Below, one piece after another: positions 1 to 64,000 of a stretch of 64,000 bases of DNA; position 1 is the first letter of the stretch, and every line of letters begins with the position of its first letter. The notes under the pieces are model-generated. The model did not search any database. It was given only the letters and a program-made list of their open reading frames with translations, and was not told the DNA's origin. Source of the stretch: Vermamoeba vermiformis. Its lineage: Eukaryota. A program made the position numbers and the translations under genes. The DNA lies in contig JBEWZL010000184.1 of assembly GCA_045837725.1 (NCBI GenBank), positions 248,001-312,000 of the forward strand. Direction: 5' to 3'.

Positions 1-1
1 A

Positions 2-520
2 GATATTTCACAGAAATTCATCAAGATCGCCACTGACAACCACGCCATTAACTGTCAAATGACCGTTGACAGCAAGGAACGTGACACGTTGTGGCAAGCC
101 AGACACGGCGCTTACTGGGCCTCTGCTTCTTTGTGCCGTGGCTGCAAGTTGTACGTGACTGACGTGTGCGTGCCCATCAGCAGACTGTCCGAGTGCGTTG
201 TTGAGACTGACGATGACTTCAAGACCTCTCATTTGAAGGGTCCGTTATTGGGCCACGTTGGTGACGGCAACTTCCACTTGATGATCCCAATCGACCCCAA
301 GAATCCGAGGGACTTGCCTGAGGCTCAACGACTCAACGAACGACTTGTCAAACGTGCTATTAGTATGGAAGGTACTTCGACTGGTGAGCACGGTGTTGGT
401 TTGGGCAAGATTCCATGGGTCTTGTTGGAGCGCGGTGAAATTGCCGTGGAATTGATGCGCAACATCAAGAAGTCGTTTGATCCGAAAGGAATTATGAACC
501 CTGGCAAGATTTTTGAATAG
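2..520 (+). CDS. FAD-linked oxidase, D-lactate dehydrogenase (cytochrome)-like; C-terminal part, truncated by the window edge
   Basis: Motifs TDVCVP, GHVGDGNFH, GEHGVGLGK and FDPKGIMNPGK match the FAD-oxidase C-terminal domain of the LDHD/DLD1 family. Confidence 0.9.
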   Translation, partial: DISQKFIKIATDNHAINCQMTVDSKERDTLWQARHGAYWASASLCRGCKLYVTDVCVPISRLSECVVETDDDFKTSHLKGPLLGHVGDGNFHLMIPIDPKNPRDLPEAQRLNERLVKRAISMEGTSTGEHGVGLGKIPWVLLERGEIAVELMRNIKKSFDPKGIMNPGKIFE

Positions 521-700
521 GCACGTAGTTTAATTTTGATAAATGTAAATTTTTCCTTTGCGTATTCGGTTGCAGATATTTGCAGTGAGTCATTTTTTGC
601 AAAACAAACAAACAGCGGACTTATTAGACCCGCACACGGTCAGATAATACACAACACGTAAGTTATAGCAAAGCGACAGAATTCTCAGTTTGTGCACGAT

Positions 701-2350
701 ATGACACAGCAACTCGACCTAGATCAGAGTTCTTTTTTTAACATTTACGAACTGGTCGGAACGATTATTGGTATTTTAGCAGAGCAAAAAGAAGGCAAAG
801 CTATTTTTAATATCGGAATGGTATCTAAAAAGTAAGTGTTATTTTCGAGGTCGCCAATGGCTGGTTTAAAGCGATAATTTGCAGGCATAATGAGTACGTT
901 CACTCTTTAAAAATGTGGAAGTGCTTCCACAATCAAGCGTTGGCATACGACAAGAATGACCGGATCAGTACTCCTTTCGTCAGATCAATAATTAATCACA
1001 CCAACGATCTTCGATTTGCATTAGATATTTACTCTAACAATACCATAAAGCAATATAATGCACTTCAAAAACTGAACCAGCTAATTCGGGATTCAGAAAG
1101 CATACGAGATTTAGTCTCCCGATCAGAGCTGCTTCCTTACTTAGTGCGGCTGCTGGAATCTGCAAATGACAATAGAATATTACAAGTACGTAGAGCTGTG
1201 CTTGCAGTAATACTTGCGTTACTCACATTCCTGCAGCGCGAAGTGATCATCATTTTTACGAACATAGCTGCCGGCACAATGGAGCACCAGCAGAGTGTAA
1301 TTGATGCCGGAGCTTTTAAACCACTGCTACAACTGTTTAAAGTAGATAACATTGATATACAAGGAGAGTGTGCTTTGGCACTGAGCAACACAATACACCG
1401 CAATGTGAAGGTTGAAAGGTTTGTTTCCATCATACTGTTTCACTAACGATTCCTTAGTTGAGCAACGAGCTGTTCGAATCAGGAGTACTTGACGTGATTC
1501 ATCATATTCTAGAATTCAGTAAGAACAACTTTGCTGCCCTAAACTGCATGTTTCTTTGTGAAAATCTTGGCAAAGTTAGCCCCCGCATGTTGAACCTGCT
1601 GCTGCCTACCATTCCTTTCGTAGTGAATACACTCGTAGCACCTCATTACGAGAAAAGGACTAGAGACCAAGCTTGTTCGTTTCTTCGTGAGCTAATTCTC
1701 ATAAACTTAACACTACCTTTTGAGCGCCTTCAACAAACGAAGAATGCTTTACAGACCATCGTTAACTTGATGACGTAAGTAAATAGCAGCCAGTGGTAGT
1801 GCAGATGAATTTGTTACCCAAAGTGATTATCTTATTTAGCACTCAACTCTCGGCATTGGTTGTTCTAAAGGAGATAGTTTTCAAGGGCTCCACTATGCAC
1901 ATTCAAGAAATTTTGAGCGCAGGATTCATGAATCAGGCAAAAAACATACTTAGGAGTCAATTCATCAACGTTGGCTATGTGCGATCGGTACTTTGGATCC
2001 TGTCAGTCATGATGGAGCGGAATTCGGTGTTTGTACTGGAGTTCATCAAAGACGGAGAGATATTCTTGCTGGCTAAACAATACGTTTATGACTACGACGA
2101 CACGGAAGCGCAAAAGGAAGCAATGTGGGTCTTTGCTAAGGCCTTGTACGTTGACCGCAGCCCAAGCACGTACAATTACTTCTTAAACATTGGTGTTGTT
2201 ACTCTTTTATACCACGCACTTGTTGAACACCGTGGTAACGGGAGATGCGACCTGGATCTGATTGAAACCTTGCTGCAAGCGTTGCAAGAGATGCTAAAAT
2301 ATGAGCGGGCAAAAGTTGATAGAAGTCGCGGCTATTCAACGGCTCGATAG
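701..2350 (+). CDS. F-box-like N-terminus plus armadillo (importin-alpha-like) repeats; possibly disrupted
   Basis: Spliced N-terminus ..IFNIGMVSK|HNEYVHSLKMWK. ARM-like segments FTNIAAGTMEHQQSVIDAGA and EAQKEAMWVFAKA. Frame continuity near 1775-1790 and 2320-2360 could not be resolved. Confidence 0.65.
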
Positions 2351-2494
2351 ATTTTCAATTGCCACTCTTGCATTTAGCATCTGGAGACTACTTCAATAAA
2401 CGAACCGATTTGATCTTAAATTTATTCAGCGATGTCAAAATTTTGTTTAGCTATTTAGCTATTAAGCTACAATTTAAACAACTGAGTGCCACAA

Positions 2495-5400
2495 ATGCTG
2501 CAAGCAGTAAGCATCAAGAACTACTTGTCGTTCAAGGAGCAGAAAAGGCTCCAAGTTCGGGATGGCAAACTGGTCGTTGTCGGGGAAGGTTAGTCGCTTG
2601 GCAAAAAATTGGATTAATAATAATTTTGAATAATATTCGTGTAATCGGAATACGAGTGCTATACTATTGGTTGGAATTCAGATCAACTATAAAAAAATTC
2701 TCTTTCAGCAATATTCGTGATTAATTTCATTTCAATAGTAAATATGATTAATACGGCTATAGTAATATATTTAAAATTGTTATTTCGAATTTGATCATTT
2801 CACTGAACGGTTTTTTTTACGAACAGACGGAGCGGGCAAAACAAATTTATTTAGAGCCGTTAAATTTGCTTTGCAATCGCAACCTATTCGATGGAACGGT
2901 GAGGCCATGTGCCCTTGGGATTGCAATGAAGAACTCGATGTCTCCATCGATGTCGACATGATCCCAGAAGACGTCGTAAGTTTCATCCTTAATATCGATT
3001 ACTATGAAGTATTAATTTTCCTTTTTAGGCAATATTACGAGATTTTATCACGTTCAAGTTATTTTCAAAGTTAATTGATTATTGCAAAGAAGACACTGGA
3101 ACGTACATGGATCAATTTGAAGCGTTCTTAAAGGTACCGCTTTTTCCGCCTTATTTTCATAATCTTAACTATACCATATTAGGACAATGACGTGTTTAAT
3201 CAATTAAGGCTCGGATATCGTAGTGAGGCCTTTAACAAGCAATATTTACAGCCGTTTTGTGAAACAGGCGTCAAAGGCCGCTATCAACTGATCTCGTTCA
3301 GACACAACACTCAAATTGATTTTTTTGCGCAGTGTTTGCCTGAAGACGTCTATAATAAGATAGATAAGGATGATTTAGACAAGCCACTCAATTTCTCAGG
3401 GTTCTACGGCAACAGTTATTTCACGGCTAAATGGGAACAACGAGCACTCAAGATGCAAGAAATAACAACTGGCATGCGTCAAATCTCGTTCAGTTTGCTC
3501 ATCAGAAAAATGGTTGCCACGCGATTTGTCTTCTTTTCTGACGTAAGCCCGAGACTTGGTCCCGTGAAATTTCGTCTGACAGTACTTTGCAGCACATAGA
3601 TTCGTTCTTGGCTGGCTCAGAGTCACTCGTCAAAGCGATAGACTATGCAGGGAGAAGCTCTTGTTCGAAAAGAAAATGAGTCGGACACGACAAGGCCGCT
3701 TGGAGTTCAAGACGATTCAAGAGCACATGAAGCACTTGGCCAATATCGTGCCTGATGTTGGTCTCACGGACACGACATCACGCCTCTCGGTGCGTTTTGG
3801 CGAGTCTGACACTAGCACACTGTTGCCTCGCGTATTTTTCACCGAGGTCGATGGTCACACTTTTGACGCAGGCACTGCCTCGAGTGGTGTCGCACGCTTG
3901 CTGACAATACTGACTATGGTAAGGCTCGGCACCTACATATAGTAGTACGTGATCTCGTACTGACTATTAAACTAGCTTCATACCACGGACTACTTGACAT
4001 GCTTCTTGGACGAGCCACTTGAAACTCTTCATCCCGCGCTAAGACATCACATGCGCGATCATTTCTTGACGGTCAAAAATAAGGGTAAGCTTAGCTATAT
4101 GATTAAAACGGTTGCTAATGGCCTCTTTAGCTATTATCATGATCACCCATGCTGGCGAAATGATTGTGCCGCCATTGTTGGACCACACTTACAGACTCAG
4201 AACGCAATTCAAAAATAATCAAGGCGCGTCAACTGAAGTGTACGATATCAAACAGGTCTTAAGGGCACGCAAAGATATCAAAATGGAGTTGATTAATTTG
4301 TCCGTGGAGTCCAGCTTCCGAGAAATATTTTTCACGCGGTCAGTTATTTTCGTCGAAGGTGTCAACGACAAACGAGTGCTGGACAGTCTCAGCTTTGTCA
4401 TTCGTCACAAAAAGAGCGTCAAACTGCACGACATCAAGCACATTCATTGGTCTGTCATTGCGATCGGCGGCAAAGGCCGGTTCCCCGCTGCAGTTCATTT
4501 AGCCAAGAGCATGGGCCTCGAGTGGGTCTGCATCATGGACTTGGACGCGCTGCTCCCCGACGACGAGCACATTCGCGCGCAGTTGAAAGAGAACGGCTCC
4601 AAGGCCAAGCAAATTGATGTGACATTCCACGAGTACAAAGACACGTTGCATCAAGTCTTGCAGGACCTGAACAAGATTGCCAACAAGAAAGGCTTGGCAG
4701 TGCCTCAGAACCCAAGTCCATTGCCTAGTCCTAGCCGGACTGTCGCAACATCTGTAGGCTCCCCGCCAGACCTTTTGCCCGCCCCTCCTCTCAGCCCTGC
4801 CAGCGAGAGTCTTGCTAGCGAAACACCCGTCACATCTCATCCCTCTGTCACAGGTGCCAACAACAACAATGTCACGCAACAACAAGCCAATGCTACACCT
4901 ACTATCACCATCTCATCGACTCCAACTGTCGTGCCTCAAGTGACAGGTGAAGACAGCGACTTGACCAAAGTGATCGAGTACATTAAAGACATCAAAGCAC
5001 GCGTGGACATTTCACTCAAGACTGTTGAAAAGGGTAAGTGACACGTGTCATTAAATCCAAATCGTTATTGTTGGCTAATCTTCAAGGACAGATCGTCACA
5101 AACTGGAGGCTCAAGGTGACTTGGAACGATGGAACTTGGCGAGCACACATCAATCAGCAGCTTATTTAGTGATTAAACAGCACTTCTTGGGTCCTAATGA
5201 GGACTACTTTAACACCAAAAATCACCACTTGGATGCGTTTTTGAATTACTGCAGCGAACGACGCGTCTTTTCATGGCGTAATGGCGCACTAGGTACATAT
5301 CGTAATCGTGATTATAGGTCTCATTATATTAATATATGCAAATTAGAATCATTGTTCCAGATCACGTTCCCGGATTTCACCAAGAGCCGATGGTCAAAGT

Positions 5401-5537
5401 TATTTTACGCAGAGCTCGTTGAATTGGTACGAAGACTCGTTGAAGATGACAAAAACAAGGAGGTGACGCGATTATTGAACTTTTTGAAGCGCTGGAATTG
5501 TTTGGAAATGAGTTCTGGTCCGAAACCAGATCTCTAA
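2495..5537 (+). CDS. OLD-family ATP-dependent nuclease (ABC-type ATPase + TOPRIM), multi-exon
   Basis: Exon 1 (2495-2588) spliced to 2827 gives MLQAVSIKNYLSF..VVVGEDGAGKTNLFRA (Walker A). Also signature-like ASSG, Walker B/D-loop CFLDEPLETLHP, H-loop IMITH, and TOPRIM IFVEGVND..GGK..MDLD. Confidence 0.88.
5039..5050. promoter_or_regulatory. TGACACGTGTCA palindrome (G-box/E-box core), intronic copy
   Basis: Perfect 12-bp palindrome, also present at 10434, 28057 and 48337. Confidence 0.45.
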
Positions 5538-5619
5538 ACTAGGACGAGTTTATATTAAATAATCATAATATGCTACAGCTTTGTGTTTCTTGTACATATA
5601 TCACATAGTATTAAAGCGC

Positions 5620-6524
5620 TTATTTAGCTTTTAATAACTCTTCTTTGTTAGTCTCGACATGTTTTTTCAAATGTTTGGCCATGTCGTACATGCTGCCCAC
5701 AGCACCAGCATTAACTGCCTTGGTCGGCACCCAGCCTCCAATATCAAAGGCATAAATGCACGTGATTTTGCATTGATTAATAAACTCTCCTTTGTCATTT
5801 TTCAGTTCTTCAATCATCATGCCACAAGCGTAATTTTTTCCACGAACAGTGCCCTGTGATAAAAGTTATTAATTTGATTATAATAGTGTTGATTATAGTA
5901 TTGTACCTTGTGTTGTGTAACGCCTTTAATTTCTGTGAATTGTGACACTGACTCGTATTTACGCTCCTTGTCGTCGAACACTCTTCTGACAGCCCTATTG
6001 ACCATACAATAAGCCACAATACTTCCAATCATATATATAATTACTCACAGTGTGTCGAGGAACTCTCGTGAGCTAATTATTCCGCCGGCCGCTGGTTCCG
6101 TTACGACGCGCATGACCTTCAAATTGTCGTTCAGATTCGCAATATATTCAATACTTTTCATCGTCTTGTCCCATATTTTACGACGAGGAAGGTCTATAAC
6201 ACTATGTTAGATATCAATATGATGCGTATAATAATTTTTCTTACTTTCATAGCAGCTGAGGACGAATTCCGCAGTGTCATTAATTATTACTTCGGATTTG
6301 AACATTGGAGGTACACCTTTTTCATCGGATTTGCGCTTGAACACTAAGATTCCGTGCTATACAAATGTAAGTTAATTAGCCGGTGTAATTGCGAAACAAC
6401 AATTTTTACGGATCGTAAAAATAAAATAACCGAATGGATATTGTGGCTTTTGAGCGGATGTAGAAAATTGGAGTAGTTACTGATGCTTAAGTACAATAAA
6501 ATAATTGCCGAATTTTTACCTCAT
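5620..6524 (-). CDS. START (StAR-related lipid transfer) domain protein
   Basis: Segments EPAAGGIISSREFLD and ITCIYAFDIGGWVPTKAVN are typical of START domains; several short introns. Confidence 0.8.
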
Positions 6525-6824
6525 TTTTTTCCTCGTGCCAGTCAGTAATTTTTAATCTTCGATCCCACTCTTGTAGTGCCTTTGCGCCGGTTTCTTCAAC
6601 AAGTTTAATTTCGGCTTCGGATAATTTGTAGTCGCTCATATTGAATTATATTGTTTGTTGTGGTCTTGTGCTCGCAATTGACGTGTTAATTGAATTTAAT
6701 TGTCACGCGATATTACTTCGTAACGAAATTCCGCGTTTATTTATCGCATTTCATTTATTACTACCACAGTAAGGAGACTACATGATGATAATAAAATTGC
6801 CCGTAATATCCGCGGATTTCGTGA

Positions 6825-8248
6825 CTAAATGAGAAAGCAAACCGCGATGACTGCCAACGAGATCCATCCTGATTTAGAACGATTAGAAAGCAGTACAACA
6901 GGTGACCAATCATACCATTTAGATCAAGTAAAATGCTAGAACTAATTCGGCTAGACTGCGGTGCTGCAGGTTGGTTCAAATTAGGATTATAACTGTAAGG
7001 CACGGATGTACGAGGAGGCGCGACCGGACGAATGCCAGTTGTTCCGTTCCAAGCCCACCATCGTTCTTCCATAGCGTAAGAAAAGCCAGGAGCATAAAAG
7101 TAAATTCTGTTTCGGGATGTGGTCGCCAACCAACCTCCGCCTCCTGAGTTCGGCAAAGGAACGGTTTCCCAACGACCAGATAAGAACATAATATCAGCGA
7201 TATATGCGCGAGTAGGTTCGTCCGCCGAACCAGCGACAAAGAGCACCTGATCCCCTAAAAAAAAAGAGTTATACTTGACGGATCTCTACTTCAACCGGAT
7301 CGTACCTGCGGATCCAGCAGCCAATCTCGTACGAGGCACACTTAACTTAGCTCTGCCCCAAGTGTTATTAGAGCCATAGAAGATGTCAATTCTGTCCGTG
7401 ATCCCGTTCGCAGCATCACCTCCAGCGAAGAAGGCCAAGTCACCAAGACCAACAGCGGCAAGACCAGTGCGCTTCAAACTTAACTTGTCTTGCGACCAAC
7501 TAGCATAGAATTATTAATAAATAAATATTTAAATTACTGACAATAATGTGTACCTCTCGGTGTCAGCGTCGTAGATCTCAACAACGTCGGAATATTCAAT
7601 CGGAAACCCTCCGGCAAAAAATGCTCGCGAACCAATGACTGCTACAGCAAGATTTCTTCGGGGATTGGTTAACGTAGCAGTAGTCCAGCTATTATTCTAT
7701 TTTTCGAATCAGTTCTTGGTTGGTCGGACTTTTACCGGCCCAAAATTTTAACGTACCTTTGCGTGATAAATATCAATGACATCTGAAGGCACATCATTAT
7801 AGCTAGTGTCTCTTCCTCCTACGAAAAGAATTGAATCGCCAACTACGGCAGCAGTCGGACCTCCTCGCGGACGGCTCAATCTGGCGGTAGTCCATTCTTC
7901 AGCAAAAATGTCGAAGATTTCAACCAAGTCAGTGACATCATTGTCCGTATCTCCACCGGCAAAATAGACCTTATTGTGCAATATTGCTGAAGCAACGGCA
8001 GATCTGCCAACCGAAAGTTTCCACTTCATATTCGAGTAAGAAGTGTAGCCGGTAATGTTGACCATATAAACCATTTTAGAATGGGTGTAGGTGTCACGGC
8101 CACCAGCATAAAACATAAACTGGTCATTGCTAGTCAACGAGGTGTCCATCAGATTGAACGGAAGTCTGCCACCAGGAGACCACTCAGCGTGGCTAAAGCT
8201 AACTACAAGCACGAATAATACAAGCGTTAAGTATTGAGAACCAGACAT
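6825..8248 (-). CDS. Secreted or surface Kelch-repeat protein with hydrophobic C-terminal tail (GPI-anchor-like)
   Basis: Signal peptide MSGSQYLTLVLFVLVVSFSHA and repeated FAGG..VEIFD..W..ARLS.PR Kelch units. The spliced last exon reads GWISLAVIAVCFLI*. Confidence 0.8.
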
Positions 8249-8460
8249 ATTGTTGTTGTCTGTTTGAAAGAGTCAAATAAAGCTAAAAGAATGAGCGGTA
8301 TTTAAGCGCTCGATTCCGTAAAAAAGAATGTGACCCGGAGCAACTTTGTGATTCAATCGAGTTTGACTCTGTGAGCGATCACATGTCATAATACTTCGTT
8401 TTTCAGTTTCAATTCGTTTAATTACCTTCTGACGCTATTTTAGGACTGTTATATACATTG

Positions 8461-11400
8461 CTACATTATTTTGCACGAATCCGATCCGGTCACAATAACC
8501 GCACCTAAAACCGGTTGGGTTAATAGTCATAATTAAGGGTCTATTAACTTACCGCATGCACATTTATCGCCTACTCTAGCCACACTTTTGCCTCCAACAG
8601 TCGTAGAGCTCTTTTTAACTTTTGAAATTTTTGTCTTGCCGTGGATGTCGCACATCACCTGTAACAAATATAAATTTCGTATAAAATGTTAAAAAATAAC
8701 ATGACATACCTGCGAGCCCTCGACTGCAACATGTAAATTGTCGGCAGTAACACTGGCGTCACCAGTGATGACCTTGCCTCCGTGACTAATCAACGAGCCC
8801 ACCACAGCTGATTTGTCCTTGTTTTGAGCTAGCATTCGCTTCAACCAGGCAACTTTGCGTCGATAAGCCTCTTTGTAGGGATAGTCTGGAGGATCTAGGC
8901 CCCATTCTTTTTCGTAAATGTGCCGCCAGACTTGATCACTGGATAACATTGCAGACCACACCGAGCACACATTTGCTGCGCTCACGAGCTGACTGAGTGA
9001 GAAGTCGTTGAAAAACGATAGAAATATCTCGTTCGGGACCTAAGAAGAAAAGTTAGGGTTTGAGATCTGATCCGGATCTGGTGACTTTGACGTACCGAGT
9101 TGATGAGACACCGCCATATATATCCATTATCATCCAACGTCTGAGTAACCAATGGGTTCTCAATGTCTCTAAATATCAATTCGCATTTCAATACATCAGC
9201 ACAATCGTAATAAAGGTTGTGCCAAACGTCGTTGTAAAAAATACGATTCTCGATATCATCATAGCCTGCGCGATTATATTCAAGCTCCTTTGTCCTTTGG
9301 GATACTATAGGCTCCATTTTAATGTACAAAGGAAGCTTTTCTAGGTGCTTTTCAATTGCTGGCAAAAAACGTTAGTTTTGGTACAATAGGTTTGGTTATC
9401 GTACGTACGATATGTCTTTGATAATTTCAAAAATAGTGCCACTTCTAATGGAGTAGCTGTGTCGGCGTGCTTAGACACATAATCGTGAAAGAGGTCGAGC
9501 GTGTTATATTTGGCCAAAATATGCTCGAACTTAATTCCCTTCACTGAAAATTGTGAAGTTAGTACGAGTTGAGGTATACGTGATATTACTCACAGTATTC
9601 GTGAATGAAACACAGTAGCATTAGGTGACGATTGGAACCTCGTTCGAGCAGCTGATGTAAGAGAGGCATGAGTCCAATCTCGTCCATCACTTCTTCTTTC
9701 AGTGCACCTATTTCTCGTTGTTAGATCATTGACAGGTTTAAACACATACGTACCTCTATGTATACATCGCATTAATAGAGAAAAGATATCGATGTTGGAA
9801 ATTTCTGTTTCTGATTTGACCGGTTGTGTATCGCGCTCTTCCGGTTCATCAAAAACAGCACCAAACCCATCTGCATCATTAGCCGAGCGATTTAATTTCG
9901 ATGGCTCGGCTGGCGCAGGCAGAGTTTGTTCGAATCGGTTTAATAGCTTTTTCAGGAATGCCACATTGCTCATCACTTTGCATGCCTCTTCGTCTGCAAT
10001 CCATTCTTTAGCACAACTCGAGACATTTTGACGGAGTCTACTTACGTGATGTTTCACAGGCATGAGCGATAAAGTAGAAACAAAGGGCTTCCAATTGTTC
10101 GTTGTTTGACGCTGCAAATTCTTCGGCAAAGAAAGACGATTGACTGGTGACGTAATTGTCAAACTCCGGACGAGTAGATAAAACTATAATTATAGTATTA
10201 GTGATGTAGAATGACTGATAGTATTGTACGTACCAATGATACTTTTGAAGAATGAATATAATATCTCCCTATCTTCGTTTGTTAGGAACTGCAGCAAAAT
10301 CTTATTCATCGTCTCAGGCAGCCAATGTTCGTTTTCAAAAGTAGCTACAATTAGGAACATCTTCTTCGTGTACATCACTTTCATGAGGCTGAGCAAAGAT
10401 CTGCGGCACACGATGAACTCTTCTGTGCTGACATGACACGTGTCAAGTGTCAACTTGTGGAACCATAAGCAGTCTTTCACTAAGTCTAACATGTATACTT
10501 GTGCTAGTGATATGTTGTGGTTGAGACTGTCATAGTATCCGATCTTATTCGGGAACGTTTGCCAAAAATTCTGACGAAGTTCATCTGTCGCAAACGTTAG
10601 TTTCATGAAACACTTCCGCACCTAAAACTTACTTGGAATACAGCCAATAACAGCTAATGTATTTTCCATATGACCAGGACCGATATTATTTGCCATAATA
10701 AGGTCGAGCAGAGTCGTAGCTAAGCATAACGTTAGACGTCAAAAATTATGCATGAAACACGTACTTCTTCCGATTGGCACGAAGAAAAACTCTCGTCTTA
10801 ATATCTCGAGCCAAACCTGGCCTTGCGTAGACTTCATCATTTTGCAGATGATTGTAATTGTCTTTTCGCGCATTGTATCCGAGTCTTGGAACATGAGCAA
10901 AATCAAATGAAAGAAATTCTCTTTGGAGATCGTTTGAGAATACTGCGTTATTTGCCCTACTTTCGAGTATTCGAAGGCTGTTCATATATCAAGTCAATTC
11001 TAGTCAAAAATATTTGGAACACGTACCGTCAACAAACTGATCCTTTACACCTCGTTGAAAATCCATCGTCCAAGGTAACATTGGATTCAACTTGCGAGAT
11101 AAATCCAGAAAATCGTTTGCTCGAGGAAAAACATCGCCTAGCAGTTGTTAGACATAGAAAAAAAAGTGCGTCGACTTGCCTCGATCCACGAGCTTCCAAC
11201 AGTTTTGAACTAATAGAAGCTTCTTCTGAATTTGTGATTGGTCTACTTCGTTTATATTCAACGAGATGCAATGCAACAGAAAGTCGCAGAATTTCATTTT
11301 GCGGAGCGCATCCATGACTTTGGTATAATTTACTGTGCCTCGCTCAGTTGCTTTGAGATTGACTAATGTCTTCGAAAACTCTAATAATAGCTCGAGGTTC

Positions 11401-12301
11401 TTCACTGAAAACAGAAGATCGACCAAGAAGCGATTGTCCAAAAATAGGTTCTGGATTTCGTCGCTATCTGGTGAAGCGACCATCTCTAATATTAAGGCCA
11501 GCTTAAACATATTGTCTTTGTTGAATAGCAGCTTGAAGTAATCCTCTGTTACAAATTCGTTATTATTGAAATTAACGGCAAAAATCAATCGGCGCATGCG
11601 TAACTTACGTCTTCCGACCAATAAAAATGTCAAAATCACCTTGGCTGCTTCTATTGAGTATGGTGAATCGGGGTTTGCATAATCAAGAATCATTTTCATG
11701 CAATCAGCGTAATCTTTGAAATTGACTTCGATAGACAGTGGTGAATCCACGAGCAAAGCGGCTAAAAATCGAAGCATCTCCTTTACGAGCAGTGCTTCAT
11801 TTCGTTTGAGTACATGCTCGAAGTAATCAGACATAATGAAGCCTTTGTCTTTGATAGACATCGTCGATTCTGCGGTAAAAATAGATCAGCTCCTCACGGC
11901 ATATGATAAGTATAATAATTCTTACTCGTATTTACAAAATAGCAATATTTACATATCGTAATATTTTTGGAGAAGCCCATGCTTCTAATGACTTCTGAAG
12001 TCTGATCTGATACCATACATTTTTTACAACAATGGCTATCGCACTCCTCGCATTTTTTCTAGCATTTAATTAGTTTCTCCGTATCAATTAATATATCAAA
12101 AATTATAGAACTTACTTTGCGATGATTGAGGAGGCTGTAAGTATGCCGACAGATTGGACACGCATCGTCCTATGTAAACAAGAAAATTGTTATTCAAATT
12201 AAGCTATGTTGCGGTAATAATTAATTAACCGTTCAATTCCAGAATTAGATTTGCGGCAGTAAAGTAAAGTCGATCTAAGAGCCTACCTTCCCTTCGCTCA
12301 T
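8461..12301 (-). CDS. FYVE-like Zn finger + helical (ARM-like) region + F-box + C-terminal PAAR domain
   Basis: N-terminus CPIC..HRKKKCEECDSHCCKKC..ICKYC. F-box VPNEIFLSFFNDFSLSQLVSAANVCSVW. PAAR SHGGKVITG..CDIHG..VARVGDKCACGAVIVTGS. Splice junctions from about 11000 to the stop codon were checked by hand and keep the frame open. Confidence 0.8.
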
Positions 12302-12614
12302 TGTTGATGCTTGAAACGTTATGTTAGCTAGTTAATATCTCTCATGATTGTTAACATAAACAAACGAATAATCAGTTCAATGAAAAGATTCACCGCCGTA
12401 AGTCACGTGGTTTCGGTGAACTTTAAATCCCTTAGTGTCCCATTCATATTTGTAAGGTGTGAATCTTAAACCTTACATGTATTGGTCCCATGAGCTACGA
12501 AATAACGTTGGAGTAAGCTTGGTTGAAAATTTCGGTATTTTTTTCTGGCAACGGTTACTTTTCAATTCCAATATTTGAAGTCGTAACATTAAGCACAATA
12601 AGAGCATTATAGTT

Positions 12615-13680
12615 ATGGAAAAACCAGTTGACGAAGAAATACCAATTACAACAGTTAAACAACTGATCGCAGCTCCCGACAATTCAAATTGCGCAGATTG
12701 CGGTGCTCCAAGTAAGAGGATAAAGTCTCGTTTTTATTAATAATTAGAATATTACGACTAAACCTAATTTCTCATCTCTCTTAGAGAATTTGCGACTGCT
12801 ATTTTTTTTTTTGTACCATCCGAATACCTAATTAATTCATTCCTCTTTCCTATTGGCATCATAATTGATTTTATAATTATTTCTATTATTTTTACTGACA
12901 ATACCGCAGATCCAAAGTGGCTCAGCGTAAGCTTGGGTGCCGTTATTTGCATTGACTGTTCAGGAACACACAGAAGCTTAACAAATCCTATAAGCAAAGT
13001 CAAATCAACAGAATTAGACCGATTTTACGCATCAGACCTCGTGGTACGCTTTTAATATTTTTTGTACCGGATTTGCTAACGCATCTTGCATAGAAATTAC
13101 GAGAGATGGTTTCAAATATTGAATTCAACAAAATTTGGGAAGCCAATATTCCACCCTACGTGGCTCGGCCACAAGGCACGGACGCAAACCCGTAAGTCCG
13201 TTCCAAATCTGCCCGCTCCGGAACTAACAATTTCGAATTACAGCTTCGAGCGGGAATCTTACATTAGGAATAAATATGAAAAGGGAATGTTCAAAGCCGA
13301 CTATAAAATTAAAGTTCCAAGTAAGTTACCGCGATCCACGTGGACCAAAATTTTTAACTGTCGTTGTAGTTATTAAACAAGGATGGGCAACTAAACAAGG
13401 AGCAGTTGTGAAGAATTGGAAGCGAAGATGGTTCGAATTAAGCAATAACATGCTTAGTTATTACGTCGCGCCACAGGGCAAGAAAAAAGGAGAAATTAAT
13501 ATTCTCGAATGCGAGGTTTCTTTACACGACGGAAGCTACGACGGATATCCGCATATATTCCAAGTAGCTACTCAGCAAAAACGAACGTTTTTTATCTCAG
13601 CTGACAGTGGCTTAGATAAGGTGAACTGGGTTGAAACTTTAAACGCGTGCAAATACCTCGCTCAACAAACACAATTGTAA
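12615..13680 (+). CDS. ArfGAP + PH domain protein
   Basis: ArfGAP Zn finger CADCGAP..W.SVSLGAVICIDCSGTHRSL; PH domain KQGWATKQGAVVKNWKRRWF..WVETL. Confidence 0.92.
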
Positions 13681-13757
13681 TTACTATGTATTATTATTGA
13701 ATAAATCGAGTTATATTACAGAATTTCCGCGTCGAGAAATATCTCCGTGTGACTTAC

Positions 13758-15404
13758 TTAGTAAAACTTGTCGTTCACTGAAGCACGATAAATTGTCAAG
13801 GCGTCGTGGGCCACCAAATAGCAGTTGGTATTAGCGTAAGTAAAGACAGCGACTCCTTCTTGGAGTTCAATCGGATCTTGGCCAGGCACCATCAGTCGTC
13901 CTTTGCCTACAAGAAGTGTCAGATCCAATCAGTTGAGCTCGCTCGAAATAAATTGCTATATGGTGCACATACCTGACAATACGAGTAAGATAGCAGGGCC
14001 GGGAATTTCTTCGAGTTGACGTTGTGTATGTTCGTACATGACAAATTTGGTAATTTCGAACTCGTTCACAGGTGGCGAGTACACGTAGACATTCGCGTCA
14101 GCGTCGTCGCTGTAAATACTCGGCAGACCAGTCTTGAACGTCAACATCTTAGTCAACGTGTCAACGTCCTTAAACTTTGGCGTCAATCCAGCGCGCACAA
14201 CGTTGTCACTCGTCGCCATGCACTCGATGCAATCACCCCTGAAACATCCCTTAGTAATGTTATTATACGCGCTTTTTTACGTACTTTAAGTAGGCGTGCG
14301 GTTCGTTAGCGGCCAAGAAAACTCCTTGGCCAGGTGTCAAAGTGATCAAGTTCAAGAAGTAAATGCAAAACACGCCGACGTCTCCCGGGAACTGGTCGTG
14401 AATCGTCTTCACCATTTGAGACACGCGGTCTGATTTGTCTTGCAATCGCGTGATCAGGTGTTGCAATTGTTCTTTGACGAGAGTGACGTCCGCGTGCATT
14501 AAGGCACTAAATATCTTCGACAAGGTCTCTTTGTCTTCTCCTTTCTCCTGTACCGCCTTTTCAAATTCTCCGCTCAACTCTTGGCCAATTACTGCGCTGA
14601 GCTCAGGGACCTACCGAGCAAGATGTCACAACAGAGCTAGCAATTGACTTTTCTGGTCGTATTACCGTCTTAAGAAACTCAGCTATCTCTCTACAAGGTC
14701 TAAATTCGCATAAAGCGTCCATGTTAGAAAGTGCGCACGCAATCTCCGGCTTGTGATTGTCATCCTGCAGTATTGCGGTTAAAAGATTTTGTTCGCCTTA
14801 AATATTAAACTCGTAATACCTTATAGCATTGAGGATGTTTTTTGAACAGATCTTCAGCAAGAGGTTTATCGGGATGCGCTTGAATCGATAGTGCTTTGTT
14901 GATAGATAAAATCTGAAAGAGATTCGATCAGATCGCGTGTGACACGTGTTTCGATCGACGAAGTATTACCTTAAATAAGAAGGGCAAATTATTGTTCCAT
15001 TGTTTTGCTACTTTCCCGCCCAAAATGTTTGCAGGATCCTTTTGTATGTGGTCGCTTAATAATTCCGTTGAGCCATTTCCTAAAATGATTTTTGAAGGAG
15101 CGGCAACGTGCGTTCCGAACCATATTTCTATTTGATAATTAGAATTAATTAACAATAAACATGAAACGGCAAGACAGATCCAAGATTTTTAGGATGTCGA
15201 AGCGGAAAATATCTTTGCGTTTAAGCATAGACTAGTGCTAGTTTGCAATAATAAAAATTAATAATTCAAATTACCGGCGTAAGGCTTAGTTTCGTCGATA
15301 GGAGTTCCTGTTTGCTTGGAGTAAAACTGCGCGACTTTGCTCGAGGTTCCAACCTTTCCCCAATCATAATGTTGGACTGCTCCTAATATCTTATATGCTC
15401 TCAT
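13758..15404 (-). CDS. MPI: Mannose-6-phosphate isomerase, type I
   Basis: QHYDWGK, EIWFGTH, LPFLFK, LSIQAHP, NHKPE, ANEPHAY and [20 protein letters not shown] motifs. Confidence 0.96.
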
Positions 15405-15549
15405 TGTTGTTGATGCTTCGGTAATGTGGATCTCCGCTTCACGAACGAAATTATGACTGAAAAATTTTTGTGACTCCATTTCAGTCCACAATTGTGCTTG
15501 AAACGACAAGCTCCGCATTTAATCAACATATTTTGAAATAGTAAGGTCT

Positions 15550-16864
15550 ATGAGCTTTCGTCAAATAACCAGCGTTATAGGAAAGACGATGGATCAAGTT
15601 TCAGCAAAACTCGGACTCGCTTCTTGCGTAAAATTAATTCATGGCAATTCAATGCCCATCCTAGGACGTATGTAAACTAGATTATCACGATTATACGTCC
15701 AAAAGTAATTGATCTGTTTGAAATCCAGTCGGCACGTACATGATGAACGAAGGAGAGTGCAAAAAAATTGTAAAAAAAGCCTTGGAACTGGGGATAAGAC
15801 ATATTGGTAATTAGAAGCTCAATTAGACAATTTTCAAAATTTCAATATTTTTTTCAGACACCGCCAAGTTTTACGACAACGAGGTCGAGATTGGTGAGGC
15901 TATTCGAGAAAGCAAAATTCCCCGCAAGGACATTTTTGTAACCTCAAAGCTTTGGATCGACCAGCACGGGTACGTACAGCTAAGAATAAAAAACAATTGC
16001 TATGTTCTAATTATACTTGCAAAGTTACGACAATGCTATCAAGGCTTGCAACAAGAGCTTACAAAGATTGGGCATGGATTACCTCGATTTGTATTTAATT
16101 CACTGGCCTGGAGTTGAAGGGGTTGACAGGTACCTTTCTACCGAATTATCATGTCTTGTAAGAGAACCAAGCTCACTATTCACACATTAGAAACTCAAAA
16201 GACAACTCCAAAATCCGAGCTGAGACATGGCGCGCCCTCGAACAGTTGCACAAAGATGGTATTTGACATGACGATCACGCTCGTGGCACGCACTCGAAAT
16301 TGACGTTCAATATTCAGGAAAATGCAAATCAATTGGTGTTTCAAACTACACTGTAAGGCACTTGGAAGAACTATTGAAGAATTGCAAATACGAGCCTTCA
16401 GTCAATCAAGTCGAATTTCATCCAATGTTGTACCAGAAGGATCTGCTCGAGTTCTGTCGCAAACACGAGATCGTTCTAGAAGGTTACTCGCCGTTCGGCA
16501 AGGGCAAGGTATGTGTTTCTTACGGCCTATATAGTACAATTGCATTAATACTAACATTTAATTAGCTGATCAAGGACCATGGAATCATCGACATTGCCAA
16601 AAAATATAACAAGACTGCTGCTCAGATTTTGATCCGATGGAGCTTGCAACATAATGTTGGTACGTAGAACATATTATAGTCACAGTTTTACGATTGAATG
16701 CTTATTTATATCGTGCAGTTTGTATCCCAAAGAGTGGTGTTGAAGAGCGCGTGTTAGAAAACATCAGCGTATTCGACTTTGAGATTTCAGAAGAGGATAT
16801 GAAAGCACTAGATGCCATGAATAAGAACTGGCATTGCACTTGGAATCCTGAAACTGTCTTGTAA
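15550..16864 (+). CDS. Aldo-keto reductase
   Basis: [43 protein letters not shown] and IPKS motifs across short exons. Confidence 0.95.
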
Positions 16865-16948
16865 AGCACGGTGGCCTGATTAAACGAGATGTTTTTCACC
16901 CTTTTTTTTTTTGCTTATTGTACTTTACTACCGAAAGTTCAACAGCAT

Positions 16949-18932
16949 ATGGTAAGACTAAATACTGTCACTATCATAAGAGCTCTTATTAAGCGTTAAT
17001 TGGTGCCAGGAGCCTAATCCGGAAGCGAGCTTCGATAGTTTACCCAAAGAGATTAAACAACTAATTTTTTCTCACCTCACAGAAATAAAAGATGTGATAA
17101 GGTAATTTTTCTGCCAACAAATACTATTTTTTAATTAATTTCAATTTTTTGTTTAAGAATTCAAGCCACCTCCCACGAATTCCAAACGCTTTTATGGCGG
17201 TCAATTACGTCTGTAGATTTAAAGAACTTGGTCAATTCACAATTTAAAATCGAAGATATTGCTTGGTGGGCACCCGGTGATCTTACCACCGTACTTGCGA
17301 GGCTCGATCCGTCAATAGTCACCGAGTTAAATCTATCAGGTATGAACAATGGATTATATCGCTCCCGATCTTATTTTTAAATAGGTTTTTATCTCAAGAG
17401 CATTACAAGCGGGAATATGTTGCTGCAGCCTTTCACCAAACTGAAGAAGTTGTCATTTGATTACAGCCACGATGTCACCATTGGAGCGCACGATATAATG
17501 AACTTAAAAGACTTGAATGAACTTATAACAACGAGGATTAGAGCTGAGCCCAACTGGTCTTATAACGGCAGTGAAGATGCGGTCCAATTCTTCAAGGATG
17601 TTCCCTCGTACGTTCGGATACGCAATTTTGCCCCAGAACTTCTTGAAAAGGTCGAACGACCAAACTACAATGCTTTAGCCACGGACTACGTGTCATTAAT
17701 CAAAGAAGAGAAGATCCGCTTTCCGAGCGGCAAACAAGCTGTTAGTGGATTGTCCTATATGGATAAGATTATTATAGGATTCGAAGATGGTTCGATATGG
17801 ATCTACAAATACAACAAAGAAGAGAACAGCTTGGTGTACGTGGCAGAGAACACGACGTTACACGGCGGAAGAATTAATCAGATTACGCAACTCAGCGATC
17901 GAATTATTATCGTGTCATCAGTAAGTATAGCCCCATATAACTATTATCTTAATGACTTGTGCAATAGGACGGCAAAGTATCAGTATCAGCTGTGGTTGAT
18001 GCAGGCTTGGTGTGCGTCGATGTTTTTACATTCCCCGAGCCCATCTATATGTGCCTATTTATTGATGTAACACATAACACATTTATGGCTGCCGGCAAGA
18101 ACACAATATATATCACCATTGACGGAAAAACAGTAAAGCAACGACAATTTGACAGCGATATCACTGGCACGTACCCTCATGTTTAGAACTCTTTTAGCCA
18201 AATTACTAATTTCGCGCGAATTAGGAGTGTCGCACACTAACTTCGGCTATGTCATAGCGACAAGGAAAAAGTATTATCGCGGTCCTGGAACGTTGAAGCT
18301 AGACGAAGTCGAGAAACTGGAAGAAGATCCAAATTTAGAAACACCGAATATGAGTGTTAGTCCTGACGGAAGGTAATATCGTAATATTATCATTATTAAC
18401 TCACTTCCATCATGCTAACGTCTGTCTATTAATAGTCTACGAGCTACAGTCACACAAACTGCATTGGGGTTGTACGACATTGAACGACACGCACATATCT
18501 ACTCCATTCCCGGAAAGTTTGCTGAAGGAGCTCATCTGCAAGCATACAACCCCATTGATTATTGGATCACGATGTCAACTGGCCCCTCGATTGCAACTCT
18601 AGTACGAATATTTACGTCGAAATTTCCAGTCTCCGTGTCATATTAATCTTTCTTGGCTCTAGGAACTCCAATCGAAGCAAATGATCATGTACTTTGCGCC
18701 AGAGATATCGGACAAAGATCTGCGAGAAGGAAACTTCCCGACAATACGTGCCTTGTGGTACGAAAGCGCTGGGCTCGGGTTGTTCGCTTTGCTGTCCGAC
18801 AACACCTTACGCATGTGGAAACTTGAATATGGGCCTAAGTCTTACGTCATGGAGCAGCAGGCTGCAGCAGCAAAGACCCAAACCGAGGAAGCTAAACCGA
18901 CCCCAGATCCTGAGCCAGTGCAGCCGATGTGA
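16949..18932 (+). CDS. F-box protein with LRR-like segment and WD40-like beta-propeller
   Basis: ATG-only first exon, then FDSLPKEIKQLIFSHL (F-box); LKKLSF/LNEL LRR-like stretches; IGFEDGSIWIY, HGGRINQI and LSDNTLRMW WD-like motifs. Confidence 0.7.
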
Positions 18933-19177
18933 GTCCGAGACACATTTGTTCACTTGCGTGGGTGCACAATATTTGGTTCATATGACAATTCACCAGTACA
19001 CGAAACGAATCGAAGTTTCACTGAAAAGTTTTGACCGTCAAAACATAAAAAGACCGGTCAAAATTATTATCGAACATTTCTCAGCATTAGTAAAGCCAAC
19101 AAGAAGCACAAGACCAAGCTTCTTTTTGAAATTTTTACCACGCGTTCTCAGATGCCATAATACTTTTATTCTCACCC

Positions 19178-22100
19178 ATGGAAATTCTTAGCCCTGCGAT
19201 GCACGTTCCCTTGATGCAGCCACCGTCCACAGCCGTTAATATTATCACAAATACTGCCGAAGACAAACAATTAATGGCAGAAATAAATAATACTCTCAGA
19301 CAATTAGAAAGGGTAAGAATTCTAATCCACCGAACCAGATTTAGTAATCCATTTCTAACTTCTGATAATAGGGAGACTTGCCATTTTATCGTAAACTCGT
19401 GCATTCTTTGCATATATCACTTGATATAGCAAAATGCTACATAATTCTAGCTCACTGTCCCCTTCTCATCAAACCAGATCATCGCGAGCTTCTCGGTATG
19501 TATACTCCAAAAGCTAAGAAATATTGCAATTATGACTAAATTAATTAGAGTCTATGGTTCAAGGCAATAGAATTTCAAATTAATTAACTCTTATTTTCAG
19601 ATGCGATATTTTCTTTCGATTGGCAGAAACATGACGAGGCGGCTATCCTAGCTTATACTAATTTTTTGGTGCATCTGAACGCTGCTGGAACGACGCATTT
19701 GGTTCGAACATTCGAATCCCTGATCCGAAATTTTAATCTGGTCGATCGAACCAATAATCGACGTAAGTTTTTTTAATAATTATGATCGAAAGTGATCTTG
19801 TATGCTTCATTTAATTATATGAAATCTAACCGTTTGTATTCTTCCCGAATAGATTCCAGAACACAGATCACGCGAGCGTACACACATGAGACGTTAAAAA
19901 AGCTGCTATGGATCATTCCAAGCAGTCCTACTATTTTATGGCCTATTTTAATGGATATGTTCCCTCATCGAGCTTTGGCTTCTGAGATTCAACGCACCTA
20001 CACCGCTAATCTGCTTCATCTGGTGGAGTACTGCCCAGTCCTTAAGGATAGGGTGATCTCCACCATCATTGATAAGCTGATTCAAATAGATGTACGTTAA
20101 TTTCCAAATCGCTAACGCAGCTCTTCGAATCCATGTCATCTGTCGATGCGCAACAGCAGATCTGGCCTCTCGTCAGCCTCGACAACACAAACGCACGGAA
20201 CGATGACTACATAGTACCTTATATAAGGGTGTCATTAGCGCAAATTGAAACATCGTATTTCAATTGACCGTCAGCAGCCCACGATCCCCCTCGCAAACAG
20301 CGAAAGACGACCTCGATCTGCGGGCCAAATACTGACTGACTTTAATGAGTATTCAATGCTCTTATTGTCCCCGAAAAGCGATGGCTACGGTTGTTATTCA
20401 ATGACCTGTAGTACTTCGTTCGAAGTCAGAACGGTTCGTGATCTGGTCGTTGACAGCTGTCATTCGCGCGATGGTGGCGGTTTGAGTGGTGACTTCATTA
20501 TTAGCTGGACGTGTCCCTCGTTATTTGATTTGGCGTGATGACGTGACACTGAGCATTGGGTTTGTTGTACAGTTCGAGTTGTGTGTTGAAGGGAGATGAG
20601 GATCTTTTAGGAGATCTTTGGTGATTTTAATATCGGACAGGTCTCGGTGCAATCGCGGGTGACTCCGCGTTCAACTGCACCTTGAGATCTAAATAGTATT
20701 GTTGTAATTGCTATCCCATTACTGTCTCTTGTAACAGATGTGCAGATCGAGACAATCTGCCTTCTGAATCTCTGTAGATGTCTCGAAAGAGAGTGCCTTG
20801 CCAGCCTCTCAATTAAATTGTCAAAAGAAATGAATTGTGATTTATTGTCACGCACCTGGTTTAGGTGGGTGGCGAGTAATGCGGATTTGCAAATCTCATC
20901 CCGAAAGATTGCTGGTTGTTGTGTTGATGAATCGTATGATTGGACCTCGAGGAGATGCGCGCGATAGCCTACGCATTTTCCTGTAGAGGTCCTAATGTTG
21001 TTTTTCTAGGTTGAAATCAAGCTCGAAGACCTTTTGGCAGATGAAGAAGACGATAAAGAAGACGGCGCAATTTTTGACGTAGAAATCGAACACCGCCAAT
21101 CAGAAGTCGAGGAGATGGCCGAAAAGATGGACCAGATCATGCTGGTAGTCGTTCCTTACATCGAGAGCCAGATAGTAAGTACAACAACGAATCTAATCAA
21201 CGTTGGATCTGTTTGCTAATTATTCTTAATAGAACGATCCTAAGACCCAAGAAGAGATCTTGGCTATTTTGTTACGAGCATTTGACGCGATCATTGTTCG
21301 AACACACCGATCCAAGTTCACTCAGTTCCTCATCTACTTGGCGTGCAGACTCGAAGCCAGCTTTGCTCATCAGTTCTTGAACTACTTGTGCCACAAGCTG
21401 TGCTATGATAATGGACCCATCTACATTCGACAAACTTGCGCTGCGTACCTGGGCAGTTTCATTGGCCGAGCGGCTTTTCTGTCCATCGTCACGGTCAAAG
21501 AAATTATCACATTGCTCGTCACGTGGGGCAACAAGTACTTAGACCTCTATGGCACTGAAATGCCCGACGCAGAAAAGCACGCACTGTTTTACTCGGTCTG
21601 CCAGGCCCTCTTCTACTTGTTCTGTTTCAAGGGTAGACTGCTACTGGAAGCCGGTGCCAAATCATTTTTGAAGCAGTTGCCAATTCAACGCATCATCCAC
21701 TCGAACTTAAACCCGCTAAAGGTAAGTCATTGCAAAAAGTTCAACGTCATGATCCGGATCTAATCAAATTTTTAGATGTGTTTGCCGGCTGTAGTCAGAG
21801 AGTTCAGTAGACTCAGCAAAACATTCCCGCAATGGGACTGCGCATCAGTTATGACCAAGAATAAGACCCTAGTCTTGCCTACTCAAACACAGTTCGGCGG
21901 TGCCAACAAATTGGACTCATTTTTCCCCTTTGATCCGTACCTCTTGCGAAGGTCATCTAAATACTTCAATGACGGATATCAACAATGGACTGGGCCCGAA
22001 GAAGACGACGAAGAATATGAAACTGAAGATGAAGGCAACGGTCACTACCATAACGGGTAAGTCTTTGCAGCATCCGTGATCTGAATCTAGATCAAAGTTT

Positions 22101-22485
22101 AGTACTAAACTAACGCTTGCTATTATTAGACATACTTATAATGACACACCCTCGGGTTATGTTAGTGGCTTCAGCAGTCCTCAACGAGGTTCATTCCTGG
22201 CCAGATCTCCATCACGAGCAATTATCAATAGCGGAAAATCAAGTAGGAATAACAGCTTAAATAACTCACCGCTGGATATGGATATGGCTAGTGACGATAG
22301 CTATAGTAATGGAAGCCCAATTAGAGTAAGTCCAAGTTTCGTACCGTATCTGTTTTCGTTCGTTGAAACTGACTTCGCCTTTTTAGAAACGAAGCTTATC
22401 GATTAGTCCGTCATTTAGAGGCTCGGGAAGTTTTGAACGAGCACAATTTTTGGTCGAAGACATGATTGAAGATGAATATAATTGA
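19178..22485 (+). CDS. RRN3: RNA polymerase I transcription initiation factor RRN3/TIF-IA
   Basis: FPH..YTANLL, LIQID|VEI, EKMDQIM, THRSKFTQFL, AAYLGSFIGRA, FYSVCQALFYLFCFK, LNPLK and LDSFFPFDPYLL are hallmark RRN3 segments. Confidence 0.95.
20092..21009 (+). ncRNA. Putative structured RNA filling a 918-nt RRN3 intron
   Basis: The intron is more than 15 times the typical length here and GC-richer than its neighbours. It has many nested helices with G-U pairs on the + strand and several C-GAAA-G loops. Confidence 0.55.
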
Positions 22486-22871
22486 AAGAAATAAGCCAAG
22501 AATGAACAAAAGTAATTGTAAATTGTGAATATGAAAATAGTTCGTGTAAAACTTGTGAATAGAAAGACAGCGAATGAAATAAAAACTTGTACAATTAGAA
22601 TTTGGTCGTAAGGCCGTTTAGTTCGCCTCGCGTGATCAGCTTCGTACCCGACCGTTACCACTTTTAACTCCGCAACCGAAAGCAAGAAAATTTGAGTCGG
22701 CACATGCACTACTCCTGTTCTAATAGTACACGTGTTCTTTACTTCATACAATAATTATTAGAATTATTTCGATGAACGCCCCATCATCAAACAAAAAAGG
22801 AAACCTGAAATTTTTTTTGTACTCGACCAAAATTCAATCATTTACCTATTCAGCACCACAACCAGCAAGCA

Positions 22872-23075
22872 ATGAACGGTCAATCTACCTCCGGTAACGG
22901 TCTGCAAGCAGTTTTCAACAACGGAACTTTTGGGCTTACCGTGATCGCGGTTCCCACTTTCCCCACCCCCACTCCCACGCAGTCGACTTCCCCTACCACC
23001 CCTGAACCCACCTACGAGCCAACTTACGAGTGTTCATACAACTCAACTGAGAACTGCATGAGCGAATGGGCTTAA
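22872..23075 (+). CDS. Small Pro/Thr-rich hypothetical protein (67 aa)
   Basis: Intronless ATG ORF with many C-ending codons, a C/A-rich leader and a downstream AATAAA near 23200. Confidence 0.45.
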   Translation: MNGQSTSGNGLQAVFNNGTFGLTVIAVPTFPTPTPTQSTSPTTPEPTYEPTYECSYNSTENCMSEWA

Positions 23076-23449
23076 TGGATAAGATTCCAACAGTTCTGTC
23101 GAATCAGGTCTCACCACAGCTCACCGAATTGCTTGCTGATGTTGCAAGCATTGGACAGAATATCTCTGCTTTATCAGACGATTTGTCATAGCAAATTTCA
23201 ATAAAACGAGAGATATCTCATTTTATCTAATTTAACTTTAGATGTTGTAAAATTGTACTTGCTACGGTTGACTGTATTGAAGAAGTTAATGCACATGAAG
23301 CATCGTCGTAACGAATATGTTACGTTCTAACCGTTGCATTCCAAACTTATCGTATGCGCCATTGGTGTTAATGGTTTTTTGGGGTCTAAATTTAACGACA
23401 AAGAACCGAGAAAAAATATCGCATTCTTTTTTGATCTTCTACAAGGCAC

Positions 23450-24697
23450 ATGCAAGCAACACAAAACAAACGAAAAGCAGAAGTCGATAATAACGATCGT
23501 CCGGCTAAAAAGCAGGCAACAGAGATGTCTAGCAAAGCCGATCTACACAATATCTTTCTGCTCGATGAATTAGTCGAGCAGATCGTGTCAAATTTATTAA
23601 CAAAACCCAAGGCGATTTTAAATATTGGAATGGTCTCTAAAAGGTTCGCTGAGATTATTATTTTAATACTTCGAATTTTAATTGATTTATTTTTGTTGGA
23701 TCAGGCATAATCAATTAGTTCACAGCAAGGCAATGTGGAAACGATTTGGGTTCACCGATCATATCAGCAATGCAGATATAATGCCTTCAGTGCACCTCAA
23801 ATTTTTATTGAACAGTTTGAGGATCAACCACATCCGCAAGAAAACTGCTCGAGAGCTCATTTGGTTAGAAAAAGAGGCTAACGATATGTACGGCGAAGGA
23901 GTATATGGGATAGAGGTTATTCAAGACTATCTCAATGCCACATCTGTCAGAGACTTTCTTATGAACAAAACGGTCACTGACGAAGCCTTTGGTGCGCTGT
24001 ATCATATAATGAGCAGGACATCGCTATTAAGACATCAAATTGATATGGACACGTTTGTGGAGCTGATCTTGAGCTCCGAAGAGCAGATTGAGCAAGAAAA
24101 ACTGAAACGTAAGCAACCAAATTGAATATCGTTTATTAAAAGCGCTTATTTTAGGCTTTGCCGTTAATCAGAACTCGCAAGATCAATTTTATCCCTATTC
24201 CTTTTCTGGATCGTACACCAGCGACCTGGATGATGGGGTTGCTTTCTACCGCCCGTTGCTTTACCTCGCAGAAATGACCGATGAAAATAAGCACGCTTGT
24301 GTTCTTAAGAGGTTCATCAGCCCCACTAAATTTGTTATTATGATGCAAGGCGCTAGCAGCAAATATTTCATTAAGGTAAAAATCATCTAAAATTGAAAGA
24401 GTAATTAATTAACTCAGATCTAATATTTTATACTAGCTCGATATGTCTAAGAATATTATAGAATGTTGCGGAGAGCTTCAGACCTATTTAGGCTACACTC
24501 AAAACAGTTTCCCACTTCAAACGCTGTTCCAACAATTCAATCCCAAATTCGCCGAATTATTCGAAGTGCCACTGACGCCTCGGTTAGCAGAGCTTGAGCG
24601 CAGTAAAATGTGTATGTGTCATTTTGACATGTTATCGGTGCTTGGTGGCCTTGAACCGACAAAGAGAAACATTCCATTTCTGAGAAAGAAAATGTAA
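23450..24697 (+). CDS. F-box-like protein, N-terminal paralog of the gene at 701
   Basis: KAILNIGMVSK|HNQLVHSKAMWK matches KAIFNIGMVSK|HNEYVHSLKMWK, with an intron at the same position. Four exons splice in frame. Confidence 0.7.
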
Positions 24698-24745
24698 CGG
24701 AAACAAAACTGGTTTTTTATATACAGGAAATAAAGAGTCTATCTA

Positions 24746-27700
24746 CTATTTCTTATTATTAGTATTATTGTTGTTATGCATGTTAGGACTCGTAGCACTC
24801 TTACTCGGCTTACTCGATTTAATTTTGTCCTTGTCTTTCACGTTGCCTAAACTCGATTGCTTATGCATCTTTTTGATTTCTTTTTTGTCTTTTTTATGCG
24901 CCTTGTCATCGTGTTCATTATCATCAGCTTTTTTGGCCTCCTTAGTCTCGTCATTATTCTGATTATGACCTTCTTTAGGGTGCGCTAAATTTCGTTTGCT
25001 CGTGCTCGAAAACGAGTGTTTTAACGACTTGTAGAACGATTTCAAAAAGTTTTTGGACTGTTGTCGCTGGATCTGGGCTTTCTTGGCGTGTTCTTCATTC
25101 GTTTCTTCCAATTCTTTTTGCTTAGTATTGCTTACGACGATATTACTCATGTCGCTAAATGACCGCTTTCGTCTTGGCGTCGGAGAATTTTCACTGTCAG
25201 TGCCATTTTCTCCGCTGGTCGCCAAATGATTGGACTCTTCAATCTCTTCTACAGTCGGCTTATTTTGGATAATATCGTCAGTAGTCTTGCTCTTCTTTCG
25301 TTGCAGTAACGGTTTCTCATTGTTATTGTTGTTCACGGATCCTTTGCCGATCTTCGTGACTGATACAGACTTGCTATAATGAGCTCGACCAGGGCTATTA
25401 CCATAAAAGGTAAGTGTCACGTGACTTAATAATCTCCATTTTTAACTTACCTCTTGTCGCTTGCTCGGTCGGTTGAGGGTGACACGCTTTTGACGGAGAG
25501 TGAAATCTTTGTTGGTTCATTCTCTTTGTTAGTATCGACTTGATCTTCTTTTTTCTCGTTTGGCTCTTTCACAATATGGTCTTCTAATCGTGTAACTTTT
25601 TCGGGTTTTTGTTCGGAGCTCTTTGGGCTTTCTAGGGCATGTTCTTCTTTCACAATATGGTCTTCTAGGCGTGAAATGTTTGCACCAGTGGCAGTCTCAG
25701 TATTCTTTTCATCTTGCCTTGTCTCAACGACCTCGCTAGCCTTTGGCTCAGGTTGACCAACCACAGCTGGTTCAACTGCTGCTGTGACACCTTGCTCTTC
25801 TTTGTGAGGGCTCGTGTTGCCAGAGTTCGGACTCGTATTGTTATTGCTGTTCGATTGCTGCGGTGTCTCGTGCCCGTCTCTCACGAACGAGACTGAGCCC
25901 TCGAGTGACTGCGATTCGCTGATTTCATTGAACGAGTTAGTGCGAGACACAACACGATCAAGCTCGCCTGTTCTAACTGATAATCGCATAGGACTGATAA
26001 TACAAAATATACATTAGTTTAATTGATTCATCGTCGATCATTTACACTTTGTCTGGGTACCTTAGCATGTCTCGAGAAGATTTCTGTCGGGTCGGTTCGG
26101 GACTGCTATTTTTGCTTGAGTTACTTGTGAAGCTGTCCACGAGACTAGCCACGGATACTTCCGTCTCAATCCTGCGCACTGGTGACTCAGGCCGGGGCTT
26201 AGTCACTGCACTTTGATTCGCAGCGGCGTTGAATGACGCGACACGTGACAGCACGGGTGAAGACGTTTGGTCGCCCGATTGGCGCTTGGGACTTGTAGCG
26301 GCAATAACGCGTTGGAAGGCTGAAGGCATGCTGCCTGAGCTCGAGTCCGTGCTCGGGACACGTTGGTGCTCTACTTTTTTGGGCCCAGCAGGAGCTTGCT
26401 TTGTGCCTGCTTTTGGCGGTGGACCATGTTTGACACCTGTCTTCGAAGGCGCGGTGCCTGGCTTGAACCCGGCTTTAGGCGGTTGTCCCTTTGCCGAGCC
26501 AATCTTCACGCCACCAGGGTTCTTAGCAACAGGAGCAACAACTTTCGTGGCTCCAGGAGGCGGCGTTGTCACTTGAATGGCCTCAGTGGCTGGCTCTGGC
26601 GTGGGTGTTGGAGTCGGTGTTTGCGCAGGTTTTGTCTCGTCTTTCTCGGGGATGACAGGCACCATAGCACCACTGCGAGGCCGTGACTTTTTAGTAGCTG
26701 GGATTGGCAATGGTGGGGCAGCTGCGTTTAGAATGCCCTTGGCGTTGGCTACAAGCAGACCTTGCGGCGATGATGCTGCACGTGACACAACGGGACTGTG
26801 AGTGACACTGCCGTTGTTGTGCGAGGCTGGTTTGATGGCACTGCCCGTTGAAGTTGTAGAGCCCAGTGAGCCTGTGCGACGAATGTGACGATTGCCGAAC
26901 TCGAGCCTTGACACTTCTGACGACGAGGACGAGTCAGAGGCCTCGGCATCGGATCCTGCATCGGAGTTGTGGTCCAATGCGTGCTCACGAATCTCGTCTT
27001 CTTCTTTGCTAGCGGCTGTTTCGGACACTTCGAGCACGTCAGGCAATGACGGCTGAATAACGGTAGGTTTAATGGCCTTCATCGATGATGACTTGCGTAG
27101 CACTCGTGCAGCGGGCTAAAAATAAATACATTAGTATATATTTAAGGTATATTAATAGGACCGGTATACCTTGTCTTCTTGAGCCATCGTCTTTGATTTT
27201 TTAAGTCCTGCTCGTGATTTTCTTCGAAGTTTTTCAATGACTTTCTGCCTACTTTCAGTCGTTGTAGTGTTGTTGGCTTTTTGCGTGGCAGTCGGAATTT
27301 CAACAGGCTTAGTTGTCGTGTTCGTATTGGTTTGGACTTCGGTCTTAGTGGCATCAGTGTCTTTAGAACTCTTGCTCGGTTGCGATACTTTGACCTTAAA
27401 TAACGTCGATCTATTGTTCTCGTCATCTCTGCCTTCTTTTAACGGGTATTCCGTGCGAGATCTGCGTTGAAATTTCAACTGCTTCTTTCGTGCAAAATTG
27501 TACTTCTGTTGGATAATCGAATTACTACGGAACTTCTTCATATTTTCTTCGAGATTGGCGTTTTTGTTGGAATTTCGCGTCGTCTTTTGTTGTTTCATTT
27601 TTGTCATCAAACTATTGATCGTTGCTTCGTTCAACTGTAGAGCGACTTTTTCATGAACCGCATCGAATCCCCTATACAACGCATTATTAGCCATATATAG

Positions 27701-29463
27701 TAGGTCCCGGGTACTCAACATTAAACCACTATTGGGCTTAAAAATATATAATAGAAAAGTACTTACGTGGCGTCAACTATGGGTCTCAAGCTGGTCGGAG
27801 ATTCCAGGAGTCGAGGCGACGAAGGATTAGCGCCGTGTGATTGGACAGGAGTCAATTGAATTCTCTTGCGTTCTCCCTGCAACAACTCTTTCTCCATCTC
27901 CTTGGCTTTGTGGATCAGCTTGTTCAACTCCCAGATGTGCTTTGACGGTGACTCCGTGAACTCGAGGTCCCTCTATAATATCATAGTTAGAATGCTACTT
28001 GCCTATTATAGGGAAAAGAAATGTCAAATAGATAGTGCTTGACAGTGGCGCACATTTGACACGTGTCAAACTGCGTGTCAACGCCGATAACAAATAAAAT
28101 AATAATTATTCAATGAAAGGGTGAATTATACAGCTATTATAATATTATGCTCACCTGAGTTTCATCCAATTGATCGCGGATCTCGCCCACAAGATCTTTG
28201 GGCAAGTTTGGAGTGGGCAGCTTATTATTAGCACGATGTATTTGATCGATTCTAATGGGATTAGTCTTCTTAACTTTTTCTTCGGGCGATAATTTGCTAA
28301 GATCATCGAGGTCCTTATTTTTGTCTTTCTCCTTATCCTTGTCTTTGGACGACTTTTTGTTACCAGATCTCGATCTGGTTGTCGTAGGCAAATTCGTCAA
28401 ACTATTCTGAGCACTGCCGCTGCCTCCTCTATAAGATCTCTCGAGCTCTTTGTCGCTATTTTTAATAGCAATAACGGCACTAGTGTTGAGAGTCGTGGTC
28501 GCACCACTTTTGCTAAGTTTGGTCGTTGTATCGGTGACGGATGTGCTCATCGAGGTGTCAGAACTGTTCGTAGGACCAGTTATAATAGTAACACTATGAT
28601 CTTTGGCGTATTTTTTGAACGAGAAAATCAACGCTGTCATGAGCTGCGCGTTGCCATCGACAATGTCTACAAAATTTAAATATTAGTAATCAAATATTAG
28701 AATATTAAAGTTTTTATAATTTTGTAGCCTTAAGCTATCCAGAAGTATAGAAGATCCGCCTAAAAATAAAATTTCAATTATTTCTTACCTTCAGGCTCAC
28801 AGCCAGCTGTCTTGATATTAAAATGTTCCAAGCATCTAAATGCGCTTCGTACATTCTCCAGCTGCTCGTCACGAGATTTTGGAAACGGCTGATCACCGTA
28901 CCGAACGGGAGATCTTGTGATTCGGTTAAAATTTAGTTATTCGGCGTTGATATACGCGAGCAATAATATGAATTATAATATGACCATAGCTCAGATACAA
29001 TATATTAAAGGATAAAATGATGGAGAACTTACTTTTTAAATTTGAGTCCTAGCGAATCTACATTCTTGCCGGTGATTATCTGCGAAATATTTATTAATTG
29101 AGCGCATCTTTTAAATGTTGGATAATAAAACGAAGCTCTTCGTTTAAAGTTGAATTTTACGTGCAAAGAAAATATTCAGAATAAATCTATCGCGTTACAC
29201 TTACCTCTATTAAATTAAGCAAAATAACTCCGTCTCGAAGATCTCTTGATAGATCATTCACTACAAAGCGTGAGTTAAAATCTGATCCTTTCATTTTGAA
29301 ATTGCAACAAGAATTCGATATGACACGGCCAAATAACGGCATCAAATTAATAATGATTCTTACCGACGAGACTTCGCTGATTTAATAGTGAATTTAGCCA
29401 AGAAATATAGCCCGGAGCTTTATTTGTTTCCCAAGATCGAGGACTCAAAACAGTCTGAGCCAT
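24746..29463 (-). CDS. Calponin-homology domain protein with long Ser/Thr/Lys/Pro-rich disordered tail
   Basis: VVNDLSRDLRDGVILLNLIE..QLENVRSAFRCL..DIVDGNAQLMTALIFSF is a CH domain; the remainder is low complexity. Confidence 0.8.
28055..28070. promoter_or_regulatory. TTTGACACGTGTCAAA 16-bp palindrome, intronic
   Basis: Extended copy of the recurrent motif, flanked by additional TGACA/TGTCA half-sites. Confidence 0.45.
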
Positions 29464-29840
29464 GCTCGAGCCTTTGGAAGAATAGCCGATATAAATATTA
29501 CGAGGCTATTGGACTCGTGGTGTCGCGTTAAAGGTTCTATTTTGCAGCAAACGAAAATAGTTGAAAGTTGACATTTCGATTGACAGGTGAGAAGGGAGGT
29601 CGAAAATTCAGACCGTTTTTTTTTTCGTATTTTATTGGCTTTATTAGCAAGGTTACCACATTAATGACCAATAAAGGTCGGATATTCAAAGCTAAATCGC
29701 TTTAATCGACAGATCTTGTACTCGATCTTCTACTCGTCAAGATCTTGTTGTTGCTTCTGTTTGGAGAACTGCAAACTTTTAATTTTATAATCAAGAAGTT
29801 AATTAATAGAAAGCCAGGCCATTGCATTAACTTAGAAAAA

Positions 29841-32800
29841 ATGTAGGTCGATCAAGTGACAAGATTTGGGACGGATAATTAACGCTTTGTTATAGGCTAA
29901 ATCAGTGGACAAAAATCTCGATATTTTTTGTGGCTTTGATACTTGCTGCATCCTTGACAAACGGTACGCACAGCGATTTTTAGTCCACTGCAATCTTCAA
30001 TTCGTTATTCTCCTTTTAAATTCGCTTAATACCTGGTCATTTTACCAATTCGCTATTCTAATTTAATATTTTAGCGTGTTTTTCCCCGTTTAATATGACG
30101 ATACCTCGCCCGCAGATGTCGATCGTGGAGGCAAAAGACAATTTCTTCTTCATTGGAGGAGGAACCGAACCTCAGCCAATTATAGACATTTACGATGCCA
30201 AGGCGAACATTTGGAGACCTCAGATCCAGCTGTCGGATCAACTGCGACGATTTGCCGGTGCGACAGTAGATTCGAAAGCAATTTTCATCGGCTCTTATAA
30301 AAATGATACTGATGAACTATTCATATACGATATTGATAGCGAAAAGATATGGCAAATTCCAGTCTCTCATAATTTTTCTGTTATCCCTGATTGGCAAGAC
30401 GAATGGAGATCTATTTCAGTTGGAACCAAAGCGTACTTCGTTAACAGCAATAGAGTGGTTATAGTAGACGTATATACCAACACATCAATGACTATACAAA
30501 GTCTAGCTGGACAAAATCCCAAAGCAACGACGAACGGAACACATCTGATCCTGGCTGGCTATCAATTATCGCTGCTAAATTTGGAAACATTAGAGTGGAC
30601 TAGAGAATCAAGTTTTGGCATTTCCTTACCAATAGCAGTATTTTATATCAATGATACGAGAAGAACACTGATTGTGGTCGATTACAAGAACCTGTACGTG
30701 ACCTCGTTGGATGAGCTTAACGGCCAATCAATAGTGTCACTCAAAGAGTCTGCTAGCGCAGCCAATTTGATAGACGATGCTATTTATCTTGTGGGCCAGA
30801 CCGGAGTTACCGTTGTTTATTACGCTAACGTTGGACGTTCAACACAGTATGACCAAGTTACGAACGTTTTTTATCAGCTCGGAAGCACGGATATTCAAGC
30901 ACATCGGTCGATAGTATACAAAGGATCCATATACTACACTTCAAGAACGCCAGCAGTTTATCGAATGGATCTGCAATGGTTATTTGTCGACATGGATCTG
31001 CAGGTGAACAACGCCACCGACTACGCATTTGCAACAGCTGTCAACGGATACTACCTCTACTTCAACATAGAAGCTTCATCGATCCACTATTATAAACTGT
31101 CAACTGGCCAATTAGGAATCGTCGAACAACGAAATTTCCCGTCATCATTCAGCCAAGACAGCACTGCGTCAATTGGCAACAAGCTTCTCGTGCTAAGATA
31201 TCCAGAGTACGATACTTTCCACTTTGAAAGTGGCTCTTGGAACACATCAGCCTTGCCGTACAATGTGTCGAACTACTTTGCTGTCAGCAACAATGACAAG
31301 TACGGTTTGTTCTACAATGATGCAGATCCGGAATATTTTTACTTGTTCAACGTGGCTCAGAATAACTGGACAAGCATTGACGCGAAGATCAACGGAACTT
31401 ATCTTTTTATCGTGCAAGACAACCTTGTCGTTGTGACAGTCGACGGCCAGTTGAACATTTACGACATTTTGACGCGACAATGGCGTTCACCAGCGTTGGA
31501 GCCAAGTGATATGATAGTAGCGACTCAATACGAAACAAGTATCGTCATAGTTTCAAGAGCTGATTCAACGACAAATCTAGTGATGTATGATGTTTTGCAA
31601 GCCACATCCACCGAAATGAAGGGATTTGTTGGAAAGCTTGGAACAACAGTGGAAACTTATGGAGACTTTATCGTGTTTGCTTATGCAACTGATAACGCGG
31701 AAACTCAGACCATTAGAGTCGCTGTATTCAACGTCAAAATGTTTTCGTGGAACACCGTGGATCTGCCTCCCAACTTTAGCAACAATGGTTTGGTACTCAA
31801 TATTAACAACAACTTAGCGTATTTGGCAAGACCTGAACGCGTTGAAGTCGTTGATTTGGTCACGCTAGCTGTCAGTACAATCTCGGTTCCAATCAACCTT
31901 CCGAGCGAAATCCTGTTTGTTGGCAACAAAGTGGGATTCCTCAGCTACTCTCAACAAACAATATTATTCACTATGTACGATAGTACGATCAAGACGTCAA
32001 CGCAACTTCAATTCGATTTTCGCTATTTCGGAAATGGAAAAAGTCTCCGTCTTACAGACAATTATTTTATCGCTCAGCTACAAGGCAAAATTCAGTTCTT
32101 GGAATTTCCGACCTTATTCAATGCAATGTCAGACGCGAAGATCTTCATTGGCCAATCAGCTAACTTTACTGCGACTCCAAGCGGAAAAATATTTTCTCGC
32201 GCGTACTGGCAAGACAAATATGGAAACAATTTAGGAAATGGATTCACTCTGCCATTGCGCAATGTCTCGCTCAATGACGGAGGCGCGTACACAATCAACA
32301 TCTTCGATCAATGCCAACAACAAATGCAACAAAGTGCTCAGTTAGTGGTCTACGATGCACCGCTCTTCTCGTCTATTCTTAGCGACGTTGTAGTCCTTTG
32401 CAACAGCAGCACGATTGTATCAACGAGCGCGTTTGGCGAACAAGTGCAATATGCGTGGACCATTGACGGTGCGTTGGTCCCCGGCAACTCTTCGCAAGTC
32501 AACATCACAGTCGATAACCTTCGCTGCGAATCAAACCACAAGCTGTGCGCCATTGCGTCGAATCCTTCTGGCTCCTCTCAAATGTGCTCGTTTCTGGAGG
32601 TCTTGTCAGTCGACTCCGTATTCGACGGTCCCCGCCCCTATGTCGAACAAAGCCTATGGTTCTCGGAATCTCAAATCAATCTCCACGTGCAATTGCTCGA
32701 CCCCGAATGCACTAACCACACTTGGCTGATGAACGGTGCTAGTATGGGCGTCTATGGAACTCAGCAAAGTGACATTACAGTGCATATGTCAACCAAGCTT

Positions 32801-34347
32801 GAAGACACCGAGTTCCAAGTAGAAGCATTGTGCATCAACAACGTGATCAGATCTCGCCCTTACAAATTCAAGAACATCACCTCATTGACTCCGTTAGGCC
32901 TTTCGTTGATTGTCATCAGTATTGCTTTAGTCATAGCAGTTCCTATATTAGTTAGTATCGGGTACCGAAGAAGACTCAATCGCAGCAAGAGACAGCAAAT
33001 GGATCTAGAAATGCGTTTGTCACAAGCCAAAACCGAGTCAATTAGAGCAAAAGATAATGTCACAATCCTTCAGCCAACGACTTGGGAGTGGCTCCCGACC
33101 GACGACTACACTTACAAGGCAATCCAGGAGCTGCCATTCAACGTTGACTTTTCAGCACTGAATTTCTCATCAAAGAACGCGGTTGAAGTTGATGTGTTCG
33201 TACAGGGCGACATCGCTTTCAGCTCAAAGAACAGCGGAAAAGGAGTCAAAATGCCGCTCTTGGGCTCCAATCACCACGTTGACATCTACGTCCCGAAATC
33301 TCCCAAGTACGAGATCATCGCCGAGCCGTCCAGTTTTGAAGTCAACTCTAAAGCTCCAGTGCAAGCGACAGTCTCGTCGAAATTAAGAATGACAGCCAGG
33401 TGCAACATCTGCTTGATCGTAGTCTGCGAACAAGATCAGACCTATTCAGCCATCGAATTCAAAATAGAAAGTAAGCCTTCAATGTGGATCGATATCGAAG
33501 AAGTACAAATGACTGAAGAGTTTCTTGGTGGAGGAGGGTAAGCCCGTGAATCTAAAACATTTAAGTAGTCTGACTCGCTAATACTGTTGCTAGATTTGGT
33601 TCTGTGACACGTGGTGTTTATCGTGGCCAAGACGTTGCCGTTAAAAAACTACTTTTGCAAGCAGTCCCCGAAGAGATCATCACAGAGTTCGAGCGCGAAG
33701 TCTCGCTCATGAAGAGCTTGCATCATCCTAATATTGTTCAGTTCGTCGGAGCCTCGAATGTGCAAAACAATCTTTCCATCGTGATCGAGTTTGCGCCACT
33801 TGGAAGTCTCGCCAGTGTGATGAAGAAACAGCGACTCGCACAGAACCTCAAACTTGTCATGCTTATAGAGACCGCCAAGGCACTTCAGTTCTTACACTCG
33901 AACGGAATTGTGCATCGCGACATCAAGCCACAAAATATCCTCGTTTTCTCGTTGGAACCAAAAGCAGCTGTTCATGTCAAACTGACGGACTTCGGCACTG
34001 CAAGATTTGTCCCAGACAACGCTACAAATGTCACGAGAAATATCGGAACATGTGGTTATATGGCACCAGAGTCATTGGGCAAGAAACCCAAAATAGCAAA
34101 GAGTGCGGATGTGTACAGTTTTGCAATCTTGATGTGGGAGGTCCTCTTCGAACGAGTCCCCTTTGAAAGCATGAACTGGCAATCAGATATTGAAGCGCAC
34201 GTGCTATCAGGCGAGAGATTGCCGTTCCCAACCTCGCCGCGCGTACAACCAGAGATCATACAATTGATCGAGGAATGCTGGCACCAAGACCCGTCAAAAA
34301 GACCCACAATCACTTCTGTTGCTCAACGAATAGCTGCCATTCTGTAG
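29841..34347 (+). CDS. Single-pass transmembrane TKL-group receptor kinase with Kelch-like propeller and Ig-like ectodomain
   Basis: Spliced signal peptide MLNQWTKISIFFVALILAASLTNA; TM segment LGLSLIVISIALVIAVPILVSIGY; kinase motifs LGGGG|FG, VAVK, HRDIKPQN, DFG and YMAPE. Confidence 0.9.
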
Positions 34348-35081
34348 AATATGTGTTTGTGTTCTGCTGGATGGTCTGAATTGACCTCATACCAAAGTGG
34401 AATAATTTTGACACTTGATGCAGGGCGGGTTGGAAGCACTCATTACAGCTAGCTGCTCTCTCGATTTTTATGTACGGACTCTATCTGAAGTTGTGGCTCG
34501 CATTGAATTAAACGCTTGCGTTTCTAATTAGGCTGGCGTGCTGCCAAAATATCGCGATTTGTTTGTCCCATTAACCCAAAACCAAAGCACAACACCACCA
34601 TGCACGTTAGATAAGAACGAAACATGACCGTTGGAAAAGCAGAATGAGAACTGATCAGCACGTGTATTCGTTACGCGTGTTGGATTCTAGTAAGCAGATG
34701 CAATCTTTTAACAATGCATACCTTATATGTATAATTTAGAACAATTAATTACAATTTTGATTTACTTACAAATGTGCCGCTATTGATTTGAACATGGTTC
34801 TTTCGCGAGGATGTGATAAATTATTTTATAAACAAAAATTAGTAGCGCGCTTCAATTCATCACTTCTTGCACCTCAATGAGGAAATTTAATTAAACATTT
34901 AACCCGAGATTAAATCTCCGGTGCGTATGTTCTAAATTTATTGCGCGCACCGGTATGCCTGATTGTGATTGATTTCGATTCTTTGACGAAGTTTTTTCCA
35001 ATAATTTATTGCGTCGAATTCGCACTCATTTTCAATTACATTACAACGAAGCAACCACACGTCGATTCGTAGGACAAAGGC

Positions 35082-38000
35082 ATGTAAATGCATCACCAGT
35101 TTCTAACCTTTACTGACACTTCTATCATTAGGATGCAGCTCAATAAGGTACAGTTGAGCTCCGTTCTTTTAATTTGTATATTATGTATCGTACCAGTGCA
35201 GCCATTTAACTGCGCGACAGGTGAGTAAACCGCAACCACCACTTATTCCTGACTAATACCAAATCAGACACGTATTCTGGGGGACCCTATTCCTTCCATT
35301 CTATTGACAGCACCGTCCTCTCGCTTATCCCTACGCTGTTTCCTGAAAGCACGACTCCTAACGCAGCACTTGTAGATCCAAATGTTGACGTTGTGGTGAC
35401 GTTCACTTCAGTACGTATCGGTTAATATTGTTAGTATAATCATGCATCCAGTCTCATTAATTTCGTCATTACAGAAAGCTACGATGAATATAACGTACCT
35501 CTACGAAGGAGCAGGTTATGTGAACCAAGTCGGGTAATTAACTAACATTGCGGCACATACGATTCAATCAAGTAAATTGACACTTGACCTCGGTATCAGG
35601 TACTACCTCGTCAACCCTACGACCTTGGCGGCATATAACAAGACAATCATCTTCCCTGCGGTTCGTAACATTTCGAAGGGCGGTTGTAATACACCGGGAG
35701 ACACGGTCTCAATCGGCCCATTCGCCGCAGGTATGAAACTGCGCTCGCAGCAAATGCTGATCATCATTTAATCGGTTCTTGCAGGCACCATATTGGGCTT
35801 CTTCGTCAATTCAGACGGCTACGAGGTCAATCCTTACTACACGTTCTGGAGTTACAACACTAGCAAGATTGTCAATCCGGACGGCTACAAACACACTGCA
35901 TGGGCTCGTGTCAATGGTGTAGTCATGATGGGCTTTGAGGACTTGTATGGTCTCGGTGACAAGGTATGTAACGCGAACACACTATTCCGGATGTGAGTCA
36001 AATTAATCATGTTTATTTTAGGACTATAATGATGCTATGATTACTTGGGCCGTTGATGGTAACTACACCGCGGCAGTCCCTGATTACTCCGGTGGTTACG
36101 TCCAAACTTGCGAGAGTACATCCATTTTCAGCTATGTTCAATACAACTGTTTGCAATACGCCGTGCTTCAAGGTCTTACCTCTACTTCTTGCGTGTCATA
36201 CATTGGCGTTCCTAGTGGCTGGTCTATTGCCGACAATACTGTTGCTTCCCGCACTGCCCTCAAAACTTACGCTTCGAGTTTGTTCACCAGCGGAGTTACA
36301 TGCATTCTCTTCTCTGACGGAACTGGCTTAGACGTCTCTGGCAATACCTGCAGTGCCACTATCTCTACTTACAACTCAACTTGCTACGCTGTTGATTGCA
36401 GCTACCGTCTCCTGTTGGTCGGATCTGCTATTGCTGGCTGCACATCCACAACCAGCACGTGCACAGCCTCAGTTGCTTCATCTATCTTGTACCAGACTCC
36501 AACTACCAAGTCCTCTACCGATAGACTCTATCCCTCCGAGTATGCTACCTACTTCAATCCGACTGCTACTTCCACCCCATTGAAAGTGAACTTCACTTTG
36601 ACTAACAAGAGCCCTCTTGTTGACGTCATGATCGTGCTCGACTTGTTAGGCATGACTAGCAACACTGTCGATCAAGTCAAGAACTACGCCAAGACCTTCT
36701 TCAACTCGCTTACCAATGCTGGATACAGCGCTCAAGTCGGCTTAGCCACCTTCACTACCTCAGGTTCTACTCATAGTGAGAGCTACTACTCTTATCTCAC
36801 GTCGTCATCTTCGACTCTTTCATCCAACATCAACAGTTTGACTTGGACATCCACATCCACTTCGACTAGCCCGTCCCTTAGTCTTCAAGCTATCGCTTCT
36901 GTAATGCAAAACTCAAACGTTGGTTGGAGAACAGGTGCCTTCAGCTCCGTTATGATCATCACTTCTCAATCGTACAGCACTTATCAAGACTTGTCTTCCC
37001 TCAGTATTAGCACCGGTGTCGTGCCTCTGTTCCTCGTCTTGAACACTAACAACGACAAGACTGCCTACAATTCCTACTCATCTTTGGCATCTGCTCTGCC
37101 TTTGTCATATGCCAGCTTCATTTCTTCGCCGACTGCTTGGTACTCGACCGGCCCAACCTTGGTTGCATCCATGGTTACGTCAGTGGTTGCTCGTCCTTTA
37201 AGTGACTCTTACGGCTTCTTGACTGCCACCGCCTCATCTACCTTGAGCGTCGGAAGCTCAACCGTACTCTACTTCACCGCTACATACCCTGCTAGCTTGA
37301 CTGCCTCTTCTGTCTCATGGCCTGTCACAGCTACTGTCCGATTGTTTGGCTACGCGAGCCCAATCCTTATCATCTCAGCCAACACTCCTCCTACCTTGAC
37401 CTCGATCGGCACAGTCTCCGTAGCTGAGAACTCGAACACTACCATTACTTTGAAGGCCTCTGATGCTGAAGGCAACACCCTCTCGATCTTGTTCACGTCT
37501 GTCACGCACGGTTCATTGTACACGACCAGCGGCGCTGCTGTCTCACTCAACACTGCTTACAGCTCCTTCTCAGTCGTCTACGTTCCTACTACCAACTACT
37601 ACGGCGCTGCTAGCATCGGGTACAGTGTGACTGATGGATGTGCAACGACTTCTGGCACTGTGACTCTCAACGTGACCTTCGTCAACCAACCGCCTGTCGC
37701 CAAAGACTTCACTTTCACAATCTCAGAGAATGAAGCCACTTTGTCAAAGCAACTTATTAACTTCACGAACTACATCTCTGACGTTGAGGATGCCACTTCG
37801 AAGTTGACCGTGAAGATCTTGACCATTCCTACTTCCTTGGGCACTTTGCAATACACGTCTGACGGCAGCACTTACAAGAGCGTCTCTTCTCTTACCACCT
37901 TGCCTGGCTTGATCGTCCGCTTCATACCGACATCTTATCAATACGGCACTGTGACTTTTACCTACTCCGTGACTGACACGAATGGAGCTACTTCCAACAC

Positions 38001-40851
38001 GGCCACTGTTACTGTCATTATCAATTTCTCCAACACTCCCCCAACGTCAGCTAGCTTAACCGTGACTACTGCTCAAGACACAGCTGTTGCGATCGACAAG
38101 CTCTCGTACTACGATCCTGACGCTGGTCAAACGATCAAGTTGTACTTCGCTTCATTGCCCACTGGTACTTTGAACTCTGTCAGCACGAGCTCTGCTGTGT
38201 CATTGTCAACAGCCTTGACCTACACCGCTAGCTCTTCGTGGAACTTGACTTACACGCCCCCTGCTGGTGCTTATTCTGCTAATGGCGTCGTGTACACCAC
38301 GTTCACGTTTGTCGTTAACGATGGCTACGCTAACTCGACGATTTACACTGTGTCGATCTACGTGACCAAAGCTGTTGTCGTGAACACTGCTCCGACAGCT
38401 AAGGACTTCACATTCACAATTAACGAAGACGAGACCAGCACCACCGCCCAGACCATCTCTTTCAAGCCCTACATTAACGACACTGAAACTCCGAACAACT
38501 TGACCGTAGCTTTGTCATCGCTCCCTGACTCATCAAAGGGCTCCGTTCTCAACTCTGACGGAACTTCTTTGGTCGTTGGCACCACGGCCATTTCAAGCGC
38601 CGTTCGCTTCGTTCCTGCACAACACCAGTACGGCACAACAACATTTAAGTACACCGTCACTGATCCTAGCGGATTATCCGCAACTGCCACTGTCACGGTG
38701 ATTATCACTTTCATCAATTACCCACCGACTTCAGAGAACGTGACGATCACGATGAATGAGATCAGTCAACAGAACGCGGCTTTGGCTGCTCCTGTCGCGA
38801 TTGCTGGCGCTGACATTGAGAGTACTTCACTGAGCTTGGTCATCGTTACTCTGCCTTCAAAGGGTCTGCTGATCAATCCCAGTACCGGTAACTACATCAC
38901 TGCAGTACCTTACACACTTAGCGGTGGCTTGTCGTGGACTGTCAACTTCTTGCCTGCTCAATATGGCTACGGAACTCCTTACGACACGTTTACTTACAAG
39001 GTGTACGATGGTTCGAGCTACAGTGGCATCTACTACGCAACTATCAATGTTAATTACGTGAACCAACCTCCTACTGGCCAATCTTACTCGGGCACCACCA
39101 AAGAAAACACGCCATTGAAGGTCACGTTATCCGCATCAGATCCCGATGATGACACTTCGACATTGGACACGCTCTTGCTCTCGTTCTCTTCGACTACTGC
39201 CGGCACTTTCTACACCGATTCTTCGTTGACCACAACGATCTCAGCTAACACTCAACTCACTGGCACTACCTTCTACTTTGTTCCCAGCGACGGTGTTTAT
39301 AGCGTGCCAGCTACATCTCCTGTCGTCTCATTCACGTTCAAGATTGTTGATCCTCATGGCTTGACCTCCACATCAACTTACACTGGTGTCATCTACGTGA
39401 CCTTTGTTGATAAGCCTCCTTACTATGAAGGCGCCTTGAACATCACTGTCTACGAGGAAGCCGTCGCAGCTCTCAGCTTGGCTTCACTCGGACAAGTCAT
39501 CAATAAGAATGATGCACAGACCCCGACCTACACCATCACCATTACTCAGATGATCTCGCGAGGTTACTTGTGGGAATGCACTGACGGCTCTACCTCATGC
39601 ACGCAGTGGAACATTTCAACCACTCCTTACGTCGTCAAGAACACTGGCTACACCTTGTACTTCACCTCGTTGACTGGAGATCACGGAGAATCACCTGACT
39701 ACTACTACGCTACCTTCAAGTTCACCGTCTCAAGCTCTACGACCTCACTCGTGAGCGCTGAATACACGTACACAATCTTCGTTCTGCCCGTCTGGCACCC
39801 ACCAGTGGTTGTCCCCAGAACATTTGCCGCGACTCCTTCTCGTACCTACACTGACGAGAACACACCTTTTGTCTTGGAATGGACTGCCTACAACGTTGAC
39901 AAAGAGTTCGACAATTCGACATTGACTTCAAGAGTGTCAGTGACCTCTGATTACGCGTCCAAGTACTACTACTGCGTTGAGTCCTCCGACAATGACTGCG
40001 TTCAGGGCAACGAGATTACATTGCCCGCAACTATTACGGCCCTCAGACCTGCTTTGTGGCGAATTCTCTTCGTGCCCGAGACCGACACTTATGACACGCT
40101 CAAGTACGCGACTTTCACGTTCCTTGCCACCAACACCGAGACTGCCTTGTCATCTACTGGTGTCAGAGCTATTATGGTCGTTCAACCAATCAACAAGCCT
40201 CCAACTATCACCGCTGGAGACATCACTGTTCAAACACCCGATGACTTGACTATTGGTATCGGAAGTGTCTCCGTTGCTGACCCTGATGCTGGCTCCAAGA
40301 ACGTTTACCTTGAAGTTTCAGTTGTCAGTGACACTACAACCTCAGTATCGCTCTCAGTTTCGACCTACTTCACGCACACTCATTCAGTGGCTCCTCCTTG
40401 CACTCAGACTACCAACCAATCGTTCACTTGCACGGACTCACAATCGAATCTCCGCACTTACCTCGCGTCTCTGTACATCAAGCTTGGCGACAACAGCACG
40501 TCCTCAGTGATGTTGAACATCTACGTGAATGACTTGGGTCACACTGACAAGCTCAACAGAGCCCTCAACGCGACTAAGAACATGACCATCACGATCACCG
40601 ATCAAAGTGCAACCACTTCGAGTAGCCCAACAGTCGATAATGGTGTGCCTATTGGTGTTTCGATTGCTGGTGCCGCAGCATTGGCCGGAGCAGCAGTGTT
40701 GATTTGGCGATTGAAGAACAAAGCTGGCCCTGCTGACGATTACTTCCAGTCTCTCAACTCTGGCTCGAATGATGCAAGCACCAATCCGCTGTATCAAGAG
40801 CGCAATCAGACTGTCCAATCACCGCTCTATCAAGCAAAGAACGTTGTGTAA
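35082..40851 (+). CDS. Sib-like (similar to integrin beta) adhesion protein: DUF4114-like, vWA, tandem cadherin/Big-like repeats, TM, NPxY tail
   Basis: Signal peptide; GFEDLYGLGDKDYND; vWA DVMIVLD..VGWR; repeated N.PP.A..FTY.V.D units; Gly/Ala-rich TM; cytoplasmic NPLY and SPLY. Confidence 0.8.
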
Positions 40852-40915
40852 TTCTAGTTCAATATTTCATTCCTTCGCTTTAGATACATAAAATACAATA
40901 TTATTCTCAGAAAAC

Positions 40916-42099
40916 CTAGTCTTCCTCATCTTCTACAGGCTCAGCTCCCCACACCACAACACCGTACATCGCCGGTACTAACTCGTTGAGACGACTTTGC
41001 GTTAGTATGGCGAGCTGCCACGTATTAAGATCTCTCTGGTAATAAGGTTGGCCGGGTGTGCCGGTCCGCTTGCCCATGGGACCTGAAATGGAACCATAGC
41101 CGTACGTAGTTTGTTCCCACTGAGCGAGATCCAATATGTCCAGCCTACAGCCATTCACCTTGCGGTCCCACTCGTCTTCATGAGCTGGCACCAGCGAATA
41201 AAAGTCCAGCGATAAATTGTCTTTTCGTGCAACAAGTTCATTTCTCGGCTCCATCAGAAAGATTACAACGGCCGGGTCATCGCGCATAAGTTCAGCTCGC
41301 CGTTCAGCCCATTCTCTGGCTGCGTTCCAATCATCACCAACGTAGAATCCGAGACGATAGCAGGGTATGAAGTCCGTCGAGCGACAAGTTGATAAACGAA
41401 TGTTGTCAATGATACTAAGCGCGCTGGACCACGTAGTGCCGTGATACAATAACCCCTTGCCTTGCTCTTCAGCGTAAGACCGCAAGTCTTTGAGTGTTAG
41501 TTGTAGCTGCGACTCCATCCCTTCTATTGTCCTAGGTGCATTATACACGCACAAGTCTTCTCGAGTTGAAGAATTAACGTTGTTGGAGGCTTCGCGAATT
41601 GAGATCCACGCGCCTGGCTCAGTCGAACAACGAGTTGCTTGCAAAATCCAAAGGTTCTTGAATAAACCCTCAACCTCCTGAAGCAATGTAGTATGGGCGC
41701 CCATCTTTTGAACGGCGTTGACTATTCGTTGGGCTGCATCATGAGTGAAGCAGAAGTGTTCTTCAAGCAGCTCCAGCTCATCGGACCGCGATGAAGGCAC
41801 TGATGCCAATTTCATCTCCGCAAAGTCGAGAATCGCCTCGTTGTCTGGCGTAACATCTCTTACGAGTGCAAACTTATTCATTACCCAATCTGCGACCTTT
41901 AAAGCATTATTAAAAAATATTTTATTAAATGCAAACAAATTTACCGAAAAAATGTACGCTTACTTTACCAATATCAATTCCGCCCCGTTCGAAGCGAGCT
42001 AGTATTTCGTGAGCCCAGTTTAGCTCATCTTTTGCAGGAGTATCCTATTCAACAGGTCAATCGTTCGAACGAAATTGATTAGCTAAGTAGGCGTACCAT
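40916..42099 (-). CDS. DUF3990-like ADP-ribosyltransferase-fold protein, paralog 1
   Basis: LYHGT, TDF..GFYVG, SISGPM and TWQLAI motifs; three exons, the first being ATG only. Confidence 0.7.
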
Positions 42100-42296
42100 T
42101 GCTGAGACACAACTGCCTTGTGGTATCAGTCAGACAAATGTGGCGCTGATTTGTGCCAAAGTTTTTTTGCTTTTCTTGTTTGAGAATTTTCTCTTAACGA
42201 GATTGGCAGCAAAGATCTGCAAACATCGCGAACTTAACTTAACTTTTACTCACGGCTACACCACACCAAGTAAAATTTATTTGCACGTACATTATG

Positions 42297-43465
42297 TCAC
42301 GTATTGGACTCACCGCCCCACACGACGACACTGCACATTGCAGGCACTAGTTCGAAAAGGCGACGGTGAGAAATAATTGCAAGTTGCCACGTGTCAAGGT
42401 CTCGCTGCCAGCAGGGCTCGTCTGCGGTACTGCCTCTTTTGGTCATTGGTCCAGAGATAGACCCAAGCCCTTCTGTTTGTTCCATCCATTGATGGCTGTA
42501 GCCCCTAGGCAGGTCCAATCGACAGCCGTTGACCATTCGGTCCCAATCATCTTCTTGTCCGGATCCATCATACAGATCTAACGAGAGATTATCCGGTCGT
42601 GCAATGAGCTCTTTCATTGGCTCCGTTCGATAGATGAGTACAGCAGGGTCTTCGCGAAGATATTTTGATGCTTTTCCTTCTGCCCACTCTCGAGCTGCAA
42701 ACCAGTCGGCTCCAAGATAAAATCCGCCAAACTCTTCTGGCACAAAATCTGTTGCACGTCCAGATATCAACCTCGGTTTACGAATGATATTCACTGCACT
42801 GGACCACGTTGTGCCATGATAGAGCAAGCCAAAGCCTAAGCTCGCCGCCTGAGCCCATAATTCTTTCAGTGCCATTTGCAGCTCGTCTTCTGCACCGCTG
42901 ATCGTTGTTGGAACGTTGAATATGCACAAGTCGTCGCTACATTTTGGATCCACATCCTTGATGACTTCGTGCACCGAGATCCATTGGCAGGGGGTACTTG
43001 AACAGCGGCTAGTTTGAAGGATCCACGCGTTCTCAATCAGGTCAGCAACTTCTTGCAAAAGAGTAGTATGACCCATCCTATGTACGGCGCTGATGATGCG
43101 TTCAGCGCTTTCCTTTGTGAACAAGAAGTGTTCTGTAAGAAGTTGAAGCTCATCGGTCCAAGACGACGGAACCGAAGCCATTTTCACCACTAAAAAATCA
43201 AATATGGCGCTACTGTCATCTAAATGCCACCTGAGTTTCACAAACTGAGTTGTCAGCCAATCCACGAGCTGAAAGGAAATAAGTAAGAATTCAAATCCAG
43301 GATCAGCTCAACGCAGTTGTCTTGAATTACCTTCAAAGCAGTTATTCCTGCACGCTCGAATTTTGTAAGAATATTCTGTGCCCACAGAGGAATTTCATCA
43401 GGAGAAGCGGAGTCCGATTCCTAAGCTCGATCAGTACTTTATCAAACCACGTTAAGACTTACCAT
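42297..43465 (-). CDS. DUF3990-like ADP-ribosyltransferase-fold protein, paralog 2
   Basis: Same motifs (LYHGTTWSSA, TDF..GFYLG, SISGPM, TWQLAI) and the same exon structure as paralog 1. Confidence 0.7.
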
Positions 43466-44101
43466 TAGCGGTTAGGGTAGGAAATAATGACCGTTGTAAA
43501 ATACTCTCTATTGTGGTGACCAACGGTGTTCAATTTGTAAAGCCAGCAAGCTGAAAATTGAAAAGTATTGCATCTGCAAACTTCTTCGAGTTACCAAGCA
43601 CGATTTTTGCAGCTGAAAACATCCCAGCGATGGACGGATATTTATCTTGGAATAATAGTCACTATTATGATAACTATAAAACGATTGTGTAGCATTGCTA
43701 TTTTTGTTTGTTAACGTTCCACGACAGATCTGTTATGACCACGATGTTCCGTTTAGTGGTGCAAATACTGTATTAATAAGGTAACCGTGCACAACGACTC
43801 GTAGCTAACTCTTTTAAGAACGTATGTACCCGGGCAATTTCCATCTCAGTTCCGTTACGATACTCGCTGCAATGTGTTTTGTGATAGCCACCATTGCCCG
43901 AGGGATCAGTGTGCTCCCACAAGCACCAAATATCTTCTACTGCATGTGCATCGTATGGATGGCCGTTAAAAAACATAAAAAACAGGCCTGTATGGTACAC
44001 CGGTCCTTTGCCTAAAAATTACCACTGCGTTAGATCCGGATCTCAATTACTCCAAGTAAAAAATACAGTTCTTAAATAGTAATATGACCTCGCTTTATAA
44101 T

Positions 44102-45784
44102 TTAGTTGGATGAAGCTAATAATCTGAAATTATAGAACCACTCAATGTAAAGAAAATCAACGACGTCAGAAATTGATCGCTGCGTCGGATCCGCAATTGT
44201 CGTTTTGACTCTATGATGCCAAGACTCAATGATACTATGAAAGTTCTTATGAACGTCTTGGAACGCCACTGCCCATTCGCTCGGTGGATGTTGAGTCATC
44301 CAAGTGTCTCTGAAGTAGCGCATGAACCGTGCCAAATCCTTGCCGTACTTCTCGTTAATTAATTTCAACTGCATCTCGAACAGTTCTTTCGTAGGCGCTA
44401 GAGCAAGATGCCTCATAGTCTCAAGTACCAGATCAGCCTTAACGGATCCACCGTTCAATTTCTCGCGTATCTCTTCGATGAAGAATGTAGCACTTGATAT
44501 CAACTGTGTCTTATTCTCTTTGATCTTATTGTTGAATTTTTCAGCGCAAGATTTTCTCAGAGACTCGTCGTGAGGCATGATTATCGTTGCAGGAACTTTG
44601 TTGCATCGGTCGAAAACTTCATTAAGAAACATTGAATATGACTCGCTTGTCGGACTCTTTGTGATGTAGAATGCTACAGGAATTCCAACGCCCTTGAAAT
44701 TGATCATCAATGTCGCTAAGGTCAGATCCGATCCGCTATCCGACTGCACTCGAAAAGAGAATCTATCGAGGTATATGACATCTCCATATGTATTCATTGC
44801 ATATTGGATATGTTCAGCGTCGAAAAATATCATGCCCAAATAAGGCAAGACCTTCAATTTTTGCACGAAAGACTGCTGTTCCGACGAATGGAGGTGGGTC
44901 TCAATAATCTTCTTAATATCTGTAACGAATAATTTCATATTGCCACCGACACCTGCTATTGCTTCAGCTGATAATAACGCGTCAAAAATACTTTGCTAAA
45001 GTTTTTATTAGATCAAAACTTACGTGTCTTAAGTAGATCCAGTACTGCTTTTGCAGAGATAGGCTCGCTTGAATATATCTATAAAACAGTTAGAATATAC
45101 TCTAATTGTGCAATATTAGAATTAATACCTTTTTAAGCTTCGAAGGTGCAGACGTTGGTGGATCACGATCCATGGATTCAGACTCTTTGTCATTGTCGGA
45201 GTCCTCATTTTCTTTCATACTATCCTCACTATCGCTGGATATACTATAATCGTTTTCTGGAGGATGATTATGCTCCCCTACGAGCTCTCGGTCAACTATT
45301 TTGTGTTTGGCGGATTTGCTCGCAGATGTGACTCTCATTTTTGCCTTGCAGCCCTTCTTAGCATTTATACATGCGCAATAAACTCTATATCGACCATCTT
45401 GCATGATATTAGTGCCGTTATTTAGCCACTTGAACCTCGACCAATGCGGATTTGAATCTGCGAATGTGATGCAAATTAGACAAATTATTTCGAATATTAC
45501 TATATAATAATCAATTATTATTTTAATTTACCTGCTGCTTCTAGATCTGGCTCTGGCTCTTCGGAAATTTCGCTTGACTTAGACTCGTCAACGACCTCAT
45601 TATCATTGGAATATGCCTCATCGCCCTCCATAATATTATGCTCAGTATCCTCATGTTCAACCTCCATTTGGGTCGGTTGAGTGAGCGGATCTGCATAATC
45701 ATCGTATGCATCCGATCCGTCGAAGGCACTTATATTTGTAGTACTGAAGAAATTAAAATACTCTGAATGTGAATTGTCCTCCAT
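44102..45784 (-). CDS. MULE transposase-derived protein (WRKY/FLYWCH-like Zn finger + MULE domain), probably domesticated
   Basis: YCAC..GCKAKM..GEHNH Zn finger; GDVIYLD, GIPVAFYI, F..YF..TW and IIESWH MULE segments. It has introns, and no terminal inverted repeats were seen. Confidence 0.8.
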
Positions 45785-45902
45785 TTCTTATGTGGTATTG
45801 CGCAGTTAATTTGAATCAAAAATGTTCAGATCCATTTGCGCCAAAAGTTGCATTTGCGTTTGCGTAACAAATCCCTCAGAGACCGAAAAAAAAAAAGAAA
45901 TA

Positions 45903-47178
45903 TTATAGTATTGTATTTTCAATACCATATAGTACTAAATTGTTACCCTTGAAGATCGTGGTTAAGAAGTTAAAATCGGATCGGATCCGTAATTTCAATA
46001 AAAATGTAAATTTGGCAATATTTTGTGACGTACCTTTAATAAAGCAGATGAATTTGTCCCAATATTTACGACTTTCGCTGCTTGAATTCTCTTTAACGAA
46101 TCTTTCGACGTAATCAGTTCCCCATAAGTTCGATCCCGGAATTTTTTCTGCCAAATAAAGTTCAGAATACTCTACTGGACTTCTTATTATCCACTCAGAC
46201 AACGGCAGCAATTCTTCTGCATCCCAATGCTTAATTTTGCCGCCATTTTTCAGCATGTAAAGTTTCTACAACCACCGAAATAAAATTATTATTACAAGTC
46301 CCTCGATGGCTATTCTGAGATATTCCATTCGTTACTTGCTCTTATAGGACGCGGTATTTCAATATTTAACCGCTCTTCAGTTTCTCTAATCTGTTCTAAA
46401 GTCGCAGGTGGATCAGTACTTAGAATTACATTTGCTGCCAATTCCACTATTCGATCCTCCTATGAATAGCCATTAAATTATTTTAATTAATTATAGTATG
46501 GATATAAATCGTCGAAATTGTCGTTCCTCACTACAAACGCACGTTGGATCAATCTAACAAATTTCTTAAAATTACTTACTTCAAATAAATAGCGCTTGGA
46601 ACGATATCTCCACGAAGACTCCGATAATTTCGATGCCTTAACATATTCTTTACGCTGCATACGCGTCTTTCGATCCTCGAGGTAAAACTCGATCATTTCT
46701 TCGTCCCATGTGGGCATTTCTGGGTCCTCATCAGACACTAAATATACTGTGCTTAGTATATGATACAGCGTGTGTATATTCGTACTCAAGCCATCAAGAT
46801 AAAAATAATCACAAAGGCCGTAAGCTGGATCTGCTTCATCTGGCAAATCCCAATAATCCTAAATAACAATACAATAAATTAATACCTGGATTATATTATC
46901 TTTTTGTACGTACTTTGTCCTTGTAACGCTCATATTCGCGCTCGAAAGGACGTTTCCAAATCCAATCCAATTCTGTGCTTGAAAATAACGCAGAAAATCT
47001 ATTGATAATTATGATTCAGTTTACTAGCGTCGCATTACCTGTATTTTAATTTATTAATCTATTAAACGTGATTTTACCTTCGAGAAACGTTTTCCCAGGA
47101 GACCAAATCAGATATCGTTAAATGCTTCGCCATTTCTATCATTAGCTCGTTGGGTAAGGGTAATAGTAAAGAATCCAT
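45903..47178 (-). CDS. F-box + SMI1/KNR4 (SUKH)-like domain protein
   Basis: F-box LLPLPNELMIEMAKHLTISDLVSWENVSR; SUKH start PPATLEQIRETEERLNIEIPRPIRAS. Confidence 0.7.
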
Positions 47179-47223
47179 TATAACTCAGATTGCGGTTGCT
47201 TTGGGTTCAAAAAAAAACAGAAA

Positions 47224-49252
47224 ATGAAAAGATTTGATTTTTACAAACATAAAACCACGCGAGACTGGATTATGGAGCACCAAAAATACACAGTCGATGA
47301 AATTTTTAGAAATAAAAATATACTGGCTCCCCTTGTCGGTGGGTAAGTAATTCTGATCAACTTTTTTGGTTGGATCGCACCATGATACGAATAGTATTGA
47401 GTAATAATCGTTATAACTATTTTTAAAATTACTATTAATTTAAGCATGTATATTTGACGGCTGTAACTGCATTATTAATTATTTTCCAGATCTGATCTCA
47501 GTTATCGGTTGACCACGCGACGATTTGGAGCGCAAGTAACTTTCACTGAAATGTGCATTGCAGAGTATTATTTAAATACCGATGGAAGAAAACTTAAATC
47601 GTATCCTATCACGCCTTCTATAGCCAGTTATTAATTTGCAATAATTTTAGTTAATTTTCTTTAATTATACCGCTAGATACACCTTCGAATTCGACCCTAC
47701 GGATAGACCTTTAGTTCTACAATTAGGAGGAAATAAACCAGAGCCTATTATCAAATTAGCCAATCACGACATGTAAGACAAGCAAAATTCGATCTCCTAG
47801 TAATATTTAAATAATTATTATTTTTAGGTTTAAAGGCCATGTTGATGCATTAGATATTAACTGCGGATGTCCGCAGTCATTTGCACTCGAAAAGGGCTAC
47901 GGCTGTGCATTGTTAAACAAGCCCGGTGATTTGACGAGCATGTGCAGAGAAATCGGTACGTAAAATATCAATAATAAAAACCAATATACTGGTTCGCCAA
48001 TACGATAAATTTTAAACTGGATCCGTTTTAGAGATTGGATCCGGATCTGCATAGCTCGTATTTCTTATGTTTACTAATCTTTGCAAATATTTAGTGCAAC
48101 AAGTACCATATCCAGTGTCAGTTAAATTAAGATTATGCGATAGCGTTGAAAATACAGTGCAAATTATGACCAAGTTGAAGAACGTTGGTGTGAAGGCCTT
48201 CACAGTCCACGGAAGATATTATTGGCAAAAAGGAGACAAGCGAGGCATTAATGACTGGGACGCTATAAAGTAAGATACCAAATATAGACATCTACTCGTA
48301 CTTACAAGACAAAAATTTATCGTCAAAGTCAACCTGTGACACGTGTCAAAAAAAGCCAATAATTTAATCTTCATTAGTCACCAACAATTAATTACTTGGT
48401 TTAATATAGGATAATACGAGAGTCGTTCCCAGAAATACCAATTGTCGGCAATGGCGATGTTACGACATACGAAGATTTTGAAAAATTCAAACAGTTCAGC
48501 GGAGTTGATAGTGTTATGGCAGGGTATGTATTCTATGTCCATTACTTCTTAATTATAAATTGTACGTATTGTTGGTCAACAATTAATTTTGTTTTTGTTT
48601 CAGGTACGGGGCACTTTTGAATCCGTCAGTGTTCAGCTCGACACCAGTAGACCTCACGACGAGGCTAGAAACTTATCTAACCATCGCACGAAAGCATATT
48701 AATAAGTTAGTTGATGTACAGCGACACGTGGCGTGGATGTTGAAAAAGCACGCTGAACCAGATCTCAAAATGAAATTATTCCAAGCCACCAATTTCAACG
48801 AAATACAGTACGTATATAGATATAATCCCTTATTTTCTGGTTGGTGCCATCCAGATTACCTATCTTTCGTAATTGGATCCGCGTACTTACAGCCATCGTA
48901 AAAGGTCGTGGTATTAATAGATAATAATTTTATTAGGAATGTACTGCATGGCTTGAATCCCCCTGTAAATATAGCTATTTCGCCGTTAGGTGAAGGCGAA
49001 GTAGATCGGATCCAGTACCCGCGACCTCGCGCTGAACATAAAAAGCGTAAACGAGAAGAAATGAAGAGCAACAAATCGCCAAAATTAAAATTCAGCAGAA
49101 GTAATGATAATGAAAAGGTACCACAAGACGGTACTCAAAACGAAGACAAACCAATGGAAAATAATAATAACAACGAAACAAATGTAACAGACGATAGCAG
49201 TAATAATATGAACATCAATAACATGTTGAATAATAACAACGGCGAAGAATAA
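47224..49252 (+). CDS. tRNA-dihydrouridine synthase (DUS family)
   Basis: ILAPLVG, DRPLVLQLGG, LDINCGCPQ, GYGCALL, VSVKLRL, FTVHGR and IVGNGDV motifs. Confidence 0.93.
48337..48348. promoter_or_regulatory. TGACACGTGTCA palindrome, intronic copy in the DUS gene
   Basis: Perfect 12-bp palindrome in a longer-than-usual intron. Confidence 0.45.
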
Positions 49253-49434
49253 ATGCGAGGTGCCGAAAGTATTCGTTACAGGTAAATAAGTAAACAGTAT
49301 TCTCGGCAGAGGAGCAGATCGAGGTAAAACCGCAGCGTTAAGAAATTAATTTAATGTATGCTAAAGACCTTTTATTTACACTAATTGAATATGAAGTAAG
49401 CTTATAAGGTAATTACTGCCGGAGAGAGCAAGTC

Positions 49435-50542
49435 TTACGCGTCGAGTCCGAAGAGCAGCTTGAGTCCGAGCTTGCCGAACATCTCTTTGTTCTTTTCGAA
49501 GAACTGCTCGACGGTCGTTTGTTTCTCGCGAGGAATGAACTCATCGAGTCTAGAGACTGAATGATCCCAGTCCATGCCTCCTGCGTTGTAACAACGAGCC
49601 ATACCCGACAAATGCTTGATGCTGATCTCGGGGATGAAGCCCTCGAAGGCCTTTGCCCAAACTTCAACAGGCACTTGAACGTAGTTGATCTGCTTGCCGA
49701 GAACCTTTGAAGCCACTTCGAAGTGTTCTTTCCACGAGCCTCTGTTGGGACCCAACAAGGGGATCTGTTGGCCGTAATAGGATTCAGGTGAGACAAGGAG
49801 CTTAGCAATTACTATGCCAAGGTCTTCGCCAGCGATAGGGTGCTATGATTATACTCGTTAATAAGATCATTCTAGTGCGACCAGATCCAGAACTTACGTG
49901 CTTCACGTTCGGATCGTAAGGAACGTAAGCAGTGCTTTCTCTTTGCAAGGCAGGGCCAGGTAGGACAAGGTAGTTCTCCATGAAGTAGTACGGGTTGATA
50001 TGGATGGCACCGATATCAGCCCAGTTGAAGATCTCTTCCGCAGCCCAATGGGCTTTGGTGACATTGCTGAAGTTTTTGCCTTGCTGCATGTCAATCAAAT
50101 TAGTCGATGACTTAGATTTATTACGACCGCAGTACTTACGTCAAGAGCAGCAGCTTGAGACATATTCACGAGTCCTTTCACACCTTCTTCACGCGCTGCC
50201 TTTGCCATGTAAGTCACGGCTCTCAACAGATCCTCAGCGACTGGATAAACGAAGTAGATGCGCTTAACTCCCTACGACAATACAAGTGTTAGTAAGAATA
50301 TCAAATTATCATATTTGTAATAATACCTTCACTGCTTGTCTGACGGACTCGTAGTCGAGGAGATCGCCTTTAAAGATCTCAACGTCGCCTAAAGCCTCCA
50401 AACGAGGGATTCGGTGGTCGATGTTGCGAACGAATGCACGCACTCTATAGCCACGTGCTACCAATTCTTTGGCTGCGTAATAGCCAGTAGATCCGGTTTG
50501 GCCAGATGCGCCAGTAACTAATGCGAGAGGTTTGCTAGACAT
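49435..50542 (-). CDS. NmrA-like NAD(P)-binding atypical SDR
   Basis: LVTGASGQTG Rossmann motif, VRAFVRN, GDLLD and YFMEN. Confidence 0.88.
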
Positions 50543-50901
50543 GTTGTAGATTGTAGTGAGTAGTAGGTTTGTGTTGTTGTTTTGTTTGTTGTTGAGTATA
50601 ATCCATCCGCGATTAATCTTTTATAGTTGTTGCGGAATTCCCCTACCTTGCCGTCTTCCGTACACATCCGGAGGGAGGAAAATCAAGTCCGTCGGAATAA
50701 AACAAGGGAGGCACCTTCAAATGTTCACGAATACCTAATATTCCGAATGTATGACTTTCTCCTTACCGTCTGAAGTCTAAGAAGCTCGCAAAATGTTCGA
50801 AATCAAATCCGGTCACAAAGCCTCCGATCGGTTGTGTCCGACGAAAACTGGCCAACAAACATTAACCCGATTGTCTAAACACTACCACAAGTTAGACACT
50901 A

Positions 50902-51886
50902 TCACTTGAGATATGTTCGTAGTATAGACGTACCATTGCGCGGCTGTAGTATAGCCAGACCGATCCGCGGAGGATCACGCGAAAGGAAGCTGGATTCTCG
51001 ATGCGACGTATTGCTGCGTAGTACGGCACTAATTTGCAAATATTTCGAATGTATATTGGTAGGTATATTATTCTCCGCAAAGGTAAGCGTTTTAATTACA
51101 AACTATGATACAAGCCTGTTGCGAGATGAAAAATAAATCAAAAATTAATTACCAACGGCCTTTGCTTTCTGGCGTTTAGAGACTGGATTCGTGTTATATA
51201 GTCCTCTGTAATATATGAAATAACGTTAATATAATTTTCTGAAGCCGTTTTGATTTAAATTTTAAGTGCCAGGGAAAACGGCGCGATGTCGATCAAAGCG
51301 CTTACCTTGCTGGATGAAACCTGCCGCGAACAGCTCTTTGACCTTGTCGAGTTCTGCATCAATTTCTTCCGTAGAGGCTACTGTGTGCGCTTCTTGTGGA
51401 GAGGTGTAGGGACTTTGTCCTAGGATCATCGATGCGGTCTTCTTCTCGCTTCCACTGCGGTATGTATCGTACAAAATATATTGGCGCGTGAGTGAGAACG
51501 ACAGACAAGTGGAATCCGATGCGCTGCTGAGAGAGGTTGCCTTTACCGCGGATTGGGACAGATTTTGTCTTAGCGCTTGCAACTTATTAATAATTTTCGC
51601 GCCATTACCATTATTATTTACAGTATTGACATTGCTGATGTTATTAAACACGTTGGAAGTATTGTTAGAATTATTCAAATAATTGTCCAAGTCTTCATCC
51701 AGCGTAGTTAACTGGCGAGAGAAGCCAAGACCTCCAACGTCTGCTGCATATTAATACGTGAATACGTATATATAATCAAGAAAAAATTGAGATATTTGAA
51801 ATTCAAACAACACAAAGTTAACTCGCCTTCTGATCAAAAAAAGAGGTAAGTTGACTGAAAGAATATTTCAATAGTTACTTACCCAT
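50902..51886 (-). CDS. Hypothetical Asn-rich protein with SHOCT-like motif
   Basis: Spliced ELDKVKELFAAGFIQQEDY..R resembles a SHOCT motif; the exon structure is partly uncertain. Confidence 0.5.
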
Positions 51887-52184
51887 TGTTTACAAGGGAT
51901 GTTAGAAGCCAAAACTACGGTGGGGTCCTTTCTGAATTTGCTTTGAAATTGCCGTGAACATCATTTTTCGGATCGAACACGTGCTTTTTGGTCCCGAACC
52001 AATAACGTCAATCATCTTTAATCAGCCAAATGTACGACCTAAATAACGCCAGCCATTATGACCCGAGTGCAAGGACCAAATATTGAGGCCCTTTTCGCTG
52101 ATCAAAAAAGGTATTTATGGCAACCATTTGCGGTTGCTTTGAACCAAAATTTAATTTGAAACTAGTTACGATACAATTATAGAC

Positions 52185-52876
52185 ATGGCACAAACGACTA
52201 AGGTTAGCGCCACTCGTACCACAGCTAACCCTGAGCCGCAAGATCCTTTAGGCAGATCTTTAGCGAACCAACGAACGGAGAAAAAGATGGCGTTCGTATT
52301 GGACAAATTAAAGAAGTGGGCGGAGTATCATAGAGCTTCACTCCCGTTAGGAGCCAGAGATCCGATCGTTAATTTAATTTACCAATTTATGAAGGAAGTT
52401 CCGCCTACAAACTTCGGACCTGCGGGTATGGCTGCTACTGGTATATTACTAGTATCTACATTTGATTCGGAACTATTCGTTACGCACGAAGATTTGGAGA
52501 ATTATTTTGGAGTCACCAGCGCCAGGATGGTTAGGTACTACAACCAGGTCTTTGGACTGTTTCAAGAGTTCGTTAACAAAAAGGTATGTCGCAGGCATTA
52601 AATATAAATATAATTATATTGATTACTTCACCAGACGTGCGGTTTAAGTTACGGTTAGTTAGACGAAGACAGATCCTGGCGAGTACGCCGCTGACCAATC
52701 TGAAGTCAATCTTCAATTTGGAAGACCCTCCTAATACCTTGTTTATCGCGAACGATATCGGAGAACAGATTCATCACCTGCTTCCGAATAACGAGTATTA
52801 TTTGAAACAACTAGAAATTCCGACACCACCGCTTGTAGGGCCGACTTTATGGGCTATATACTCTAGCTTTGTATAA
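52185..52876 (+). CDS. TFIIB-type cyclin-fold-like protein, paralog A (apparent frameshift in last exon)
   Basis: PAGMAATGILLVS..VTHEDLENYFGVTSARM resembles a TFIIB core repeat; clear homology to 53004-53709. Confidence 0.5.
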
Positions 52877-53003
52877 CTAATTAAATATCTTTCTATGTAA
52901 TATTAATAAGCCAAGCTTCTGTTACCACTCATTTGCACCTCTTCGGTTAAAATTAATTTTCTTTGCCGATTTTCGTTCATTATTGTCAATACAAGAATAG
53001 TGA

Positions 53004-53709
53004 ATGGCACAAGTCGCACATTTAAGCGTAGATTCAGCTAAAAGCGAAAAACATGTTCTACTTCGACAAGATCCCGGTGGCGCTTGGTTTGAAGACGAAT
53101 ACATGGGCCAAGAAGTATTAGCGAGAATTAATACAATGGTAGAAGAATGGGCAAACGATCACGAAGATATGATACCTCTTGGTGCAGAAGATCCGCTCGT
53201 GCTCGTCATTCGCAAGTTTATCCAATTTGCGCCACCTTTGAATCAAACTGCTGCTACAATTGCAGCCGCCTGTATCTTATTGGCAAAAACATTTGACGCT
53301 ACTATATCGGTGACAGCTGCAGATTTAGCAGGTTATTTTGAAACAAAGGAGTCAAATATTGTATGGTACTTTCATCAGCAGTTTCAGAGGTACACCTCGT
53401 TCACAAAAAATCAGGTACTTTGCGTTTTGATTTCACAACTTGTTGATTAACTGTGGTCAGACGTGCATTATACGAGGGAACGGACAAAGCAGAAGAATAC
53501 ATTATTCTACGCCTTTCAACGTAGTAGTAGGTTATTTCAGATTGCCAACAGAGGCACAAAATTATCGCGTGGCAACTATGGATAGGCAAGTGGCTGAGTA
53601 TCTGGTTCCTGGTACAGAGTACTACATTGCACGATACCATGAATCACAATGGCATCGATTCTTATCTTGGTTCGATCAATGTTGTTGCTCGGAAAACTTT
53701 GATTATTAA
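53004..53709 (+). CDS. TFIIB-type cyclin-fold-like protein, paralog B
   Basis: ATIAAACILLAK..VTAADLAGYFETKESNI; two exons in frame. Confidence 0.55.
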
Positions 53710-53912
53710 TAATAAATTTGAAATTTAACTACAAGCGGTGTTTTTCAACCGCGTGAAGTTCGTGATGAATCGGCAATTTTTTTATTACACAACTCACGCG
53801 TTGATAAACACAGTTCTTAGAATTAAAAGTAGAGACCAAACACTCGATTTTAGAGCGTTCATAGCGCTTAAAACGTAATTTATAAACGAGCAAACAGTGC
53901 TGACGCAGCACT

Positions 53913-56900
53913 ATGTGGATCATACCTCGAATCGATGATGCCTTTGGTCCCTTTTGGGAAGTAATCGCAGAAAATGAATGTACGTATTGATTGTATAATT
54001 ATCAAGCCGTTTAGCAATTTTTTGAGGTGATTCTGTTTCGCAAATTGAATGGATGTGATTAATTAATTATTAAAAAATCTAAATAATTATTAATATGATA
54101 TTAGACTTCAAGATGCTCAAATACAAAAGCGGTGGCTTGTTTATGGGCATTGTGAAAACTGTAAGAACGGTTAATCCACTCGGATCCAATCCAAACGGCT
54201 ACAGGTACGATTATTAATTAGCAAAATACTCTTATTATATGTTAGTTAAGAATATTACTGCAAGTTCCCATTCTTAGCACGAATTTATTTGAAATTTTTG
54301 ATTATTTCGAAATTTGGCGTTCGTGTAACGATTAACGCCAATTATTTAAATATAGGATCGTCATGAAAAGGAAGAATGAATCGTGGCTAGTGGCTGTTGC
54401 TGATAAGAAAGAAACAATAGACAAACATTGGAATTATTTGACGAACGATCTGATGCCCAGTACGCTTCAAATGGAGGACCAAGAGGACGCCTATAATTTC
54501 TTCGTGAGTAAAATCTCTGGATTAGCGCAATTAGAAGAAGGAGAAGAAGGCAAGAGCGAGAAGAAAATTGGTTCATTTCATTCTCTATTTCCTGAGTTAC
54601 CGAGTGAGCGCGTCGTAACCTGTAAGTCCAAACCATATTATTATACCTATTAATTTACCATTAATATAATACTATATTGAAATTATAATAAGCGTATTAA
54701 GAGCGAAGTTTAATTTTGGAGTTTAGATTATGATGGCGCGATCCGCGAAGAAGGTCATTTAGCCCCGTTAACAGGCACGTTATTCTTGACTGAAAGATAT
54801 ATTTGTTTCAATGCTATTGGATTGAAGCCACGAAAGATCGTAGTACCGTTCAAAGATGTGACGTCGTTATCAAAAGACAGTATTTTAGTGCTCGGTACAG
54901 CTGTTAAGATAATCACTGCGCATACATCAGTAAGAATTATATATTTATAAAGCTATTAATATGCAAGAATTAAGCTCAATATCGTGCTAATTTCATGTTT
55001 TATTAGTACATGTTCATCACGCTAAAACGCGATGCCGCGTATGATGTGCTTGAAAATTTGTGGCAAGTAAGTAGCTTATTAGTATAGTAGCCGTCAAGCA
55101 CACGTTAAGTTAATGTATGTTACATCATAGGCCTGTCTTAAACAATGGCACGCAGAGCTAGATCCGGACTCCTCTCGATCACCAAAATCTTCGCCAGGTG
55201 TACTAAGGGTATGTCAATTTAATTCATTTAAACAATGCTAATAGATAATAGATGAACAAGGCGCAATTAGATGTGGCAAAAAAGAACCAGGAATTCCGAC
55301 GACGATTTCATGTACCAGATGAAGTTATCAAAGGTAATCCAACCTCGAGTTTAATAGTAATATAGACTAATACTAATTATCGTCTTAGTCTATTGGGGCA
55401 GTGTCCAAAGATATGGCCGACTGTTTGTTGGCAAGATGTATATAAGCGAGAACTTTTGCTGTTTTCATGCCGGGGACGAGGACACGAAATTCGTTACAGT
55501 AAGTAGAAAAGCGATCAATAATATATATATATATAAATAACGTATGTCTCGTAGATTGTATTGCCGTGGAAGTACGTGCGAACAATTGAAAAGCACACGA
55601 CGATGTTGGGATTTGTACATAATGGAATCAAGTTTTATACTGAGAACGAAGAGGTACGTATCTCGTTATTATAGTTATCGCAGAAAGTATATTGTCGTGC
55701 TCGTATTAACACATTTTTTGTAGTTCCCGTTCTTCTCCAGTGCACGTGATGAGATCTACGAACTGGCTGAAAAATTACGCGTCGAACGAATAGCCTATAA
55801 TGAGAAACGTGCTGAATTATCGCGAATGTAAGCGATTATTAATTACTAATTACTGTAGTGCTAATATAGCCTCTTTAGTACATTGATCAATCATGACGCG
55901 TGGACTTTGGATGCCGAACGGCTGATTGCCAAGGAGTACCAAGACGAACAAGTACGTAGTATTATTGTATATTAAAAGTATATGATTATAATAATATCGG
56001 TTAATAGGCTGATTTGAAAGCGATGTGGAACAAGAGCTTCAAAAAGCACGGCGCGTGGCCAATTATGAGCGTAACGCGGTCACTTGATCGACGAGTACGG
56101 AAAGGCATTCCCGATGATTATAGAGGTACGATCAATACGCATAGATTCGTGAATACAAAACTGAAATTGTGTTTCGCGGAGCGGAAGATTTGTGACACTC
56201 GTCGACGACCGAATCTTCGTTCGAAAAGCTTATAGAAACTGATTCTTAATCTTACTTTAATTAGGACATTTATGGCAAATGTTATCTGGATCACTTCACT
56301 CGCTTGAAGCCAATCCTGGAGTTTATCCAGAACTGTTGATGCAACAAAGAAAAGATAACGAGAAAGAAGAAATAGATCAAATAGAACGCGTAAGTGACAT
56401 TAATTTATTTTTATTAGATCTGGATGCGGTTTCAATGTAATTTACTTTTCGGGTAATTGTGATTTTTGACCGTAATAACGGAGGTGTCATGTATCAGGAT
56501 ATCACGCGTAGTTTGCCTTCGCATCCGTTCTACAAGGGGCACGGTGAAGGCACCAATTTGATTCGTAACGTCTTGATTGCTTATAGCCGTCGAGCACCGC
56601 AAATAGGCTATTGTCAGTCTATGGTACGTGTTACACATTTTTTTCTTGGCGGATCTGACTCTCAATTTAGAACATCATTGCCGCGACACTACTGTTGTAT
56701 ATGTCCGAAGAAGAAGCGTTTTGGCTCTTGTGCACTATTTGCGAGGACATTGTGCCTGATTATTATAACAAACAGTTGTTGGGCTCAATCATCGATCAAC
56801 AAATTTTCACGCAGTTAGTGTCGATCTATTTGCCCGAGATTGACGAGCATCTCAAAAAGGTAAAAATACATCATGATACAATTCGACGTTCTTGCATTAG

Positions 56901-58217
56901 TACTAATGTATTGTACTCAGTTGGGCTTGCCTATTGAAGCACTGTCATTGCCGTGGTTCATGTGCCTGTTTATTGGCTACTTGCCGTGGCAGGTACGTAT
57001 TGACCTTGTGACATGTACTGTAACACCTACAAATGATTGACATTGATGACACTAGGCTACTTTGAGAGTACTCGACTGCGTGTTCTTCACACGCGATCCT
57101 ATGACTCTATTACAGTTCGGCTTGGCTATTTTAGAGCTCAACAAAGAGGCTATTCTGAGTCACGAGGACGGCGAGGGTGTCACCATTGTGATGAAAGACT
57201 TCGCTTGTGACGTCGATGACTTGATCAACGTACGTACTCTAGCATAGTCATTGCCGGGCTAATGATATATTATAGACTGCCTTCCGTCAATTCGGCGATT
57301 TGCCGTTTGAAAAGATCGCTGAAATGAAGAACAAACAAAAGTTTTTGGCGCTCAAAGACATTGAAGCTACAACGAAACGAGATCAAGAAGATTTGTTCAA
57401 AATGCACAAAAAGAAGTGCAAGTACTCTTATAGTAGTTTATATAACATATTAATGGTTTTGTAGTTAAATCGCACGAGGTAACCGAGATCTGCGAACGAT
57501 TCGATAGTGCGGTGAAACAAGGCGAGGCAAAGGGCTTTGCAGTCGATAGAGCTCGCTTCATTGAACTGTTGCACCATTACTTGCCTAATATGGCAATGCA
57601 ACAAGGCACCTTCATTAACAGAAACGAACTGGACGAGTTACTATTCCAGGTAAGGTTCAAGGGATTCTCCGTCCGAGCTATTTTTAACCACGTGTTCTAT
57701 TTCAGTACGCCTCGAAAAAGGAAGGCAAGCAGGTCGAGTTTAGAGATTTCGTTAATGTTATGGCTCACGTGTGGCGCGGGGACTTGGTCGAAAAGTTCAG
57801 AGGTACGTGTGTCACGTTGTACTTTTTGCCTCATTTCCAGCTACTTGATTATATTGCAAACCATTTACAAATAATATTTAACTAACCTTCATATTATTAT
57901 AGTTTGCTACAGGCTTTATTTCGACGAGGAGATGAAAATTGACAGGAATAATTTGTTGAAGATTTTAAAGACTCTGTACAGGTACGGATACGATAATTAG
58001 GAGTTATAATTACCATAAAAGGAAATCGTATTAATGGTTTAATAGCATCCATTGTGGAGAGCTGGAGGCAACGCAAAACCCCAAAAACGAAATCCGGTTG
58101 AAACAATTTATCGAACTCGTATTCCTCTCCTTAGAAAAACTGAACTACGAGCAAATTTGCAACGCGTTAATTAAGGGAGGTCAATTGGAGGAGTTTTGGA
58201 CGCAACTGTACATATAA
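53913..58217 (+). CDS. TBC1D8/9-like Rab GAP (two GRAM domains, TBC domain, EF-hand-like C-terminus)
   Basis: GRAM motifs GTLFLTERYICF and GKMYISENFCCF; TBC motifs RKGIP..R..LW, QIERDITRS, IGYCQSMN, EEEAFWLL and PWFMCLF. Confidence 0.9.
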
Positions 58218-58616
58218 GATCTGCATCCAAAGTCTGACTTCTTATTTATTGCTTACCTCAATGTAAGTTCGAATTATGTATCCCCATATTAAAAAGGCAC
58301 TTAAGATATTATTATTAAGTGTTTCGGCCGAGTTTCGGTTCAAGAGATCCAACCGTACTATTAGTTTTTCCTGACAGCAGTCGGATCTATGTTTAATTTC
58401 ATTAATTCCGTTACTATGTTTGCTATAATTCTATAGATAGTGTCGAGCATTCGAATCATAGTTTGAAAAGCCACGTGATAGATGTCACGGAGGCCTGTCA
58501 AAAAAAATGAATGCAATTTGAAAGAAATTAATTCAACAAAAGATTTTGTTCAACGTACAACGCACAACACCCGTGCTAATTAAATCAATACTAGCAGGTC
58601 CTTATTGCATTAATTA

Positions 58617-61600
58617 ATGCTGCGCAAATCACTTTCCGTGTGGCGCGCAGCAGAAAAGCCTGTTCCTGTCGAGGCGGCTGAAGTGCATCTGCTCGTAGAA
58701 AATTTATTAAAAACGTCAAAGGAGAAGCAAAAGGTCTACGAGAAGAAAGAGGACGCGAAGAAATCATTCGAGGCCTTAATAGAAGTGTTGTCTAGTATTG
58801 AAGAGACTATCAAATCTGAAGTCCTCGTGCGGGACTTGGAAGATTGGAATTACGATATTAGAGTAAGTCGATTGAATATAATTTATTATACACAATCACC
58901 TAAATTTCATATTCCGCTTGTTCTTCTTTGTCATCTGTCAAAGTAAATTTTGTAACAAGGAGATCTGACGGAGTATTTATTCTTACAATAATTACTCCCT
59001 GGTTTAATAATGATAGTGTCTTATTACTTTTATACTTATCGAATATTGTCGTATTTTTCTTTTTCCGGCCCTTTATAATGGCTGTAAATTGTTTAATTAA
59101 TAGGAGGAAGTTTTGCAATAATTAAAGGCGTAATTTGCGGCGCAATTCGAATTAAATCAATATTTTACATAGCATATAGATCATATTTCATCTATAAAAT
59201 CATTTTCGGCATTATCGAGTCAATTTTCTTACTGGATGTCGAATTCCTGTCAATCCTATTGCTATTTATCCGCTGAAGCTAGTAAGATTATTTTGCTGAT
59301 TCTAATTTATAGGGAACATGGGGCGTTTTATTTTGGATGATCCGCCAAATTGTGGAGTCAGTCCAGAAGAACTTTGAAGATAATTTCCCTTCAAAGCCGA
59401 AGACCGAAGGATTTTCTCTTTGGGGCTGGTGGAAGAGCGCGACACCTGGCATTGAAGAAATTAACGATGATATTCTGGATTTGCAAACTTTGGATCAGGT
59501 AAAAATCGAACGCATGTTATTTAATGTCAATAATAGCAATCAATATTTGATAATACTATTATTGTTTATTTATAGCATTAAGAAACGTCGATCTAACGCT
59601 CGTGTTTCAGATTTTTCCGTTACTCGTGCTTGTCAGTCATGGAGAGAATTACACGGGAGAAGCGTTCTTAGATGAAATCCTTAAGACAGAAATATATATC
59701 AGGCCATTTTGGTACAGTGTAAGTCAACAAGCTAAGTCAGATCCGACAATTATCTGTTTTGCCTAATTTGGAAAAATTAACGTAATATTGATGCCGATAA
59801 ATATCTATACCTAATAATCCATTAATTATTAGTGGGAGCCTGGTCTTGCGAAATTTAAAGATATTTTCAATTACATGAAAACAACGGCCGTACAAGCCCA
59901 CAAACGAAAAGGATTTTTTGGAGCTATTATGAGAGTGCCCGATAATGTTGCTGCCTTAGTGAGAACGAATACTGTTCGCGTAAGTAGCATTATTATTAAG
60001 CTATTCTAAGCCAGTTTCGCATTACGAACGATGACTGAAAATTTGGCGGCAAAAAGAGTTTAAGACCGACAAATAGAGTTTATGACTAATAGTGATTTTA
60101 TTAATATAGACGCATGAATTATGCGAAAGTGAGGCCAGCGCTGAATTATTGCGAAGTTTGTGGCACATGCCCGAAGATGGTATTGCAGGTCGATTACTGA
60201 ACCTTACCTTGACTTCAATTAAGGTAAAATTGATTATAATTGATAGACCTCGGGACCTATATTTAATATAATACTAATCTATTCATATAAAGGTCAGTGA
60301 AAAGATTATTATCCATCGCGAAGAGGGTCCTATTCCGTGTCGAATTATTTACGCGAAAGAATTGCCCTTTGCAATTCCAGAGGAATTACGTACTGCTGCT
60401 AAGTAAGTCATAACGCTAAATATCATAGATTTTTGTGGATCGGCATTGCAGACATTCGACAGGCATTGACACTTAAAATTTTCCTTTTTAGGAAAGTGGT
60501 TCAGTCGAGCACCGGAAGTGCAGTAACTAAAGTCATTTCAATCGACGATGACAAGCCGATGGTTTCTGACGCACCATTGCCTGCACCAAAGACACCCGAG
60601 AAGATGATCTCGAGTCAGTTGGAGACCCTGAACGATAACAATGTCATTCGTCGTCGTAGCTCGAGAAACTTGTTGCGTGGTCGAGTTATTAATACGAACA
60701 AGGCCTCTCTACGAAACTCCGGATTAAATAGCAGCAAAGAAACACTCGGATCCAGCGCTGCGACCATCAAGTCTACCGAAAGCCCTGTTACGACCAGTCA
60801 AGTCTCGTTCTCTGAGACATCAGCTAGCGAGACAGAAGATAAGTCCTCGCAGCAGAATACCGAAATTGATGTATCAGAGGGACCTAGCAGTGTCGCCAGC
60901 TTGCCTCCAAGAGCTAGCACTCAGCTGACCGGATCTGGTTTTTCAACAGTCAGCCAATCAGACACAATCGAGGCATCGAGCAACTCTAATATCAATCAAT
61001 CGTCTGACAGCATTCAGACGCCTGTAAACAGCGCTCCTCAGCTGAACATTGACTTGCGCAGAAGTTACACGAACGTCAACAGAGCTATGATTAAGAAGCT
61101 GCAGTCCACGCCTTCTCGCGCTAACTTGTTCAGTCCGGTTATTCGCAAGGGACCTTCATTGCAAGTCATTGCAAATGCAAACAAGCTCAGCAGATCCACG
61201 ACAAGCATTCAGATCCCGTCTCCTCGTCGCGATCCTTCTCCGACACTGGAATCCAGCACTGAAAAGAGATCGCCAAGAAAGGAAAAAGACGACGATGTGG
61301 TCTCATCTAAGGTCAAGACAAAGTCACCGAGCAAAGAGAAATTGAAAAAATTGCCCGAAGAACCGTCCCCACGCCCTGAATCCCCCGCTAGTGGTCGAAG
61401 AATTATGTTCCAAGATGAAGTCTCGCCTAAAGCAAGCGAATCTAGTTCCGCTCGTAAAACAACTAGCAGCGAAAAATTGGATCTGGCCAAGGCTCGTAGA
61501 ACTTCGAGTAACGATGAAAAATTGAAGAAAATGATTGAAGACAATAGAGACATCCCGGAGAAGAAGGAAAAGGATAAGAAGGACAAAAAGGAGAAAGAGA

Positions 61601-63596
61601 AGAAGAGCAAGGAGCGTTTGGATGCCTCAGACGACATTAAATCCTCGCGCAAGAAGATCTCGACGGATCATCTGATCATGTCTGTGGATGACACCAAGAT
61701 CAGCAAGAGACATAAGAGGGATAAATCTAAATCATCTAAGAGCAGAGATTTGGACAATTCTCTTGAAGATTCAAGCTCGTCTAAGGTCAAAAGAAAATCG
61801 AGCAACGATGATCGCGTTCTTTCGATCAGATCTGACAGTGGCTCGAGAAGTCCCAGTCCTAATCGATCAAGAAACGAATCAGACCTCGAAAAATCGTCGG
61901 ATATGTCCTCGCCAAAGACTCCCAAGAAGGACTCAGCACCCAGATCAGGTTCTGGCTCGACATCCGGATCTCGAACTACAAGCCCCTTGCGTGGCGCAGG
62001 CACTTCGACCTCGATAGAACTTGAAGGCACCCCTGTTAGCAGCTTATTATCGAGCGTTAGAAGCCGTAGCCCAACTGTCGATTACTCCGGCCCTGGATCT
62101 TTGACCACTTCATTGGAGGCCAGCGAAAGTAAGAGCAAAAAAGACAAAAAATTCGAGAAAGAAAAGGAAAAGAAGGAAAAGAAGGAGAAAGAGAAAGAAA
62201 AGAAAGAGAAAAAAGAAAAGAAGACTTTAGGCCGAACCAGAGCAACGACTTTAAAAATTTCAAAATCCGGAGCTGACGTACAAGATCCGAAGAACTATCG
62301 ATCGATTTCATTCGAAGCTTCAGACGTTAAGAAGCACAGTTTGAATCCAAAGTTCAAATTGTCGCGCAAGCACGTCAAGAGTCCTAAACATGAGTTGCCA
62401 GTCATTTTGCATTTCCATGGTGGCGGTTTCTTATCGGGTAAAGCATTAATATTATATCCTTAATATAGCTAGATGATATCATATCATCAACGATTAGCAA
62501 GTTACAAACCTTGAGATTCGGATGCGATCTTTTTTGTTCGAGCGAGCCTTTGAGCTGAAATTTAGTGTCGTGCAATATTGATTAACATAATATATGTATG
62601 ATAATAATGATATTATGCTAATTATGAATTACTCAGGCAATGCTAAGAGCCACGAGACTTACTTGCGAGAATGGGCCAAATCTACTGGTGCATTAATTAT
62701 TAGTGTCGATTATACACTAGCTCCTGACGCAAAGTATCCCTATGCTCTCGATGAATGCTACTACGTTTACGAGTGGCTCGTTAGTGGCAAGAATCAGCTC
62801 GGCATCTATCCTTCCAAGATCATCCTCGCTGGTGACTCTGCTGGAGGAAATTTTGTCTTGGGAGTCACTTTCAAGGTACGTCTATGAGCGCATAAATTCA
62901 CATTCATATTTAAATTCATGAATAAGCAAATTTCCAACTGTTGCGATTAAAGTTTTTACGGCATCCGTTGAAAATCTTTTATGTACCTCGCAATTATTTG
63001 TTATATAGCTATGAAGCTTATCATGCAATGCGTTTAACGCTATATTTCCTTATTAGGCTATTGCAAACAACATTAGAGTACCGGATGCACTTTTGTGCTC
63101 GTACCCAGCTTTGGATCTCCGTCGAATGCCAACGCCTAGCCGTCTGATGTTTATGGAAGACATCTTGGTGCCTCATTATTTCTTAGAAATCTGTTTGAAG
63201 GCTTATTGCGAAGGCACTGGCGATCCGTTCTCAGATCCGCTCTTATCGCCCGTCTTAGCCGACGATGAGTTGCTTTCAAAATTGCCGGATCAGATGTACT
63301 TCTTCTGCGGAGGCTACGACCCATTGCTAGACGATACTGCGCTGTTCACTAAGCGCTTGGATCAAGTGGGTAAAAACTACGAATTCTTCCTACATCCGGG
63401 CTTGCCGCACGGCTTTTTGAACTTTGGCTCGTTCCTGGTCGACGCGCATACAGCTATGATTCAAGAGTGCGACGTCTTAACGAAGATAGTCAAAGGAGAA
63501 GCTGTAACTCGAACGCCCAAGTTGAATCCGTCATCTCCTCTACAACAAAAACGAGGCAAGAGATCTATGTCTGCCATGGGAGATTCGAAGAAATAA
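58617..63596 (+). CDS. Hormone-sensitive-lipase-family alpha/beta hydrolase with large disordered insert
   Basis: ILHFHGGGF, SHETYLREWAK, SVDYTLAP, GDSAGGN, DPLLDD and PHGFLNF. Confidence 0.92.
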
Positions 63597-64000
63597 TGCA
63601 AAAATATAGCAATCGTACGTCACTTCTATATATTTATGGCTATTCGAGCAGAGTTTTGAATTTTTGAAGGTTAATCAACTTTCGAGCATTGTATTATTTA
63701 TTTAAAGCATTACAACGCCAAATAAACGTAAATATCAATACATTGATCACATAATATTGCTCGGAGGCACAAATACCGTTACATAACTACTCCATTGAAG
63801 ATCAAACTCTTAAAAAGATCTTTTTTGAAACAAAAATTGATTTAGCTTTGCTTCAAATAACACCATAAGTCATACAATATCATGAATTACTTTTCGTGCA
63901 AATTATGCCATCGTAACAAATTGAGTGCGCTGAGCACGGATTATCGCACCTATTGTTTTTCCGTGCCACATTTTTAGCGGACCGACTGACTGTTCATTGT

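Follow-up and report, generated by a model that had tools for sequence, protein, structure and literature searches.

The gene at positions 2495 to 5537 on the forward strand of the window (the whole 64-kb stretch of Vermamoeba vermiformis DNA analyzed here), with its ATG at 2495 and its stop codon at 5535 to 5537, raises the question of whether a eukaryote carries a working nuclease of the OLD family. A preliminary description had taken it for an intact, domesticated ATPase-TOPRIM nuclease.

Profile matches and modeled structure identify the gene as an OLD family member with an ABC-ATPase and a TOPRIM nuclease domain, in line with that description. Exon 7 matched PF20469 with an E value of 7.6e-11 and a score of 42.8 bits, well above the cut-off (23.2), and the PADLOC Old model was the top match (3.2e-13), followed by the best GajA model at 1.8e-7. 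A HMMER search of 1.84 billion representatives returned 66 matches at an E value of ≤0.001; six of the 10 matches that were scanned with Pfam (P0004 to P0009, ~715 to 760 amino acids) carried AAA_15/AAA_21 together with OLD-TOPRIM. The relative P0002 showed 47% (BLASTP) to 60% (phmmer) identity to the gene. Among solved structures, a profile of 23 OLD relatives (A1) matched the class 1 OLD nuclease 6P74 at an E value of 1.4e-32 and GajA at ~1e-18. When the exon 7 sequence alone was used to query the PDB, no match was obtained at an E value of ≤1. The AlphaFold model of exon 7 (pLDDT, 81.8) likewise retrieved 6P74 as its top Foldseek match (E value, 3.3e-4; probability, 1.00) and no other match at an E value of ≤0.001, with GajA chains ranking next. 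The TM-score against 6P74 was modest (0.44 by query) because the modeled fragment spans two domains. Two ESM Atlas searches also recovered the OLD-like family. A word-index search, which is a weak test, revealed no longer protein of which exon 7 or exon 4 forms part.

The same searches bear on the alternative that the gene encodes a vertically inherited SMC/Rad50-type ATPase, or is bacterial contamination, and is not an OLD nuclease. The Walker A exon did give a weak SMC_N match (E value, 0.27), and Rad50/SMC heads appeared far down the list of structures matched by the A1 profile (E values of ~1e-6 to 1e-7). However, the gene has an OLD-type TOPRIM domain, and the leading matches by profile as well as by fold are 6P74 and GajA. 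In structure, the closest protein is thus an OLD nuclease, not the SMC/Rad50 protein that the preliminary description had named as its refuting case. Against contamination stand eight spliced introns and eukaryotic neighbors (FAD-oxidase, ARM, START, F-box/Kelch, and PH genes); this is a true nuclear gene of a eukaryote, as had been argued from the start. With PF20469, the spliced joints, and 6P74 in both profile and fold searches, SMC/Rad50 identity and contamination are refuted, and the chance that either is correct is vanishingly small.

All eight introns are of the GT..AG type, and each was seen as a joint in spliced contigs from two runs (X3 and X8). Intron 1 (2589 to 2826, 238 nucleotides [nt]) splits the Walker A motif, as originally described; its joint is present in an X3 contig, and its position is conserved in the metagenomic ortholog L001, where the counterpart measures 215 nt. 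X3 contigs also contain the joints of intron 2 (2976 to 3028, 53 nt), intron 3 (3134 to 3182, 49 nt), and intron 4 (3543 to 3592, 50 nt), while those of intron 5 (3919 to 3975, 57 nt), intron 6 (4085 to 4130, 46 nt), intron 7 (5034 to 5091, 58 nt), and intron 8 (5293 to 5346, 54 nt) were found in both X3 and X8 contigs. Introns 2 to 7 are conserved in L001, and all seven introns comparable with L001 have kept GT..AG. P0002 is uninterrupted across the site of intron 6 and continuous across that of intron 8. For intron 4, the joint 3542|3593 was additionally observed in three positionally unambiguous raw reads from declared RNA-seq runs (one from X21 and two from X23).

Spliced X3 contigs spanning 2475 to 4599 and 4721 to 5631 place the transcribed region at 2475 to 5631 on the forward strand. 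Sequencing-adapter sequence abuts position 2475, placing the 5' end of the mRNA near this position, and the 3' end lies at or beyond 5631. RNA-seq depth over the gene was very low, with 18 and 21 reads from ~13 million records each. Neither Rfam families nor tRNAs were detected when the window was scanned. Metagenome runs from water, aquifer, and sludge contained small shares of the sequence, from which no habitat is deduced here.

The motifs listed in the preliminary description were all located in the sequence. Walker A (GEDGAGKT) lies at 2582 to 2843, interrupted by intron 1, and contains an Asp where all 23 A1 relatives have an Asn (N33). A signature-like TASSG falls within 3874 to 3903, the Walker B/D-loop LDEPLETLHP is at 4000 to 4035, and the H-loop ITH is within 4133 to 4156. 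The signature, Walker B, D-loop, and H-loop align to the A1 invariant columns G426, L447, D448, E449, P450, H455, T481, and H482, and an Ala occupies the position of the A1-invariant S483. OLD TOPRIM domains are described as defined by an invariant Glu, a conserved Gly, and a DxD motif (PMC6755086). The predicted catalytic core at 4343 to 4552 (PF20469) has the Glu and Asp of VEGVND (4343 to 4372), GGK (4460 to 4480), and the DxD motif as DLD (4532 to 4552); E75, G76, D79, D136, and D138 are invariant in an alignment of 33 sequences (A2). The second metal site of OLD enzymes involves an acidic residue at Glu+4 and a T/S-x-E motif contributed by the helical domain; in the window, the former would be the Asp of VEGVND, and in the latter an Ala replaces the Ser/Thr. 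The C-terminal W..GALE motif is assembled across intron 8, which splits it as GAL|E; its ..ALE Glu aligns with the A1 invariant E685 and with the S-L-E of 6P74, in a C-terminal profile match that is weak (5.0 bits). Processive cleavage is reported to need a conserved basic residue, K562 in Burkholderia pseudomallei OLD (PMC6755086) and R487 in Thermus scotoductus OLD (10.64898/2026.08.18.745644). Within exon 7, an 85-residue low-complexity linker (4703 to 4957) is absent from prokaryotic relatives, and all 15 gap columns between the window and L001 in this exon (4131 to 5033) fall in or just before it (4745 to 4885).

The claim that these motifs all appear intact did not hold when extended to the reading frame. 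Given the exon 4-exon 5 junction that was observed (3542|3593), the loss of 4 nt between 3651 and 3652 produces a -1 frameshift. The deletion was called with L001 as the reference, which has four extra bases at this site by pairwise alignment and frame comparison. The Walker A frame consequently ends at TGA 3677 to 3679 after eight out-of-frame codons, and the signature motif and everything downstream of it lie in the -1 frame. The spliced message therefore contains two open reading frames (ORFs) on the forward strand. ORF-A (2495 to 3679; 264 codons) encodes the N-terminal ABC-ATPase lobe with Walker A and matches A1 positions 3 to 107 (E value, 3.2e-15). ORF-B (3676 to 5537; 548 codons from ATG 3676) holds the signature motif, Walker B, the D-loop His, the H-loop, TOPRIM, the linker (rich in P, S, T, N, and Q), and the C-terminal helical region with ..ALE; it matches A1 positions 418 to 651 (E value, 1.4e-45) and also 666 to 733. 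ORF-A and ORF-B are collinear with the A1 profile, and so is the L001 product. The L001 coding sequence, once spliced, is a single ORF of 701 codons up to its contig end, so that ATPase and TOPRIM, which lie on one polypeptide in L001, are divided in the window. As the spliced mRNA is frameshifted, a full-length protein is impossible by ordinary translation of this copy. The splicing called for in the preliminary description was thus observed at eight joints, but the product is not in frame because of the deletion in exon 5. The earlier interpretation is supported in part.

The frame could, in principle, be restored in the RNA. Use of the acceptor AG at 3581 to 3582 would give a 40-nt intron (3543 to 3582) and compensate for the 4-nt deletion by adding 10 nt. 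ATG 2495 would then be in frame with the stop at 5537, yielding a full-length protein with ~23 residues replaced. However, every observed joint (one X3 contig and the three raw reads) uses 3592. The alternative AG directly follows a CTGAC branch-point-like motif (3576 to 3580), a length of 40 nt is below the range of the other seven short introns (46 to 58 nt), and the replaced segment would lose residues conserved in L001. Restoration by this route is very unlikely.

Equally, the gene itself might be intact, with the deletion being an assembly error or confined to a single allele, and the full enzyme being made from another allele or a P0002-like paralogue. The start of the X8 contig coincides with the site of the deletion, and a single base there is unmatched. 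Its source, organism C, may therefore be undeleted at 3651/3652, although the contig gives no firm indication of this; a break of this kind can be interpreted as the behavior of an assembly graph at a polymorphic indel. P0002, at the identity given above, does exist. In contrast, the X3 contig, from another study and under another organism label, independently covers 3593 to 3917 with no gaps relative to the window, and its organism (organism B) therefore carries the same deletion. There is also no second copy of the OLD-like gene within the 64-kb window. We regard an intact gene as rather improbable.

Between the window and L001, exons are 77 to 84% identical and introns 44 to 62%. pN/pS was 0.10 for the A half (255 codons) and 0.055/0.661 for the B half (441 codons); judged from these sequences, both halves were under purifying selection between the two lineages, at a pN/pS of ~0.1. 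At shorter distances, synonymous changes made up 37 of the 38 exonic differences listed for the window, X3, and X8 (24 further differences lie beyond those listed), including 36 of the 37 listed in ORF-B (binomial P = 8e-16 against the transition expectation). If these differences arose after the deletion, this excess would mean that ORF-B is still selected and that the split gene works, with ORF-A and ORF-B both made from one mRNA and giving an active OLD-like enzyme. Two routes can be envisaged, namely, termination-reinitiation at the AUGA, where the ORF-A stop and the ORF-B AUG overlap as ATGA (3676 to 3679) and coupling could occur, or a -1 slip within the 85-nt ORF overlap (3593 to 3677) that would fuse the two, as frame B contains no stop codon after the exon 4/5 junction until its end. 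The presence of the deletion in both the window and the organism B transcript contig also fits a functional split. Furthermore, separate N and C halves can reconstitute ABC heads of the Rad50/SMC type.

Several observations speak against such a working pair. The first AUG of the mRNA is ATG 2495, and the 264-codon upstream ORF and the 16 AUGs that precede the ORF-B AUG make reinitiation unlikely in a eukaryote. No canonical X XXY YYZ slippery heptamer was read in the ORF overlap. The RNA that follows the ORF-A stop showed no significant fold (z = -1.64; 12 of 200 shuffles fold as well) and therefore gives no support for frameshift stimulation. L001 and the relatives examined in full (the 23 A1 rows and the Pfam-scanned matches) are all single polypeptides. 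The synonymous excess itself may be older than the deletion, given that X3 diverges unevenly from the window, with 2 of 1,053 nt differing in the 5' half, where both share the deletion, and 17 of 782 nt in the 3' half (Fisher P = 5e-5). This unevenness suggests recombination, gene conversion, or a chimeric contig and weakens the argument from synonymous differences. A working split gene is therefore unlikely and is less likely than a recently disabled allele. The more specific proposal that the frameshifted gene has been kept working, as two polypeptides or one frameshift-fused polypeptide from a single spliced mRNA with its AUGA overlap, is quite unlikely; if it were true, the near-total synonymous excess of ORF-B would reflect selection after the split.

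The locus is probably a conserved eukaryotic stand-alone OLD-like nuclease gene of which the window carries a null or decaying allele, disabled recently. In this scenario, the gene would encode a stand-alone, class 1-like OLD protein built from an ABC-type ATPase head, a helical insert, a TOPRIM domain, and, at the C terminus, a helical region contributing a Glu to metal binding. Going by the solved OLD and GajA enzymes, the intact protein would dimerize via its ATPase and insert regions, and its TOPRIM site would cleave DNA through two-metal catalysis controlled by ATP. The gene has been held under purifying selection in its lineage and has gained eight spliceosomal introns. In the window, the 4-nt deletion in exon 5 leaves ordinary translation with a Walker A fragment of just 264 residues, and the remaining 548 codons are placed behind the upstream AUGs. 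That this copy is disabled is supported by these 16 AUGs, the lack of a slippery heptamer in the overlap, the insignificant fold, and the very low RNA-seq depth. The locus should accordingly be annotated as frameshifted and not as an intact protein of more than 800 residues.

Of the known systems, class 1 OLD proteins (T. scotoductus OLD, 6P74, and phage P2 Old) are the closest in layout. They have the domain order of ABC ATPase, TOPRIM, and helical x-L-E ligand that is also seen or, for the ligand, predicted in the window gene, and they are stand-alone, as the window gene appears to be. In contrast to them, the window gene is eukaryotic, has eight introns, and is frameshifted; it would measure ~815 residues if read through, compared with 528 for the 6P74 chain. 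It further differs by the low-complexity linker, the Asp for the Walker A Asn, and the Ala for the Ser of S-x-E. Gabija GajA, a class 2 OLD with the helicase partner GajB, shares the ATPase-TOPRIM architecture and was the second-best group in profile and fold searches, with many PADLOC GajA models matching weakly, below Old. Unlike in Gabija, no UvrD-like gene or other helicase domain was found among the neighboring ORFs in a Pfam scan of 20 window ORFs, which covered long ORFs only and in a eukaryote, where adjacency carries little meaning; within this scope, the gene fits the earlier view of a stand-alone OLD. PARIS AriA/AriB, with an OLD-related ATPase and a TOPRIM on two polypeptides, resembles the two ORFs of the window. 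However, PARIS divides the whole ATPase from TOPRIM, whereas the break in the window lies inside the ATPase and was caused by a deletion absent from L001. AriA models matched prokaryotic relatives and not the window exons, and the window TOPRIM matches PF20469, in contrast to the DUF4435-type TOPRIM of PARIS, and does not place the gene in that system.

OLD-like genes have been reported in many aquatic eukaryotes in an August 2026 preprint (10.64898/2026.08.18.745644), which reduces the novelty implied by the preliminary description. The taxa named there include SAR, Filasterea, chytrids, Placozoa, Cnidaria, bivalves, Rotifera, Nemertea, Hemichordata, and Cephalochordata, and the proteins are described as having ATPase and TOPRIM domains, 577 to 844 amino acids, conserved catalytic motifs, and no GajB partner (10.64898/2026.08.18.745644). 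According to the same source, some of these genes have introns and transcripts, and an earlier note had pointed to transfers to Capsaspora and oysters (10.64898/2026.08.18.745644). Likened by description, the window gene differs in having eight introns, the maximum mentioned in the preprint being five (Capsaspora). No frameshifted copy is described there, and its text uses neither "pseudogene" nor "frameshift" (0 occurrences of each) (10.64898/2026.08.18.745644). The preprint reports an affinity to Asgard archaeal sequences and argues for ancient archaeal inheritance in opisthokonts (10.64898/2026.08.18.745644). Likewise, in our tree, built on an hmmalign alignment, the window clade was placed with moderate support beside sequences from a Heimdallarchaeota metagenome-assembled genome (MAG) and Treponema. 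Horizontal and ancient origins of the gene are both possible. An antiviral role is hypothetical.

The gene is a new member of an already reported group of eukaryotic OLD-like genes and does not open a new field. Its significance lies in being a well-documented case of a prokaryote-type defense nuclease fully built into a eukaryotic genome, with introns, spliced transcripts, and a pN/pS of ~0.1. Introns conserved between two lineages, combined with selection, are stronger evidence of long-term use than lists of presence and absence. As the copy in the window is probably freshly broken, it would also show that such genes undergo turnover and are lost as well.

The plus-strand interval 2495-5537 reads as a multi-exon gene by sequence reading and exon translation, and every motif named in the preliminary description is present in the exon translations. 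These include Walker A GEDGAGKT (2582-2843, interrupted by an intron of 238 nt), the signature-like TASSG, the Walker B/D-loop LDEPLETLHP, the H-loop ITH, the TOPRIM motifs VEGVND, GGK and DLD, and W..GALE, made across the last intron. Contigs from sequencing runs X3 and X8, which bear two other organism labels, come from two studies and are guessed to be RNA-derived, contain eight GT..AG gaps on the locus. All eight were found in X3 (2589-2826, 2976-3028, 3134-3182, 3543-3592, 3919-3975, 4085-4130, 5034-5091 and 5293-5346), and the last four also in X8. Raw reads from two declared RNA-seq runs labeled as the source species (X21 and X23) were sparse: of approximately 13 million records in each run, 18 and 21 fell on the locus (90-99% likeness), and three reads crossed the intron 4 joint. 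As the X3 contig begins at 2475, abutting adapter sequence, the mRNA probably starts there, and its first AUG is the ATG at 2495. The introns were thus borne out as joints, and the contigs and reads together show that the OLD-like gene is expressed at a low level and its transcript spliced.

Exon 7 matched Pfam OLD-like_TOPRIM (PF20469; E 7.6e-11), and the best PADLOC model was 'Old' (3.2e-13, versus 1.8e-7 for the best GajA model). With HMMER, an exhaustive search across 1.84 billion representative proteins returned only 66 matches at E<=0.001, among them this exon in a near-identical strain (P0001), a protein of 60% identity (P0002) and many others of ~740 residues. AAA_15/AAA_21 plus OLD-TOPRIM was detected in 7 of the 10 matches scanned with Pfam, namely P0004-P0009 (~715-760 aa) and P0018 (1778 aa); P0002 had only TOPRIM, P0003 has both domains in a shorter form, and P0037, a DUF11 protein, is unrelated. 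Searched against structures, a profile of 23 of these OLD relatives matched the Thermus scotoductus Class 1 OLD (6P74) at E 1.4e-32 and GajA at ~1e-18, followed by retron Eco8 OLD, PtuA and AriA. Rad50 and SMC heads appeared only at 1e-6 to 1e-7, so that the best structural match is an OLD nuclease and not SMC/Rad50. Likewise, when residues 1-196 of exon 7 were modeled with AlphaFold (mean pLDDT 81.8), the sole Foldseek match at E<=0.001 was 6P74, with GajA chains next. Across a 33-row alignment including the window, the Glu, Gly, Asp(+4) and DxD of TOPRIM were invariant (classes and catalytic residues as given in PMC6755086). Two residues differ from the relatives: Walker A carries Asp where the relatives have an invariant Asn, and the Ser of S-x-E in 6P74 is replaced by Ala. 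Overall, this is almost certainly a genuine eukaryotic OLD-family gene, as had been proposed.

The preliminary description had also considered this copy intact and expected in-frame splicing. Instead, with the observed junction 3542|3593, Walker A and the remainder of the gene are in different frames. The Walker A frame (ORF-A, 264 codons, 2495-3679) meets a TGA at 3677-3679, and the conserved part beyond it is encoded in the -1 frame, which is open from the junction on. The first ATG of that frame, at 3676, overlaps the ORF-A stop as ATGA and begins ORF-B (548 codons, to 5537). The OLD profile matched the two ORFs in order, ORF-A at profile positions 3-107 (E 3.2e-15) and ORF-B at 418-651 (E 1.4e-45) and 666-733. 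A scan of metagenome contigs, in which 1 of 78 pattern matches was confirmed, yielded one ortholog (L001), whose protein is 93% identical across exon 7 residues 1-196. All 7 comparable introns are in the same places in L001, with GT..AG ends, and nucleotide identity is 77-84% in exons and 44-62% in introns. At the point between window positions 3651 and 3652, L001 holds four additional bases, and its spliced CDS is a single ORF of 701 codons to the contig end; at this site it reads ...DYAGVEKLLFEKKMSRT..., versus ...DYAGRSSCSKRK-stop in the window. Because L001 is open with these bases, the window copy has very likely undergone a genuine deletion of 4 nt that shifts the frame. The contig of X3 runs through 3593-3917 without a gap, so its organism also has the deletion. 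The spliced X8 contig (contig 4, organism C) starts precisely at 3652, preceded by a single base that does not match, and is therefore uninformative on this point; such a start resembles assembly-graph behavior at a polymorphic indel, and organism C may hold an undeleted allele. The earlier observation was largely right and its family call right; the intactness proposed for the window copy was wrong.

Sixteen AUGs precede that of ORF-B. No canonical slippery heptamer was seen on reading the 85-nt overlap, and the 111 nt after the ORF-A stop showed no significant fold (12 of 200 shuffles were as good; z -1.64). Use of the AG at 3581-3582 as acceptor would restore the frame through a 40-nt intron, but this AG lies immediately 3' of a branch-point-like CTGAC and was used by no observed read or contig. 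Given these results, ordinary translation of the spliced mRNA would yield only a 264-residue fragment. Four exon junctions lie downstream of the premature stop, an arrangement that exposes mRNA to nonsense-mediated decay; such exposure of the window mRNA would agree with the low read depth. On balance, we lean toward the window copy being non-functional as it stands.

Between the window and L001, pN and pS were 0.080 and 0.803 in the A half (255 codons; 31, 13 and 129 differences at codon positions 1, 2 and 3) and 0.055 and 0.661 in the B half (441 codons). Purifying selection therefore acted on both halves over the long term. Of the 38 exonic differences listed between the window, X3 and X8, 37 were synonymous, with 24 further differences outside this set; the synonymous excess looks like continued constraint on ORF-B. 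However, X3 and the window diverge unevenly, at only 2 of 1053 nt in the 5' half (deletion included) but 17 of 782 in the 3' half (Fisher p 5e-5), a pattern consistent with recombination, gene conversion or contig chimerism. The synonymous differences may predate the deletion, and are not taken to prove that function was kept once the frame had shifted. The only non-synonymous difference listed among these close relatives is at window position 4196 (exon 7; Leu to Phe), and since Phe is found in L001 and in the protein matches P0001, P0067 and P0002, the Leu of the window is derived.

The neighbors are ordinary eukaryotic genes, as previously described: an FAD-linked oxidase C-terminal domain (2-517), an ARM-repeat gene (829-2350), a START-domain gene (from 5620, minus strand), and F-box/Kelch and PH-domain genes. 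A helicase domain was found in none of the 20 window ORFs scanned, in line with the reported lack of an adjacent UvrD/GajB-like partner, and no second copy of the OLD-like gene was found within the 64-kb window. L001 positions 1-3518 encode, by eye from ORF translations, a fumarate-reductase-like flavoprotein and an FAD-linked (D-lactate dehydrogenase-like) oxidase, the end of which matches the first 519 nt of the window at 85.5% identity. The ARM-repeat gene separates the oxidase and OLD-like genes only in the window (520-2493); in L001 (3519-3614) ~96 nt lie between them, so one lineage gained this segment or the other lost it.

Elsewhere in the window, an uninterrupted 1609-codon plus-strand ORF (36022-40851) with VWA, bacterial cadherin-like and Big_9 domains may be another bacterial-type gene in this eukaryotic contig; the surrounding stretch is richer in GC (0.48-0.50), and its GC skew is strongly negative (-0.14 to -0.25). 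Weak, below-threshold Pfam matches were obtained on the minus strand for a MULE transposase domain (44102-44995; E 8.4e-4) and DUF3990 (40916-41959; E 2.7e-4). Positions 24001-28000 show strong AT skew (-0.20 to -0.22), locally higher GC (0.49) and, on the minus strand, long ORFs at 26042-27115 and 27152-27772; the former, the one scanned, had no Pfam match.

Profile scans confirmed 32 of at least 591 pattern matches in species-representative prokaryote genomes and 25 of at least 584 in viral contigs; among the prokaryote matches listed, only those from a Nitrosopumilus MAG and a Heimdallarchaeota MAG were full-length. In a maximum-likelihood tree (85 rows, 279 columns, hmmalign to the OLD profile, LG+G4, five long or gappy rows dropped, midpoint root for drawing only), the window, L001 and P0002 grouped together (100/99) inside a 9-row set (99/92) with six unnamed proteins. 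The sister of this set (85/97) comprised the Heimdallarchaeota sequence, the protein match P0064 and three Treponema sequences. As sampling was driven by the profile pattern and most rows lack taxon labels, the tree is only suggestive, and would fit ancient inheritance and transfer alike. The placement is consistent with the connection that a recent preprint (bioRxiv 10.64898/2026.08.18.745644, 19 Aug 2026), the one directly relevant work found in full-text searches, draws between Asgard archaea and the OLD-like genes of opisthokonts. The preprint describes such genes in SAR, Filasterea, Chytridiomycota, Placozoa, Cnidaria, bivalves, Rotifera, Nemertea, Hemichordata and Cephalochordata, and cites an earlier note of OLD transfers to Capsaspora and Crassostrea. 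The proteins are given there as 577-844 aa long, with conserved motifs, no GajB partner and variable intron number. Eukaryotic OLD-like genes have thus recently been described, and the Vermamoeba vermiformis gene adds another member.

Follow-up and report, generated by a model that had tools for sequence, protein, structure and literature searches.

The locus described here raises the question of whether a eukaryotic gene can encode a PAAR domain, i.e., the spike tip of bacterial and phage injection systems, and of what such a domain may do when it lies behind an F-box. The candidate gene is found on the minus strand of a 64,000-nt stretch of a Vermamoeba vermiformis contig, the whole of which is called the window hereafter. 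A sequence-only reading had described this gene as coding for an F-box protein with an N-terminal FYVE-like finger and a PAAR domain hidden from the open reading frames by two introns. In the following, the gene model is examined, then the identity of its domains, its distribution and the roles that can be proposed for it.

Gene structure and expression

Joining 17 exons between positions 8461 and 12301 of the minus strand led to a single 986-aa frame with no internal stop. The introns range in size from 42 to 117 nt, 15 being of the GT-AG type and one of the GC-AG type. The features of the gene are listed below, P0001 being a homologous protein and X4 a set of RNA-type contigs.

8461..12301, minus strand: whole coding region, 17 exons, 16 introns, 986 aa
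12301-12287, 12169-12116 and 12058-11926, minus strand: exons 1-3, zinc finger, from translation of the spliced model
9096..11869, minus strand: exons 4-14, body of ~757 aa, no Pfam family
11138..11179, minus strand: GC-AG intron with a GCAAGT donor, required by the frame and by the alignment to P0001
9040..9095, minus strand: intron immediately upstream of the F-box exon, X4 joint 9037>9094
8911..9036, minus strand: F-box, residues 829-870, Pfam F-box-like
8812..8910, minus strand: helical linker between F-box and PAAR, residues 871-903
8710..8811, minus strand: PAAR part 1, within the F-box exon, residues 904-937, with ligand candidate H913
8659..8709, minus strand: PAAR intron 1 (51 nt, GT-AG, phase 0), GTATGT...ACAG, uninterrupted in P0001
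8553..8658, minus strand: PAAR middle exon, residues 938-973, with candidates C940, H943 and C972
8505..8552, minus strand: PAAR intron 2 (48 nt, GT-AG, phase 1), GTAAGT...TTAG, uninterrupted in P0001
8461..8504, minus strand: last exon, end of the PAAR and TAG stop, local HMM positions 73-85 at 7.2 bits

The homologue P0001 (923 aa, 66% identical) aligned over its residues 1-922 with residues 71-985 of the model in one BLASTP segment, and is uninterrupted over both PAAR intron sites. Five of the 16 introns were seen as CT..AC skips in the X4 contigs. Introns 10978-11026, 10720-10764 and 10585-10632 were confirmed by X4 joints, the exon 3-exon 4 join (11870-11925 skipped) was found in an X4 contig with a short side of just 24 letters, and the joint 9037>9094, at the intron preceding the F-box exon, showed a cut of +2, CT..AC on the plus strand and a side of 166 letters. 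Besides, P0002, a fragment from a related species, runs into the GC-AG intron at the same position, as does P0060, a fragment from the P0001 species, into PAAR intron 1. The RNA backing for this last intron is indirect: X4 record 1 ends at its border, and 19 extra letters were put within 8632-8707 by the depth table. No RNA support was obtained from the X4 contigs for exons 1-2, and these contigs gave no direct RNA coverage, in the source species, of exons 16-17, i.e., the last two PAAR exons. In three RNA runs bearing the name of the source species, 0, 2 and 0 reads fell on the stretch, too few to count as a test.

The neighbouring genes are eukaryotic (RRN3, ArfGap, PH, Arm, protein kinase), and Rfam and tRNA scans of the 64-kb window gave no matches. 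The region 8461..12301 is a genuine eukaryotic nuclear gene, and it is expressed. The sequence-only reading of a eukaryotic, intron-bearing gene was borne out by the CT..AC skips in the RNA-type contigs and by these neighbours. It had also joined the last three exons, and scripted joining at the same splice borders returned the same peptide. Likewise, F-box and PAAR do lie in one reading frame, partly in one exon (9039-8710), and two introns (8659-8709 and 8505-8552), across both of which P0001 continues, do conceal the PAAR.

Domains of the encoded protein

The N-terminal finger contains eight cysteines (C9, C12, C26, C29, C34, C37, C59 and C62) forming four CxxC pairs, and the spacing read from the translation, C-x2-C ... 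C-x2-C-x4-C-x2-C ... C-x2-C, suggests a cross-brace. The motifs R(R/K)HHCR, WxxD and RVC are the PI3P-binding signatures of FYVE fingers. All three are missing from the translated finger, whose matching stretches are HRKKKCE and ITICKYC; the lack of R(R/K)HHCR had already been noted and was confirmed. The number, pairing and spacing of the cysteines are those of FYVE zinc fingers whereas the R(R/K)HHCR and RVC signatures are not found, and the finger may be called FYVE-like by its cysteine pattern only. With an intron dividing the finger, exon 3 was searched by itself and matched nothing in Pfam at E up to 10. It is also absent from P0001, whose sequence begins after it.

The body that follows resembled no known family: against Pfam at E up to 10, four body ORFs gave nothing besides Pet191_N (E 0.15), and the body of P0001 gave only a sub-threshold match to CTK3 (E 0.03). 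Its identity to P0001 amounts to 81% in the N-terminal third, 71% in the second and 49% in the last. As a counterpoint to what is proposed below for the PAAR, it could be this 757-aa body that actually binds the substrate, with the PAAR no more than a stabilising knob.

The F-box was then considered using the families PF12937 / PF00646. The ORF 8692-9039 matched Pfam F-box-like with 33.0 bits (E 5.1e-8, cut-off 24.3, residues 2-43), and P0001 scored 29.7 bits. A profile of the eukaryotic modules matched the Skp2 chain 1fs1_A (E 1e-5) as well as FBXL5 and FBXW8 (1e-5 to 2e-5). In the AF2 model, the three helices of the F-box are predicted at residues 12-41 and those of the linker at residues 44-55 and 64-81 (model numbering). 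The length of this linker is identical in four of the five aligned modules, insertions (7 + 1 residues) being found in P0015 alone. The invariant columns of the module alignment (A2) are W74, V89, G90, S94, H95, G96 and G97.

The exon 9039-8710 holds both the F-box-like match and the first third of the match to PAAR_motif (PF05488). The ORF 8692-9039 scored 21.7 bits (profile 2-34, residues 81-112) and the exon 8554-8658 scored 25.1 bits (profile positions 33-64); taken singly, neither half reaches the cut-off of 27 bits, but they are placed collinearly along the profile. P0001 exceeded this cut-off with 43.6 bits (E 3.4e-11, profile 2-69 of 70), and P0010 and P0015, two further sequences with an F-box and a PAAR, scored 67.9 and 32.4 bits, respectively. 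With a local PAAR HMM, built from 17 stand-alone PAARs and P0010, the spliced C-terminus reached 81.0 bits over HMM positions 2-84. Of 2606 six-frame segments of the window, the only ones to match this HMM were 8692-9039 (27.5 bits), 8536-8688 (41.7 bits) and 8464-8526 (7.2 bits, the best unrelated score being 7.3), and they did so collinearly. When the eukaryotic modules were aligned by hhalign to a set of 23 stand-alone PAARs, each of them a PF05488 member, the probability was 99.7% (E 6.7e-26, 80 columns), and the PAAR profile A3 matched the solved PAARs 7pq5_L, 4jiv_D, 9rce_c and 4jiw_D. The AF2 model has a mean pLDDT of 85.6, with ten-residue blocks at 92-97 over residues 81-160 (of which 104-160 fall in the PAAR), and predicts beta strands in the PAAR part only. 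Identity to P0001 is 65% in this part, matching the value for the protein taken as a whole. By sequence comparison, the last 83 residues are confirmed as a real and complete PAAR domain at the very C-terminus of the protein. The identity proposed in the sequence-only reading is upheld by the collinear PAAR_motif halves, the local HMM and hhalign, and the PAAR_motif search that it had suggested gave a spliced domain that fits the family, with the homologue above the cut-off.

Sixteen columns show at least 75% conservation across 47 other PAARs, and 15 of them are retained here, including an H/C/H/C set. The corresponding candidate ligands are H913 (codon 8784-8782, in the SHGG motif), C940 (8652-8650), H943 (8643-8641) and C972 (8556-8554), with C970 as a spare candidate beside C972. 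These are the plausible zinc ligands that had been put forward at the outset, and all four fall in conserved PAAR columns, occupied as here in 94-100% of the 47 other PAARs. At the sequence level, they match in order and spacing the zinc site given for the EAEC PAAR, H14/C41/H46/C74, in excerpts of PMC10715212. The H/C/H/C set is a candidate metal site that has been kept. The A-x-x-G motif is likewise present in three copies (905-909, 932-936 and 964-968), the third alone having retained both Arg and Asp. In the successive A-R-x-G-D copies, the Arg is found in 0/4, 0/4 and 2/4 of the F-box-linked PAARs vs 17/47, 35/47 and 31/47 of the others. Because two of the three copies have another residue in place of the Arg, the base surface of the domain may have changed.

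Distribution and origin of the F-box-PAAR module

The family is very rare, with 57 matches among 1.84 billion representatives, and the F-box-PAAR module is confined to few clusters. Further F-box and PAAR architectures were looked for, as had been suggested: in addition to P0001, the F-box-linker-PAAR arrangement occurs in P0010, P0013 and P0015. The last of these has a different N-terminus and has kept the module while the body is altogether missing. Identity among the known F-box-PAAR sequences is 27-66%. P0010 and P0015 each lie on a short contig (1074 and 1286 nt, respectively), and the family fragments P0002, P0003 and P0060 show intron read-through. The automatic JGI annotation already tags P0001 with both Pfam families. 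In the full-text literature, no eukaryotic PAAR or F-box-PAAR protein was found described, though the supplementary alignments of PMC3482391 and PMC3113570 might list hits; in excerpts of PMC3482391, PMC10715212, PMC5014421 and PMC12407873, PAAR domains are treated solely as parts of injection machines.

No F-box-PAAR module was found in bacterial records among 1.84 billion representatives or 5.8 billion proteins. Viral contigs searched with the alignment A2, metagenomes scanned with P0001 and P0060, and bacterial genome contigs searched with P0016 gave no matches either, and 23 loci were obtained from bacterial genome contigs with P0063. The best bacterial-type PAARs are ~37-42% identical to that of the window. 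A spike/VgrG-like gene lies in the flank of 17 of the 23 bacterial relatives, nine of which immediately follow genes for tube and spike. The nearest bacterial relatives fetched are tip proteins of contractile injection systems at large, found in sheath-tube-spike operons, in T6SS vgrG clusters and in phage records. From these results, the description of the domain as a T6SS spike tip holds for a tip-protein PAAR but not for T6SS alone. Within the 64-kb window itself, no sheath, tube, spike or VgrG gene reached significance (best tblastn E 0.013). The branching of a PAAR tree of 51 domains was not resolved; a single origin of the four F-box-PAARs is compatible with the data (AU p 0.40), the tree giving it no positive support.

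Possible roles and comparison with known systems

The explanation that we favour, with moderate confidence, is that of a four-part F-box protein in which a horizontally acquired spike-tip PAAR would serve as an SCF docking module. The protein is composed of a cross-brace zinc finger, the ~757-aa body without Pfam family, the F-box with its helical linker and the 83-aa PAAR. This PAAR would descend from stand-alone spike-tip proteins of ~85-90 aa of bacterial or phage contractile injection systems, through a horizontal transfer old enough for it to have gained two spliceosomal introns. F-box proteins dock on Skp1/Cul1, and the one encoded here would do likewise. The metal-stabilised cone of the PAAR may then occupy the position usually held by the recognition domain of F-box proteins, and could dock a partner with a flat threefold end, such as that of VgrG/gp5 beta-helices. 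Such a partner may be foreign, e.g., the spike of an injection system of prey or symbiont, or endogenous, and would probably be ubiquitinated. Overall, the first reading of the gene as a whole is partly supported.

Alternatively, the PAAR may be a domesticated zinc knob with no spike-like partner, the helical body and the finger choosing the substrate; it would then stabilise or cap the C-terminus or make some unrelated contact. This we consider unlikely, though worth keeping in mind. The body is large and conserved, its N-terminal third being 81% identical to P0001 vs 65% for the PAAR, the Arg positions are altered and no injection-system genes are found nearby in the 64-kb window, all of which would suit a structural knob. 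However, the whole domain was kept, with 15 of 16 conserved columns and the four candidate ligands, and the presence of the module without the body in P0015 argues that the module works on its own.

As a further alternative, which goes back to the first reading, the PAAR could be an immune receptor, a decoy or sensor that binds injected VgrG-type spikes of prey or pathogenic bacteria, or the effectors riding on them, and directs them to SCF ubiquitination, possibly at the phagosome. For a phagotroph, the captured domain would dock on injected or phagocytosed VgrG/gp5-type spikes, or on symbiont- or virus-derived beta-helices, leading to the ubiquitination of these and of their cargo. Both formulations appear to us quite improbable as they stand. 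The place of the PAAR behind the F-box, in the receptor position and with its metal site kept, is consistent with such a role, as is the proximity of related bacterial PAARs to spike genes. A precedent is offered by the F-box protein FBXO3, in which SUKH, a domain of bacterial conflict systems, takes the place of the receptor (excerpts of PMC3113570). Moreover, excerpts of PMC12407873 indicate that PAAR-type tips hold the flat trimeric ends of spikes mainly by main-chain hydrogen bonds and a hydrophobic patch, a binding mode that could allow a broad recognition of spikes. On the other hand, a spike normally arrives with its own PAAR in place as a cap, as is well established and in line with excerpts of PMC10715212 on EAEC cryo-EM, so that simple binding to the tip becomes less likely. 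The Arg has changed at two of its three positions, and the family is restricted to a handful of clusters, whereas a widely useful defence would predict otherwise.

Slightly more doubtful still is an origin of F-box, linker and PAAR as an injected bacterial effector captured whole by eukaryotes, in which the PAAR would have loaded the protein onto the spike and the F-box would have hijacked SCF. Under this hypothesis, the conservation of the module as a unit next to different N-termini would be accounted for, PAAR proteins often bear extension domains, F-box effectors are reported from amoeba symbionts (excerpts of PMC3482391) and P0010 and P0015, with their short contigs, need not be eukaryotic. 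Nevertheless, neither the 1.84 billion representatives and 5.8 billion proteins nor the viral contigs yielded a bacterial record of the module, bacterial genomes being weakly tested, and the fragments P0002, P0003 and P0060 read into introns. Finally, a chimeric assembly, bacterial contamination or the misjoining of two genes could be argued from exons 16-17, for which the source species gave no direct RNA coverage, but is close to refuted and highly improbable. One uninterrupted exon contains both the F-box and the initial 34 residues of the PAAR, the two PAAR introns match the rest of the gene in GT-AG signals and lengths, and P0001 and, at a greater distance, P0010 and P0015 share the architecture.

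A eukaryotic ubiquitin-ligase adaptor here incorporates part of a bacterial weapon. This conserved, intron-bearing and transcribed F-box-PAAR gene indicates that eukaryotes can domesticate the PAAR module, and its 83-aa domain offers a small and concrete handle on what the PAAR cone binds outside secretion machines. If the partner were a foreign spike, the gene would represent a new kind of protist immunity, i.e., an innate-immune receptor made from a part of the weapon itself. If the partner were endogenous, the PAAR would be a new recognition domain for SCF ligases.

Compared with known systems, the domain is closest in form to the class 1 stand-alone PAARs (PF05488; 4jiv_D, 4jiw_D and that of EAEC T6SS-1). 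The likeness extends over a full-length match of ~85 aa, the three A-x-x-G copies, the SHGG, C..HG and CG(A) motifs, the H/C/H/C candidate site and the all-beta structure predicted here with high confidence. In contrast to these, the PAAR of the window is eukaryotic, is interrupted by two introns, is fused C-terminally to a 900-aa F-box protein, has no spike, sheath or tube gene nearby and has lost the Arg from two of the three copies. A C-terminal tip domain with an alpha-helical N-terminal extension is also known from IglG of Francisella, in which, according to excerpts of PMC5014421, the extension protrudes from a PAAR-like core and recruits another protein. However, IglG is a bacterial, T6SS-secreted protein of the DUF4280 family with four cysteines, whereas the extension described here is a eukaryotic ubiquitin-ligase adaptor. 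In FBXO3/SKIP16 and in fungal F-box-SUKH proteins, a domain from bacterial toxin/immunity systems lies after the F-box, in the place of substrate recognition (excerpts of PMC3113570). The order is the same in both cases, i.e., an F-box and then a domain drawn from bacterial conflict systems, but the captured domain is, in the present case, a structural component of the injection machine rather than an immunity protein, and its distribution is far narrower.

Domain identity and integrity

When unspliced pieces of the window were compared with Pfam, the ORF at 8692-9039 matched F-box-like (33.0 bits, residues 2-43; cut-off 24.3) and PAAR_motif (21.7 bits, profile 2-34), and the exon at 8554-8658 matched PAAR_motif (25.1 bits, profile 33-64). 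The two PAAR_motif halves, each just below the 27-bit cut-off, are collinear, with a canonical intron between them. Because a single uninterrupted exon encodes the F-box together with the opening 34 residues of the PAAR, these cannot belong to separate genes. Once spliced, the PAAR domain scored 81.0 bits with a local HMM of stand-alone PAARs, and of 2606 six-frame segments of the window, the only matches to this HMM were three from this locus, arranged in order. In addition, the five eukaryotic modules, when compared by hhalign with 23 stand-alone PAARs (PF05488 in 23/23), gave a probability of 99.7% (E 6.7e-26, 80 columns). The PAAR domain proposed in the sequence-only reading is thus borne out, and on sequence grounds both domain assignments can be considered secure; the N-terminal finger is plausible, though weakly supported.

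The integrity of the domain was evaluated by alignment with 47 other PAAR domains, in which 16 columns were at least 75% conserved. Of these, 15 were retained in the window and in its 923-aa homologue P0001, 16 in P0010 and 13 in P0015, two further F-box-PAAR sequences. The residues earlier proposed as zinc ligands (H913, C940, H943 and C972) are among the kept columns, and they match in order and spacing the experimentally determined ligands of the EAEC PAAR, H14, C41, H46 and C74 (PMC10715212). The PAAR part is 65% identical to that of P0001 (54/83), similar to the whole protein. Among the three A-R-x-G-D copies of the window, Arg and Asp are retained in the third only; Arg occurs in copies 1, 2 and 3 of 0/4, 0/4 and 2/4 F-box rows, against 17/47, 35/47 and 31/47 other PAARs.

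The PAAR profile (A3) matched the solved chains 7pq5_L, 4jiv_D, 9rce_c, 4jiw_D, 6ox6_A, 8gra_J and 6p1z_D. The profile of the eukaryotic modules alone matched solved PAARs weakly (7pq5_L, E 0.0099; 4jiv_D, E 0.19) and Skp2-type F-boxes at 1e-5. The C-terminal 168 residues of P0001 were modelled with AlphaFold2 from a 33-row alignment (mean pLDDT 85.6, pTM 0.74), giving five helices (F-box and linker) followed by strands only; ten-residue blocks 81-160, of which residues 104-160 are part of the PAAR, reached pLDDT 92-97. A cone fold of the window PAAR would be expected from homology. The alignment of the eukaryotic modules with FBXW8 (PDB 7z8b_F) extended from the F-box through the linker into the WD40 start (SH.G..I.G-like); this likeness of the PAAR start to the first WD40 blade of FBXW proteins is superficial and probably due to chance.

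Gene model, spliced homologue and transcription

On the minus strand of 8300-12500, direct reading revealed introns that are short, have GTAAGT/GTACGT donors and carry branch sites of the CTAAC type. In the scripted model, 17 exons are separated by 16 introns of 42-117 nt (15 GT-AG, one GC-AG), and the CDS of 2961 nt encodes 986 aa with no internal stop. The borders earlier read for the last three exons agree exactly on the minus strand, and the C-terminal peptide was reproduced by translation. Introns 4-14 (9040-11608, minus strand), eleven in succession, are all in phase 1, so that exons 5-14 are symmetric 1-1, phase 0 being limited to introns that border the finger or lie within the F-box-PAAR module.

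P0001 (JGI, 3073-nt contig) was the sole long protein obtained by a word-indexed search with a 116-aa piece, and its source annotation already includes PF05488 and PF12937. It aligns with model residues 71-985 in one segment (66% identity), runs uninterrupted across all predicted introns, including both PAAR introns, and carries PAAR_motif (43.6 bits, E 3.4e-11, profile 2-69 of 70) and F-box-like (29.7 bits) in Pfam. Three family fragments (P0060, P0002 and P0003), 87-96% identical to P0001, turn non-homologous exactly at window intron sites, after EGSQ, VDRG and IHIY. Hence, judging from these sequences, P0001 looks like the spliced form, and the fragments resemble genomic copies whose introns sit at matching sites.

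No run recorded as RNA was found to contain the stretch, and RNA evidence came from contigs of X4, a run labeled as RNA by a guess. These contigs show five skips, bounded by CT..AC on the plus strand, whose positions are exactly those of model introns, indicating that the contigs derive from spliced RNA.

Introns of the PAAR gene
9040-9095, minus strand: X4 skip
10585-10632, minus strand: X4 skip
10720-10764, minus strand: X4 skip
10978-11026, minus strand: X4 skip
11870-11925, minus strand: X4 skip, joining the finger exon to the body, one side only 24 letters
11179-11138, minus strand: GC-AG intron of the scripted model

X4 record 1 stops at the border of exon 15 (8708; the two letters beyond 8710 are ambiguous) and has 19 remaining letters. 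In the depth table, bin 8632-8775 requires 87 positions at the depth of this record, i.e., 68 + 19, and the same arithmetic exactly reproduces three adjoining bins. The 19 letters are therefore placed within 8632-8707, where a splice to 8658 would put them; we infer this with no listed joint. Three RNA runs labeled with the source species gave 0, 2 and 0 reads on the stretch, too few to test transcription. The single spliced transcript from F-box to PAAR anticipated earlier is thus upheld in part: five introns are skipped, but PAAR exons 16 and 17 are absent from the covered stretches listed for X4 contigs. Taken with the spliced homologue and the shared exon, this partial RNA evidence makes the single-gene architecture well supported.

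Relatives, origin and surroundings

An exhaustive phmmer search of 1.84 billion representatives with P0001 returned only 57 proteins at E <= 1e-3. Thirteen are short fragments of the F-box-PAAR family, one (P0015) is complete (303 aa, acidic N-terminus, F-box 42.2 bits, PAAR 32.4 bits), one has two F-boxes only, and 42 match via the PAAR part alone, most being 84-117 aa and about 40% identical. When a collection of 5.8 billion proteins was searched with profiles, the only additions were P0060 and some further PAAR-only proteins, few in number. The F-box-linker-PAAR lengths are equal in P0001, the window, P0010 and P0013, and are extended in P0015 by two insertions (7 and 1 residues). The family is very small; its architecture is new, as is the host kingdom in which this known domain occurs.

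The window PAAR is 37-38% identical to PAARs of two betaproteobacterial MAGs. Gene context was collected for 23 bacterial loci with relatives of P0063, an NCBI PAAR protein. A spike or VgrG-like gene was found in the fetched flank of 17; in nine of these a tube gene is present as well, and the end of the spike gene lies immediately ahead of the PAAR. In L001, a 92-aa PAAR gene immediately follows sheath, CIS_tube and Phage_base_V/GPD spike genes, and in L016 (Burkholderia) the PAAR gene lies within a VgrG cluster (GPD, T6SS_Vgr, DUF2345). Moreover, 39 phage records matched at 37% identity, 35 of them Burkholderia phages. From these contexts, the ancestor was a spike-tip protein of contractile injection systems at large rather than of T6SS specifically, which refines the T6SS spike-tip label of the sequence-only reading. 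A tree of 51 PAAR domains (88 columns) paired the window with P0001 (99/97) and was otherwise unresolved; grouping the four F-box-PAARs together was not rejected (AU p 0.40).

In Burkholderia phage phiE12-2, gp10 (record positions 8735-9268, 177 aa, PF05488) is surrounded by repressor, ParA-like and toxin-annotated genes rather than by tail genes. Among the search hits, P0023, P0024, P0028, P0033, P0036, P0040, P0051 and P0052 form a tight clade (100/100), each ending in PAAR, which mirrors the placement in the eukaryotic gene; those of full length (428-545 aa) begin with a signal-peptide-like stretch and match no other Pfam family.

Within the 64-kb window, no homologue of sheath, tube or spike was found, and the genes around the PAAR gene are of ordinary eukaryotic kinds (Kelch, ArfGap-PH, RRN3, Arm, protein kinase). 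Other features are as follows.

Other features of the window
4103-5038, plus strand: 312-aa ORF, OLD-like TOPRIM (Pfam 42.8 bits)
6764-8272, minus strand: two further Kelch-like ORFs, directly downstream of the PAAR gene
30062-34344, plus strand: long ORF (weak Kelch, hydrophobic segment) and next ORF (Tyr/Ser-Thr-type protein kinase domain)
36022-40848, plus strand: 1609-aa intronless Ser/Thr-rich ORF, VWA with Cadherin_4, Cadherin_5 and Big_9
40919-41959 and 42300-43307, minus strand: adjoining paralogous ORFs (347 and 336 aa), DUF3990 on the first only, weak and sub-threshold

The first ORF also matches the PADLOC Old (48.7 bits) and GajA models; a nuclease domain of bacterial defence type on this eukaryotic contig is possibly another transfer. 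The 30062-34344 pair looks like a receptor-kinase-type gene. Given its bacterial-type Cadherin_4, Cadherin_5 and Big_9 domains and its C-terminal hydrophobic stretch, the 36022-40848 ORF resembles an adhesin with domains of bacterial type. The adjoining paralogues gave no family match beyond the weak DUF3990.

Possible role of the PAAR module

Phage T4 gp5.4 and T6SS PAARs are described as monomers with local threefold symmetry, which cap a trimeric beta-helix at its flat end, with contacts made by a hydrophobic patch and by hydrogen bonds of the main chain; this binding requires an intact metal site (PMC12407873). N-terminal extensions protrude from PAAR-like cores and can recruit other proteins, as reported for IglG (PMC5014421). 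Since the extension here would be an F-box adaptor, the whole protein probably acts as an SCF-type adaptor, whose C-terminal PAAR would serve to dock or recognise a partner whose end is flat and threefold. The main rival is that the PAAR is a purely structural zinc knob; the second is that the whole F-box-linker-PAAR module is of bacterial origin. Capture of injected spikes by the PAAR, as initially suggested, is possible, but would face the objection that such spikes normally reach the cell already capped. For a domain from bacterial conflict systems at the receptor position of an F-box protein, FBXO3 with its SUKH domain provides a precedent (PMC3113570).

Follow-up and report, generated by a model that had tools for sequence, protein, structure and literature searches.

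Intron 4 of RRN3, the gene for a Pol I initiation factor, probably contains a new functional RNA element and not junk, because this stretch is strongly conserved, is folded, and persists in RNA at about the level of the message. It is best read as a module that is either stable as an RNA after excision or active in cis as a splicing switch. Our preferred interpretation, which we hold tentatively, is that a new conserved structured intron RNA spans about 20166–20890 and remains stable once excised. An earlier sequence-only reading had proposed, in broad terms, a functional intron-borne RNA that is either hosted by the gene or involved in splicing control; this idea is supported by the conservation, the reproduced sense-strand fold, and the intron RNA described here. 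All positions are those of the window, the whole 64-kb stretch of DNA that was analyzed, and conservation was assessed against relative R (metagenome contigs L001 and L002), the sole relative in the comparison.

The gene and the landmarks of its fourth intron are listed here.
19178..22485, + strand: RRN3 (Pol I initiation factor) coding region, 9 exons and 630 codons, from the exon model and its translation
20092..21009, + strand: RRN3 intron 4, 918 nt, GT..AG, phase 0, GC 0.458, from the RNA joint and the orthologous intron in R
20092..20120, + strand: conserved 5' end of intron 4, with donor GTACGT, TAA at 20098-20100, and a branch-like CTAAC at 20112
20992..21009, + strand: branch-point motif CTAAT and acceptor TAG of intron 4, from the sequence and the exon model
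20812..20817, + strand: ATTAAA hexamer in intron 4, kept in both species

Pfam RRN3 matches fall in exon 4 (E = 2.4e-18), exon 5 (E = 0.013), and exon 6 (E = 9.9e-48), and RNA contigs carry the splice joints of introns 3, 4, and 5. Exon 4 (Pfam RRN3 positions 137-210) and exon 5 flank intron 4, which reads GTACGT...CTAAT...TAG. The joint 20091>21010 is exact in RNA contigs of X4, X9, and X15 (3/3 runs), bearing out the claim that an unusually long intron lies at 20092-21009; together with CTAAT at 20992-96, this joint identifies a spliceosomal GT-AG intron. The other RRN3 introns (n = 7) measure 54-105 nt with a GC content of 0.26-0.41, and the GC content of intron 4 is exon-like (RRN3 exon GC, 0.444).

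The donor GTACGT has a C at +4, where the other RRN3 introns have GTAAGT or GTATGT. Because the donor sequence GTACGTTAAT, with its in-frame TAA at 20098-20100, is identical in R, unspliced RRN3 RNA would end translation after two extra codons (VR*). At the opposite end, R has CTGAC where the branch motif CTAAT aligns. The motifs named from the sequence alone are all present (CTAACGCAG at 20112-20120, GTGATGA at 20535-20541, CTGA at 20549-20552, and CTAAT at 20992-20996), but the acceptor in CTAACGCAG, which had been put forward as a cryptic branch point plus acceptor near the donor, is used by no RNA contig. Internal splice sites that could define a cassette or poison exon are in no case common to both species.

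The orthologous intron in R occupies the same site and measures 916 nt (L001 453-1368) versus 918 nt. Fourfold-degenerate sites are 53% identical to R (91/172) and five small introns of R are 57% identical to the window (179/314), versus 75% for intron 4 (654/877). Fourteen perfect runs of 12-39 nt each add up to 273 nt, with the longest reaching 39 nt in the intron and 41 nt in exons. Indels are mostly not multiples of 3 and every reading frame is broken; such indels, together with perfect runs as long as exonic ones, indicate that the conservation is not coding. A missed coding exon or nested gene was likewise rejected, as the four intron ORFs have no Pfam match above cut-off, the indels break their frames, and the RNA joints skip all 918 nt. 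Outside the central region described below, the most conserved parts are the following.
20166..20313, + strand: conserved block A, about 90% identical to R, with perfect runs of 39 nt (20272-20310) and 28 nt (20223-20250)
20646..20690, + strand: three-tier hairpin (block E), from the alignment with R, with perfect runs at 20648-69 and 20671-82
20713..20805, + strand: blocks F and G, with perfect runs of 33 nt (20713-45) and 15 nt (20791-805)
20873..20887, + strand: last conserved block, a 15-nt perfect run

The hairpin proposed at 20639-20690 is kept in R: its loop and inner two stems are invariant, and its outer stem is held via one-sided changes. A compensatory CG>UA pair is found at 20748/20785 in the hairpin 20747-54/20778-85 of blocks F and G. 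Identity to R drops to 0.45 across 20918-21003. The RNA runs also contain near-identical strains, in which 14/14 exon variants are synonymous. Intron 4 is no more variable per site than whole exons in these strains (X4, 1/505 vs 3/1055; X9, 3/479 vs 7/1054; X15, 5/261 vs 8/681), and none of its variants lies inside a perfect run (0/8). A full-text literature search for three of the block sequences found none of them.

Over the whole intron, structure is only modest. Folding z values are -3.24 (+ strand) and -3.12 (- strand; 20 shuffles each), alignment-level z values are -2.3 and -2.4, and there are 13 compensatory pairs versus 12.0 in column shuffles. About half of the hairpins listed in the sequence-only reading are lost in R. 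The pairs 20169-74/20595-600 and 20398-406/20445-53 and the hairpins at 20276-20326, 20781 (TCTC-GAAA-GAGA), and 20847-75 are not kept, and hairpin 20942-20992 is kept in part only. The arms of the pairing suggested at 20231-37/20536-42 are invariant and pairable, but RNAalifold prefers 20228-35/20543-50 plus 20238-41/20533-36.

Whole-intron z values of just about -3 on both strands, and the loss of many listed hairpins, could mean that the intron is nothing special, being either the decayed remnant of a transposon or introner or an ordinary long intron with chance pairings. We consider this very improbable, and conservation already appears largely to refute it, as the orthologous intron is alignable in a relative at near-saturated neutral divergence. 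No second copy of intron 4 was found by blastn within the 64-kb window, the intron holds no long inverted or tandem repeats, its ORFs have no Pfam matches, and neither viral_contigs nor genome_contigs contains the conserved blocks. A transposon or introner origin was rejected because repeat finders (inverted, direct, tandem) and blastn against the window gave only 12-19 nt chance matches; the repeat or transposon match that had been named as contrary evidence was not found in the 64-kb window.

Stronger evidence for structure comes from a central domain, whose parts are listed below.
20228..20550, + strand: central folded domain in the RNAalifold consensus, closed by the invariant strands 20228-20241 and 20533-20550
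20266..20515, + strand: domain core with a sense-specific fold between a C-rich 5' arm and a G/U-rich 3' arm
20297..20460, + strand: rod of nested helices common to both single-sequence MFE folds
20311..20446, + strand: variable helix, in which the 5' strand 20311-20331 pairs with the 3' strand 20430-20446
20385..20411, + strand: apical hairpin (helix 14), in which both partners have changed in 3 pairs

The core 20266-20515 is a genuine folding outlier that is sense-strand-specific in both species, with borders picked after inspecting the alignment. Its z values (100 dinucleotide shuffles each) are -3.93 in the window and -3.71 in R on the + strand, and -0.21 and -1.75, respectively, on the - strand. 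Control values from the window (n = 48) have a mean of -0.27, an sd of 1.09, and a minimum of -2.54, with 0/48 at or below -3.7; the largest strand difference among 24 control segments is 2.96, and the core exceeds all of them. GC skew flips from -0.25 to +0.33 across the core. In the comparison of folding energy with shuffles, a check suggested by the earlier reading, the sense strand of the core lies far below controls and the whole intron scores similarly on both strands.

The invariant strands 20228-41/20533-50 and the nested helices loop out about 320 nt, and GTGATGA and CTGA sit in the 3' closing strand. The RNAalifold consensus comprises 91 pairs: 80 are invariant, 6 have changed on a single side, and 5 have changed on both. 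These 5 two-sided changes are matched by 22/500 shuffles, with the structure derived from the same alignment. Independent MFE folds of the two species have just 28/143 pairs in common, and the rod shared by both consists of helices 20297-301/20456-60, 20306-10/20447-51, 20332-36/20425-29, 20378-81/20416-19, and 20385-88/20408-11. The sequence of the variable helix differs between species while complementarity is kept within each: duplex energies are -15.4 (window) and -16.8 (R) versus -12.0 and -7.8 with swapped partners, and are equalled by 12/500 and 4/500 shuffles.

Projection of the window MFE structure on R over 20225-20550 keeps 10/29 changed pairs versus a null of 31%, and column-wise covariation in the alignment with one relative is not above controls. 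This covariation test has little power because a single relative is available. Local 160-column windows within 20092-20600 are mostly unremarkable because the helices are long-range. The alignment that the sequence-only reading called for thus shows block-wise conservation far above neutral but no significant column-wise covariation.

Part of the intron is also found in RNA.
20064..20712, contigs without strand: part of intron 4 seen in RNA contigs of X4, X9, and X15

Intron contigs cover 20064-20596 in X4 (depth 9.95), 20111-20589 in X9 (depth 5), and 20452-20712 in X15 (depth 5.1); mRNA contigs have depths of 12.4-20.1, 8.04, and 4.3, respectively. Positions 20092-20712 are thereby represented at 0.5-1.2 times mRNA depth in 3/3 runs, a level comparable to that of mature RNAs, as in stable intron RNA. 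RRN3 introns 3 and 5 have no RNA contig cover, which argues that the signal from intron 4 is not DNA contamination. Contigs over 20713-21009 and over the 3' exon-intron junction occur in 0/3 runs; a retained or detained intron would be represented in full, with both junctions, in polyadenylated RNA. Such gaps are not proof of absence. Contigs convey mean depth alone, with neither strand nor ends. The small-share metatranscriptome rows X16-X20 were left out of the RNA counts, as was the raw-read run X21, from which 0 reads aligned.

Clustered DNA sites would also produce block-wise conservation with variable linkers. The blocks could then be transcription-factor sites of an intronic enhancer or promoter, with the RNA signal reflecting slow removal of an overlong intron in an organism adapted to introns of 50-100 nt. 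R retains the TATA-like TATATAAGG of 20219 in the form TAAATAAGG, and the lack of significant column-wise covariation points the same way. We nevertheless regard a DNA element as improbable, given that both species show the strand asymmetry of folding, which exceeds that of all 24 control segments, that the variable helix keeps its complementarity, and that intron RNA reaches 0.5-1.2 times mRNA depth.

The state of the intron RNA differs among runs. The intron contigs of X9 and X15 are separate from exon 4, and the X9 mRNA contig is unbroken across the joint, which fits a free intron product. The X4 intron contig is continuous with exon 4, so that the 5' exon-intron junction is seen in 1/3 runs, and X4 exons upstream (20.1) exceed those downstream (12.4) by about the intron depth. 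This pattern fits an exon-linked transcript, unspliced or prematurely ended, better than a free intron. The X4 and X9 contigs end at 20596 and 20589, at the 3' foot of a predicted outer helix (20186-96/20577-88).

It is possible, if doubtful, that the conserved fold and the weak donor GTACGT delay splicing of intron 4 or cause early 3'-end formation within it. In that case, a large fraction of RRN3 messages would end with exon 4 followed by VR*, the stop codon being at 20098-20100, and output of the Pol I factor would be tuned, for example, during growth or encystment. At 20093/20094 the X4 de Bruijn graph branches, and the upstream contig (20.1) gives rise to two paths, one unspliced (9.95) and one spliced (12.4). 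Because 20713-21009 is uncovered and the spliced contig of X4 crosses 21010 without a break, intron-bearing RNA seems not to reach exon 5. The donor GTACGTTAAT and its in-frame TAA are identical in both species, and ATTAAA at 20812..20817, also kept in both, is a possible internal poly(A) signal. Structured long introns that gate splicing offer precedents in excerpts from published work: a zipper stem with an alternative structure gates splicing of the long RPL7B intron (PMC12311795), and decay-promoting introns have been reported (PMC4695336). In X15, by contrast, exon contigs have the same depth on either side of the intron (4.3 upstream, 4.33 downstream) despite intron RNA at 5.1; in X9 the graph does not branch at the donor; none of the contig ends was reported to carry a poly(A)-tailed loose end; and there are no conserved internal splice sites. 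The 273 invariant nt in 14 blocks are also a large amount for a splice gate, and RRN3 is, to our knowledge, not an RNA binder. Titles and opening lines of abstracts on RRN3 intron retention include none on such an intron, and a literature search on TIF-IA, Acanthamoeba, and encystment gave only papers without TIF-IA.

We also considered whether intron 4 hosts a known RNA that has diverged too far to be recognized: intronic snoRNA(s), RNase P/MRP RNA, or telomerase RNA. Ribosome-biogenesis genes, RRN3 being one, often host intronic small RNAs, many short invariant blocks with variable linkers amount to high information content, and the intron RNA is present at a low, mRNA-like level. The telomerase RNA of Ustilago maydis, as excerpts of its description state, is a long structured ncRNA processed from the 3' UTR of a Pol II protein-gene transcript, and these excerpts and those of related literature name no amoebozoan telomerase RNA (PMC9564094). 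We judge such a diverged relative quite unlikely on the following grounds. Rfam 15 was scanned at a permissive E-value on 19800-21300 and the R contig and at gathering score on the whole 64-kb window. The latter gave 0 matches to Rfam families, among them RNase P/MRP, SRP, U3, snRNAs, self-cleaving ribozymes, and riboswitches, so the statement that intron 4 matches no known family holds. Up to E = 10, the window gave just two chance matches to bacterial sRNAs (Ysr35, 11.5 bits with a cut-off of 428; Ysr100, 15.8 with a cut-off of 47), and R gave two (ToxI and PK-BYV, far below cut-off). A tRNA scan found none.

For a box C/D snoRNA we looked for a RUGAUGA close to the 5' end and a CUGA close to the 3' end, about 60-200 nt apart, a terminal stem, and a conserved 10-20 nt guide immediately upstream of D/D'. 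The box C-like GTGATGA with CTGA, earlier taken as a snoRNA sign, does not have this arrangement: the single RUGAUGA (20535) is followed by CUGA 7 nt downstream and next at 20764, and its flanks are not complementary. R does not conserve the stretches that precede CUGA at 20332 and 20764, where a guide would lie, and Rfam gave no snoRNA match. An H/ACA arrangement (hairpin, ANANNA hinge, hairpin, and an ACA 3 nt from the 3' end, with conserved pocket strands) was not seen on reading the alignment by eye, and there is no Rfam match. A hammerhead ribozyme was rejected because no CUGANGA core is conserved. A telomerase RNA would carry a single-stranded template complementary to about 1.5 telomere repeats. 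No 7-mer of (CCCTAA)n, as expected for a TTAGGG-type template, occurs on either strand in either species, with the qualification that TTAGGG-type may not be the telomere repeat of this organism. Shared repeat-restart strings, such as a 13-mer inside 20534-20546, are present and are not evidence for a telomerase template.

A more far-reaching proposal, which we consider unlikely, would make the module the RNA subunit of an undescribed ribonucleoprotein and a new RNA family, made only by splicing of RRN3 pre-mRNA. It could regulate ribosome biogenesis or growth arrest in trans, or could even be the telomerase RNA of this lineage with an unusual template. RNA dose would then be tied to RRN3 expression, because splicing of this pre-mRNA would be its sole source.

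For the stable intron RNA that we prefer, the module would be transcribed within RRN3 pre-mRNA and the intron then spliced out at 20091/21010, a step seen in the RNA contigs. Thereafter a stable RNA of roughly 0.5-0.6 kb, made up of the 5' two-thirds of the intron, would remain near the level of the mRNA; the presence and level of this RNA are observed, and we infer whether it is free or exon-linked. The fold and bound proteins would shield it from exonucleases, the invariant blocks would serve as protein or RNA contact sites, and its output would match transcription of the gene for this Pol I initiation factor one-to-one.

RRN3/TIF-IA is a growth-regulated switch of ribosomal RNA synthesis, and its known control is at the protein level, through phosphorylation and turnover. 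A folded, deeply conserved RNA of several hundred nt inside the RRN3 gene, with an abundance in cells like that of the message, would add an RNA layer to this control, perhaps as a splice or termination gate on RRN3 itself or as a by-product RNA that reports RRN3 transcription. The module is a candidate new RNA family with no Rfam match, and intron 4, single-copy within the 64-kb window, is a clean test case for functional long introns in a tiny-intron protist.

Several known systems resemble intron 4 in part. Like the telomerase RNA of Ustilago maydis, to the extent of the excerpts in hand (PMC9564094), it reads as a structured ncRNA within a Pol II protein-gene transcript. The Ustilago RNA derives from a 3' UTR, whereas the one here is intron-derived and has no TTAGGG-type template. 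Among intron-hosted ncRNA genes are snoRNAs and Drosophila RNase P/MRP RNA. Intron 4 shares with them a conserved structured RNA in an intron of a ribosome-biogenesis-related Pol II gene, and hosted ncRNAs are released by splicing; unlike them, it lacks box C/D architecture, shows no H/ACA arrangement by eye, and matches no Rfam family, and at about 0.5 kb its apparent size greatly exceeds that of a snoRNA.

The introns of DBP2, YRA1, and RPL30 are autoregulated. As with these and the RPL7B intron, in the excerpted account (PMC12311795), RRN3 intron 4 is unusually long in a short-intron genome, has long-range helices between the 5' splice site and the branch point that are conserved across species, and combines a non-consensus donor with an early stop in unspliced RNA. 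Those introns are bound by the RNA-binding product of their own gene, and RRN3 is not known to be an RNA-binding protein; the conserved part of RRN3 intron 4 is much larger, and an alternative-structure switch there is only putative.

In animals, sisRNAs are stable intronic RNAs. Yeast linear stable introns persist under TORC1 inhibition and, as the excerpted report describes them, are defined by a short distance from branch point to 3' splice site and not by sequence conservation, with the whole intron persisting (bioRxiv 10.1101/426049). RRN3 intron 4, in contrast, has 14 invariant blocks and a conserved fold, and its 5' two-thirds only are found in RNA. What it shares with yeast stable introns, within the scope of that excerpt, and with sisRNAs is an intron sequence that persists at an mRNA-comparable level, a link to the control of growth and ribosome biogenesis, and an output tied to transcription of the host gene.

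The RRN3 gene of the window is divided into nine exons, with intron 4 set apart from its neighbours by length and composition.

Features of RRN3 (Pfam matches from single-exon searches)
19178–22485, + strand: coding region, 9 exons, 630 codons, every border GT..AG
Exon 4: Pfam RRN3, E 2.4e-18, profile 137–210
Exon 5: Pfam RRN3, E 0.013
Exon 6: Pfam RRN3, E 9.9e-48, profile 307–476
20092–21009, + strand: intron 4, 918 nt, phase 0, GC 0.458

The top named relative of exon 6 is Balamuthia mandrillaris RRN3 (45% identity), which marks the host as eukaryotic and perhaps close to Amoebozoa. Comparison with the seven other introns (54–105 nt, GC 0.26–0.41) and the exons (GC 0.444) shows that intron 4 has roughly ten times its neighbours' length and an exon-like composition. 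Elsewhere in the window, ORFs encode Arm, Kelch, PH, and kinase domains. An uninterrupted 1609-aa ORF (36022–40851, + strand) carries VWA, Cadherin_4/5, and Big_9 domains ("bacterial Ig" and "bacterial cadherin-like"); its length and lack of introns are unusual in this window, and most of its domains are bacterial. Another ORF (4103–5041, + strand) contains an OLD-like TOPRIM domain (E 7.6e-11), better known in prokaryotic defence nucleases.

Among the 24 sequencing runs listed for the stretch, four were aligned to 19600–21750. Three of these (X4, X9, and X15) are Logan contigs from three studies under three organism labels; raw RNA reads of X21 gave 0 alignments, and the results on splicing and intron RNA rest on the other three. 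One contig in each of X4, X9, and X15 contains the joint 20091>21010 (GT..AG), skipping 918 nt, so that intron 4 is spliced exactly at the borders predicted by the sequence-only reading in 3/3 runs with contigs. The joints of intron 3 and intron 5 (21174>21233) are also present in all three, the latter reported one base further left in X9 and X15 because of a C at 21174, the final base of exon 5 (C for A, ATA>ATC, synonymous). These exact joints indicate that the runs contain RNA. A cryptic acceptor had also been proposed; the motif CTAACGCAG is present at 20112–20120, but no contig of X4, X9, or X15 uses it, and it reads CTAATGCGGAAG in the relative R described below. Protein P0001 from JGI shares 97% identity with exon 6; it is a 346-aa ORF on a 3016-nt contig, uninterrupted across aligned exons 6–9, whose start lies as late as the ninth exon 6 codon. 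This suggests a transcript contig with introns 6–8 spliced and its upstream part blocked, perhaps because intron 4, intron 5, or both are retained.

Metagenome contigs scanned with exon 6 yielded two loci, L001 and L002. Their overlapping parts match completely (631/631 within the intron), and they were therefore counted as one relative, R; because all introns are present, they are genomic. L001 aligns to 19633–21946 as one single blastn piece. The orthologous intron of R lies at the same codon boundary, is 916 nt long (L001 453–1368), and shows strong block conservation.

Identity between R and the window
Exons: 0.80–0.87
Protein: 0.91 over 528 codons
Fourfold-degenerate sites: 0.53 (91/172)
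Five small introns combined: 179/314 = 0.57
3' UTR: 0.72
Intron 4: 654/877 = 0.75, 80 gap columns

Conserved blocks of intron 4 (+ strand)
20166–20313: identity ~0.9
20370–83, 20447–20515, 20533–53, 20648–82: conserved blocks
20713–45, 20773–805, 20873–87: conserved blocks

Linkers between the blocks are variable and rich in indels. The two introns share 14 perfect runs ≥12 nt long (273 nt in total), the longest of which, 39 nt, lies beyond chance expectation at 53% neutral identity; that intron 4 is nothing special seems very improbable. The conservation is non-coding, as most indels have lengths not divisible by three and a wobble pattern is absent. Position 20194 is the sole mismatch in a conserved 30-nt segment (20182–20211), with C in the window and T in R and X4. 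The T version contains the 7-mer AACGTAC, exactly complementary to the intron 4 donor GTACGTT, perhaps by chance. On the 3' side of RRN3, L002 2209–2363 jumps from window position 22596 to 24795 within 154 nt. About 2.2 kb of the window, with ORFs at 22809–23075 and 23435–24125 (+ strand), is absent from R there, so the two genomes differ at this point by an insertion, a deletion, or a rearrangement.

Near-identical strains in the runs differ at 14 exon sites, 14/14 synonymous. Per-site variation of intron 4 is no greater than that of whole exons in X4 (1/505 versus 3/1055), X9 (3/479 versus 7/1054), or X15 (5/261 versus 8/681). Given this exon-like rate and the synonymous nature of all exon variants, intron 4 evolves at a rate several-fold below that of synonymous sites. 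Perfect runs make up 198/621 covered positions and contain 0/8 intron variants, an absence that is weakly significant (about 0.05).

Described beforehand as highly structured, intron 4 earns that term weakly as a whole and more clearly in its central domain (20228–20550). For the whole intron, z was −3.24 (+ strand) and −3.12 (− strand) with 20 shuffles per strand; RNAalifold on the two-species alignment gave −2.3 (+) and −2.4 (−) with 60 column shuffles, and 13 compensatory pairs versus a shuffled mean of 12.0. When the window MFE structure was projected on R, changed pairs across the intron were kept at a rate that random canonical column pairs also reach. The core of the central domain (20266–20515) folds sense-specifically in both species: sense-strand z is −3.93 (window) and −3.71 (R), antisense z −0.21 and −1.75 (100 dinucleotide shuffles each). 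Control folds of 24 window segments (250 nt, both strands) had a mean of −0.27 (sd 1.09, minimum −2.54) and a largest strand difference of 2.96. The asymmetry arises because a C-rich 5' arm pairs with a G/U-rich 3' arm (GC skew flip), bearing out for this domain the earlier suggestion that the sense strand can be told from G-U pairs.

Nested helices common to independent MFE folds of both species (+ strand)
20297–301/20456–60: shared helix
20306–10/20447–51: shared helix
20332–36/20425–29: shared helix
20378–81/20416–19: shared helix
20385–88/20408–11: shared helix

The independent folds share these five helices, yet only 28/143 pairs are common overall. Flanked by two invariant anchors, strands 20311–31 and 20430–46 vary between species and keep their pairing within each: the duplexes reach −15.4 and −16.8 kcal/mol versus −12.0 and −7.8 with swapped partners, and 12/500 and 4/500 shuffles equal the native duplexes. 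The RNAalifold consensus of 20225–20550 contains 91 pairs, of which 80 are invariant, 6 differ on one side, and 5 on both; its pair-change values were reached by 22/500 shuffles, with the structure derived from the same alignment. Single-sequence folds of the domain projected column-wise kept 10/29 changed pairs, on a par with the null. That 20228–20550 folds as sense-strand RNA is likely, mainly from thermodynamics reproduced in two species and one helix-level compensation rather than statistically secure covariation.

Individual pairings from the sequence-only reading fared unevenly in R. The hairpin at 20639–90 is kept, with invariant inner stems and loop (20646–20690), and 20942–92 is kept in part. 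Both strands of 20231–37/20536–42 persist, but RNAalifold pairs them in a neighbouring register. Pairing is lost for 20169–74/20595–600, for the hairpins at 20276–326 and 20847–75, and for 20398–406/20445–53, a pairing that is also incompatible with a conserved helix; at 20781, an A-run replaces TCTC-GAAA-GAGA. A further hairpin (20747–54/20778–85) shows a CG>UA exchange between the species. Two-species folding found no conserved fold in the final 200 nt of the intron.

Intron 4 RNA is present at mRNA-like depth in all three runs. The X4 intron contig (20064–20596) has a depth of 9.95, versus 12.4 for the spliced contig and 20.1 for the upstream exon contig; X9 (20111–20589) has 5 versus 8.04 for mRNA, and X15 (20452–20712) 5.1 versus 4.3. 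Introns 3 and 5 have zero cover past the bin overlap with exons, making genomic DNA contamination unlikely. Contigs cover 20713–21009 in 0/3 runs, and such holes prove nothing; the X4 spliced contig is unbroken across 21010. This evidence gives mean depth only, without strand or transcript ends. The X4 intron contig begins within exon 4, at the k−1 overlap of a branch at 20093/20094, whereas those of X9 and X15 have no attachment to that exon, and X9 mRNA runs through the donor in one continuous contig. Two readings therefore agree with these data: an intron-derived RNA that is free, accompanied by some pre-mRNA, or, in X4, exon-linked transcripts ending inside the intron. Our favored, still tentative, explanation is a stable intron-derived structured RNA. 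The persisting species would be an excised fragment protected by its fold, and the invariant blocks would be contact sites. A cis-acting splice or termination gate, to which the X4 branch depths, the conserved weak donor GTACGT, an in-frame TAA (20098–20100), and a conserved ATTAAA at 20812 point, is possible though rather unlikely; the two are not mutually exclusive. A DNA-level element plus slow splicing is doubtful. The RRN3 stretch also occurs near-identically in runs under at least seven organism labels, with small shares in root and biofilm metatranscriptomes; it may belong to a protist that is widespread and either free-living or associated.

The intron 4 module is outside every sequence-defined family checked. 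The Rfam scan recommended earlier returned nothing beyond chance hits in the intron 4 region, the R contig, or the whole window; ARAGORN gave no match, intron 4 ORFs had no Pfam match, and neither a (CCCTAA)n 7-mer nor a conserved hammerhead core was found. We rejected a box C/D snoRNA: GTGATGA (20535) and CTGA (20549) are invariant but 7 nt apart, and a terminal stem is lacking. Both belong to the 3' strand of the central domain's closing helix, and conservation in R was not found upstream of other CTGA boxes. Neither a second copy of the intron in the 64-kb window nor any long repeat was found, and the blocks are absent from viral_contigs and genome_contigs and from the text of every searchable paper. 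The available portions of PMC12133305 and PMC9564094 mention Amoebozoa in passing, without naming any amoebozoan telomerase RNA. A diverged member of a known RNA class is an improbable source. Judged from one relative and assembled contigs, intron 4 of this Pol I initiation factor gene is a real, unusual feature, and its module is a candidate new conserved intron RNA.

Introns of the structure-gated kind include, among others, those of DBP2, YRA1, and RPL30. In the portions of the sources available, intron 4 resembles the structure-gated RPL7B intron (PMC12311795) and decay-promoting introns (PMC4695336), and stable excised introns (bioRxiv 10.1101/426049) come closest in their way of working. 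It differs from the stable excised and structure-gated introns in its amount of invariant sequence, its partial intron cover, and its host gene.
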